Source: Pocillopora damicornis
Lineage: Eukaryota
Assembly (NCBI RefSeq): GCF_003704095.1
Contig: NW_020845264.1
Location: 1,426,001 to 1,490,000, forward strand
Direction: 5' to 3'
Length of the DNA stretch: 64,000 bases
Positions 1 to 64,000 of the stretch are shown one piece after another (the stretch's first letter is position 1; every line of letters starts with the position of its first letter). The notes beneath the pieces were generated by a model that saw only the letters and a list, made by a program, of their open reading frames with translations, was not told the DNA's origin and searched no databases. A program made the translations under genes and the position numbers.

Positions 1-786
1 CGAGTTCATATTTTGCAGCCTATTTCAATATTCTCTTTCTTAGCCACACTTATTCATCCTTGGTTCATTATTCATACTTCTCTTGGGTGTTTTTTTCTGT
101 TTTGCTGAACAAATATTTTATGGTCTCCTTCATGTTACTCAGTACTGATTTCAATTTTGAAATTGCTGATTTAATGAAATTTTCAAAGCTTTCTCTTCTG
201 CTGATCTATTCGGAAAGGATCTGTTTCTTTAATGGTATCGATCAATTTGCATTTACCGATTTGATAGATAAACTAGAGATGTAGATGAACTGGCCTGCAA
301 ATCGAACTGTACCGCGCAGAATGTATAATAATATACCGGTCCGCGAGGGCGCTTTTCAGAAAAAAGCCTGACTTCTTATTTTACATGCCAAAATTTGAAC
401 AGAAAAACTTCGTGGATCTTTTGAAATAATGATAGATTTTACAACTGGAATAATCAGTTCCAAATTTAACGAGAGACCATTGCGTCAAATGTTTTGACTC
501 CAGAATTAATCACTGTATTTTTAAAGACATTTTATACGAGTTTTATTTTCACTCACCAAGTCACAAATTATAGAAATCCGGGCAAAAAAAAGGAAAAAAC
601 AAGAGGATTTCAACCTTTTTCGAAGAAACCGAGCAAATGGCTTTTCGGATAGCTTTTGTTTTTTCGTCGGAGTAGCAAATTGTATTTAAAATTATTTAAA
701 TCATGGTTTGACATCTTTGCTAAGCTTTAGCTAATAAGGTCCCGAATTTGCATATGCTGGTGTACGCATGTGTGATCTGAAGCCAT

Positions 787-1824
787 ATGTTTTATAATTT
801 GAATTGGAGAAAAACTATACACGAAAAATTTGCGGACCTTAGCGATCGATCAAAAAAAATGCTTCGACCCGATAATCTCGGATTAAATTTGGAAATTCAT
901 CCCGATGCTTTGGTGATGAATCAAGCGAGCAGAGCCGGTAAGACACCTGAAGAAAGCCGAATTTTGAAGGCAAAAGATTACAAACTACCCGTGTTTACCA
1001 GATATCGCGAGGGTACCTGCAAAGACGTTTTTTATTTCGTTCAAGTTGTGGCTCCAAAGTTCGGCCACGACGCACATCCCGAAGAAAGCTGTGATGCGGA
1101 GAAACGCCTTTTAGAAAAAGTCATAAATGCTCTTAACGACATGAGACCTAAACCGAGATTTTTACTCGTACATGGAAATTACACGAATGCATCACCAAAC
1201 GATAAAGAATATTTCCCGCAGATAGAGAGTTTTAAGTCAGCATTTGAAAATTTAAGCGCGGAGATTCCTGTCGTGTGTGTTTGTGGCCCAACAGACTGCG
1301 GTAATCCACTGACATTGGACGGCGTCGATGCGTATCGGAATACTTTTGGCGATGACTGGTTTGCCTTCTGGGTTGAAGGAGTTCAGTTTTTAGCCATGAA
1401 TACCAGTTATTACAAAGACGTGAACGCCGATATGGAGAGTTTTAAAACAGATCAACAGGAATGGCTTGAATCAAAGCTGTTGGAAGCACAAGTAAACCCG
1501 CCAAAACAAATCGTTCTTTTGCAAACCACTCCATGGTTTCGCAAATCTATAGATGAGGAGAGCAATGCAGACAACATTGATTTAAACACGCGCCAAGAAA
1601 TCGTTCCTAAACTCATAGAAGCCAACGTGAAATACGTTTTCACTGGTAATTTGAATGGCTTCGGGAAGGACAAGGAATTACATATAGTTCAAACAAGTTC
1701 TTTAAGAAAAACAAATGAGGTGGAAAATCTAGGTTTTCGTGTTGTCAAAGTCGAACATGAGGGAGTTGTACATAAATTTTTTTCTTTGGACAACTCCCCA
1801 ACAGATCTAAATTTAGAATTTTAA
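787..1824 (+). CDS. Calcineurin-like phosphoesterase domain protein, CPPED1-like, probably catalytically inactive; single exon, 345 aa
   Basis: ORF aligns by eye to the CPPED1 layout: FYFVQVVAPKFG, PKPRFLLVHGN, IPVVCVCGPTDCGN, Y-x2-FGDDWFAFWVEGVQFLAMNTSYY, QQEWLE, VKYVFTG, GFRVVKV. The metal-ligand motifs are altered (see findings). Confidence 0.8.
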   Translation: MFYNLNWRKTIHEKFADLSDRSKKMLRPDNLGLNLEIHPDALVMNQASRAGKTPEESRILKAKDYKLPVFTRYREGTCKDVFYFVQVVAPKFGHDAHPEESCDAEKRLLEKVINALNDMRPKPRFLLVHGNYTNASPNDKEYFPQIESFKSAFENLSAEIPVVCVCGPTDCGNPLTLDGVDAYRNTFGDDWFAFWVEGVQFLAMNTSYYKDVNADMESFKTDQQEWLESKLLEAQVNPPKQIVLLQTTPWFRKSIDEESNADNIDLNTRQEIVPKLIEANVKYVFTGNLNGFGKDKELHIVQTSSLRKTNEVENLGFRVVKVEHEGVVHKFFSLDNSPTDLNLEF

Positions 1825-2081
1825 TAACTATTGCTTTTTGCAGCTGCAACCGCATTCAGATTGCGATGTAATCCGATAACTCAAAAGTTAGAGGCTAGAA
1901 TCAGGTTCTAAAAGAATTTCACAACCACTAACTTTGTCCACTAGAGAGAGAAGAATATTTCAGACACTTTTATTATATTCATTCTGCTGGCCTAAAGCGA
2001 TTAATCAATGAAAAGAAGCATTTCAAAGGAAAGAGCATCAGAAGTCAAATATTTGCTGCGGGTCACATACAGGTATCGAAT

Positions 2082-2084
<3 letters not shown>

Positions 2085-2116
<32 letters not shown>
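2085..2116. repeat. (TA)n microsatellite
   Basis: About 16 uninterrupted AT dinucleotide units. Confidence 0.95.
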
Positions 2117-2118
<2 letters not shown>

Positions 2119-2721
2119 CACTTGTTTGCACGCATTCTTCATTGTGTTTCTTCAAGGCAATATTAGACTGCGATTTTCGGTTTTTACTTAATTGAGGTTG
2201 TATGTAGAAAAGTGTTTATAATCTTAAACAAAGCATTTTCCTCGTGGCAAATAGAATATTTATGAATTTAATTCGCTGTCATCAAATTCGTAATTTAGCA
2301 TCAAGTTGGAAATCTCTAATTTCTTTCAATACCACAAGACAATTACCGATCTGAAATGAAATATACGGCTTTCACCGAGCCTTTCTGTCGTCGGAACTCA
2401 GAATATTAAAGGAAATGATTTGAACTAAGAATTCGTTCAGAAAGCATCCGTTTCGGAGGTATTGTTCCATTTCATTTCCATCCAGTATAAATATTCTTAC
2501 TTGGTCAAGGCACTTCTTTGTCGAATTTGTTCCGCAATTTGAAGACGAAAAGAGAAGACATATCTTTAAGCCAACGAAACTCGAGGAAATGCCACAAGTA
2601 TTTTGGTTAATTTAGCCGGGAGAGTACGGAATAAACGAAATCTTACAAAAGGATACGAAAATTGATTATTTACTAGCAAAGGTATGCTTTTGCTAGAGTC
2701 AGGTTTTCGTCCCTGAAAAAT

Positions 2722-2940
2722 TAGAGCGTTTATCGATGAAAGGAAAATACTTTTACGAGCCAGTGAGAATCGAAGTAAAAGCAACGAAACTGCCCAACGC
2801 GCGAGCGACCAAGCCGTGATTGGTGTTAGTTTTGAATCTGACTGGTTGAGAGATTGGCACGAGTTTCCTGTACCAATAACAGAGCGAAGCAAAATCGAAG
2901 CATTCTAGGTTTATTTTCGACGCTCAATGGCAAATTGCTT
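2722..2940. repeat. Degenerate interspersed repeat (MITE-like); related copies at about 34822-34930 and 59325-59587 in the opposite orientation
   Basis: Shared motifs TTTGCTTTACTTCG..CTGTGATTGG (here as the reverse complement CCAATAACAGAGCGAAGCAAAA) and AGAGCG...CTCAATTG-type ends. Confidence 0.5.
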
Positions 2941-4111
2941 CGTCATCCAATCTTGAATTACCAAGTACCAGTAATTCAGACAAAGCAACAAAACTTTTCT
3001 CCTTCCCAATCAATAGTTTCGTTTCTTGTCTTAACGCCGGATAAGAAAGGGAACGTCAGGGCATTCCATTTATCGGAAGTAAAATGGCTCTTGAGAGGTA
3101 ATTTCTGCTGGAAGCAGCTCATTCTTGTAGTTTCCGGAAATTGCGGTGGTTTAATTCGGAAAAAGAATTTACCAGATTTTTTGTTCACTTAGCTCCCTAT
3201 GGATTCCCTTGACATTTTTTGGCATTACCTTTTTTTTCATTTCCTTTTGTAACTCTACGTTGAAAACTGAATTTGTGCCCCAGGGAAAGAAAACGCGTTG
3301 TGTGACAAGATCAAACAACAGCTGCAACTTGAAAGATGCAACCCTCTTCTCATTGTCCAAATGTTGAGGACCACTCCTTCTCTAGAACATATTTGAACAT
3401 TTTCTAGTGTTTCACATTGTTTCCTTCGCTGTATCTTTTTCCCAATACTGGTAACAAGTTTTAAACTTATTTTTCTACAGTATTGTTAGGTCATGATCTT
3501 CAGGGTTATCGTCCATGTTTTTCTCCTTTACCTGCCTGTTTTCTTGAGTTATTTGGTTTATTTTTCATATTCACACAATATTTTAAACCAAAATCAGAAG
3601 GGTAAATCCGTAAGATTTACAGCAATGCAAAACGCAAAAATCATCATTTGACCGAAAAAATACAATACCATATGTAGCGACGAGGAAAAATCAATACACA
3701 CAAAATGGACAGACAGAATAGCCTCCTCAGATTTAACTTTCAGCAAGGTTTAAAGACAATTAAATCAATTCCTTTCCTAGGCTTAAATTGTTTGCCTATC
3801 AAATCTGACCCTAAAGCCAACAGGGTAAATAAGGGGAAAAAACAACTCAGGTTATGGTAGTAAGTGGATACAGAAGGCAAAGGGGGGAGGGGGTAAGGTG
3901 GTATGAAACTAGCTAAGACTCAAAGTACCCACCATCCCCATGATAAAACTAATTCACTTTTTCCTTTTCCACAGCTTCGTTTTCACAAGAAAAGTTTTGC
4001 AAAGTTTAATCATATACTTGAAAACAAAGGGTAGCAAAATACTAACTTCAAAATACTAATCCAAAGTTACAGCCTTGTAATGTTCTGAATTTTTTTCGGT
4101 AGCAACGTTGT

Positions 4112-4729
4112 CTAGTCCATTCTAGCTTTCAGTGTCCGTGTTGTAACCTTATCTTTCTCTATCACATGAACAATGCCACCCCAACCACTGACAGCATCTC
4201 GATCCACAGCATTCATTAAGGCTTGGGAGATGGTTTCGAACAGATCATCGGGTTCGAGATCTGGTTCCCACAGAGACTCGCACATTCCATACATCTGCTC
4301 CGAGCAAGTGCCACTCACCACAAAATCTTTCGTCTCCATCGGACATCCGATCAGATCTAACGCCGCGATGTACGGCTCGTTGGTCTTCGGGTCTAACCCG
4401 GCAATCACCGGTTCCACAAAGTAAGGCCCGAATCTCCTTTCGTAGAGCAAGTTTGACACCATGCTCATGAAAGTTTTGGGCTTGATCTGACGAGTTTCTC
4501 GCAGTTCGTACAGGTTCTTGCGAAAAGTGAGCCGGTTTGACACGGTTTGCACGTCCGTCGCCAGCCCAGGAAGACCCAGAAAAAGCTTGTCACCCATTTG
4601 AAAGATTTTTTGAAAATCGCAAGACAAAGTTTGAGCTTGAATTCCTAAACGTCGATCTGCCGCAATTGCAACGCAATCTTTGCCAACCATAGCTATGATG
4701 GCGGCACCATTGTATTCCATAATAGACAT
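4112..4729 (-). CDS. PSMB3: Proteasome subunit beta type-3; intronless, 205 aa
   Basis: [31 protein letters not shown]...GLATDVQT...[19 protein letters not shown]...DRDAVSGWG...RTLKARMD matches the conserved beta-3 sequence and its canonical length. Confidence 0.98.
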
Positions 4730-5015
4730 GTTGAAGTTTCCGTAGGTATATCTTTAAATTGTCGAACTTTCTCTTCTAAAAAAAGTCTTTTGTAGCTAGA
4801 GCACACCACCGTGATCAAGATGGCGGCTGCTGACTAATTGAAGCGGTTACCAAGGTTCAATTGAGCGGCTACTAAGTATTTTTAAAATGCTGACGCATTC
4901 TGGGAACGAATCTGGGTGTCTGTAATCGACAAAAATACCAGAAGAATCACGAAGATTGTGATTTGCAAATGACGTTAAATTTTATAGACATTCGAGTTGA
5001 ACTGAACTAGAAATC
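4730..5015. promoter_or_regulatory. Short bidirectional promoter region between PSMB3 and TMEM50, with a YY1-type motif CAAGATGGCGGC at 4816-4827
   Basis: The two divergent start codons are under 300 bp apart; CpG is retained; there is an exact match to the YY1 consensus. Confidence 0.6.
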
Positions 5016-9642
<4,627 letters not shown>

Positions 9643-10759
9643 AATTTTATGTACTCATCTATTGCACATCTACATTACCAGAGGCTGTAGAGCAAAAAAA
9701 AACCATCAGCAGATTTTTGGATACTTATTTAAATTTTGTATATAATTTTTTTAAGAAACTGTTAGGAGGTTTACTACATATCCCAACTAGGGGCTCCCTG
9801 TGAACTCAGTGGGATAGGGAAAGGATATTTGTGTGAAGAAAAATTATTATAAATTGTATTGCTGGCAGATTAAGAAAACTGTGAACACCTTAACTATTTT
9901 ACAGAACTGTGCTAAGTTTGTGGAGAGATTAACACAAAACAATTAACTAATCATGATCACTGCTGCCCACAGTTCATTTACATGTATCTCATATCATAAC
10001 TGTTTTCTTCCTATCTGGAAGTATTTCTGGTACATTCAGTTTTTGGAAGTTTGTCAGTAACTGAGTTGATTGGTTGAATTATGCTAAAAGGTGTCACCAA
10101 TGATTTGTTCCATTTAATGAATAACAAAAAAACCAAAGGCAGATATGTATTAACTGTCTTAAATTCTAAAAAATGGTGAAATACTGAGTTATTTTGGTGT
10201 GTTTATTAGCCATGTTGCATAGAATGATAGCTGAGCTTGCTGCTGTAGTTAGTTTCCAGTTAATGTAATTTTCAGAAGGAACACAATAAGTAAGTTTTGT
10301 TATGTTCAACTTAGGAGTTAAAAGGTCCTAACTGTTGCATGATCCCTTGCTATTGTCTGTCTAACAACTTATGGTGTTTAAATCTCTTTTTGCTGGAAAA
10401 AAATTGGCTTTTTAAGCCACAATATTAACAAAAATTATTGTTGAAACAAACCTGTTCATATTTTGCTTTGAATTATGAATATCTAACAAGCTCTTTTCTC
10501 ACAATGTGTAGGTAATCATCATTATTAAAATATAAATTGATTCTGCTTCAATTGTGATTTTAATAAAATTGAAATGATTGTGTAAATACATTGTTTTGCT
10601 GTAAGGTATCCATTCTACATTCCACAGCAAGTCATCCTTTTAAGGCAACAAAACTATATTGCTGGGACAAGCATTTTCAAGTAAATTCACCATGCACATG
10701 AATCAAACTGTTGCTGTGATTCTCAGCAACTTGTTGCCTAAGTGTGTCTCAGCTTTGGT

Positions 10760-13700
10760 TTAAACACTTGGTGGAAACCAGCGATAAACTTTGACGATGC
10801 CGTCGTCCCCTGCAGCTGCAAGACAGGGACCTTGACCATCATCATCAATTGAAACAGCATTGACTGCAGATTTATTTACTTGAAGCACACAGTGGATCTT
10901 GTTAAACTGAAATGTAAATAAATATATAAAATGACCATTTGTCAAGCATCTTGGGACCTCATATTTGAAGAGCCATTAAACAAACTGAAATTTTGGGGTT
11001 TTTGTCAACTGTTTTTTAACTATTTAACTCTTAAGCTCCCAAGATCAGATTGTTAATTCTCTCATGTGGCTAATACCCATTTCCTTGTAAATTAGTTACG
11101 TGAATTTGGTGTTCGACCATTGGCAACTTTTACCTGATAAGTTTAAGTATTCTCATTACCTGTTTGCTTGATATTGTATGGATACTGTAGGTAGAAGTTG
11201 CGTGTTAATCACTTCAGGGAGTTAATGGGTTAATAATTATTATCCAAAATTTGATTTGTGATCATCTCTTGATGCTGCCTTACTTTTCCCTAAAAATTAG
11301 TTGAGAGAAATATTGAGGTAACCCTCTCACTGATAAGCTTGTTTATTCTCACTGTCAGTTAACCTTTTAACTCCCAGATCAAATTTGTAATTCTCCTTAC
11401 TGCTAACCATACAATTCTTATAATGTTAGTTCAGAGAATTTAGTATTGGATCAACTAACTATCCCCAAATAGCTATTTTTCTTTATCCTCATTACTTATC
11501 TGGTTGATAGTGCATTGATATTGTAAGGAGAAATTATGTCTTGGTCACTCATTGGAGTTAAAGGGTTAAGTGAATTATATGTGTCCAGATATTTTGGGGA
11601 GAATTTAAAAGCTGCTTCCTTCTGGGTTAAGTAATAATATGTAAATGTACCTGATTCCCCCATTTGCCGTTGAGGTGGTAGACATACACAGCTCCAGTAG
11701 AACTGGTTCCTACAGTGACCAAGGCTCCATGCATGGCCAAACATGTTCCACGTACAACACCAGTAGAACATGGACCAATCACTGGAAAGTTGTTCAAGAT
11801 GCTGTTGTTCGAGTTACTTTCCCTAGGGAGAATAAGTGTACTCAAACAATGAAAAGATATTGAATTATAAAAGAGGGGTTGTGCATGTGGATGGCTGCCC
11901 TCCCCTCCCCTCCCCTCCTCTTTCTCTTCCTCTCCCTCCCCTCCCTGACCAGACCTAAGGTTAGCCTTGTCAATAATCAACTTAGTGGACTTAGTCCATG
12001 GACCATTTCTGTTAACCACTTCTGTTTGTCTTTCATTTTAGTGTGAGCCAGCTTAACTTGATTGAGATTTGAATTCATGAGAGACTCCTAACAGTCTGAG
12101 CTACCATCTGCCATTATTTCCTTGTTCTTTCAATTTTTATCCTCAAACAGGTTCCAAAATGAACCAAAGTAAAGACTTGGGGGCAATGAAAAGGAACCTC
12201 AGCTTAATAAATTTGGTCGCTTTAGGAAATCTGGGAAGTAAATGTGTGCAGTAATGAAGGTTGCTGGTGCTGGTGGAACTGTATGGCTGTCTTCAATATT
12301 GCACTAGGAGATACATACCAAAAATAGAGACCATTAAGAGCGGTTAGAACAAGCACATTCTGCCCTCTAAGGACAGCACCATGAACTCTGGGTAGCAAAG
12401 GGTTGGATGCTTTTAGTCTAATAGATGACAATATTTGTTGATCTGCAATGGACCTGTAAAATAAATTTAGGAAAATGATGATTGTACATTGATATTTAGA
12501 ATAGGATGATGTTTGTGAATTATTGATAAATCATAATATTAACAATAATTTATGGAATAAAAACTATTTAATGAATCTCCCAATCAGGGCTTTTAAGATG
12601 CAATGTACATTATAGTAAAAGCTATCAATAAATTAATCTGAGACTCCTAATTAACAATTGTGTTTCAAAGAAAGAATTCTCTTGTGTTCTTATCACCTCC
12701 CAGATCTCATTAATACTTCTCCTCACTGTCTGCCATACAATTATGATGTTACCTTTAAGAATTTGGTATCAGATCAACCAATAATCCCTATTATTGACAT
12801 CTTTTTTATTCTCATCACTTGTCTTCTTGATATTGTATTGATATTGTAAGGAGAAATTCTGTCCTGGTCACTGATGGGAGTTACAGGGTTAACTACTTCA
12901 TTGAGAAACTTCAAATGGGTTGAAAACAAAGAGGAACTTCATCCACATATTATATAGTACACCTGATATTATACTTCATGGAAAGGCTATTTAAAAAGTC
13001 AATCTATTATGAGCTGCAGAAAGTATAGGGAGATGGCAAAAAATATAAGTTACTTCTGAAGAAAACTGTATCATAAATCAAAGCAACTTCTATACAGCTC
13101 TGTACCCTGAATTGCATCAACTTAGGAAGGATGCAAATTAATCTGTATATATATGTCATAAGCTATCACTTACGACAAAGCCAGCTTGCCATTTACTGTG
13201 ACATATAGCAGAGTATCAGATCCCCAAAGTCTTGTGTGTTCCACCCAGTCACCTAAATTACTCAGTGTGTAATAACAAGTACAATCACCCTGGAGATAAA
13301 AAACAAAAAGTTCTCAGTTTATCCTTTAGAAAAATATTACATTTAATGTGGTACAGATAATGTTGTTGCAATCCAGTAGAGGTAAGGGGACCTGATTTTT
13401 GATCTCAGGAGGTCACACTCTAATCACACTGTGCTTGATAAAATGCTCATTGAACTCTCTCTCATGTATGATGTCTCTTGTGGGATTTCAAAGGACTCAA
13501 TTTCAGCAAATAATTAATGAGGTCAGTCAAGGTTCTGATAAACCAAAAAAATAACAACAACTGTACAAACAGTTAACTAAACTGTGCTAATGCGCCATAT
13601 CCTAACAGAACAGTCCTCTGAAGCAGAGGCCAAAAATGAGTTGTCTCCAAAACTGACGCAGTTGATGGGACCATTGTGGCCATGACAGGTTGCTACAGCA

Positions 13701-15940
13701 ACACCAGACCCTTCCTTCATGTTCCAGATTTTAACTGAGCAGTCTCTGGAGCCTGATGCAAGAAGATCATGGGGGGTATCTAAGGGATTTTTCCATAGAC
13801 CTATAGAAAAGCAATACATTGTCATCATTATGATCGTTATCTTCATCATTATGATCGTTATCTTCATTATCATCTGCAGCGTCATGGGTCTCCTGTGATA
13901 TAAGGCTCAGAAATGCATTTGATACTGTCTGTTCAGGATCACACCCTTGGGCCACTGTTTAAAAAATGGTTGTCAAGAAAAGTCATGCATGACACCTACA
14001 CATGATATTCAAGAAATGCACAGATTATTATTAACATTTATTTACAGAATTAGTGGAAAATAGGAGTTTTTTTTAAACCAATCACAATCAAGGAAATTGT
14101 AATTTTTATGATTAATACTGTTATCAATCATTATGACTATTGTTAATATGATAATTTGTTACTATTTAATTAACGATTGAACGTCAGTTAGTAACTTTAT
14201 TCGTGAATTTATTTACATCATTGCAACCAATGACTCAATTGCTTTTGATAATTGACAGGGGCCCATAACCTTGAAGCAAGCCTACCTGATGATGCTTTTA
14301 CCTAAAACTAATCCACCACATTTCTATGGTATACTAAACAAGGAAATTATTCAAACCTGGTGTTTGCCTCAAGGATATGGAGGTTACAGAATCACGATGG
14401 CCTCTGAGAACCATGACACAACATCCTGTCCACCCGTCCCAAATACAAATGACACCATCAACACCACAAGTCACAACTCTGTCCCCAGAGAATTTCACAT
14501 CCAGGACTTGGCCTACAAATTCAAGAAAACATTTATCAATAAGCTAAATAGTAAAACAAGAGAGAAAGAATTCTACCATCATTCTGCAAGCAAAAGAAGA
14601 CTTGCAACTTAACGTTGGTCAATTCATTCAGTAACATTCCTATCCCATCCTTAGTCTATCGTTAGCTGAAAAGAACCCAGGTGCATTAGCCCTTCAACCC
14701 CTTTGATTGTTAACAAATTCTCCTTTTCAGAACCTTAAGAAATTTATAGAGAAAGTATGGAGAATATGCATATTGATCTTAAGGTGTAAAGGGTTAATGC
14801 CACTACTGCAGTTGTAAGCAGCAGTTCCCTTAAGAACGCTGACACAATGATCCAGCCAAATTTGAAACCAGACCTCTCAAAAACAGAATCCAGCGAGAAG
14901 TGAGACTATTCAACAGGTTACAGCTGAGACAGTATTTGTTCTGGTTAGTTTCACCATTGACCATTTCTTGTTCCACTGCTCAACACTATGCGATTATCTA
15001 CCATTGTTTGAAAGTCCCTCTGTTGTGTTAATTATCACATTCACCATGCTTCCTTCACTGAAACATTGGCAAGGGTGGGTCCCACATACTGGGCCTTGTT
15101 AGAGGAACACCCCTGATTTGGTCCAAGGCTGCCTTCTTCATATTCACAGCTAACCTCTGCAAGGTCACTCTGCAAACTGTCACCTGAGGACCCACTCAGC
15201 AAGAGTTGTTACTTTTTCCCAGCTGATCCAGCTGTTTTCAAAGTACAGCAGATACATGCATGATTTTTTTCCTTTCTTAGCATACATTTCCCGTGGCAGA
15301 ATTGCCTTTGCATGCATAAGATCTAGTCGAATTCTGCCATACTCTGCAGACTGGCTGCAGAGACAGGATATATGTTTGCAGTTATGGTTTCTGTCATAAG
15401 AAGTGACTAAGAAAATTACTACTCTTAGCTTCTTTGATGGGCTTCTAATTCATCACAGCAAACCCCAGGCATTTCTCTACACTAGCTGAAACTATGCTTA
15501 CGGTCTTTTAAGCCCGTAAGCAAAGTCTCAAAGAAGCATAATTATCAAGCTAAAAATGCCGCCGGCAAACACGTCTAACCTGAATGTCCTTCGAGTTCAG
15601 TTATCATACAAGGCCATTTTCCAATATGACGGCTTCTGAACCACCTTCGATAAATGGCCTTCCAATCGATGTTGTAGGTTTTCTGATAGCCTTCCTCACC
15701 AGCAGTACTTGAATGTCCAAGATGGTTGTCTGAGAATATTGTTCTATCTCCAGTTATTTCTACAAGAACATTGTATCCAATATCATGAACACAAGCTTGT
15801 CTCCATAACTGTTTATATTTAGCCTGTGCGTGCAACGCTAGCCATGTGCGGCAGACTTGCCTTGATTTAGCCAAAGAAATCGCGTCTAAATGCTTCAGAA
15901 TTTCGTCTATAAGCTCCAAAGGTAGTTGAGAGAAGTTCAT
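10760..15940 (-). CDS. F-box/WD40-repeat protein; exons 15940-15580, 14512-14357, 13800-13583, 13289-13174, 12453-12319, 11822-11651, 10906-10760
   Basis: N-terminal F-box FSQLPLELIDEILKHLDAISLAKSRQVCRTW; WD40 repeats LEGHSGQVLDVKFSGDRVVTCGVDGVICIWD, LRGHRDSVTSI..LLASGSRDCSVKIWN, GHNGPINCVSF..LASASEDCSVRIWR, LAAAGDDGIVKVY. GT-AG junctions are in phase throughout. Confidence 0.88.
11028..11229. mobile_element. piggyBac-type MITE
   Basis: TTAA on both sides; internal sequence homologous to 6466-6673. Confidence 0.75.
11363..11565. mobile_element. piggyBac-type MITE
   Basis: TTAA|CCTTTTAACTCCC ... GGAGTTAAAGGG|TTAA. Confidence 0.85.
12696..12888. mobile_element. piggyBac-type MITE, left end eroded
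   Basis: Right end GGGAGTTACAGGG|TTAA; internal TTGATATTGTATTGATATTGTAAGGAGAAATT is shared with other copies. Confidence 0.75.
13820..13874. repeat. 21-bp tandem repeat (TCATCATTATGATCGTTATCT), about 2.5 copies, intronic
   Basis: Direct repetition visible in the sequence. Confidence 0.8.
14047..14209 (+). repeat. Near-identical direct copy of 17060-17222
   Basis: About 163 bp matching with only about two substitutions seen. Confidence 0.9.
14690..14793. mobile_element. Internally deleted piggyBac-type MITE, flanked by degenerate SINE-like sequence
   Basis: Right end GGAGAATATGCATATTGATCTTAAGGTGTAAAGGG|TTAA is the reverse complement of the left end of 7512-7715. Confidence 0.65.
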
Positions 15941-16176
15941 TAGGTAAATTGCCACACAAATTCTCGTGGGATGCGCTCTCTTCCAGACAGCCGCCTCAAC
16001 GACGGCATTCCAATGTGCAGTTAAAGAGGAATCAGTGGCTTGCAAATAACTAGTTATTTAAATTGAGACCGTCACCAATAACATCTTTCCTGTCAATTTG
16101 AAGAACCTTCCATAAGTGGTTGAAAATTCCACGAGAATGCAGAACCATTTTTGCGAAACAAATTACAATCACTCTG

Positions 16177-16276
16177 NNNNNNNNNNNNNNNNNNNNNNNN
16201 NNNNNNNNNNNNNNNNNNNNNNNNNNNNNNNNNNNNNNNNNNNNNNNNNNNNNNNNNNNNNNNNNNNNNNNNNNNN
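16177..16276. other. Assembly gap (100 N)
   Basis: Run of N. Confidence 1.
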
Positions 16277-16689
16277 ATCTCAAGACAATTTTACGACGGC
16301 ACCACCGAAGCGTAATTTAAATCAAAACAATATCAATCCGTGTTTTCTGCACATCATGAAAACTTTGAGGAAAATTTTTCACTTTGGAAAGATTGCAGTT
16401 TGAGAGAGGGCACTTTGAAAGAGAGCATTTAACCGTTTGAATCAGCCGCTTATGCCCAAAAGGGCCGTAAAATTTGCGTAGCAAGCAAGCCGCGGAAAAC
16501 AGCGGAATATCCTGAAACGCTGATTGGATGAAACAAAAGTCTCAGAAAAATGGAATTGCAATAAAATAAGAAAATTGTAATTTGGGGCAAAATTTATAAG
16601 CAAAACTTACAAAAGCATTGCTTGGTAATTATTGGAGCCTAGAGGATACGGGACCTGTAAGGCTTTCGAACTAACCCTTAAATCATTAT

Positions 16690-17128
16690 ATTAGTGATGG
16701 TAATAGGATTGGGTGGAGTCTAATTCGGTCTGTAATCATACTCGTGGTAACAAAATCACACGACCCCGCAGTGGGAGTCTGATTTGTTTATCACGAGTAG
16801 GACAGAATTGGAAAACACGTAGTCTTATTACCAATGAATCATAAAAATTACAATTCATATAGTCCGAGAAAAGGAGAATCACTAAGTTATGAAAGAAAGG
16901 GAAAATTTTCATTTAAAGTCTGACAAAGGCTTAAGTTGTTTAATGTCGCTCTGATGATTGAAATCGACGTTGTGATTGGTCGATTTAACCTACAACTTTG
17001 AATCTGATTGGCTTATTGAACTGTCCGATAACAAACTGTCCAATAACAACTTGGCAAGTGAATTAGTGGAAAATAGGAGTTTTTTTTAAACCAATCACAA
17101 TCAAGGAAATTGTAATTTTTATGATTAA
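16690..17128. mobile_element. Non-autonomous interspersed element with a terminal hairpin
   Basis: Inverted repeat CTCGTGGTAACAAAATC ... GATTTGTTTATCACGAG near the left end; CCAATCACAATC..TTATGATTA at the right end. Boundaries partly rely on my recollection of this repeat type. Confidence 0.55.
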
Positions 17129-17889
17129 TACTGTTATCAATCATTATGACTATTGTTAATATGATGATTTGTTACTATTTAATTAACGATTGAAAGTCAG
17201 TTAGTAACTTTATTCGTGAATTACCTTTCTCTTGTACAACAAGATTCTCATAAATATATAGGATATGGCAGGTTTTCTGTTTTGCATGTGAAAACAACTC
17301 TTCGCCAATACTGCCTTCTAGCATCACTATACAACCTCTAGTTCTTTCCAATGGTATAAAAATTGTGCTCTATCAGTAGCCACATACAGTCTTAAACTGC
17401 CTATTTTTACATCACTCTCTTCAAAACGATTTGGCTCCACACATTAATCTTCCCGTAAAATACACTATATTACCAAAAAACTTATCATACATAGGGCTTG
17501 ATGTATCACAATATCTACATAATATAAGATTGATTTATCTTTCAGTATGAAATTCTACAAACTTGGTCTATACAAATTTAGCCAAAATTTGTTAATTACC
17601 TTGGAAATTCTGACCTAAATTTTGCGGTTAATCTTTCTCTTCAAAACTCATATCACACAGAAGAAGAAAGAAGCAAAGGAATCAATTTTCATTCAAACAT
17701 TATACCACTTTTTTGTTAAGAAAAATTTTTAGCAAAATACCAGTACATAATCAAGAGATCAATGGACTGCTGTGAGAGAACCATGAACCCGGAAATTACG
17801 CAGGAAAAACTCCACCTTGCTAAAGTGGAAGTTAACCAAATCGGCGAGTTATAAAAAATTGTTCGTCACCAATCGATAAAATGAATTAA

Positions 17890-18093
17890 CCCTTTCACTC
17901 CCAAGATCTCATAAGTAATTCTCCTTAGTGTTTCCCATACATTTCTTGTGATCTTATTTCAGAGAGTTTGGTGTTGGATCAATCAATAATCTCCTAGTTG
18001 ATAATTGTTTTGATTCTCATCACCAATCTGCTTGATATTGTTTAGAAATTGTAAGGAGAAATTCTGTCTTGGTTACACATGGGATTGGAAGGG
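17890..18093. mobile_element. piggyBac-type MITE
   Basis: TTAA|CCCTTTCACTCCCA ... TGGGATTGGAAGGG|TTAA. Confidence 0.85.
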
Positions 18094-18425
18094 TTAACAA
18101 CTACCAGCCCTCAAATGACGAAATCGCTTCCATAGCAAGTCTGTATTGAAACCTGCTTTAAAACAAAGCGTTAAGTTTTTCTGCTATCGACTTTCCCTGC
18201 TGAACATTTTCTCACAATTCATTTTTCCCTGTGGTTTATATTTCCACAGTCATTCAATCACAATTATGTAGTTTTTCTCGCTGTCCATTTTTCATACGTT
18301 ACATTTTCCCATAATTATTTTCCCCTTAGTTTTATCATGTCAGAGTTCCATTCACTAAATTGTTTTAGGTTACACTACTGTCAACCTATCGTACACAAAG
18401 ATAATTTCCTTTTCTTCCGTAGGAA

Positions 18426-21400
18426 TTACAAGCGCTCGTTTTTGTTGACTCTCAATGATAGGATCTTTGATACACTGAATCAGCGACAACACAACAGCTC
18501 CGCAGATGGTCGGAGCGCCGGCTAAGAAGAATAAATTCCGATATTTGCCTGTTGTTTCACCAAACCATCCTGAGGAACCAAAAAAGAGGGAGTTTCATTC
18601 AAATATTGAATCATTCATCTTCAAAATAGTTTTTTTTTTCACAGCTCCGACTGCAACAGTTATGAGACACATCTAGCTCGGAGAAGAGAAACTTACGAAC
18701 GCCGACCAACTCAGGACCAACTCTGTTAAAATATTAGTCTTACTAGGAAGTCATAAGAAGGAGGCCAGCTGCCTGATTAACGAGCAAAAAAGGACGTCGA
18801 ATGATCATTCATGGAAGCTTTAATTTAGGACTAATTTCAACCCCGAGAAAACCGTCCCGAAGAGAGATGGGATACAGAGTCTGGTGAAGTCAGAGACCCG
18901 TGACGTAACGCAACCTCGTCCCTTTGAAGGGAGACGAGATCAGGACTGAATCAGCCAGGCTAGTTTATAGGGAGGGAAAGGGCCAAGGAGACGAGGTTAA
19001 GTTCACTCTTACCTGCTGCTGGGGCACCAACCAACATAGAAAACGACATGATCATCAACACTGCTCCCCAGGCTACTGACATCTTTTCACGGTCCGTGCA
19101 TTGAAACGTCACGATGGACATGAGCCCGATAAAACAACCATCCAGCAGTCCAAGTACAACCACATATAATACGAGCATGTCATAACCCGCCGAGTAGATA
19201 GCGAGAAGAGGAGAAAGTCCGGAAAGAACCATGCAAATATTGTATAACTTTATGGTGTCCACGCGAGGAATGTCCGAGATTTTTCCGAAGATAATCTTTC
19301 CGACACCCGAACCAATTCCGATGTAAGAAAGCAAGAGCGAGCCATCCCGATGTGAGGAGCCCATCTCTTCAGCGACGCGAACCTGAAACAAAACCAAAGA
19401 CAAATTCAATCAAAGTTGTGACATCAATGATTGAACTCTCCACAATGTTGGCTGAACAATTCTTTCAAGCAGTTTCCGGAAAAATGTAATGAAACCAGTT
19501 GAATGAATTCATACGAAGATCTGTGAGGTTGTCTTCGGTACTGAAAATAAATGTTAAATTGAGTTTTGAAAGTATTGCGACATTTTTTGGTTCGAATCAC
19601 CTCGCCCTTTAAATTGTCAAGAAACATCGCCGGCACTCCACTTTTAACTAATCAGATGCTAAGCTAAAACTAATCAAGACTAAGCACCACCGTTTCCCGC
19701 GTTCACAATTCTTTGAGTTCTCATCGGCTTCCTCTGATAATTTGCTTCGTTCTGATTGATAGCTTGCGAGCAAGCTCTCATTGGCACTGCGACATGAGCG
19801 GCGAAGTCTGTGCGTTTCGAGCGTTTCCAGCTGGTGATCTATATGGGCGCGCAACATAATTTTTTGTAGCATCTCGTGCGACCTTTGGAACTGAATTTTA
19901 TCTTTTCGCGTTTTTCTCTTCTCTTGTAACATTGACAAAACGCGAGGCAGCCATTTTGAAATTTGGCGTCCTCGCTATAATCACCTCGCGTGAGCTAATT
20001 ATAGCGAGATATAATGCAATCCTCGACCAATCAGAGCAGGAGAATCTCAGTAATCACCTGAGCATACAAATTCTGGAATAATCACCATTTTCTTTGGACA
20101 CTTACCAAATGAACATGTGGAATAAAATATCCAAATGTTGCTATGGTTGACGCAACAGCCCAGATAATAAACCAATTATTTCTAGGAAAGCTAAGAAGTT
20201 TCTTCTTGAAGGATTTCTCGAATGTTATTTCTGTGCTTTTCACAAGTCTGTCCTTTCCGGTCTTTTTCTCGTCCAAAGGCTTGAACAAAAGCCCACAGAC
20301 GGTTATAACAAGAGCAAGCCCACTCAGAAAACGATAGCAGTTTCTCCATCCGAAGGCATCTACGATTACTTGCTGAAGTGGAGCAAGCCCAAGAGCTCCT
20401 AAATTGCTCCCAGACGTTGCTATTCCTGTGGCAAAAGAGCGTTTCTTGTCGAAATAGTACGCCACCATTACGAGCGCTGGGAGATAGCTGATACTTGTTC
20501 CAAATCCCACAATTATCCCGTGGGTGAAGTAAATTTGATTTAAACTGGTGGCGAACGATGACAGTAAAAGACCAATGCTGGTGAGAATTCCTCCAACTAT
20601 AACAACACGTCTACATCCGTAGCGCTCGCTGAGAAGGCTTCCGGGATAGCAAAAGAAGAACAAGGAGAACTGAGCGATGGATCCCACCCATGCTGTTGGA
20701 GAAGAAAACACAGTTAGAATTGAGCTGCATCCTACTTTGCTTGTCTTCCCTAAAATAAAATGTGCGGAACAAGTCCCTCCCTGTGCCGTCCCCCCCTTGC
20801 CACTGGGTGTGGTCAAATCATAGAACTTGTTGATTGACTTAAACAACTTGCCCCATCATGCGTGCCATCTTATGTGCTTTCTAGGGGGGGCTTTGCACGC
20901 AATCACGGCAGTAACAAGTAAATTTTCCCGACTAAGTAAATGACACTTGAGGTTGCCGGTATGACCCGCTAGTTTTTCCTACTTTGTTCAGCGGTCCCTC
21001 CCTATTTTGTAACAATGCACACATTTTTCTTTTGCTGCCAACTGAGGCACTGCTTTTCTAGGTTTACTTGTGGATTAGTTGGACACTGTGCACCAATAGC
21101 ACTGATCCTCGATCGATGACACCTCGTTCAACAATCGGTCGAAATTTGTGCGACGTAGCGACGAAGTGCTGATCAACATTGGGCGATGTTCTACGGCTGG
21201 ACACCCAAATCCCGCCAAAAAACTGCCCTACAAATCGTTCCGGAAATAATAAATTCATTTTCCTACCGATATCTCGGTCGACACTCGCTCGACAGCCGAC
21301 GCACTTAGGTTCTTTTCTTCAGACGTAAGCACGTACGTCAGGGAAAGACGATTCTGGAATAGGAAGCCATGACACTAATCTCTTCCGCCAATCAGTAAAT

Positions 21401-22443
21401 CAGCGAGTAGAATAACAAACGTTGGTAAAATTTCCGCACAGCCCCATACTATTGTAAAACAAATCTGTTTTCCCAATGGCAATGTATTGTTTTTGTCATT
21501 GTTTTCTCTATTCAAGAACTGAATGCATAATGTAGTATGGGGCTGTACGGAAATTTTACCCAAACGTTTATCTTCCAAATCAGAAAGCGGACTTTAAATT
21601 TCTCTGTTGCCAAATAACTGTTAGGACGTAGTCAAGGTCTTTACAGGGTTATGGTTTGCATGTATTTATACTCCCTCGAAATACTTGAAATAACTGACAG
21701 TGACATACACATTGACACCGGGCCAATATATAATTGAATTGAAACAAAAACAAAAAAAACTCCCTGGTGGTAGTAACCCACGCATTGTTAATTTGGGAAT
21801 ATACAATAAATGTTGGGGAACGGGTTTTTTACCGCAAATTTGAATTTTTATTTTTATCGAGTGAGATGAAAGGTGTGCTTAATTGGTGTAAACAGTTATA
21901 CAAGTGGATCATGGCGATTTAAAAATGTATCGGTGAAGTATCACAACTGAATGATCAAATTAAATATTCACCGCGGCAAATTTGTTAACAAGGAGAATAG
22001 AATGGCCCAGTTAACATCAAATTTACAAAGTATGACTGCCTATGTGGTTGAATTTCACTGTCCACAAACGATGTAGTATAATAAACTGAAAAAAAAAATT
22101 AATAAAATAAACCACTTACGCCTGCTGATAACAACAAATCACAAATGAGTCGTATTTAGGTACCTGTCTTGGCTTTCGATTCCTTAAAGTGGTCGAGTAA
22201 CGCAGCATATAAGACTCCCACAGTGTAATGCATTCCCAAAACCACAAATAAATCGCAGAATGCCGCACCACAAACAACCCAAGCCCAGCCACCATCTTTC
22301 TCTGTGATTTCTGCATCTTTAGCGGAAGGGAACTCTGAATTAACTGGCGCACACGCAGCGATTTCAGTCGTTGAAATACTTTGGTCTCCATCTGTTGGCA
22401 GTAGTTTGGTATCATACAAATCGTCTTCAAGTTCTTCTTTCAT
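18426..22443 (-). CDS. Monocarboxylate transporter family (SLC16/MCT) MFS protein; exons 22443-22164, 20692-20106, 19382-19013, 18569-18426
   Basis: Signature DGGWAWVVCGAAF, TAWVGSI, LSERYGCRRVVIVGG, YYFDKKRSFATGIATSGS, FGWR, GKIIFGKISD, GAPAAGWF; splice phases are consistent. Confidence 0.92.
21424..21560. mobile_element. MITE with 28-bp terminal inverted repeats and 8-bp target-site duplication CAAACGTT (Merlin-like)
   Basis: CAAACGTT|GGTAAAATTTCCGCACAGCCCCATACTA ... TAGTATGGGGCTGTACGGAAATTTTACC|CAAACGTT. Confidence 0.9.
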
Positions 22444-22837
22444 TTCTATTCGAGTTTACACAGAGAAATACATCTGTGCCTCGCACGTTCTTCGTTCGAT
22501 TGGAATCAAAATACCCTCCGGTTCGTCTCCCCGCGCGGATGATGGCCGGTAAGTGATTGATAAGATCGTCTGTCTGAGCTGAACTTGTTGACCTCTCCCG
22601 TCAGACCCTGCAACTGAGAGATCTCTTTAACCTAAGCTCTTCAGCCTGGTTCAAATGAAAATACCCTGCACAGCTAATGATTCGCTTGTCTCTTGTCTAA
22701 TATTTATGATCGCCTCGCTCCGACCTCCCTGCTCAGTTGGTAGTGGCGCCCCATCAAATAACATCGAATCTCATCAAAGCTAGAATTTTTTCAGGCCCCT
22801 AGCCTTATCCGATATCCGGTAAATCATTTGATTTCAG

Positions 22838-22942
22838 GGTAAAATTTCCGCACAGCCCCATACTATTGTAAAACAAATCTGTTTTCCCCATGGCAATGGC
22901 AAACAGATTTAATGTAGTATGGGGCTGTGCGGAAATTTTACC
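22838..22942. mobile_element. MITE of the same family, 8-bp target-site duplication GATTTCAG
   Basis: GATTTCAG|GGTAAAATTTCCGCACAGCCCCATACTA ... TAGTATGGGGCTGTGCGGAAATTTTACC|GATTTCAG; perfect inverted repeats. Confidence 0.92.
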
Positions 22943-24334
22943 GATTTCAGTTTGGTTGCCAAGAACGTTTCATTACCTTTCATTAATCGCCGGTTCACGT
23001 TTGTTTCACGTCGTCTCACTGTTAAAATAATGGTAACAATCAGGCTGGGAAAATAAATGACGACGACGATGTTCCACAGCGCGGCGGGGTGGTATGGGGG
23101 GGGGGGAGGGAGAAGAAGGTCTGGGTGGATGGGGGAGAAGGAGGTTTAGGTGGAGTGTCAAGGAAAATCATCAATGCTCAAACACTGTGCAAGGTTCCAA
23201 AGAGACACCCAGCTCATAAAGCTATTAAGGTATTTTCTATGAAAAGCGTACCCTGTTTGGCATCATTTACCCGCATAGTACTACTAAGAATCTCTCTCTT
23301 CCGACCCCCGACCCCCGACGAAGTGACGTAACATCTTGCGGCAAACACATGACAACTTGCTTTACGCGGATTAATACTCATGTAAGCTGTGTAAGGGTTG
23401 GGTCATATCTAATGAAGTCCGACGGAGAAGCCAGCTTCTTATGTTAAGGGGAACTGTAGCCATAATATTGATATTAGTTTTGAAAAATAACGATATAAAT
23501 AACACTAACAATAGTGACAATCAGTATCAAGTGTTGATGGCAGTTAAGTTTCGTATTTCGTCGCTGTATTTTTAAATTAACAGAACAATAATATCGTTCG
23601 ATGTCGTTTCGATTTTCGGGAAACTATCTCGAAATCTCTCTGTGAATCAAACGCGGTTGTACGAGAGAAAAACCAGCTGTTTATCCCTTGCTGATTTATC
23701 ACAAGATCGTAAAAACATCGACAGACTACTCGAAAGAATCGGCTGGACTCAATGATGCTTTGACAAGAAGACAAACAATATCTTTCTGATGCAAATGAGC
23801 TGGACTTGTTAATCCACATGACACTCATTAAAAATTTACGAGTTTAATAGGGGAGGTGTTTTCTGGTACTGCAAGTCTGTCAATTATTTTTGACGAAATT
23901 ACTTAAGTTACATTCTCCTTGAATCACAGGAAGACCCGAATATTCAAAGGAAAAGCTTTCACTGGCTGGCAAAGTCTCAAATTGGGTGCACTATTCTTTG
24001 TCTTCATAGCAAAAGATTTTAAAACGAGTACAGCATTCCCATTGGAACTTCACGCTTTGTTTTATAGGAATGTTTCATGTTCCTGTCCAATATTTTACTC
24101 CAACAAAGGTCTGGATGGCAATAAAAAAATGATGTTGTCATAACAACCGTCAGTCAAGTCAAATCTTGCTATCGTGACGAGTCAAGCTTCAGGGTTTTCG
24201 TTGGGTCTTCATGTTGGGTTTGAGGATGTGGAATTAAGTTTTAACAAGACTTCTAATGTAGTTCTTTTCCGAGTAGGCCCTTCGTCATAGGGCTGTGCAT
24301 CCAGACCGTCGAAATCTGTTGAATTGTCGGTACG

Positions 24335-27300
24335 ATGACAGGAACCCGAACTCATCTTTACCAGCGTGGTACATTTCGGAAATGCCGGTTAACTTCGAGT
24401 CGATTGGGTTTCATTCTGATTGTTCTTAGCTTTATTTGGGGAATGTATCTCATTCAAGTGCAACTGAATGAAAGACAATCGCAGTCTGAATACTTAAAGG
24501 AGAAAATTATTGCATTATCGAAGGAATACATCGATGCAGTCGCGAAGGAGAAAGGCTTACATTCATCGGAGTTAGGAACTAATGGTAGGTGGACTTCACT
24601 TCCTGCACGCGCGCTGCTCATTAAAGCAGGTGCCTTATTTCGCTTACAAACAGATTCTCGGCAAGCCTTGCGGTTGTTGCATCCAGAAACGTTCGGCGAA
24701 GTAATGCTTTCATCTTTTATTTTCGTTACCGAGTTTCACGGGTTTATTTAATTTCTTTGGAAGAAAATTAGCCTACTAAATATTTATATAACGCTTTTAT
24801 TTTTGAGAATAATTATGAAAGTTTCTGTCTTTATCTCCTCTTGGAAACTTCTTTCGCTGTGAAATTGGTACAGTTTCCTGTCGAGATATTTAGAACATTA
24901 TTCTAACGTGCATTCTTTCGACTTTGCCTTCTTTCGAATTTGCCTTTTGCGCTCCATTACACAAGAACAAAGTTTAATTATGAACCTTGAATAGCACAAA
25001 AAAATTGGACAGAAATTGGTTAAATTTAACCTCGATTGTTCGGCATATGATCAAGCGAAATCGAGCGGCATTTTCCCGTGGTTATTGAGGTGCAATAAGA
25101 TTACTGTTTTGGAGGAATACAACGGTCAATATTTTTGTTGACATTCGTTCGTGATCAATATAGTCGTGGGTGCAAATTGCCTGACCAACATTTCTCATCC
25201 GAATAAACTCAGTCACATGGTGTGAACACGCAAACAAAATAAAGGGCTTCCAAGCTTAAATGATAACCATTTATTTTCTTTCCTGCCAAAACGCTTTGCC
25301 ATTAATGTACTTTTAATACGCTCAGGCAGAGGAAATATTGCTTTTTATGGTTTTTGTGTATTCTGGTAACTGCCAGGGGCAATTACCAAATATAGGCATG
25401 CATAGCAGACAAGAGTTATTTTATTGGCTGGGTGAGTTGAGAGGGAACAAATTGTGTACATAATCTTATGCACATTTTTGTTCAAATACAGTACATCACG
25501 CTGAGGTAGTTAGTAATAATGCCTGAACTGACACAATGTCCTCACTGGGTTAAATGGAGACACAATCTCTCTGGAGAAATTGCGACATTTCTCAGCAATT
25601 CACCCAGTAAATACAGGCTTTTAGATGGCTACATTTAGATAGCAAGTTTGAAAAGATTTCTGTATAACCCCACAATTTTCTGAAACTAAGCTGAAGTCCT
25701 AAAAGCAATAACTCTTGTCATCAAATGTCACATGTGATGAAAACACATGTGACATGTGTTTTCATGCATATGCATTAAAGCACATGCAATAAAACACACA
25801 TGCATAGAGGTGCACATGTGTGCAGTTCCCATAAGTTTAAGCTTAATCTCTGTGCTTGTATCTTACCCAAGGTTAAAAGTGGCATTGTTTTTCAACTTTT
25901 CTGAAAAAAGTGCCATTTTATCTTTACTTGTGTTGTTGCTATTGTTCCAAAAAGTGAGAACTCAAAAGTTCTTGACATGTGCAGATGTTTGGGGATAATT
26001 AGTTGATCCAATACCTAATTCTCTGAACTAATATTACAAGAATTGTATGGTTGACAGTGACAGTAAGGAGAATTACAAATTTTATCTGGGAGTTAAGGGT
26101 TAAGTACATATGGTACCTATAGTTCTTTATTAACAGACCATTTCACATGGCTACCTTTAGATGCAATATCATGATATCTCTAGTTGTACAGTTTGCTTCT
26201 TGAGAGGTATTTTATAAAATAGATTATCTTAAAATACCTTCCACTGATGCAGCACACAGTTTCTTTATAAAGTTGCCCCTTTTATAATTTTTTTCTACAG
26301 GGGAAGTTGAAGTCCGTGAAATGAAAAAGGCTACTGCAATTCTTCTTCAAAATATGCTATCAAGGATAAAGAATCTTGAGAAACAAGTTGAAAATGTGAT
26401 CATAAACAGTACTTCAGAATTCCAGCATCTCACAAAAGCCATCAAGTCCCTAAACAGAACAATCAATAATATTACAAGAGTATCAGGTTAGCAGGAAACT
26501 ATTTGATTTTAGGACCTTACAGCATAGAGGGCAAAATTAGTTAATGCTGATTTCATTAATATTTTGTTAATTTCCACCACAGGAATATTATAGCAGACAG
26601 TAAAGACAATTATCAAAATAGGATTTTGAAGGCAAAGGGTCAAGTAGTCCTGTAGTGAATGAGACAATCTATTAGAGAGTCTTACCTCTAATTGGCCAGT
26701 TGATTGCTTGGCCTACATGTTGGTGCAGTCAGTCAATCAGTAAGTCAGTCAGTCAGTTGGTCAGTTAGTCAGTCAGTCTTTCAATCAGACAGTCAGTCAG
26801 TCAGTAAGTCAGCCAGTTGGTCAGTCAGTCAGTTGATCAGTAAGTCAGCCATTTGGTCAGTCAGTCAGTTGATCAGTAAGTCAGCCAGTTGGTCAGTCAG
26901 TCAGTTGATCAGTAAGTCAACCAGTTGGTCTGTCAGTCAGTCAGTCATTCAATCAGTCAATCAGTCAGTCAATCAGTAAGTTAGCCAGTCAGTAAATAAG
27001 TTAGTCAATCAGTTGTGTTTGCGGTATGGTAACTAATATTGCACTGACTGAAATTGCAGAAGAGGAAGGCTGTTACATCCCAGATAACCCTGCATATCCT
27101 GAATGTGGCAAAAAAGTAAATGTAAGTATATTGCAACTGTTTGTTTTACAGAACTGCCTTGAAATAAGTGACTCTTAGCTGTGCAGTTGATCATATTTAA
27201 AAATCATTTGCAGAGAGCAAAGTGAATATTGTACAATTAATATAAGGTCATGAGGGAAACAGTTAGTTTTGTTCTCCTGAGAGTCCTGATTTTTCCCGAG

Positions 27301-30300
27301 ATAAAGTTGAGGGAAAACAAAACTAACTAGTTTCCTGAGGGACAATACATTAACTACTTTGTTATATATTTAGACTTTCCCTTAAAAAATCATATGGCTA
27401 AAAAAAAAAACAAACATGCTGTTGTATTCAGTGTGTGGGCAACAATTGCGCAATTGTATCCTGGTTGGAATACATTTGAATTTGATCAAAAATCAACCAA
27501 TCACAGTGCTCATTTTGTGGAGTGAAAATCTAGGTATCTAAGAATGTTGAATAATCCAGAAACAAAGTTGAGGGATTATTCAACATTTATTCATTTATTG
27601 AGGCATTAAAATTTATTGTAGACTTACTCAGCTGCGCCTCACAAGCCCACAACATTTTGACCAATGCGATGATGAATATTATTGTCCATAAGGGTACAAA
27701 CCAGGCTTAACCACTGTCAATTTGTTAATTAGCTTTTTGCTATCTAGTTTTAGTGTATATGAAATTTGTTTTTTTTGATAGTGGATTAGAGAGCACTGGA
27801 AATCAGACCCGAAGTTTATTAAACATGGTGTGAATGACAGTTTATGTTCTATCCTCAATTATCTCAGTAAGGTATGTCGCAGATTTGTTAATTCTCTTCT
27901 TCTCTCAATTGCATGTTTGGTAGGATTTATCTTTATTAACAAAACTTATGTGGACAATGTGGCTGGAAATTACCCTGGCAAGCTTACTTCTTTTCTTGCA
28001 TCTTATAGACTTTAACCCAGTAAACTCCCAAGATCTGATTGTTAATTCTCCCCTCTAGCTGCTCTACTTCTCCAAGAAAATTAATTGTGAGAATTTGGCA
28101 TTAGATCAAGATATCAACCTCTTAACCTGAATGTTAAGTTTGAGTATTCTCCCAACCTGTTTTCTGGAGAATCTTTGGATACCATAGGGAAAAGTTACAT
28201 GTAAATCTCTTCTGGGAGTTAACCTTGTTGTAGTCCATCTCAGTGCAATTATAAACAGTCACAGCTTATTTATTGATAGGAGTAAAAATTAAGATAATTT
28301 TCTTGAACTGTAGGTTGAGCATTGGTGTCCCAAAGATTATAAAGGTCATAAAAGAAAATCAGAGGTGGAGAAATGTGTCATTCCATCTGATCCTGCCTTT
28401 CCACACTGCAGCGAAAAAGTCCAGGTATGTTATGATATTTTGTTAACATGAAATGATAGAGTTTATGTTTGCAGGCATAAATGTGTTTTGGGCCTGTAAC
28501 TTAGACTCATTTAAGCCTGAGCTTCAAGGTAGTGGTCAACATGACTCTGAGAATGACTCAAAACATATTTATGCCCATGAAAGTAAACTCTTCTAGTATT
28601 AGCATCACTTTGGAGAGTGTCAAGATTATAAGAACTGAAAAATGCCAACAAGACAGTCTAAACAATCATGCAAGGGTGCAAGAAGGCTGAAATGCATTTC
28701 TGCCTGCCAAAATCTCCATGTTAGTCCGCAAAATGCACCACATTGCTGGACAAAGTTATTATAATGTGTTTTTGTGGTGCTCAGTTCTCTTAATGTTTCA
28801 TATTATTGCTGTGTGTTCAGTGGATGCAGAACTTCTGGCAATCTGACATGAGGTACGCCAGTCACGGGGTGGATGGAAGTCTTTGTTCATTTCTGAAATA
28901 TCTGAGTGAGGTATGAATATTTATTGATATTAATAAATAAATGATAATAATATGTGAGGAGATATTATTGATCCAGATACATTTCTGGCTCTGTTGTGTT
29001 AATAGTAACTGAGACATCAGCTCATGACATGATTTATACAGAATATGGCAGATTGCAGTATAAAGAAATTTGAGTTGAAAATGAATCAAATTAAGATTCA
29101 AGGCAGCTGAGTTTAATTGTGATTTTGGAGGGGTTTAATGCAGCAGTTATTCAAGTGCAGGATTCATTTACAATCATTTTTTTCTTAAATAACTGAATCA
29201 CTGGTGTTTTTTGGTGTGATGTCTCACTTTTCTCTTATTAATTTCCCTGGATAGTGTAGATTGTTTAGTTGTACTTTAATTGTATTGGATCAGTTGATCC
29301 AATACCAAATTCTTCAAAATAACATCATAAGAATTGTGTGGCAGGCTACACAGTGAGGAGAACCGCTAATGAGATCTTAAGAATGAGAAGGTTAACCCAT
29401 TAAAACTTAAGAGTGCTTAGCATGTAATTCCTCCTTGTGATATCACCCCTGAATCAAACATTATGGTCACAAGAAGAAAGGAAATGATCAGCGACTGAAA
29501 AGCTCTTGATTGTTAAACAAATTCTCCCTATCAGCACCAGAGGAAGTGTGCACAGAACAGTATGGAGAATATGCATACTGATGTTAGAGTGTAAAGGGTT
29601 AACAGTCAGGAGTCACAGACCTAAACATCACCTCTTGTTACTGTCTCATCAGGTGGAGAATTTCTGTCCCTTACGTAGTGGTGGACATGTGAGTAATGAC
29701 TGTGAAATCCCAACTGACAAGGAGTTCCCAGAGTGTCCCGGCAAAATTGCTGTAAGTTTTCAAAGCTGCTACTGATTCTATTTAATATATGTGCTTCAGT
29801 CTATCCTTATTAAAATTACCTCCTACTGCGTGATGTATTAGTAATTGGTATTTAAACATGCCAATATTGGAATTGTTTGGGATGAATATTTATAAATACT
29901 TTTTTATTTATATCTAGTGGATGAGGCAGTTCTGGAAAACTGATAAGTGCTACAAAGAGGACCATGGTGTCAATGGAAGTATCTGCTCTTTTATTGTTTA
30001 TTTAAGTGAGGTAGGTATTTTCAAATGTGTGTTGCATTATGATAGGGTGTATGGTTTTTTGCGTACAAGTTAAATAAACAATAGGCTGCACTTTCCTATA
30101 GTTTACTGGTGTAATAATCCATGTGGAATTTTAGAGGAACACAAGAAACGTGTGTAACTCACTAGCCGGTGGCAATGATGTATTTAACTCTTTAACTCCC
30201 AAGATCTAATCAGTAATCTCCTTACTGTCTGCCATACTGTTCTTGCGATGTTAGTTTGGAGAATTATGTATGAGATCAACTTATAACCCCCTGACTGATA

Positions 30301-33300
30301 TTTTTCTTTATTCTCATCACTTGTCTGCTTGATATTGTATTGATATTGTGGGAAGAAATTCTCTCTTGGTCACTGACGGGAGTTAAAGGGTTAGACTTTT
30401 CTCATGCACACTCAAAATTATAAGTGCGATATTTCACCAGTAAACTGATAGAAAGTCTGTTACTTTTGTAAGATAAACTTTCAATTTTCTACGGGTTTCC
30501 ACTGCAACAAGTCATAGGTTTTTGACCAATCAGGGTGCTAGTTGTAAATAAGCATCTCAATTATTTCATAATGTCAGGTTACGGTAAGTCTGGAAATATG
30601 ACAGTGCACTGGGAATAATTTTTAACATAACTAGTTGCATGGTAATAGTGTTTGGAATATAAATTCAGATGTAAATTTTAGGATGTTTTAGCACTAACTA
30701 TTTGTAACTTTTTCTTTGATTGTCAGGTGGAGAGATGGTGCCCTTTATTGCCAGGAAGAAGAGTGCCAAGTGATTTACCAAAATTAAACCAATTGGCTGT
30801 GAGTTTGTTGACATTGAAAGTGATCAGTTGATTGGATCTAATTTCTAAGATTTTACTGATATTTTAATGTGTATAGGATACCTCAGAGACATTTAACCCT
30901 TTAACTCCCAAGATCTCATTAGTAATTTTCCTTACTGTCTGCCATACAGTTCTTGTGATGTTAGTTTGGAGAATTTCATATTGGATCAACTTATAATCCC
31001 CTAACTGATATTTTTCTTCATTCTCATCACCTGTCTGCTTGATATTGTATTGATATTGTAAGGAGAAATTCTATCTTGGTCACTCACGGGAGTTAAAGGG
31101 TTAAGTGTTTCTTACTTCTCATCTGATCATCATTAACCCAGCTGTCTTACATTTCTTATTTTATGTCTTCTCATCACCATTCTGCTTGAAATTATATCAA
31201 CATTACAGGGAGAAATTCAGTTTTGATCATTCCTGAGAGTGATTGGGTCAAGCGAACTTTATAAAATTGTCATCACTTCATGTGAATAAAATCTAGATAT
31301 TAGCTCTACAGATTGGTTCACTTGGTTTGCATTTATGTTTTTTTTTCTTTTATCCTGTTGGCAGGATGTCACAAGGACAAATGTACAAAGCCTTTTGAAT
31401 CTCTTAACGGATGAAAATGGTCTGAAATTTCGTTGGATGAAAGCGAGGATTGTACAGATGTGGCCTCATTGGCAAACAGCATTTTCAGCCTTAAAAATCA
31501 AAAGAGATTTCTCGAAAACAGTTAAAAAGAAGGTAAATGGATTTAAGCCTGGTTATAGTCAGGAGACATGCCGCAACTTGGCACAGGCTCTCAATGACAA
31601 TTCACTTTTCATCACTGAGACAGTGATGAAAATCAATTAAACATGTCACACAAATTTAAATTTGCTGTTAGTTGGTAGTAGTTTGGATTTGTGCCATAAT
31701 GGTGTTGATAAAGTGAGTCAGAAAACATAAGTCGCTTGAAGAAGAATGGCAGAATGGAGTCGAAATGTCGCGATCCACATCCCAAGTGACCACATCTTTA
31801 GGCAAATGATTATATTTCTCTTTTGAAAATGAGTTGGAGTGTCGTGCTTTGAGGAGTTCCTCCCAGAAAGCTACAGCAGTAAGATTTTAACCTTAAGTGT
31901 ACATCTTTGGTCACCAAAAAGTTGAGCTGGGAGTCCTGCAAGGCAACCAATAACCTAGGACAAAATGGAATGAATGAAGTTGTATTACCAGTAAATTCAA
32001 AGTATTTGTTTAACTAAAGGTTGGATACCAGACACAACTCCAGTACTTGTAAAAGAAACAACAGCCATCTGGAACTGGGTGGAACGTGGCTTTGCAATTC
32101 AAACTCCTGGATTGTCACCTGAACCAAAATAGTTATCATTTTTCTTAACTTCACCTTTCAGATTTTAATACATATTGGACTGTTGTCAAATGAAAACAAG
32201 CTTCACTTTGCCGAAGAGGCTGGCAAAGGTGGTCCGTTAGGGGAGCTGGTTCAGTGGAGTGACTTGATAACTTCCCTTTACATCCTTGGACATGACATCA
32301 CAGTCACTGCTGATTTGCTCTCTGCAACAAGGCAAGTTTGCTCTTGAACTCCCATGATCCAATTAGAAATTCTCACCCCTGACTGCCGTACATTTTCTTT
32401 GAAATCAGCTAGGAGAATTTGGTGTTATATCAACATAACACCCCCTAAGCTGATAGGCGTGTTCTCATAACTTGTTTGCATGACAACAAATTTTTGGCAG
32501 CCTGTTCTTTTATATTTTATAGTGCAATTGTAGGGGTGACGATAACCTTTTCTACAGGCGGCTTTGCCCGGAAAGAGGCCGTAAATTGAAACCCAAACGC
32601 TAGATTAAGCTCGCAGTCTAAACAGAAGGTAGTAAGTAAAGGGATCTTATAGGTGGCCATAGACCACTGGGAACTGGCTTGAATGAATTCCCTGCAAGTC
32701 TGCCCCTCAAGACCTTGTTTCCTCTTGCCAAACTGAAGACACAAAATAAAGAGATTTTTATTTGGTTATAACCTATAAAGTGCATTCTTCTTTTTCTTTC
32801 ACTAGTGTGATTGGGAATATTGTCAGCAAGAAGTTGTGTCCCCAGAAATTGCCAAATGATGTGGATCTTTTGTATACAGATTACATTGGCCTCAAAGAAC
32901 TAAGCACAAAAATTGGTACTCTGTCTCCACAATTCTTGTAAGTAGTGTACAACCTGTTATGAGTTGCTAAATATAAGAGATTTTCTTACTTTGGCTATTC
33001 ATGTAAAGGGAGGAATTCTTTCTGTTTTTCTGAAGGTACGAGTGATCACTCGAAGAAAAAAACCTCATTACTGTTCTTGGCATCTTCCTAATTTTGTGAA
33101 GAGCTCCTTTATCAAACCCTCCATTACTTTAAAATTCCTACAGTGGTGTAGTTATTCAAAATAACACTGCCTTCCTTTTCACTGTTAAGTATTTACAACC
33201 TTTCAAGAATTTGACTTTAAAGCAGCAAGTGTCTGATTTTTGACAGTAGTGTCCGATTTAGTGTCCAATTTTGGATATTAGCGTCCAGTTTTTGACTCCA

Positions 33301-36300
33301 GTGTCCAATGTTATACAGTATGTCCAATTTAGACACAGTGTCCAATTTTAGGCACTCGTGCCGGATTTGAGACTGTTTCATCAGGGTTTCTAAGCAGAAG
33401 GAAACTAATGAAAACAGGGGGCCGGGGGCCGTAGGAGGTGTCCGACTTTAGACACTACTCACGCTACTCCAGAAAACTTTACTTCGATAACTGTAAAATT
33501 ACTGTTATCAGCTATGAATCATTTTTAAACGGTCTTATTCTGGTAATATCTTTTTTTCGCTCTCCTTCTTCAGGAATCCCAACGATATTGAACCTTTTAA
33601 CTTTATAGAACCAGAAATTATCTCGGAATAAGAATTTCCTTTACTAGCGTAAGCAAATGGACAAAATGTGCGGCCCTCTTAGCAGTTGACCTGACAAAAC
33701 CTTTCTTTGGCCAGACCGGACTTATTTTGAGCCCAGAACCAGACCCTTACGTCACCCTCAGTCAAAGTATGTAGAATATATCATGATGTCAAAATAGAAT
33801 GTTGTCTTTTTCTTTTCAGGTGCAAACTGCGTGTGGTGGACTCATTTGGAACTGAAGCTCAGTTCAATTTTAATCTTTACAAGGAAAAACTCCCTGGAGG
33901 ATCTGTAGCACCTTTTGGACGATACAACTTAAACTTGCGGCAATTTCAGACCATGTTCCGTAAGTTTCTTTTTACTCGGAGAATTTGGGAATTTTTCTGC
34001 AATTTTTTGTTTTCCTTTTTTAATAGCATGTGTAAAAAAGGAGTTGACGCAACAAATTTGATCAGGTGTTGCAAATGGAAATAATTTTTTATCGGGATCA
34101 GTACTCCAAGATGTTGTTTAAGCAGGCTTAAGATTCCAAGGGTCCTGATTAGAATTCAGTTTCTTTTCAGGCTCTAAAATTTTCGGCTCAAATCAACATT
34201 TTCCCTGTGCTGTTTGCCGTTTTGGAAGCGCAATGATTTAGCTGCAAAGTTTTATACTCAAGTACTTGACATATCTCCCTAACATATAATATCGAATGCA
34301 AAGCCGGACTTAGTGCAAGAGCAACTACAGATGTGAGATCAAATTGAGCTATTTTACCAAACGAATGTCGGTCATTCCTGTAAGGTCAGCCAACTAGATG
34401 CTGAATCTTCTTAAGTTTTCTTTTTGTGATGTGTTTTCTTTCGTCCACAGCCCACAGTCCAGACAACACATTTCTTGGCTTTGTTGTGAATGCGCAGCCA
34501 CCTGTAAAAAACACAGTCAGAAAGTCCAGAAGAAAAGCAAAAGCTCTCGTCTATGGAAAGCATGTCAACATGTGGAAGGTAAGGACAAAAAATGTAACAA
34601 TGGTACCTCCAGAAGATTAGCACTGGATATTTTGATCAGGCGCATGCATTCCCTGAGTTGCTGACAAGGAGAGTTTGTTTTACAATCAAGAGCCTCTTTA
34701 GTTGGTGATCATTTCCTTTATTCTCATGACCTTAATGTTTGATTCAGGGGTGATATTGCATGGAGAAATTAGATGCTAGTCACTCTTAGGAGTCAAAGGG
34801 TTAACTTCTTCCTCTCAGGCTCTAGAGAAGGCTTCAATTGAGTGTCCTTCGTAGATTCCAGTATTTCTTTGGTTTTGCTTTACTTCGTTGATTGTGATTT
34901 GTCAGTAAAACTCCTGCAATCCTCGCCACCACTTTGATTCTGTATGTTTTGTTTTTTCGTTGCATTTTTCAAGGATGTAAAAGATAAAACCTTCCTCGAA
35001 GTCATAAACAGATACGTGGAAGTGCACGGCACTGTCGGGGGAGGGGTGAGTATTGTTGCTACTTAAAATGGCCGATTTCCCATAACAACAGTAGACAAAA
35101 AAAAAGCGTCTAGTGACATGCCCTTATTCGTGGAATATGACTTCGCACAAGTGCACTGAGCACATTTCCATCCAGAACAGCCAATGAAATCTATTTTTAT
35201 AGATGGCAGTGTTTTTTCAGCTCTTTACTCTGATCACGTTTGCAGTAACAGTGAGAGTGAAAAGATTTCTGTTTCACTGTTAACATTTTTACCCGTCTTC
35301 TTCCAAAAATGCTTAATTTTTTGTGATAGAACTGCTAATACGAGCTGTTTCTGAGTCACCTAAAATTTGTGAATGCCTCAGCGCTTCATTGAGGAAATAG
35401 ACCTCGCTCACCATGGAGTCTCTGTGACTCAGTGGTAGAGCATCGGAGCGCGGAATCCGAAGGTCTGAGATTCGATTCCTCTTGGGGACTCAGAATTTTT
35501 TCTTTGTCCCACGCTCGTGACAAGACGGAAAACATCTATCTTTATTTCTTTCTTTACCGAGCTCAAAATTTACCATCTCTCTTATTTCTATCTAAATTTA
35601 TATTATCAATGTATTAGTTTGTGAGGTTTTTTCCTTTGAATTTCTCCTACACTACAGAATTCGAACGACATTGCGAGCCATTTGCCAAGTTTTGTGATAA
35701 ACCATGGTGTGGTTACTCCAATGGAAGTGCAGCAGCTCTTGAACGAGTCAATGGTATCAATATTTAGCTTCTTTTAATCGAGTTATTTGCGCTGTGTGCG
35801 CAGGATTCCTGACAAAAAGGTCTGGGAAAGAAGCTATTCTCTCAATTCCTTTCTCTCACATGAGAGTTCCATCGAACAGCAAAGGAAACCAGAATTATTG
35901 CTCTATCATTTACTTTTAATTTACTGACTCTTTGTTGTTGTTTTTGAGAGGAGGGTAGTGAACGTCTTCCTTAAATGGAGGTTGTCATTTTAATTTGTGA
36001 GATAAAAAACTTGTTTATCCTGTTTTGCAGGTTTTTGTGGGACTTGGTTTCCCGTATGAGGGACCTGCGCCGTTGGAAGCAATAGCCAATGGATGTTTCT
36101 TTATAAATCCGAAGGTAAGTAAGAAACTAAGAAACACGTCTGATGAATTTCAGGTCTTGTCTCATATTGCATTTTCTTTACTTATTTCATTTGAATTTTC
36201 ATTTTATTGTGATTGCCAAGTAATGTGTTTAAAACAATCTTTTCAATTCACCACTGCCTCTTTTTTTGTCTTTTCTAGTTTATTCCACCGAAGAGTCGGG

Positions 36301-37896
36301 AAAACACGCCGTTTTTCAGAGACAAGCCCACGCTAAGACAGGTAAAGAAAAGAGTATGGTGTTTATTACCAATGATACCATCTGTGTCATCTAAAAAGTT
36401 GAAATGTTAGGGTAATCCTGAGGTAATGAAAAATATTTTTGGCTTATGTGCAGCAATCCTCAAATATATCCAACATCGTTTGTCATTCGCCTAATCCATC
36501 TGTTACACCAGACATCTTCGCCGTATGGTGCTCTTTTGGCCAAATTCACCCTTCTTGTTTTACTTTAGAGAACCTTCATATCTTTAGGGAAAGAGAATTT
36601 TGTGAGTTAGAGAATCGGTAAATAGGAAATTTAAACTCTGGTTTCTCTTGCTTTTCCAATAATCGTTGTATCAAACCTGTGGAAAAAATGCAGAAATCTC
36701 TTTTTCAGTGTTAATGGGATACTTTCACTCTCGTATAAAAACACTCTGAGGCTAGAAGTTGAGTTGTTCAATTTTTTCTGTTTACCTCACTGTGTTGGTT
36801 TTTTCATTTTAGGTGACTTCGCAACATCCCTATTGCGAAGAATTCATCAGCAGCCCGTATGTGTACACCATTGACATGAAAAATGTGTCAGAGGTTGAAC
36901 GAGTCATGAAAGAAATTATGCTGAAAGAAGTCGAACCTTACTTACCTTTTGAGTTTACTCATGAAGGAATGTTAGAAAGAGTTAGTGCGTTGGTTCAAAA
37001 TCAGGTACGTGACCGATTTTTCTTTTATTTTTATTTGGCTTGTTGCCGACGTGTTCTTCCGAACGGGATCAGGAGTCGAAAGATCTCCCGTGGTACATAA
37101 ATTTAACGCATTTAATTGACCAAAACATTCGACAAATAGTTCATCAGAAGCAACATGGCGGCTTCTCTAAACCTCGTGGTCGCAATACTACTCTTGCGCA
37201 TGCCTTTGACGTAATGGGCCACAGACTAGTTCCTAGTCCTTCTAGACAATGTGTTCAGTTAGTAAAACAGAGTGAAGTGGCAAACTGCGCGATAGCAGTG
37301 GCAGAGCGAAAACGAGGGAGGTTTGGATCGAGTCGCCTCGACCTAAACTTCTCTTGTTTTTCACTACTCCGCTTCTATTACGTCGTTTGCTCTCGCGCTT
37401 CGTGTAACTAATTGAACGCCTGAAATAAGCTAATTTTCGTTTGGAGTTAACGAGCGAATTCGGAACAATAAGAATTATATCTTGCAATATTTTTGTGGTT
37501 CTTTTCTTCAAGTCACCTTGAAGAGCAAGTGATTACTTCTCTCTTACATTCTAATCAGTATTCTTTTCTTTCCGCCGATGCCTCTGTTTGTTCTGGTAGA
37601 ATTTCTGTAACCATAATAATTGGCCTCCTGTAAAAGCCTTGGTAACTGTGAAAGGAGAGGCTGGAAAGTCGTGCAAACAAGTTTGTCTTTCTAAAGGTAC
37701 GGGAAGGAAACTATAATATAGGTTGTAAACATTTTTATAGCGGTTGGGACAACGAAAAAAAAAATATCTGTACATCGAACTGCAGAATCGGAAGGCCGAT
37801 TGGTTGTGTCATGATAACATTAACCCCTCCTCCCATAAGGCTCTGCAAAATTCTTATGATCCCCCCATCGTCACTTTATTGGCTGTCAATTTTCTA

Positions 37897-37932
<36 letters not shown>

Positions 37933-38800
37933 TTTATACTCTGTTGGTGACGACTGATCTCCCTTCCGACCCCTCCCAGGCAATAAAATAATGACTATTC
38001 CCTCAGGACTGAATCTTCGTTGGTACTTCGTGAGTACTACTTTTTTATTATATTAATTTTTTTTTAACAAAGGTATGGTTTGCGAACCAGAATTCTTCAA
38101 GGCAATCAACTCACGCACCTCACTTACAGAGTAAGTGCTGATCTTTTTTTTAATTATAGATCACTGATGAGGGGAAATTGATCGAGACCTTTTTCCATAA
38201 AGCACACTCTGATGTACTTCGTTTGTAATGTTGTAGTTTGGTGGTATCCTGTATGGGGGAGTTCTTACTCACGAGGAGTAATGTGCCAGTCCACTCACAC
38301 AAGACCTAATTCAGAATTGTTTCTCATATTTTTGTTATACCTTTTTGCGTAAACGATTGGTGAGAATTTGTTGATTAACCTGTGGTTCAGTTATTTCCAC
38401 GATCTGTGTGCTAGTGTCAGAGCTAAAAATCTGCTCAACGAATATTGTAAGACATCACCTTTACTTTATTGTGCTTAAAAATCTAGAACACTTCAGTTAT
38501 TTTTTTTCGTCGTTGACTCTGCACTTCAACTTTTAGTGTTAACATTACTTATTTCACATGTGGGATGATTGTGTGACTCAGTGTTAATTGCGTGACAGGA
38601 ATGGTTTTCCATGTAACAACAGCCGTCTTGAGGAAGTACCATCCCTCATCGCGCCAGGTTACCGCGAGGAGCCTAGAGCCTGCATTGTCCAGACCCAATC
38701 CCTTTTGTTTAGCTGCACAGGAACGAGTCCGTCAACTATGCGTTTATGTCCGTGTAGAAAATACAAAAAGGGACAGGTAGCATTATGTGAAGACTGTTGA
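24335..38800 (+). CDS. MGAT5: Alpha-1,6-mannosylglycoprotein 6-beta-N-acetylglucosaminyltransferase (GnT-V, GT18); 22 exons: 24335-24584, 26301-26487, 27060-27121, 27782-27871, 28314-28424, 28821-28910, 29653-29751, 29918-30010, 30727-30798, 31365-31532, 32162-32331, 32806-32937, 33820-33959, 34451-34578, 34974-35045, 35658-35753, 36031-36114, 36279-36341, 36813-37004, 37600-37696, 38073-38130, 38599-38800
   Basis: Type II anchor RLGFILIVLSFIWGMYLI; motifs GGPLGELVQWSDLITSLYILGHDI, LRVVDSFGTEAQFN, TMFPHSPDNTFLGFVV, FVGLGFPYEGPAPLEAIANGC, TSQHPY, PYLPFEFTHEGMLERV, LLFSC...RLCPCRKYKKGQVALCEDC*. Later exon borders may be off by a few bases. Confidence 0.95.
26727..27012. repeat. Degenerate (GTCA)n tetranucleotide array with a higher-order 36-bp unit
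   Basis: Runs of CAGT/GTCA; the unit CAGTAAGTCAGCCAGTTGGTCAGTCAGTCAGTTGAT repeats about three times. Confidence 0.9.
27236..27542. mobile_element. Hairpin-ended interspersed element
   Basis: GGGAAACAGTTAGTTTTGTT ... AACAAAACTAACTAGTTTCC inverted repeat at the left; CCAATCACAGTGCTC near the right end. Confidence 0.5.
28016..28222. mobile_element. piggyBac-type MITE
   Basis: Internal homology to 6466-6673 (CTCCCAAGATCTGATTGTTAATTCTCCCCTCTAGCTGC ... TTCTGGGAGTTAA). Confidence 0.75.
29396..29598. mobile_element. piggyBac-type MITE (inverted relative to 7512-7715), abutting a partial MITE at about 29285-29391 across a shared TTAA
   Basis: TTAA|CCCATTAAAACTTAAGAG ... TTAGAGTGTAAAGGG|TTAA. Confidence 0.8.
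30188..30390. mobile_element. piggyBac-type MITE nested in a hairpin element
   Basis: TTAA|CTCTTTAACTCCC ... GGGAGTTAAAGGG|TTAG; highly similar to 30897-31100. Confidence 0.85.
30897..31100. mobile_element. piggyBac-type MITE with perfect ends
   Basis: TTAA|CCCTTTAACTCCC ... GGGAGTTAAAGGG|TTAA. Confidence 0.9.
33227..33457. repeat. Cluster of short GTGTCC(A/G)ATTT motifs (about 10 degenerate copies)
   Basis: Motif recurs every 11-22 bp from 33227 to 33370, with one more copy at about 33438. Confidence 0.7.
34617..34800. mobile_element. piggyBac-type MITE (7512-type subfamily)
   Basis: TGATTCAGGGGTGA..GGAGAAATTAGATGCTAGTCACTCTTAGGAGTCAAAGGG|TTAA is shared with 7512-7715. Confidence 0.8.
35405..35593 (+). 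mobile_element. tRNA-derived SINE-like element
   Basis: A-box-like TGACTCAGTGGTAGAGC, stem TCGGA..TCCGA with an 8-nt loop, B-box-like ATTCGATTCC, then a T-run and a non-tRNA tail. Confidence 0.7.
37899..37931. repeat. poly(C) tract, about 33 nt, intronic
   Basis: Homopolymer run. Confidence 0.95.
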
Positions 38801-39110
38801 TGGAATGAAATCTGTAATTTCGTAACGATATATTTATAATTAATATTTTCAAATTAATTTGATAATATGTTAAGTAGTTTTCTAAGATTATTTCATAACT
38901 CCACTTTTATCTGGTATATTTATATATTATGCTTCATACGTTGTAATGTTAAAAAAAATATTTTTTAAATTTTCCTCTCTTGACTTTAAGTTATTCGTTC
39001 AGTCATCATGTGAAGTTCGGTTTTCAAAAGGGATAAAATGGATGAATATGTAAAATAACCTTTTCTGTTGCAACCATTGGTCAAACCATGGGGTAGGAAA
39101 AGACTGGTAA

Positions 39111-39161
39111 GCAACCATGGAGCACCATTGAGCACCATGGAGCACCATGGGGCACCATGGA
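39111..39161. repeat. 10-bp tandem repeat (GCACCATGGA), about 5 copies, in the probable MGAT5 3' UTR region
   Basis: GCAACCATGGA GCACCATTGA GCACCATGGA GCACCATGGG GCACCATGGA. Confidence 0.85.
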
Positions 39162-41018
39162 CACGATACGGTTCATGCGATATTTCCTGTTGCACTTGAT
39201 TGGTCAAAAAATCACAACACAGATGAAAGTGAGGAATATTCCCTGATATTTCAGTTTTATACATGTACGTTCACTTTTTCATTTGTTTAAATTTGTAAAA
39301 AATATAATTTATAAAGGTTACGAGGAGGTGGACGTTGAGAGTTTTAGTGTAAATTCTGTTTAAGCAGTTTTTTTAAGGACAGGGTATTTGCAGCGAAGCC
39401 CTTTGAATGCCTGGCTATACATTACCAAAGAGACCTCGTTAGCTTGTATGTTTTGTTTACCCATTTCAGGTCTCATGGGAATTCCCAGCTTTACCTTTTG
39501 TAAACTATGTGTTCATATGCGCGTAAATAAGAGGAAACTTTGTGGAAACAGTATTCTTGAGTTTTGTCACATGACCTGAATGGATTAAAAAAGCATTCAA
39601 GCTAACGTGTTTTTGGATCTTGCTTATTAATGTGAGTAACTGTACTTAAATGTAGGTAAATCCACAGATGTATGAAACCTAAGTCAGCAATGTAAGTAAG
39701 TAAACAAGGTTATTAAATACTTTTGTAAATATATTTTTTTTCTTATCTAATAGTAAATTTAATAATATTTCTAAAAAGTTAATGAGCAAATATATTGTTA
39801 AGATAGATTTTAAAAAAGTGACATAATAACCCTTGGTAAAGAACGTGTTCTGTCGGTGTCTACAATCTTGTCTCTTTTTCTAAAGCATATGATATCCTCA
39901 GACAATGTCAATATGTGTAATGTGGTTCCTGTTTCCATTTACAACCATTGAAAGTAACAGCGTGTCACTGTACTCGGTTTTAAATTACTGCAAGCGTGCA
40001 AACCACTCTCCTCCCCCCACCCCTGACAAAAAATGTATTGATCCTGCGGTCTGCATACCCTGGCGTGGATAAGGAAAGAATTGATCGCGTTTATCAGTCT
40101 TTCCCTTCCCCCATCGGTAGTGTTTTAAACCGAGTAGCGGCTTGTGTCTGATTTGCCTTCAATGGTTGGAAAGGGTAAATAATGTTATATTTAACTTATT
40201 TTCAGTTGTAGCATTTGATTAGAATAACCGTGTATCCAAATGTTGTGCCTTTGAAAAAAAAGGCTCTGTTTCTAGTAAACTTCATTTAAAGAAAAAGGGA
40301 TCATTAAAATGTTCGATATTTATTATTGTTGTTTAATTGATTGCGTGAAATCTCTACTTGTCGGAATATCAAACACATCTTTTTCTTAGGGAAAGAGCTA
40401 AGAGGACCATGTGGTGTATAATTATCTCTCTGGGCTCTCTCTTGTTCGAAAGAAGTTTTCAAACTTTCATAATTTCTTTCTTTCTCTTTTCCATTCTTCG
40501 CCAGCCCCCATTCCCTCCCCCATCCTAATATTTCGAGATATATGCTCGGGTCTCCTCTCTGTGGCATGCGCAGTCGTTGCTCGATCTCACGAGGTTCAGA
40601 CACAAGTGAGAGGTATCTGGCGACAACCAGTGGCAAAAAATGTCCCAGTAACTTGATTTGCAGTAGAAAAAACTCCAAAAAATTGAAAGTAAGAAATTAG
40701 CACTTTTCCTAAGCCACCCCGAGAGAACCGGATTTATTTTGAGACTCAAAATTGTTTATCCGGTGTGCTTGTTTGTTTACCTGTGTGTTTTAAAACACTA
40801 TCAGTCCACGAACTTAGTTTGTATTGCCTTGTTTACTTTCAGAGACGATGAATGACCGTTTCCTAGTTACTGAATTATAGTTCAAAATATTTCTTTTAAT
40901 ACACGTTGAAAAATGGAAATCAGTCGAACAACTCGGTTCATCGACCAATGTTCTGTTGTTAAACTTCAAGTCAAGATGTTTCTGATGGCAGGAAAATCGA
41001 AGCAATGACGACAAGGGT

Positions 41019-42850
41019 ATGGCTTCACGGTGTCATCTTTTTTGGACATTGTTTTTCTTGGTTATACTGGAAGGATTGTTTATAGGGACTATAACGAATT
41101 GGCCCTCGCTGTTTGAAGCACCAAACTCCAGAATAAAAGAAGCTCTCTATGTGAATTCACCTGAGGCGAGTGCAGCTTATATTTTTCAAAGAAGACGACC
41201 GAAAAACATCCTTCTCTTTGTAGCTATTCTAACGCACGCGTCCCGTAAAGCAAGACGGGACGCCATTCGAGATACGTGGTTTACTGAGTGTAAACTTAGA
41301 ACAGACGAGGTTTATTGTGCGTTCTTTACTGACCAAGCGGGCTTGGAAAACGAAACGAAAAATGCTATTTTACAAGAACATGAAGAAAACAACGACCTGA
41401 TTTTTCTTCAAGTCGAAGGTGAGTGGGTTGATTCGCTCATAAAAATTGTTTTTTTTTTATATATTAATTTTCCAGCAATATAACTGGCGATAGGCTGTAC
41501 TTATAACTAGATTTTCTTCAAATTCCTTGTTGAAAGAAATGGATGTTTAAATTATCATAACTCTGAACAGTACACTTTTGTGTATCCAGTAATCCGGATA
41601 ATCACTGACTTTTTTTGACATTCGAATTCTGACACGACGAAGCTATTGTTTTACAGAAATAAGGTTAAAGAAGATTTGAATTTTAAGAAGTGCGCGAAAT
41701 CGAATTTTTGGAATTGCGCGAAAAATTGGTGCTCTATGCAAAATAAGAAATATATTTTCTGGCTGCGCTCAAATTTCTACACACGGGCTCTTTTCGTATG
41801 TCGCTGCTCTGTCAGCAAGGCCAATCTCTTACAAATGAATTAAGGAGGTAAGTTTCTAAAGAAACTGTTGTGCTGTTGGGGTTTACAAGATTATTTGGTT
41901 TTATCATTGATAATGTAAATTGACTAGAGAGAGTTTCTGAAGCTGACGTTTTGAGCGTTAAATTTTCGTCAGAGCGAACTCTTTCAAAAGTTCTCCATAA
42001 TATTTATTAGTTATTTTTATATTTACGTGAAGATGGGTTTGGAAATTGAAACTTTTCGACTTCAGACTTCGTTTTTGATCACGAAGAAATCTTTTGAATC
42101 GAATGAGTGCTCCTCTGAAAATTTCAATACAGTAATTGCTCACTTTTGTTGACAGATAATTTAGCCTTCACCGAAAGATTGCTTCAGACAATGGAATGGG
42201 CATCAGAACGGCACAAGTTTGATTACTTTCTACGCATAGATGACGACCATTTCCTTTGCCTGGATCGACTTCTGTATGAATTAAATTTCCGTCCAAAGGA
42301 AGCACTGTACTGGGGATTTGTGCATTGTAAACCAAAAATAGTCCGCGTGGACGAAGCTTGGCTTCTTCTCACGCACGACTTGATCGAAGAGATTCTTGAG
42401 AAGAGAAACAGTAGTCTTCTTTGCTCCCCCTACGGTGATCAGGCGGCAGCGTTATGGATGATGGAGAGCAAGAAGAATGTTACTTACTTCATGGACAACC
42501 AAAGAATTGTACACAAAAGCGCAGGAAAAGATCAGAGGTTTTTACTCGATAAGGACGTTTGCCAAAAATATTTGAGTCTTCATGGATCGTACCCCAGATC
42601 TATGAGACAATTGTGGCTGTCTTCTTATGTCTTGCGCAAGGAAACTTCACTGTCTGGTTCATATAATATCACTGAAATAGAACCGTTCGCAAAGTTGTGC
42701 CGCCATTCCCCTGTTTTTGATTATATGGGGTTCTTCCCTGAGTTTAGGTTCGAGCCCAAGCCCTGCTCGGGAAACCCGAAGTGGTCCATTTCTAAGAAAC
42801 CCCATGTGGGCCGAGAAGAAGCTGGGGAAAGATACTCAAAGTATAAATAA
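41019..42850 (+). CDS. Glycosyltransferase family 31 (beta-1,3-galactosyltransferase, B3GALT6-like); exons 41019-41418 and 42156-42850
   Basis: Type II anchor LFWTLFFLVILEGLFIG; LLFVAILT...RRDAIRDTW; EHEENNDLIFL; FDYFLRIDDDHF (DxD motif); LYWGF; phase-1 GT-AG intron joins QVE-D-NLAF in frame. Confidence 0.85.
41837..41978 (-). mobile_element. Penelope-like retroelement terminal fragment with a degenerate hammerhead-like core
   Basis: Minus strand reads TTCGCTCTGACGAAAATTTAACGCTCAAAACGTCAGC ... AACCAAATAATCTTGTAA ... CAGCACAACAGTTTCTTTAGAAACTTACC; homologous to 53945-54078. Confidence 0.6.
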
Positions 42851-45800
42851 TGATAATGATATAGTTATTTTGTCGCGAATTCGCTGAAAATCCGTATTGG
42901 ACCGCAGAAGGGCGTGAAACAGAAGAGACGAATCTTGAAACCAAAACAAGAGAAAAATATCTTTTTTCTCGCATCGAGGAAGTTTTGAGTATCAGATGAT
43001 GGAACGAAATAGGGAGAATTTCACTTTATCAGTTTAAAAACTGCGGTAAATTTTTGTATACTCTCATTATTGCTTTGCTCAACAAATTACTCGCGACGGA
43101 AATTAAGAGATTTCTCGTATTAGTCACTCATTACGAAAAGGTCACAGTTTCACAGATTCTATTTAGTCATTCAAGCTGTTCTTAATATGTATACCAATCA
43201 TATTATCTTTGTCTTCATCTTTTGAAACGCTCAAATGTCCGCAATTTGTTGAGTGAACAACATGATTTAGGTGCAAATTCCTTTCTCTCCGACCCAAAGG
43301 AAGTACTTCGATGAAAATCAGACGCCTCAATTGCTCAATACCTCTGACGTTTACCGTGCGTGAACAAAATAAATTCCAATGAACGCCGACGTTTATGAGT
43401 TTGTCAATCAAACATCTCTATGAGTGGGTTTAATCTGTATGCGGGCAGTTTATTATTCAATTACTTCCTATTTTCGTTGAGGGATCCTTTATTTATTCTG
43501 TTTCCTATAGAAGTTTATTCAGTCAGATTGTTTACTTTATTGTTAGGTGCTGAGCGGGAATGGTGAATTAGAACTCTACATGACTTTACTTACAATGGAC
43601 GAAACCGCGAAAATTCCGATGTATTGTTGTCAACTTGTTGCGGTCATGCATCAAACCGCGAAAACTCGAACATTTAATGCTCTGCGCAGTAGAATAAAAA
43701 CGCCTTAAAATTTAATAAGTTTACTTTAAGAATCAAAGCTTTTTGAAAAGTGTGGATTAGCGCTTAAGTGTAATCGGTCTTGGAAATAATTTTCTCTTCT
43801 CGGCTTGAAGCGCGGTCCTAAAATTTCCCTTTGTGATGAAAATAGTAAATAGTTTCAGCTTTTTAACTCATGTAGTAATCGCTCAATTAAGATGAAGTTT
43901 TGTCAAAGGAAGCCAATAACAGAATCAGTGAAGGGAAAATAAAAAAAAGAGAAAAGAAAAAGTTACACGAATTATTCTCAAAGGCATTCAATTACATGCT
44001 TTCAGAAGTTTTTCCCATTATAATCAGGCGGCCGCGTTGCAATCCAATCTAATTTACATCTGTATCTGTGTGTTAATTGTGTTAGGCATTCTGCTAGTGG
44101 CCTATTCTAGAAAACAAAACAGCCCATAAATACACATACAATGTAGAATCTTTTGTTGTTTAATGTTTCGTAAAAAATGGATGGTGGTCATACCTCAGCG
44201 AGCGAGGGTCATGTCTGCTTTTGTGCTTAAAAACTCATTTACGTTTCCTGAGAACACATGCCAGCGTCTCAAACTTTCTGAATTTCAAGAATCTCGGGTT
44301 AGAAATCGAAAGTCTGGCGACAATATCATGTTTGGCTCTACTACAGAAATGACATAAAGTAGCCGATGTGTCGTGTTTTAATAAGCTTAATCAAGAATTC
44401 TTGTATGTGATTACACCAGGCTTTTTACTCTGGGAGAGAAACGCGCGAGGCGTACGTTACATTTACAACGCAGGTAGGGATAATTTCTTAATATCTTATA
44501 TATCAATGAATGATTTGTTAATGCTTTGATTGGTAAAGAAAGATCATTTCCCGAGAAAATCTGCCACGAACCCTCACAGCACAAAGGTAATTGTGCCCGC
44601 TACCATGTAGCTCAAAACTATGTTTACTCTATAAGAAGTACCTCTTAGCCTTGATGTTTTCCATTCGTTAGCAAGAAAGACGATGACATTTCTTAATCCG
44701 GAAAATGTTACTACTAAATAACGCGTTAAAACTTCGGGAAAAACCACTTCTACGGTCGATTCCTCCGCGCTTAAGACAAGTGCTGATCGTATCTGTGAGT
44801 GTTTGTGAATTCCACTGGTTCCCGAGTCAATATAAATCCACGATTAAGCGCATATCAGGAAGAGTAGACGTAAATGGTATGTTGTGGTCTCATGTAGTCT
44901 TACTTTGAACTGACCATTATCACAAATGTTCATACATTTACGTCCGAGCTGCTTAAAGCTTATTTTGAACTTACAAAAGGAAACAAAAGCATTGATAGTT
45001 ATCAGTAAAAGAAGCGCCAAACTGTTCCTCTTTCTTATTGATCAGTGGTCTTTAAAACAGCATTTCATATTGTTATGCTTCAATATTCAATATTCACGTG
45101 GCTGTGTAATGAAACATAACTGTTATAGCCCACATTTTGTATTCCTTTTAATGAAGGCTTCTTGCATTTATTCGAGATTCAAGCAATTTGTGAGAACTAG
45201 AAGTAAGGCGGGTTCAAAGTGTCATCTGTTTGAGTGCTCGTTACGACACCTGAGGCAATTTCTGTAGTGTCATATCTACGCCAAAGAATGCTAATAGATG
45301 GCTAATTGCTCTTTTGGACCCAAATGCAATGAAATTAATCACCGGTGACGGCTGTGTTGACAAAAGAAGTCTGCAAGTGTTGTTAAAAATAGCGGAACGC
45401 CAGCAGCAATATTGCTGTAGTTAATTTGTGATGCGACCTTCATGTAGAACGGGCCAGTGGTTTTGGACAGCGTCGTTTGGAGTTTCTCTTGAATTGTGAC
45501 AAATTGCTACATTGTTAGTGCTCTTTAATTATTTTCATTTGAAATTTACGAACGTACTTGTGACAAGTAGAAACATTGGAAACAAACAAAAGAAAGGCGT
45601 GTTATTAAGCTCTTATGTAAACTACTTGAAGATATTGTGGTAAAAAATTGTTTCTATGGTTTCGTGTTGCTGTTACGAATAAACACTTGAGGACGGAAAA
45701 ATAACTTCCAACTCCAAATTCTTGTTTTTCTTCCGGCTTGTTTATTTTGAAACGATATATCGTGGGGATTAAAAACAATTCGATCGATCTCTTGTCTTAT

Positions 45801-46874
45801 GCGATTATGCACAAAGAAAAAAGAAACGAGATAAATCAATAATACGGAAGACTTTATTTAGGAAACGCTTATAGGTCCGCAAAGCGTACGCAAAACCTCT
45901 TGTCGCGACCATGACAGTGAACTTCACGGATTAATCAAATTATATCAAACACGATTTCGTGACCTCTCCTCCTGCGTGTTGACGTCACATGGCATAAGGC
46001 GTATACACAGCTGGATTTTTTTTAAGTTTGATATTTTAATCCATATTTGCTTTTTCACGCTTTGCCAAGGGTGAGATGCGATGGTGGATGAAAATACCCT
46101 ACTGGGTGAGTTTTGACTCTTTTTCCGTGACGTAGAGGTCGTGAAATATTTGATTTCTGAGACAACATCTGTCGTGTTTAATTACGAGAGATAAGGCTGG
46201 TGTAATGATGTAATTTTGCCCCGGCTGCATTATCAGATATACGCTAATAGCATCACCTGCCCGCGTAAAGTTTCATTTAAATCACGCTTTTATTGAGGCG
46301 TAGAATATAATTACCTTAAATTAGAAAATCCTAAAATCGTGGTTAACTATGGCGATCGCAGGTCAAAAAGGAGAGACCAGCCCAAAAAGAGAACAAACAG
46401 GGTCTGGAATAGAGGGAATGGAATCGGTTTGAAAGTTCCACGTGAAATCTCATGAAAAAAATCTATCTGTAAAATTAAGTGAATTATTATGCTTTTTTAT
46501 TTCTATCGATTTTTGTTCATTCAATAGTTTTATGGTAAGGTTGTCTGTAATTAATGTCCGGTAGAGTATCTGCAGGTCGGGGTCGGCCGATTGTCTTTCA
46601 GATCAAGTTTCTCTCATTTCGTAACACCGTTATCATTCTCGTTCTTTGGTCTGTTCAATTAAAGAAGGGAGTGAAAATAGTGATCATTGATACTTTCAGA
46701 CAAGACTTTTTTTTTTAACATTAATCAGGTTATTCAAAGAGGCAGCTAACGGTACTTATATGTCTCGTTATTCTGATACGTTTTAGCTCAATTAGAATTG
46801 GGTACCTCAAAATATCTCAAGAATATCCTTCAAGGGCTTTATGATGATATTGCTACTTATGGTTATGATGACAA

Positions 46875-46919
46875 TTATAATAATAATAACGATAATAGTA
46901 ATAATAACAATAATAATAG
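46875..46919. repeat. Imperfect (AAT)n microsatellite
   Basis: ATAATAATAATAACGATAATAGTAATAATAACAATAATAATAG. Confidence 0.8.
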
Positions 46920-48317
46920 TTACAACTATGGTTTCGCGTAAACAATGGATGATTTCAAAGTCTGTAGATTGTTCTTTCAGATTAAGGAATCTTTAAAGAG
47001 TTCGGGCGGAAGATTTTCGCAGTTTGCCCGGAAGCAGTACGGCCTTAATCTCCTCAAATATTTCTTGGTCATGTCTTGTTAGTGTTTCACACACTCTATT
47101 CAAAATGGTGCAAATGATGTAGACCCACACGCGCGAGGGAAAAGTCGTCCATATCGCGATTGATTCCTCTCGCGTGTGATTCTTAGATTATCGTCAGGCA
47201 TTTTTTTAATTTTTGTTTATGCGTTTTTTTTTTCAACGCTTTTTCTGATTTGAGCCTTGTTGCCCTGTTTTGTAAATTTTTCCAATTAACTCTTGGTGCC
47301 AAAATTTCCCACATTAGTCATTACTGAAGTTGTCAAAGGGTCAATACGTGACGTGTGTTTAAGCCTAAAATTAATACGTAACGGCGAATTTAAACGGAAG
47401 GCAAGGTGAAATGTTCCCTTTTGAAATCATGACGTGTGAAATACCGCTCAAAGTATACCTGAAGAGTAAATAATTCTACAATTTGTGCATGAAATGGGAT
47501 CAGGATCCTTTCTTTGCTACCTCTAGTGCTGACCCCCTTTAAGGTCTAAGGCGAGTTGGTGAGTCGAGGAAGAAAACTCAATCGACTTTAACATTCAGAG
47601 GTGACGACAAAAATCAGCCTCCACCGATTACAGTGCATTGCTACTATTGTTGAGGTGAGAGGGGTGTCAAAGAAGTTCACTTTGAGTCCTCTTTGACGTA
47701 TTCTTTGCCTCCTACAATGATCTATTCTTACCATAAGCCATCAATGAAAAAGTAATTAAACTCATCTCGCTGCGTCATCAAAGAAAATTAAGCAGTTTAG
47801 GTAATATATGATAGGACTATCTTCTGCCAGTCGTTGAAAAGTTGGTCGATCTAAAATAACAGTGTATAGTCTTTCGCTCTCGTTAATAAAAATGTAGAAC
47901 AACCTTAAACTGCGCTTTAAGTCAAGGTGTGTTGTCGGTACAAGTTAGTGATTAACGAAACAAAAGACTTTTCAAGAGGTTTTCGTATTGATCTTTCCCA
48001 TACAAGTATTTTCCATTTTTGGCGCGCAGACAAAGGACAGCAACAGTTGTCTGTGGAATATTGGCAAAGTAACTAAACAGTTCATATGCCAACGGTCGGA
48101 AACGCGCGGGTACTTTAACGAGAGCTCTTGAAAATGTTACTATTCTAAGAACTGCTGACGCAAATATTAGACTGGCCTGAGGTGGGCATGGAACCCCATA
48201 TATACAAATGCGCGACTGGTGCAAGATGTCTCAGTTTATTCTTTGAGGGAAACAAGAGCAACGTGCGCGCACTCAGGAAAGAAATATTAATTTACAGAAT
48301 CATTTATAATTGCTACA

Positions 48318-49517
48318 ATGTTTATTATTACAGGAAAAATCGAGATTTTGAGTCTACTTCCAGCTCGTCGACGCAAAATCAAGATGGAGACCGACAACGC
48401 AGAAGAACTGAGTTATGTCAACAACGACGAAAGCTCATCGTTTTACAGCGAAAACGATGAGCAATATTCAGACGATGATTTTGGATCCGAATGCAGTTGT
48501 TCCACGTGTAGCACATGTTCCACATGTGAACTATGCGAGGAGGAGCTAGCGGACGAGGAGTTTGGGGACAGTTCTGACGAGGAAATGAGACACAATGTTC
48601 CCAGATGTGAACCTAATCTTCAATTTTGTAACAGCGACAGTGATAATACGGAAAAACAAATCCATGCGCTGAACAGCGAGTTACAACGAACAACCAAAAA
48701 CGGTTACAAGACCGATGAACAATATATCATCGAGAAGGTTGCGAATGTTGTGGTCTTGAAAGCGGACGCATCTCAGTTTCAAAATGGAGGTTATATCACT
48801 GGGAAAGGTAAAACTCAGGAACTTCTTCTTGGAGGGAAACAGAGGAAGAAGAGAGTGACGTTTTTTGATTCCTCGTCATCATCGGATGTACAAGCCGAAG
48901 CCTTTTCTATCTCTAGTCTCTCTGACAGCAGTACAAGTGGTTGTTGCGCAGATTTTAACCAACATCTCCAAAATGGCGATAACTTTGATCACAAAACAAT
49001 TTCAAGCGATCCAGTAAAGGAACATAGTAATGACCTCTCCGAAGGCGATTTGGACAGAGAATACCATCGCTTAAAAAGTGTTTTAAAAACGATCGATCCC
49101 TCAAAACTTCTTGGTGTCCTAAAACACAGCTTGAAAACTAAAGACTTGGAAACCATCAACGCCTTGGGAACTTTACTTCCCAAGAACAAGTTTACCGCTG
49201 ACACTGTTCACTGTGTTCGCTGTCACAAAGAGTATGACCCTCACTTTGGCAGAAAAAGATGCACTCTCTACCACCCTGAGAAAGACGTTTGGAAAATTTC
49301 TCAAAATTCTCAAGGAGCTACCTTCAAGTGCGGCCTGTGTTCGAGTCTATTCACTTTGCAAGGAGCCTGTGACTATAAGCCAGGCACTGCGAGTGAAAAG
49401 AACTGTGGGATATGCTTTGAAGGTGTCCATACGCCCGACCCTAATGAAGTTAGTTACCAGCCCTCTGGCGCAGCACAGTGTTGTGAAGACAAAGGTTGTA
49501 TCGAATTTTACGTTTAG
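48318..49517 (+). CDS. Uncharacterised protein: acidic/Ser-rich N-terminus with a Cys cluster and a C-terminal Cys/His-rich (putative Zn-binding) domain; start at 48384 or spliced from an upstream micro-exon 46081-46105
   Basis: 1.2-kb uninterrupted ORF with protein-like composition; CSCSTCSTCSTCELC; HCVRCHKEY..C..YHP..CGLC..CGICFEGVHTPD..CCEDKGC; acceptor-like TTACAG|G at 48333. Confidence 0.8.
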   Translation: MFIITGKIEILSLLPARRRKIKMETDNAEELSYVNNDESSSFYSENDEQYSDDDFGSECSCSTCSTCSTCELCEEELADEEFGDSSDEEMRHNVPRCEPNLQFCNSDSDNTEKQIHALNSELQRTTKNGYKTDEQYIIEKVANVVVLKADASQFQNGGYITGKGKTQELLLGGKQRKKRVTFFDSSSSSDVQAEAFSISSLSDSSTSGCCADFNQHLQNGDNFDHKTISSDPVKEHSNDLSEGDLDREYHRLKSVLKTIDPSKLLGVLKHSLKTKDLETINALGTLLPKNKFTADTVHCVRCHKEYDPHFGRKRCTLYHPEKDVWKISQNSQGATFKCGLCSSLFTLQGACDYKPGTASEKNCGICFEGVHTPDPNEVSYQPSGAAQCCEDKGCIEFYV

Positions 49518-51144
49518 CGGAGTGCATAGTAACGATGCAAAACTTTTTTTGTGTCATACCATTAAGAATCCCACGAGACGTTTTTCAATTTTCGGTATAT
49601 CAAGAAAATGCAGGATAAAGGAAGGATACTTCATAGTATATAATAACACAGCGTTGCATAATTAGTTTACAGCCTGTCCTATATCAACACAATCAATTCA
49701 GAGTGTAACACCGTCAAATATACAACACCCCCTTTGTATCCTGATTGGCGGATTTTTTTCACAGCATAGTATAAAATACTTATTTAGATTTTGGCTTTAC
49801 AGTAGTACCACTAACTATGGAAATGCCTCATTTTGACATACTGCTGAATTTCACGGTTGCTGGCAACAGTTATGGGGTTGTGATATCTCTTTACCTTTTT
49901 GTTTTGTTTTCTGTCAAAGATATCTTCCAGGCGAGAGCAGTTTTACAATACCCGCTGTAATTAGGTGGCAAAGACTGAAGTTATAACACCTGAAAAATCA
50001 GAGATTGTGTCAGGCTTTCAGTCAAAGAAAACAAGCAATAGAGTGGGCGCACGAAAAATGGCTGGCAGATGGACGCGGCAGCTGCGGTTGTCAAGAATGA
50101 AAACCAAATCTTTCGCGCTCCCACTCTTTCGCGCGTCTTTTTTGACGGAGAACCTGGAACAGGCTAGAGCAACCTTCGTCTGGTTCAGCTGATGGCTTCA
50201 GCTGAGCCTGCGAACAGGCTCTCAATTGGTCGGCGACACTAGCAGCGAGGTCCACTTGTTTCGAGCTCGCTGGCGGTGTAAGCAGGAGTCCGCGAGTATT
50301 GTGGCTCGAAAATAAGAACCAGACTTCTCGAAGAGCTCTTGCACGCCCACCTTGCTCGCCGACTCTCGTTTGAGAGTAACAATGGGGTAAACCGTTAGCC
50401 GTAAACCGGCAAAAGAATTTAGTGGTCAGGCGAAAAAAAGGTACAAATTTTAACCTTTAGTCGTAAAAAAAAGTAACTGTAAAAATTTTCTTTTGATCGC
50501 AACAGAAATGCATCAACCGTTTGACCGTTAGCCGTAAAAGAAATCACCCCATTGAGACCCTGCCATTTCTGTATGTTGTGAAAAGCGAGTGTAACATCGG
50601 AAGAACTTTAGAAACATCAATTATAATGAAAATTATAGTTATGACTAAAACAAATACTTGATGTTTGTAACAAATTGTGACAGTCATTATTAAAACCAAG
50701 AGTTTTTGTTTCCATCGCCATAGCTTTGTTTGTGTACTGTACAGACCTCTTCAGAGTTATGACAAGCGAAGAAAGGCCACTCAAACCTCATATCGAGAGG
50801 CTATTTAAAGCAAATATTTTCCCGCAACCACGCTATTCCCACGCATTAAGAGATTCACCAGTACAGAGCGAAGATTTATCGTGATTTCAGGGAACTAGCG
50901 ATGTTCAGATTGTTTATATGTTCGCATTATGTGTTCTATTGCACAAACTTTTCGAATCATCAAGACCACGTGAAATGCATGCACGAGTAGTTAGTACGTT
51001 TCTTTTTTCATGATATACTTACCAACAGTTCTTACCGACGTTTCTTTAACTTATTCGTCCTCCGGCGGTACAACCAACTCGAGACACTTTCCAACGGTTT
51101 GAAATCAAAGCAATTGTGACATACTGATCTAGATTTATATTTTC

Positions 51145-51582
51145 GAAATATCTTTGAATTATCGCTTTTTTCAATTAATCTTTAAAAGCTTTAATTTCAA
51201 GGGTGTGAAGAACGGAAATCCGTGCTTTACATTACTTTATTAGTAATTAGGCTACATACCATTGGTCTGCAGGACAGGACTTCAGTTCAAATTAAAGAAT
51301 TGAAGATATTTAAGAATTAACGTTTTTTTAAATTCATTCAGGGTTGAGAAGGGCGGAAATCCGTGCTCTACCTTACTCATAGAAATAAGGCTTAATAACA
51401 TTTCTCTGCAGGAGCGGACTTCAGTTCAAATTCAAGATATTTGAGAATTAGCATCTTTTTTTAATTTATCTTCAAAAGCTTTACTTTCAAGGTTGTGAAG
51501 GGCGGAAATCCATACCTTGCTCATAGAGATAAGGCTAAGTTATTTTTTCTCTGCATGAGCCGACTCCAGTTCGAATTGAAGG
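51145..51582. repeat. Three diverged tandem copies of an approximately 145-bp unit
   Basis: Each unit has GAAG(GG/AA)CGGAAATCC ... TAAGGCT ... CTGCA(G/T)GA..GACT(T/C)CAGTTC(A/G)AATT, at about 51207, 51347 and 51497. Confidence 0.85.
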
Positions 51583-51727
51583 TACTAGAACAAAATCTCA
51601 TTACATTTAATGTGATAACCGTCATGCTTCCAAACAAGCTACTTCAAAATTAAAAAAAGCACAGGTATTCCTCATCAATCTTCGTTGATCTGTTTTTCTG
51701 TGCCATATATACCTTGAACTAAAGAGA

Positions 51728-51885
51728 TAATCCTCGCAGGCGAGCTGCAATCCAAGCAAAAAAGAAGCCCGAAAAAACATCAGGCTCAATAAGAGTCCAA
51801 CCCATGCCTCTCGGACACAAGTTGAACACTACGACTAATTGAGTTATGAACCACACGTTTGGAGAGAGGCAAATTTTAGAAGGTT
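51728..51885 (-). mobile_element. Highly degenerate tRNA-derived SINE fragment
   Basis: Minus strand shows AACTCAATTAGT (A-box-like), CATGGGTTGGACTC (B-box-like), then GCCTGATGTTTTTTCGGGC..CTGCGAGGAT, parallel to the 52617 element. Confidence 0.4.
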
Positions 51886-52430
51886 TTTTTTTCCCATGGA
51901 GTGATCTGATCACAATTCTTACTGAAATAAAGTTCATTTGACCAGCGCATTTGACCTCAGGTCGAATGACATTTATTTAATTAAAAATTATGCTAAATAC
52001 CTTGGATATACAATGCAGTAAAGGTATCAGAATGGTTTTCTCAGCAGGAACTCATTTTCCTATACCCGGATCTTCGATAACGCACTCCAAAAATGAAATC
52101 CGGATTTCCACCGCAACAAAGTGAATTGCGATGTGCCCGTAACAAGATTTACCTCGAAAATCGATCCGTAAGAATAGAAGCTTTAGTTAAAATGCAAACC
52201 ACGTCACAAGGAGTGGAATTTCTAAATTTATTAATTACAAACTATATGTAGAAAATCTCTTTCGTTTTTCTAAATTTCAAGTAACAATTTTTCTCTCCCT
52301 CTCTCCCCTTCGTAATCTTTTTGTATTCGCGCGCGGCGCGCGTGATTTCACAAATTAGCCAATCTCGTCAAGGAACTTTAACCTTGACATTGGAAAACTG
52401 ACGTGGACACTTTTCGCGTACTTTTAGTTT

Positions 52431-52530
52431 NNNNNNNNNNNNNNNNNNNNNNNNNNNNNNNNNNNNNNNNNNNNNNNNNNNNNNNNNNNNNNNNNNNNNN
52501 NNNNNNNNNNNNNNNNNNNNNNNNNNNNNN
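52431..52530. other. Assembly gap (100 N)
   Basis: Run of N. Confidence 1.
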
Positions 52531-52536
52531 GACGTG

Positions 52537-52759
52537 AATATGAAAGCGATCTTCGCAGTAATGAACACTACTTGAGCATTAGTGGAAATAAGGCTACTAA
52601 TAACCAGCTCCCAGTTGGCTTTTTAGCTCGGTTGGTAGAGCACTGCACCGGTATCGCAAGGGTCATGGGTTCAAATCCCGTACAGGCCTGAATTTTTTTA
52701 GACCTTATTTTCACTACCGGTCAAATAGTGTTCATTACTGCGAAGATCGCTTTCATATT
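52537..52759 (+). mobile_element. tRNA-like core (52617-52689) enclosed by long inverted repeats; SINE-derived
   Basis: TAGCTCGGTTGGTAGAGC (A box) and GGGTTCAAATCCC (T arm/B box) with GGT in the anticodon position; flanks AATATGAAAGCGATCTTCGCAGTAATGAACACTA and its exact reverse complement. Confidence 0.75.
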
Positions 52760-53944
52760 AACGAGGCACTCAGTGTCACCAATGTTCCTACCACATTTTG
52801 AAGTCCTCTGGAATCTATTCCTGGGGGACGTTATCGTACAGACCTATGACAACATGGAATTTATTCGTTTAATATGATCAAAAACAATAATGCCACGTCC
52901 TCATGCGTCTTTCCTGCAATAGATCATAACAAGAACTTGCGTGCAATATTCAGCTTATCAGCCAGTGCTTGCGTGTAACATTCAGCTTAACATCTATAGC
53001 GCCATGGTCTCTAAAGTGTTAATTCGAAGATTTAGGTGTGTATTGTAATATTAAAATGTATTGTGTTGCAGCTAATGGATTTGTCTGGAATTGAGGGAAT
53101 GATGTCATGGTATGTTATGTAAATTTTCTTAACTTAATGGTGGTAAGTTCGTTGTGGGTTGAATTTGTAAGAGTTGTGATCGAATGTAAGTGGTTTTAAC
53201 TTAACCAGGAATGCTACAAATACTGCGCCGTTTGAGTGCAGGCTCAGCTTCGTGTAAAAGCAAGGCCTGATTCTTGCATGACTACTATTTGCGGTTGCAG
53301 TACATGCCAGTCTCATCTAGTGTTTTACTGTATACATCCTAATAGAAAAATAGTAATCCTGAATTCCTTTTAAAATCAATAAAGATTAAAGATGACGCAG
53401 ATAGTTTAAACAACTCGTGTCATAACAGGAAAAATAAATTGACACTTGCTTAGCCCAATATGCACGGAGGACAATCATTAAAACAATTTAATTCTTTAAC
53501 CATTAAACTGTTTGGGCTCAAAAGTAATTCTCCCTTTCGCCTGCCATATATTACTTATGCATCATTTGAGAGAATTTAGTGGTCTATCAGGACAACACTC
53601 TCAGGCTGACATGTTGGTCTAATCTCATGACTCTCGGCTGGATAATATGTGGAAAATTATTTGGATGCGTTGCGTGCAAAACAAAACTTGGCAATCAAGC
53701 GAAAAAAAGGAAATTTCTATGAATCGATTTGACTTAGAAGACAAATTCTTTTTTGACGAAAAAGTTGAATCCAACCATGAGAAGGTTATCGATGCATTCT
53801 TGACTTAAGGGAAAGTTTTCATGCAGAAACCTTCTTTAATATGTTAATTCTCAAACTTTCGGACTCTGGGACTTTAAGACGTAAATTACCATTAGCGCAG
53901 CTTTTTTTCTGCACGAAGAATATACGCAGCCCACAATTCCTTTA

Positions 53945-54078
53945 TTCGATCAGACGAAGAGCTGACGCTCGAAACCTCAGCATATCACTTTATCAACACA
54001 ATTGATTGAACCAAATTATCGTGTAATATCTCTCACCGACACAGCACTGCAGTTTCTTTAGAATCTTACCCTCTTTAC
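53945..54078 (+). mobile_element. Penelope-like retroelement terminal fragment with a degenerate hammerhead-like core
   Basis: CAGACGAA GAGC TGAC GCTC GAAACCTCAGC ... AACCAAATTATCGTGTAATA ... CAGCACTGCAGTTTCTTTAGAA. Confidence 0.6.
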
Positions 54079-54459
54079 GTATTTATTTTTAGCCAGTATA
54101 AATACGTGGTCATTTTGAAGAGATAGGAGTACAAGTTGCAGTTAAAAACACGCATTTTAATAACACCGCCCTCCCACTCTCGTAAATACCTTTCCGCCGA
54201 GCTTTTTCAATTATAGTTATGTTAATAGAGCTTGCGCGTGACAAATTTGTGTTTACATCTGTCGATAAAGTCCTTTGCTTTAAGTTACCCCTCCTCTAGG
54301 GAATAATCTGTTGCCAATTTGGAATTATTATTGACACGGTGCGGTGATGTTAATGAATTTTTCTTCCTGGGCGTATTAAATGCTAGGCTTACCTTCTCCC
54401 GAACCAGTATCAGGAAGGCTGTCGTGTCTACAGGTTGAATTTCAATTTAGAAGTGCATT

Positions 54460-57400
54460 ATGTTTCGGATCATAACAGCAGTTCGTTTTCTGTTGTCGCT
54501 TTTGGCTCTGATCCAGTTATGTCGTAAAGGTATTGTATATTTTTGTGTACACGCCGTATGTTTTTTTTAAATTAGTGATTAACATAGGCGTCTCTACCAT
54601 TGAGAGTTTTATCATCTTTCACCCAGATCGAAAGCTGTTGAAGATTCTTAGCCTTGCTTCTTGGTAACAGCCAAAACAGTTCAACCGATAGATCAGCTGT
54701 TTTTATTGAGTGAAAGGAGTAGCTTGTTTAAACAAATTAAAACCTCTATCTCGACGAAATCTTCTTAGATATTAAAGGGACAGAATATTTTAAGCCATCC
54801 TCCCAAACAGCATTTAAAAGATAAATTCTTGAACTCGAAACCCCAATAAAAATATCTGATATTGCATTAATCAGAACATGTTTCGTTGTGTATTCTAGAT
54901 AGAAAACCAAATTGACTGTTTGACATTTCTCAAACCGTTCGACGTATACGCGTCGCATTCTAACTTATCGATGAGTAGTTACACAGTAAAATCAGTTTTC
55001 AGCTTTTTTTTTTTTATTTATACTTCGCAATAAAACAACAAGAGTTAAGAATTTTCATTATTTCATAAATGAGAAAGCTTCATCTTTCATGACAAATTCT
55101 TCGCGTGGCGAGGCAAGAGACGATTCAACTTCACGATAATCACTGCATTCGTCAAATTGAATTGTTCGGTGTTCTTTGTCGAATACCAATGTCACCTGGC
55201 AACAAAACTAAACATAAAGAAAGAAAGAAAAAAAGAAAGAAAGAAAAAAAGAAAGAAAGAAGAAAAGCTAAGAAAGAGAAGCGTCAAATATATTGCTTTT
55301 TGATTACATCATGAATTTCCGATAATCCCAACTATCTTTCTTTAAATTTAAATTTCCCCTGGGAACAGCCTAGCTCCTTGCAGAGTTATAGTTATTTCAT
55401 TTCAACAGCTTTGCAGTGTTGGAACATTCCAAACGTGGAATCGACAGCATGCCTCTTAAAAAATTGTAATCATAACTCTTTGCGTGAAACAAAGATATTA
55501 CTATAACTACAGTTTTTCCTTATCAGACACAGTTCTTAGTATTTCATATAACTCACTTATACATATTTCAGGATTGATTTAAAGATGTTTGACAAAGTTA
55601 CAGTTTTAATTAGGGATGGAAAGATTTTGGAGGAAAAAAGGTAGACTTATTTTTAAAAAGCGCTTAGGGATATTATTCGTCATACTTAGATCATTTAACG
55701 ATGTAACACAGCATTATTATCAGGAACAATGATTAAATTTCAAGTTTCATTTCTTTTTGGAACCAACTGATTATCCTCAAGCCACTTAAACAGTCCTTTT
55801 GTAGAAGTGTTAATATATTTAGAAGAAAATATCTGATCGGCGGATTTTACCCAATTAAAGGAGATTATTTGAAAAAAAATAGAATGAAATAAATTTATAT
55901 TATATTACGACCACTAGGAAAAAATTTTCAAAATATCGATCGATTTTGCCTGTCGGTCGATGATCAATGCGTTAATTTTAGTGTGCAATCGAAAGTATTT
56001 ACACTGTCTATTTGGTTTCCTTTTCGATATAATTTGAAAGTCTAAAGTTTTCATGTGGATGCAAAAAATATCACGCAAAAAATAATGTCGGAATATTGCC
56101 ATATTAGGAACAGACAATTGTTTACAAGTTGTTTGTTCTAAGAGGACCACATTTCCCCCTCGTAAACGCTATAATTTTGTTTCAAATGCCCACAGGCGCA
56201 ACAAGATTAGCATTTGCTTTGCCTTCTCTGGCATTTAATTATTTGAGTTTTCTTTAGCATGACATTTCGTGTGATTTACTGACGTGTATTTTCGTGCTTG
56301 CGCGTAATTTAATGGTTAAACCTTTCATCGGGATCAGTTTCATATTTGATTATAATTTCATTTCATGATTGAATTTGTTGACACAGCGCCTTTTATTGAA
56401 TCCTATTCGCAAGTAATTATCTCCGGAAGCTTGCATTCAGAATTGCAAAGATATAGATATCACAGGTCGAGAACTGAGCCAATTTTAATTTCGAGGTGAT
56501 AAACCAAGTTATCAAAAAACTATGTAGGGGATTATTCCAACGGAAAAAATCCTTTCTTTTAAACTAGTTGTATCTTTTGTGCACAATATAGCGTAACTGA
56601 TATGTTACAAGACTGCTCTCATTAAAGGGGGAGCCTCTGAGATACTGTTAGATTAGCATATTTAGAAAAAAGGATGTGCGTTTTTCTTATTTCGTAGTGA
56701 TTTTGGCTTTTCTTGTTCCATTAATCACCCAAGTGGAGGCGGTGTTATACAAATCACAACAGAGCATTTGCTTGTAAGATAAGGGTGTGCAAATCAACGT
56801 TGCGTGAAACGTTTCAAACATGCGCGCTTAAAAACTTTGACTGTGATTGGACCAATGCGGTTGATATAATTTGTTCTTTGCGTGCATCTTCGTGAAGGAG
56901 ATCTAAAATGCTGAAACCACAGTATGAAAACCCAAAGGAATATAACTTAGTCTTTTGTTTTCAACGTGTAGGCGAGGCATGGAAGTGCAGTAACTGTGAA
57001 GTTCCATATAAGGCTCGTGGTTGCTATGGAGACAGCCCATCACGCGTATTTAAAGTACAAGTCGTTAACGAGCGAGACCCCACAAGTAAAGTCTATGGAG
57101 GCCGAAGGATTGATTGGAGAGACTGGAATAGTTACATAGAGGGTTTTGCTTGTAGATGCGCTAAACTTGTCAAGGCCAAAGGATGGACTGTGTTTGGTTT
57201 GCAGTTTTATGGTAAGTGCATTTCAGATTTAAATTACAAAATATGTCATTTCATATTCTAACACTACATTGTTATCAAGAAAGATATTGTGTACGGCTTT
57301 CAGATTGCTTCACAATTTATCATTGCTGGTAAAGACTACATACCCGGCAAATCAACCCACTCAGAGGTCACCATGGTTTCAGCTGCTTAAAAAAAATCCA

Positions 57401-60400
57401 AGAGCATGCTATTCATTACCCTTCCCCCTTCCCCACTGACTGAGAGTACTGCTACCCTCACCCCTCTCCCAGAGGGCAAATGTAAGTCCATAGAAAGTTA
57501 ACATTTACCCCTAGAAAGTGTTCCCAACAGTTAACTGATTCCTATGTCTACTCCTGTGTGGAAATAAGACTTGAACTGTCCGAGTACAATTCTAAATAAT
57601 GAGTTTTTCTAATTTATTAGCTTTCGATTGACTTCTTGCCTAGTCTAACAATGGCTGGAAATGTACACTAGAACTCAAAACTGTGCCAACCGAAGCGTGA
57701 ACCTGGACATCGTATTTCGATTCAAAGTCGAGATTTTCAGTCCAAGTTGGGTAACCTTTCATTACAACTCCCCGTAAAAAGTGCCATTTTATGGGGTGCT
57801 ATATATTACATAGTAGTATCAGATTAATGAATTAATGATAAGTACTAAATAATCAATATATCAATATTTAGGGGAATGCTGGAGTGGACCTGAAGGTTCT
57901 TATGACCTGGAGAGTATGACGCCGGAATCGACCTGTATCTCAAATGACTATAACAAGTGTGGCAAGTTAGACAGACACTGTGTTGGAGAACAATGGACTA
58001 ACTTTGTGTTTGAACTTGGTGAGGAACTTCTGTTAGACTAAAATGAAAAGCTTTCTTTATTCATTAAGCCATCAGAAGCGTGTTTACATTTTAGGACTAA
58101 TTACCGCCTCAAAGTAGAGCACGTATAAATTTCGTTTGTTTGTCTCCAAAACAAATTGAGGCGTTTTCTAACAAGGAAGTTTTCTGCTATGTTTTTACCA
58201 CATCCTTTAACAAGAAACAAAGCGCGATTTATTGATATTTAAAGGGCCGGTGCGCACTGAGCTGGCAAAATGTGTTTGACTCTATCAAAAATCTCGACAG
58301 AATTTGTCTCCTCAAAATTTTCTATTTGTTAATCGTAGGTGCACCGAAAAAGAGCGAAATACTTGTTAACCACAATTTCAATCACAAAGACGCACAAATT
58401 GAACAGTACTGAAAGACTTTCATTTAAAATGCGAATCAAATTTTTTTGATTGACGTTATTTTCTAAATCATGGCGCGTAAACTGGGAAATCTATCAGATT
58501 TTACGCCTGACTAAAATTTTTCTTGCTCCGAGGCAGGACGATGGCACCTTAGAACATTGGTAAGGCTTAAAAAAATTTAATAGGAAAAAAATCACCGAGT
58601 GCACTTGTCTCAAGCTATTAATGACAAGTTTTTTACGCAAAGTAAACAAAGATTTGCCTGTGCATCCAGGCTCTCAAGGAAGTCTCCGCAAGCATGCATC
58701 CTATATAGATGGAAGACGCGCCTACCGACGTCATCAAAATGAATTCCTGCATTCTGTAACTTTTTGTTTCCATATGTTTAGAATCCGACTGTGACTTAGA
58801 TTTTGAGAGGATCGGCTGCTTCAAAGACAACAAGCAGACTCCGCGCCCTCTGCCTCAGTATCTAATAACAGACAGAGAGCGCAGACTAGAGATTTACAGT
58901 GGACAGTCTATAGATTGGAGGAACTGGGATGTTTATATGCCAAAATTTGTCTGTCGCTGCGCAAAGGTAGCTAAACAGAATGGCCACAATACGTTTGGAG
59001 TACAGTATTATGGTACGTAAGACTAACAAGCTTGTGTTCATAGGGCAGCTAAAAAAAATTGAAGTTAATGGTTACTCTGAAGGTCCAGTCTGTGAACATT
59101 GATTCATGTCGTAAAATTTGCTTCTTTTAGGAGAATGCTGGAGTGGTCGCGACTCAGAAAAAACATATAGTAAGCTGGGCGTGTCGAAAAATTGTCAAGA
59201 CAAGTGCTTTGAGAAATGCAAGCCCTTCGAAAAGTATTGCGCAGGGAAAAACTTTGCCAATGCAGTCTATCGCCTTTCAGGTTAGTCAGGGTAATGATTC
59301 TATTAATGTGATATCGCTTTATAGCCACTCTTCATGGAGTGTCAAAGTAATCCACGATAACGATTGTTTTGCTTTACTTCGCTCTGTGATTGGTCGAAAA
59401 AGATCGCGTCACGCTTTCAACCAAACATATGCACGCGACTTGGTCACCCACATTTCCCCGTGTTTTAGGCAGTTATCTTGTATTTTTTAAGGTCCTATGG
59501 TCTTTTCGAAGTATTTGCTATCGCGCTGATTAGTCGTTGTGATAACTTTGCTTTTGGTTCTACGAAACTCAGTCGAAAAGCGCTCTTTATTCATAGCCAG
59601 TCACAATTACCTCCACAAAGTGAACAATCAGACGTTGTGACGAAAAGTCAAATAAGAAAAATGTCAGGTCGTTAAGTAGAGAGCTCTTGGAATGACGAGG
59701 CAAAACCTACACCCGGGGATGTTCATCTCTTACACATCCGGGTTATTTTTTTTCCAGATGCCGGGTGCGAGATATCATATGAAGCTGTTGGTTGTTATGG
59801 TGAAGTCTCGTCCAATCGTGCTTTCACTAAAGAACTTGTGAATGAGGTGAAGCCCTTTAGTCGGGCATTTAACGGAGTAATCATGGAATTTGGGAACACC
59901 TGGGAGGAGGGTTTCAAGAAATTCCTATGCAGATGTGCGAGGGCAGCTCAGCTTAAAGGGTACACCATGTTTGGTGTTCACGAACATGGTGAGTTTAGTT
60001 ATTAAGCAAGTTACAGAAAAGTACGTTAAATAATGTATAGTATAGACGAAACTCAAACGATCTACCATCTCAAAACGTGTAAAATAAGGTATATGATATC
60101 AAGCGCGGGAAAGCATTTCGCAGGTGAAAAGTGTTAGCGTGGAAAGCAAAAATGTTTTCCGTCGGAGAAGATTCTGGAAATTTCTAATTCTACAATCACT
60201 GAAAAGGCGGGAAAATCGTCGGAACGTTGACAAGACATTAAAAAAATTGGCATTCGGCGTCGCGCCTTAAAGGCGGGAAAATCCATAAGAACGACAGGAC
60301 ACGGAAAAAATTAGCCAGCTGTACCAAACGCGGAAAGATTCCGCAAAATCGAGTCGTGTTATTTGACAAGCTTCTTTTTAGCCATTAACTGTGGTAACCT

Positions 60401-60788
60401 GCAAAACCATTGTTTCACGATACGCGAACTTCCGGTGTTCGCCATAGTTTCCGGTTTGTATATTCTGTCAATCAAATAAACGTGGTTTAGTTTTTCTCAA
60501 AATGGCGTGTTCACTGTGAAACACAAACAACCATATTGTCACTTTTACCATTTAGTAAAAAAAGGACAAGGAAAGGAATCACACACTGATTTAAACAATT
60601 AATTTGCCACTTTTTTTTTAATCTTTGTAGGAGAATGTTGGAGTGCCAGCGATGCTGATAAAAACTACGACAAGTATGGCGCATCCGACCAGTGTTTCTA
60701 GAACCTCAACCAAACTTGTACCGAGGGCTCCAGCTCCTGCGCCGGGGGCACAAATGCCAATTTTGTGTACAGGATTGTCTTGTCATAA
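54460..60788 (+). CDS. Secreted cysteine-rich protein with three WSC-like repeats; exons 54460-54529, 56972-57211, 57872-58018, 58782-59012, 59131-59280, 59758-59988, 60631-60788; in-frame TAG at 60699-60701
   Basis: Signal peptide MFRIITAVRFLLSLLALIQLCRKGEA; three repeats of GC(Y/F)..R........W....F.CRCA......G..FG....GECWS....C...C....C.G...NxV(Y/F). All six introns are phase-1 GT-AG. The WSC resemblance is by motif only. Confidence 0.82.
55214..55280. repeat. Imperfect (AAAG)n purine tract
   Basis: AAAGAAAGAAAGAAAAAAAGAAAGAAAG... Confidence 0.85.
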
Positions 60789-62847
60789 AGCGTGATATGC
60801 TGTAATATCAATAAAGTGTTGAATAACAGCTATTTTCTTGTATATTGATGTTATTATTCTTATCAATGTAATGTTAGTTTTCGATAACCTTTTTTTTGCG
60901 CCAGAGCCAGACGTTTTCACCTGCTGTTTCTCCGACCAACTAGGACTCTGGGAACGAGAATATGATGTCATATAGAGACGCAAACCAGCTGCTTGCGACG
61001 TATCTAGCTCCTATGTAATAGGCTGTTTAAGTGTAGTTATAAACGATGCAAGTATCTGAGCAACTGCACACCTACTCCTTCCCTTAATAACAACACTCAA
61101 CTGATAACAAGTCAGGACTAATGTACTTACAATGATTACGATAAACCGTTGTTACGGGAACCGCTTTGCGCCGAACGCTTGCATTCGACAGCCTTTCTAT
61201 CGAATATCACGTAGCGATGCTCCCCAAAGCTAGGGCGAGATATTCAAAAGACGTTTTTTTTCTCTAGTTCGAGTGAAAAACAGAAACACAAAAAACTACG
61301 CTAGCCTCCGCTACGTCCTTGAAAGAGTAAGGAATTGTTGAAAATCTTATAAAAATAGATTAAATCTTGTTAGAGTTGTGTTACGAACTTCCTAACTCAT
61401 TGCCGCTCTGTCGTCCTAAATAATGCGTCGGTAGCGGAGGCGGGGTAGGGGGGTGTAAAATGGCGTGGGAGGGGAGATAGAGGCGAGCCTATCAGGAGTC
61501 GTTCCAGACTCCTTGACAAACATGTTTTGTCTCGTTAAACTGTAGGCGGACATGTGGAGTCATTACAGGTATTTGTAAATATATACAAGAGCGAGTGGAT
61601 AAGGCAGGAGCACAGCAGACTATCAGTGACCATTCTCACACAGGAAATGTAGAAAATTTGTTTTTTTAACCGCCTGTTCGTCTCGTGATAGTTTGACGCT
61701 AACATGGAAAAAAGTAAAATGAACATCTCGGTGGATTGCTGTCTTTGTTTCGCATAATTTCTGCCCGGCGACTTCGGAATGAACAGCGTTGTTATCTTAA
61801 AGCTTTGGTGAGTATTGTCTGTCTGGATGTAGAATACAGTGCAATTAATTTGTGCTTTTGGATTTGAAAACATTGACATGTTTTCGGTAAAGATACACAT
61901 TGTGTTTTTGTTTTGTCAAGGCGACGTCAAACCGAAAATCGAAAACATTAATGATAAGTCGCCTAACTTGTCTTTCCTTTAATAATTCAGATAAGTTATT
62001 ATTTTTTTTGTCGTCTCGGAATCCAATTATGTATTTGATAAATCTGATATTCACTCCGTGTAATTTTGTTCTTTTATTTCTAAGCTACTTTTAGTTATAC
62101 GGGTGAATCATCAGGAAAGCCATGTTGTTTACTCGATCTAAATTTATCAATTACGATATAAAGATTAGTCCGAGATCTTGTTCCCGAAACTTTTAAACAG
62201 GAAAAATTAATTCCTCGTTAGTTTGCGCTGTTCTGTTCAGTAATTTCACGGTGCGAAATTCGTGTTGAAGTCGTTCTTGGGTCAATAACAATATTTCATG
62301 TTTTTATTGTTAACAGTAACTAATTTTATACGAGGTATTCATATGTTGAGGAAATTTACATGAGATTACAAACATTCTTGCCATGACTCGTAAAGACAAT
62401 GCGGAACATTAGTAAGACTTTCTTGCTGTTTAAAAGGACGCAAATTGGCTAGAATACTAGCCTTTTGATTTAAAACGATGAATGAAAAATATATAAGCTC
62501 GCGACAGCTTGATAGGAACTATAATTTGTGTTTTTTTTGTTTTTTAGCAATTGTCATATTGGCCTCTAGGATATATCTCAATTTACAGGTGCAAGCCATG
62601 TCTGCGATCTGAACTGAATTTTGTTTTGTAAAGTTGCCTTTTTGAAAAATCTCTAATTATAACATGCCTCCAAAAAGAGTTAAATCTCGTTGCTAATAGA
62701 ATAAACTGGAAGAGAAACTATGTGCAATATTTCCTGTGCATTATTATTGTTTTATGCAAATATTGATTTACCCTCAACTTTAAGCTCCAACACGATATAT
62801 TAACAACTTTGAAGCTTGTTACATAACCACTGTATGCAGGTAACCAA

Positions 62848-62905
62848 ATGGAAGCTTATTTAAAACTTTTCCTTCTTGTCTTTGTGATCAAAATGGCCAC
62901 ATGCA
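62848..62905 (+). CDS. Probable first coding (signal-peptide) exon of a gene continuing beyond the window
   Basis: MEAYLKLFLLVFVIKMATC followed by a phase-1 donor A|GTAAGG and preceded by acceptor TATGCAG|. No in-frame partner exon was found inside the window. Confidence 0.4.
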
Positions 62906-64000
62906 GTAAGGAGTTTTGAATATCACCTACATATGTATTACCAAGGCAACAATGATGTCACCTTTTATCAAGATAAAATCTTTATGAAAGTCCAGATGAT
63001 CAACATAGGCTGTGCTTTCTATAGCTTTCTTGTATCACAAAATACTGTAGGAAGTATACTGGTATAAATTACTGGGCCATCTATGTAAGCAGCAAATATA
63101 TGCACATGCTCATGAACTAATCCTGATGTGCACAGAACTAAAGATCTATTAATAATAATATGCACCTTCGGGGTTGTCAGTTATTTAGTGGCTTTTGTAG
63201 ATGTAACTGCTGGGTTTTTGTTGAATTTTTAAAATAGGCTTTTTTTCACCTTAACTTATTGTTATAGCCTCAACCCAAATGTTTGCGTCATGAATCTTTA
63301 TTAGTAGCATGTGCTATCAAAGAAAACCATTCCAAATAGAAAGAATAGATTCCATGTTGCTGTGCATCTTTATAGTAACTAAACCCCAATGGGCAACTGA
63401 TATGTCAGCTGATAACTTGTCCACAGCTGAGAGATTGTCCAAAAAACAGGGGAAAATGTCAAATATCAGGAACAATGTCTCTTCCAAGGACATTATCAGC
63501 CAACATACCAGAAAGCCAGAAAGGGGTTTATATATTTTATAACCTTCCCATTAATTTTCATCTCGAGGGTCCAAGACTCAGACCAAACCAACATTTAAGG
63601 TCTTGAAATAACTGAGAAGAATATGCTTTATGACGTCTGCAAATGGTATCTTCTCTGTACTGGTTAGCAGTCAGGACATTGAAGAACCCATTCACTTCTC
63701 ACAAAGAATAGGGAACATTACTCTTGGTGTTGTGGTCTGGCCTTGTTGATGTTTAAACAGGCCTCCATTTAAACTTGCTTTAGAGCTGGATAAGGCCAGA
63801 CTTTCTATAATATTGCATTTATTTAAATAAATAAATGATTGTTGTTAAAATTATGTTTAAAACTCTTGAAATGTTGGGGTACTTTTCTGTTCTTCAGGTA
63901 ATGACCATTAGGCAAAAGATTCATGATGGTGGTCTTCGCTGATCTCCAAATAGAAATTTGAAGCTGATGGACTCAAGTAGAAGTCCAGACATGCACATTG

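What the first reader, a model, noticed from the sequence alone, without database searches (positions are those of the whole stretch)
27060..30798. MGAT5 (GnT-V) with a triplicated luminal N-domain; only the innermost copy keeps the inter-domain cysteine
Seen in sequence: seven small exons encode three tandem modules: CYIPDNPAYPECGKKVN|WIREHWKSDPKFIKHGVNDSLCSILNYLSK|VEHWCP, CVIPSDPAFPHCSEKVQ|WMQNFWQSDMRYASHGVDGSLCSFLKYLSE|VENFCP and CEIPTDKEFPECPGKIA|WMRQFWKTDKCYKEDHGVNGSICSFIVYLSE|VERWCP. Phase-0 introns fall at the same two positions in each module, indicating exon-pair duplication. From memory of human MGAT5: it has one such module (C..P.DGYPHCEGKIKWMKDMWRSDPCYADYGVDGSTCSFFIYLSEVENWCP), a non-catalytic domain needed for activity on glycoprotein substrates, with two internal disulfides and a fifth Cys bonded to the catalytic domain. 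Here all three copies keep the four internal Cys, but only copy 3 keeps the fifth (TDKC versus SDPK and SDMR), and the likely partner Cys (KKLCPQK, exon 32806) is present once. Inference: selection has kept two extra, folded, untethered modules, which could alter substrate choice, avidity or distance from the Golgi membrane. Because the exons are phase 0, module number could also vary by alternative splicing.
Basis: partly seen in the sequence, partly recalled or inferred. Interest (0 to 1): 0.85.

Follow-up and report, generated by a model that had tools for sequence, protein, structure and literature searches.

The report
Coral MGAT5 with three N-domains
This coral gene encodes the N-glycan branching enzyme MGAT5 with three tandem copies of its small substrate-recognition domain instead of one; the form is real, transcribed, and shared by every cnidarian orthologue sampled, so it is an old lineage-wide variant rather than a peculiarity of this genome.

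Summary
Seven GT..AG-bounded exons (27060-30798, + strand) encode three tandem 53-54 residue copies of the GnT-V "N domain". Each copy is split by phase-0 introns at the same two positions. Only copy 3 has the cysteine (C271) that aligns with human C172. Its partner (C439, aligning with human C338) occurs once.

RNA contigs from three independent studies carry the expected splice junctions. One 2442-nt contig holds all seven exons. The Pocillopora RefSeq model (XP_027043494.1) matches the spliced product.

This is not special to this genome. Every cnidarian orthologue found has three modules with the same cysteine pattern: sea anemones, stony corals, scyphozoans and hydrozoans. All bilaterians sampled have one module.

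A module tree groups copies by position, with module 3 beside the bilaterian single domain. The two intron positions also occur in a single-module crinoid gene. Modules 2 and 3 evolve as slowly as the catalytic domain (dN/dS about 0.1), while linker 1 does not.

Alternative splicing is unsupported in this species. One Acropora RefSeq isoform skips exactly one exon pair, the pair holding C271.

What the extra modules do remains inference. The architecture is present in public gene models, but I found no paper describing it.

The parts
24335..24586 (+). First coding exon: start Met, short cytoplasmic tail, type II transmembrane segment, start of stem
   Evidence: Translation equals the N-terminus of the RefSeq Pocillopora model P0270; tblastn of P0159.
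26303..26486 (+). Stem exon (long predicted helix); ends in a phase-1 donor
   Evidence: RNA joint 26486>27060 in three runs. AF2 helix at residues 50-105.
27060..27121 (+). Exon A1: first part of module 1 (EEGCYIPDNPAYPECGKKVN)
   Evidence: Joint 27121>27782 in runs X1, X3 and X5.
27782..27871 (+). Exon A2: core of module 1; Lys at the fifth-Cys position
   Evidence: Joint 27871>28314.
28314..28424 (+). Exon A3/B1: end of module 1 (VEHWCP), 14-residue linker, first part of module 2
   Evidence: An intron of 396 nt with GT..AG follows. Its junction to B2 is inferred from the length of X5 contig 21 and from P0159.
28821..28910 (+). Exon B2: core of module 2; Arg at the fifth-Cys position
   Evidence: Joint 28910>29653.
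29653..29751 (+). Exon B3/C1: end of module 2 (VENFCP), 10-residue linker, first part of module 3
   Evidence: Joint 29751>29918.
29918..30010 (+). Exon C2: core of module 3. It holds the fifth Cys C271 (codon 29948-29950), which aligns with human C172
   Evidence: Joint 30010>30727.
30727..30798 (+). Exon C3: end of module 3 (VERWCP) and the lead into the catalytic region
   Evidence: Joint 30798>31365.
31365..31532 (+). First exon matching the body of PF15024 (profile positions 46-98)
32792..32938 (+). Catalytic-domain exon with the single partner Cys C439 (codon 32837-32839, KKLCPQK), which aligns with human C338
32159..38800 (+). Remaining GT-B and C-terminal domain exons, through to the stop codon
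   Evidence: PF15024 exon hits, tblastn chain, PDB alignment, stop codon.

Best explanation
This is the Pocillopora orthologue of MGAT5 (GnT-V), a type II Golgi beta1,6-N-acetylglucosaminyltransferase of family GT18. It has an intact GT-B catalytic core.

Its non-catalytic N domain is present three times in tandem between the helical stem and the catalytic domain. Module 3 is the counterpart of the single bilaterian N domain. It keeps the Cys that in the human enzyme is disulfide-bonded to a loop of the catalytic domain. Modules 1 and 2 are self-contained four-Cys helical domains without that Cys, joined by unconserved linkers.

The three copies arose by two in-frame tandem duplications of an exon pair. 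The pair consists of the 30-residue core exon and the exon that ends one module and begins the next. Both duplications happened before Anthozoa and Medusozoa split, using two phase-0 introns that already existed in the single-module ancestor. All three copies are constitutively spliced into the mRNA and kept by purifying selection.

Inferred function (my odds about 0.4): the human N domain is needed for action on glycoprotein acceptors but not on free glycans. The two extra modules probably extend or multiply that polypeptide-recognition surface, and so tune which glycoproteins receive the beta1,6 branch.
For: Identity as MGAT5:
- PF15024 scores 786 bits over the full profile, plus PF15027.
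- 618 bits to human GnT-V chain 5zib_A.
- Residues aligned with human E297, D378, F380, E520, E526, K554 and R558 are kept.
- The AF2 model matches 5zib and 6yjv with TMt 0.82-0.95.

Three modules are expressed:
- Splice joints are seen in three studies, and one contig spans all seven exons.
- The transcript-derived protein P0159 is 100% identical to the exons in order.
- The RefSeq model agrees.

The triplication is old and position-specific:
- 24 orthologue clusters at 90% identity from Actiniaria, Scleractinia, Scyphozoa and Hydrozoa all have three modules.
- 64 of 64 three-module proteins then in hand, cluster members included, have the fifth Cys only in module 3. The set later grew to 78.
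- In the module tree, module 1 forms one clade (72/90) and module 3 one clade (82/82). Module 3 plus the bilaterian singles has 92/88 support.
- Intron positions are identical in Nematostella, Clytia and the single-module crinoid Anneissia.

Selection:
- dN/dS is 0.08 for module 2, 0.11 for module 3 and 0.11 for the GT-B region, against 1.1 for linker 1.
- Some residues are invariant within one module class, for example N/D/N at module position 35.

Fold: each module is predicted with the same three helices at pLDDT 73-88, with low-confidence linkers.

Function of the human N domain: PMC8889256 and PMC6107550.
Against: - No functional data exist for any cnidarian GnT-V.
- Module 1 shows relaxed constraint in the closest comparison (dN/dS 0.47, from small counts).
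- Module 2 is not recovered as a single clade in the 53-column tree.
- RNA evidence comes from assembled contigs, which drop rare isoforms.
- Whether modules 1 and 2 bind substrates, other Golgi proteins or each other cannot be told from sequence.
Confidence: 0.85

Rival explanations
1. Modules 1 and 2 act mainly in trafficking or retention. They would bind a luminal Golgi or ER-exit partner or promote oligomerisation, rather than contact substrates.
For: [quoted passage not shown] Deleting the N domain shifts localisation, and both papers propose a transport partner (PMC6107550, PMC8889256). Class-specific conserved residues fit a dedicated partner equally well.
Against: The strongest measured effect of N-domain deletion is loss of activity on glycoprotein acceptors in vitro, where trafficking plays no part (PMC8889256). 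No partner is known.
Confidence: 0.25
2. The extra modules are rigid spacers that only lengthen the stalk, moving the catalytic domain further from the Golgi membrane.
For: They sit between stem and catalytic domain. The linker between modules 1 and 2 varies from 5 to 46 residues among species, as expected for a stalk.
Against: A spacer needs its fold but not its surface. Yet module 2 evolves as slowly as the catalytic core, and each class keeps its own invariant residues across cnidarian classes. The linker between modules 2 and 3 is held at 10-12 residues in 17 of 18 species.
Confidence: 0.12
3. Module number is regulated by alternative splicing of the phase-0 exon pairs, giving one-, two- and three-module enzymes.
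For: All module exons are symmetric (phase 0-0). One Acropora RefSeq isoform (XP_029190311.2, P0350) lacks exactly the 64 residues of the exon pair homologous to window 29653-29751 plus 29918-30010. That removes the tethering Cys.
Against: No skip junction appears among the listed joints in four Pocillopora RNA runs. None of the 15 listed members of the 47-member Pocillopora protein cluster has a length that fits a lost module, and none of the seven aligned has an internal gap. Only 1 of 81 multi-module proteins has two modules. That one is a computed isoform whose support I could not inspect.
Confidence: 0.1
4. The triplication is an assembly or annotation artefact.
For: None found.
Against: The copies differ at about a third of DNA positions. 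They are spliced together in independent transcript assemblies. They are conserved by position across the phylum.
Confidence: 0.01

Closest known systems
Human MGAT5 / GnT-V (GT18; PDB 5ZIB, 5ZIC, 6YJQ-V)
   Same: Full-length homology: 618 bits, about 44% identity over module 3 plus the catalytic and C-terminal domains. Same GT-B fold. Residues aligned with the human catalytic and acceptor-binding residues are kept. Module 3 aligns with the N domain, including the C172 and C338 equivalents.
   Different: The human enzyme and every bilaterian sampled have one N domain. The coral enzyme has two further copies upstream that lack the interdomain Cys. Human W401 is Phe here.
Cnidarian MGAT5 orthologues in public annotation (Nematostella, Actinia, Porites, Acropora, Montipora, Oculina, Rhopilema, Sanderia, Clytia, Hydractinia)
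   Same: Same three-module architecture and same Cys pattern. Nematostella and Clytia, the two checked, have the same intron positions.
   Different: Only linker lengths and sequence details differ. One Acropora record includes a two-module isoform.
Single-module GT18 paralogues of cnidarians (four loci in this genome on C3910 and C2968; Nematostella XP_032233856.2)
   Same: GT18 catalytic domain. One N module with the fifth Cys, split at the same exon boundaries.
   Different: Their N module is much more divergent (HMM scores 26-33 against 48-62 bits for the core exon). It is not repeated.
MGAT4A/B lectin domain and B4GALNT3 PA14 domain (non-catalytic accessory domains of Golgi glycosyltransferases)
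   Same: Accessory luminal domains that bias which glycoproteins are modified (abstracts of PMC11635297 and PMC11254600, listed).
   Different: Unrelated folds that bind glycans. Neither abstract reports them as tandem repeats. This is an analogy only.

Membership tests
GT18 (MGAT5/GnT-V) | Full-length match to Pfam Glyco_transf_18 above the curated cut-off | tested here: met
   P0159 scores 786.2 bits over profile 1-557 against a cut-off of 28. Exon-by-exon hits are found in the window's contig.
GT18 (MGAT5/GnT-V) | GT-B fold like solved GnT-V | tested here: met
   The AF2 model has mean pLDDT 78. Foldseek top hits are 5zib (TMt 0.82) and 6yjv (TMt 0.95).
GT18 (MGAT5/GnT-V) | Catalytic Glu (human E297) and acceptor-site residues D378, F380, W401, K554, with the E526-R558 pair | tested here: met
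   The aligned residues are E399, D479, F481, K661, E633 and R665, all invariant in alignment A1. W401 is replaced by Phe. The residue list comes from PMC6107550.
GT18 (MGAT5/GnT-V) | Type II membrane topology with an MGT5A_N stem | tested here: met
   The N-terminal exon encodes a hydrophobic segment after a short tail. PF15027 scores 41 bits.
GT18 (MGAT5/GnT-V) | Beta1,6-GlcNAc transfer to the alpha1,6-mannose arm of N-glycans | not testable with these tools
   This needs an enzyme assay.
GnT-V N domain (human A128-Y207) | Sequence signature C-x10-C ... W-x4-W ... GV(N/D)G-x2-CS ... YLSEVE-x2-CP with a helical fold | tested here: met
   All three modules score 87-99 bits against the module HMM. 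Each has the same three predicted helices. Modules 1, 2 and 3 are 24, 31 and 30 of 53 identical to the mammalian module.
GnT-V N domain (human A128-Y207) | Interdomain disulfide Cys (human C172) paired with the catalytic-loop Cys (human C338) | tested here: met
   Met for module 3 only: C271 and C439 align with C172 and C338 and are invariant in A1. It is not met for modules 1 (Lys) and 2 (Arg). The bond itself cannot be observed with these tools.
GnT-V N domain (human A128-Y207) | Required for activity on glycoprotein but not oligosaccharide acceptors | not testable with these tools
   Shown for the human enzyme in PMC8889256. No data exist for any cnidarian enzyme.

The most novel reading that the evidence does not exclude
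Cnidarian GnT-V selects its glycoprotein targets with a three-part recognition arm whose modules have diverged to bind different polypeptide features. Corals could also switch off the tethered module by skipping one exon pair, as in the Acropora X2 isoform, giving an enzyme with a different acceptor range. Under this reading, related N-domain-like repeats in an unrelated CotH-kinase-domain protein (P0174) would point to a wider, unrecognised family of secretory-pathway protein-binding modules.
Probability: 0.15. Interest if true: 0.65.

Novelty: new variant of a known kind. Interest (0 to 1): 0.45.

Why it matters
How Golgi branching enzymes choose particular glycoproteins is an open question. 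For GnT-V, the N domain is the only known handle on it.

Cnidaria offer a natural experiment. The same enzyme carries three N domains that have diverged from each other but have each been conserved since before the cnidarian classes split. Only one of the three is tethered. Single-module paralogues sit in the same genome for comparison.

Deletion and swap constructs could test directly whether N domains read the polypeptide part of acceptors. This is a domain-architecture variant of a well-known enzyme, not a new kind of system. It is already present in public gene models, although I found no paper that describes it.

Tried and rejected
- Pfam on single exons gave only weak PF15024 hits, because the model starts inside the module.
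- The first regular expressions for the module were too strict and missed copies. I replaced them with an HMM.
- The ESM Atlas search with modules 1-2, excluding GT18 families, gave no usable hit.
- Searches from P0174 found no named relative, either with its repeat region or its CotH region, so its organism stays unknown.
Searches for GT18/MGAT5 evolution found no description of multi-copy N domains. The library covers open-access papers and bioRxiv only.
- The individual N-domain disulfides are not named in the text of PMC6107550.
- Branchiostoma P0028 had no gene on record, so I used P0177 instead.
- The first fetch of paralogue flanks was cut to 10 kb and had to be repeated.
- The global alignment to the mammalian protein placed its single module on coral module 2, not 3. 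I treat that as an aligner choice. The tree, the Cys pattern and the position next to the catalytic domain all point to module 3.
- I did not send a joined model of the window's exons to any search tool. Whole-protein work used database protein P0159, which equals the spliced product. dN/dS was computed locally from codons taken exon by exon.
Full report
**Observation**

The exact boundaries are:
- A1: 27060-27121
- A2: 27782-27871
- A3/B1: 28314-28424
- B2: 28821-28910
- B3/C1: 29653-29751
- C2: 29918-30010
- C3: 30727-30798

All introns are GT..AG. The six introns between these exons and the one after C3 are phase 0. The intron in front of A1 is phase 1.

Together the exons encode three 53-54 residue modules, at residues 114-166, 181-233 and 244-297 of the product. 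The linkers between them are 14 and 10 residues long. The copies are 27-30/53 identical in protein and about 66% identical in DNA. This is an old repeat, not a collapsed or duplicated assembly. A module HMM run over six-frame translations of 23-40 kb finds exactly three core exons and three first-part exons.

**The gene**

The window is G000:C1899:1426001-1490000 of a 234-Mb, 4393-contig genome. The exons belong to a complete GT18 gene running from the start codon at 24335 to the stop at 38800.

For whole-protein work I used P0159, an 848-residue protein called on a public transcript contig. The seven exons map onto its residues 111-315 contiguously at 100% identity.

Its 90%-identity cluster contains the RefSeq models of three Pocillopora species. 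XP_027043494.1 (884 aa) is 99.6% identical with no gap. The genome is therefore a Pocillopora, and the annotated protein already contains all three modules.

P0159 has these properties:
- It matches Pfam Glyco_transf_18 over the whole profile (786 bits) and MGT5A_N.
- It matches human GnT-V chain 5zib_A at 618 bits.
- The residues aligned with human E297, D378, F380, E520, E526, K554 and R558 are kept and are invariant in a 42-sequence alignment. W401 is Phe.
- An AlphaFold2 model (mean pLDDT 78) superposes on 5zib and 6yjv with TMt 0.82-0.95.

**Expression**

I laid contigs from four public RNA runs of coral samples, one per study, on 26250-31700.

Three of the runs (X1, X3, X5) carry the junctions 26486>27060, 27121>27782, 27871>28314, 28910>29653, 29751>29918, 30010>30727 and 30798>31365, all GT..AG. 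In X5, a single 2442-nt contig covers everything from the stem exon to the first catalytic exon. The 357 letters it holds between 28421 and 31365 equal the remaining 3 bases of A3/B1 plus B2, B3/C1, C2 and C3. All seven exons are therefore in one assembled transcript.

No exon-skipping junction is among the listed joints, but 194 joints were not shown, and contigs drop rare forms.

**The cysteines**

Nagae et al. (PMC6107550) and Osuka et al. (PMC8889256) state that human C172 in the N domain is disulfide-bonded to C338 in a loop of the catalytic domain.

In the HMMER alignment to 5zib_A (chain numbering plus 115), coral C271 in module 3 aligns with C172. Coral C439, in KKLCPQK, aligns with C338. 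Both are invariant across 42 cnidarian and bilaterian sequences. Modules 1 and 2 have Lys and Arg at that position.

The text of PMC6107550 does not name them. Its count of eight bonds, with five in the C-terminal domain and two interregional, would leave only one. One Sanderia module lacks the first and fourth Cys together, which hints at a 1-4 pairing.

**Distribution**

I searched with one catalytic exon against 1.84 billion representative proteins. I then searched with the module region of the Actinia homologue.

24 clusters at 90% identity cover all three modules. Named members come from these groups:
- Actiniaria: Actinia, Actinostola, Nematostella
- Scleractinia: Porites (three species), Oculina, Montipora, Acropora, Pocillopora
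- Scyphozoa: Rhopilema, Sanderia
- Hydrozoa: Clytia, Hydractinia

Module HMM counts among all proteins in hand:
- 78 proteins have three modules and 150 have one.
- Three have two modules. Two of these are a fragment and a flagged contaminant model. The third is discussed under alternative splicing.
- In the 64 three-module proteins then in hand, the fifth Cys is absent from modules 1 and 2 and present in module 3 without exception.

All bilaterians sampled have one module with the fifth Cys. They include vertebrate MGAT5 and MGAT5B, amphioxus, a tunicate, echinoderms, flatworms and Trichinella. A cluster that includes Sycon (sponge) sequences has no detectable module.

**History**

- A maximum-likelihood tree of 67 modules never groups modules by species. 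Module 1 forms one clade (72/90) and module 3 one clade (82/82). Module 3 joins the bilaterian single modules (92/88). Module 2 is unresolved. Labels need 5 changes on the tree against 38.5 when shuffled. With 53 columns the tree is weak in detail but clear on this point.
- The two phase-0 introns lie at the same places in all three modules of Nematostella and Clytia, and in the single module of the crinoid Anneissia. Amphioxus has lost the first one.
- The ancestor therefore had one module split by these two introns. Two in-frame tandem duplications of the exon pair occurred before Anthozoa and Medusozoa separated. This also explains the fused exons that end one module and begin the next.

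**Selection**

I compared the window with a related coral transcript (P0273, on locus L009; 89% protein identity, dS about 0.4). The dN/dS values are:

| Region | dN/dS |
|---|---|
| Module 1 | 0.47 (19 nonsynonymous and 8 synonymous differences) |
| Module 2 | 0.08 |
| Module 3 | 0.11 |
| GT-B and C-terminal region | 0.11 |
| Linker 1 | 1.1 |

Further points:
- Against hydrozoans and scyphozoans, the modules keep 47-72% identity while the catalytic region keeps about 48-52% and the linkers almost none.
- Each class has its own invariant residues. Position 35 is N, D, N in modules 1, 2, 3, each at 100%. Position 17 is Ala in module 3 at 93%.
- The linker between modules 2 and 3 is 10-12 residues in 17 of 18 species. 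The linker between modules 1 and 2 ranges from 5 to 46 residues.
- AlphaFold2 predicts the same three helices in each module at pLDDT 73-88, with low confidence in the linkers.

The two extra modules are therefore folded, constrained domains, not decaying relics. Module 2 is held close to module 3, and module 1 sits on a variable tether.

**Paralogues**

The genome has at least four more GT18 loci: three on C3910 and one on C2968. Each has a single, much more divergent N module that keeps the fifth Cys. The Nematostella paralogue XP_032233856.2 is built the same way.

**Alternative splicing**

In Pocillopora I found no sign of skipping. There is no skip junction in the listed joints. The 15 listed members of the 47-member protein cluster show no length that fits a lost module, and the seven I aligned show no internal gap.

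In an Acropora record, RefSeq isoform X2 (XP_029190311.2, 820 aa) lacks exactly 64 residues. These are the exon pair homologous to window 29653-29751 plus 29918-30010. The product has two modules and no fifth Cys. It is a computed isoform and the only such case among 81 multi-module proteins. The idea is open but weakly supported.

**Function**

[quoted passage not shown] It is needed for large glycoprotein acceptors. It influences localisation, and it is mobile relative to the catalytic domain (PMC8889256, PMC6107550).
- Shown here: the architecture, its expression, its age and its constraint.
- Inferred: that modules 1 and 2 extend or diversify polypeptide recognition (my odds about 0.4). 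The rivals are binding a trafficking partner (0.25) and serving as a stalk (0.12).

**Novelty**

The three-module form is the normal state in Cnidaria and sits unremarked in public gene models. Searches of the held literature found no description of it. PMC8889256 describes the N domain as unique to GnT-V among glycosyltransferases and says nothing about copy number.

I rate this a new variant of a known kind, of moderate interest. It is a useful natural experiment for N-domain function, not a surprise about how such enzymes work.

The scan's earlier notes hold nothing on it. The two N runs (16177-16276 and 52431-52530) were left alone.

Noticed in passing
P0350 (RefSeq XP_029190311.2, Acropora); homologous to window 29653-29751 plus 29918-30010: The annotated isoform X2 lacks exactly the 64 residues of one exon pair. 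The product has two modules and lacks the tethering Cys. It is the only two-module form among 81 multi-module proteins.
   Followed up: partly
P0174 (loci L011 and L012, public transcript contigs): A 1412-residue protein of unknown organism has a CotH kinase domain (PF08757, residues 597-952). It then has three N-domain-like repeats (1015-1204, HMM E-values 1e-11 to 1e-13, no fifth Cys) and a C-terminal transmembrane segment. The GnT-V N-domain fold therefore seems to occur outside GT18.
   Followed up: partly
G000:C3910 about 37.0-45.8 kb (+), 48.0-61.6 kb (-), 69.7-85.4 kb (-); G000:C2968 about 123.2-132.9 kb (+): Four further GT18 paralogues, three of them clustered on one contig. Each has one divergent N module that keeps the fifth Cys.
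   Followed up: partly
window 26726-27013: A tandem array of about 290 bp based on CAGT-like units (periods 16, 20 and 36), inside the intron just before exon A1.
   Followed up: no
window about 27.9-28.25 kb, 29.2-29.7 kb, 30.25-30.45 kb, 30.8-31.16 kb: The introns carry copies of a short interspersed repeat, in both orientations. It attracts very deep, diverged RNA contigs from all four runs, consistent with a high-copy transcribed element.
   Followed up: no
window 40986-42847 (+): The next gene downstream has a Galactosyl_T (PF01762) match, so a second glycosyltransferase gene lies beside MGAT5. The 408-residue open frame at 48291-49514 has no Pfam match.
   Followed up: partly
P0065 cluster (with Sycon ciliatum members): This GT18 protein cluster, which includes sponge sequences, shows no N module. 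The N domain may have arisen after sponges branched off, or been lost there.
   Followed up: no
window 37899-37931: A run of 33 C in an intron of the MGAT5 gene.
   Followed up: no
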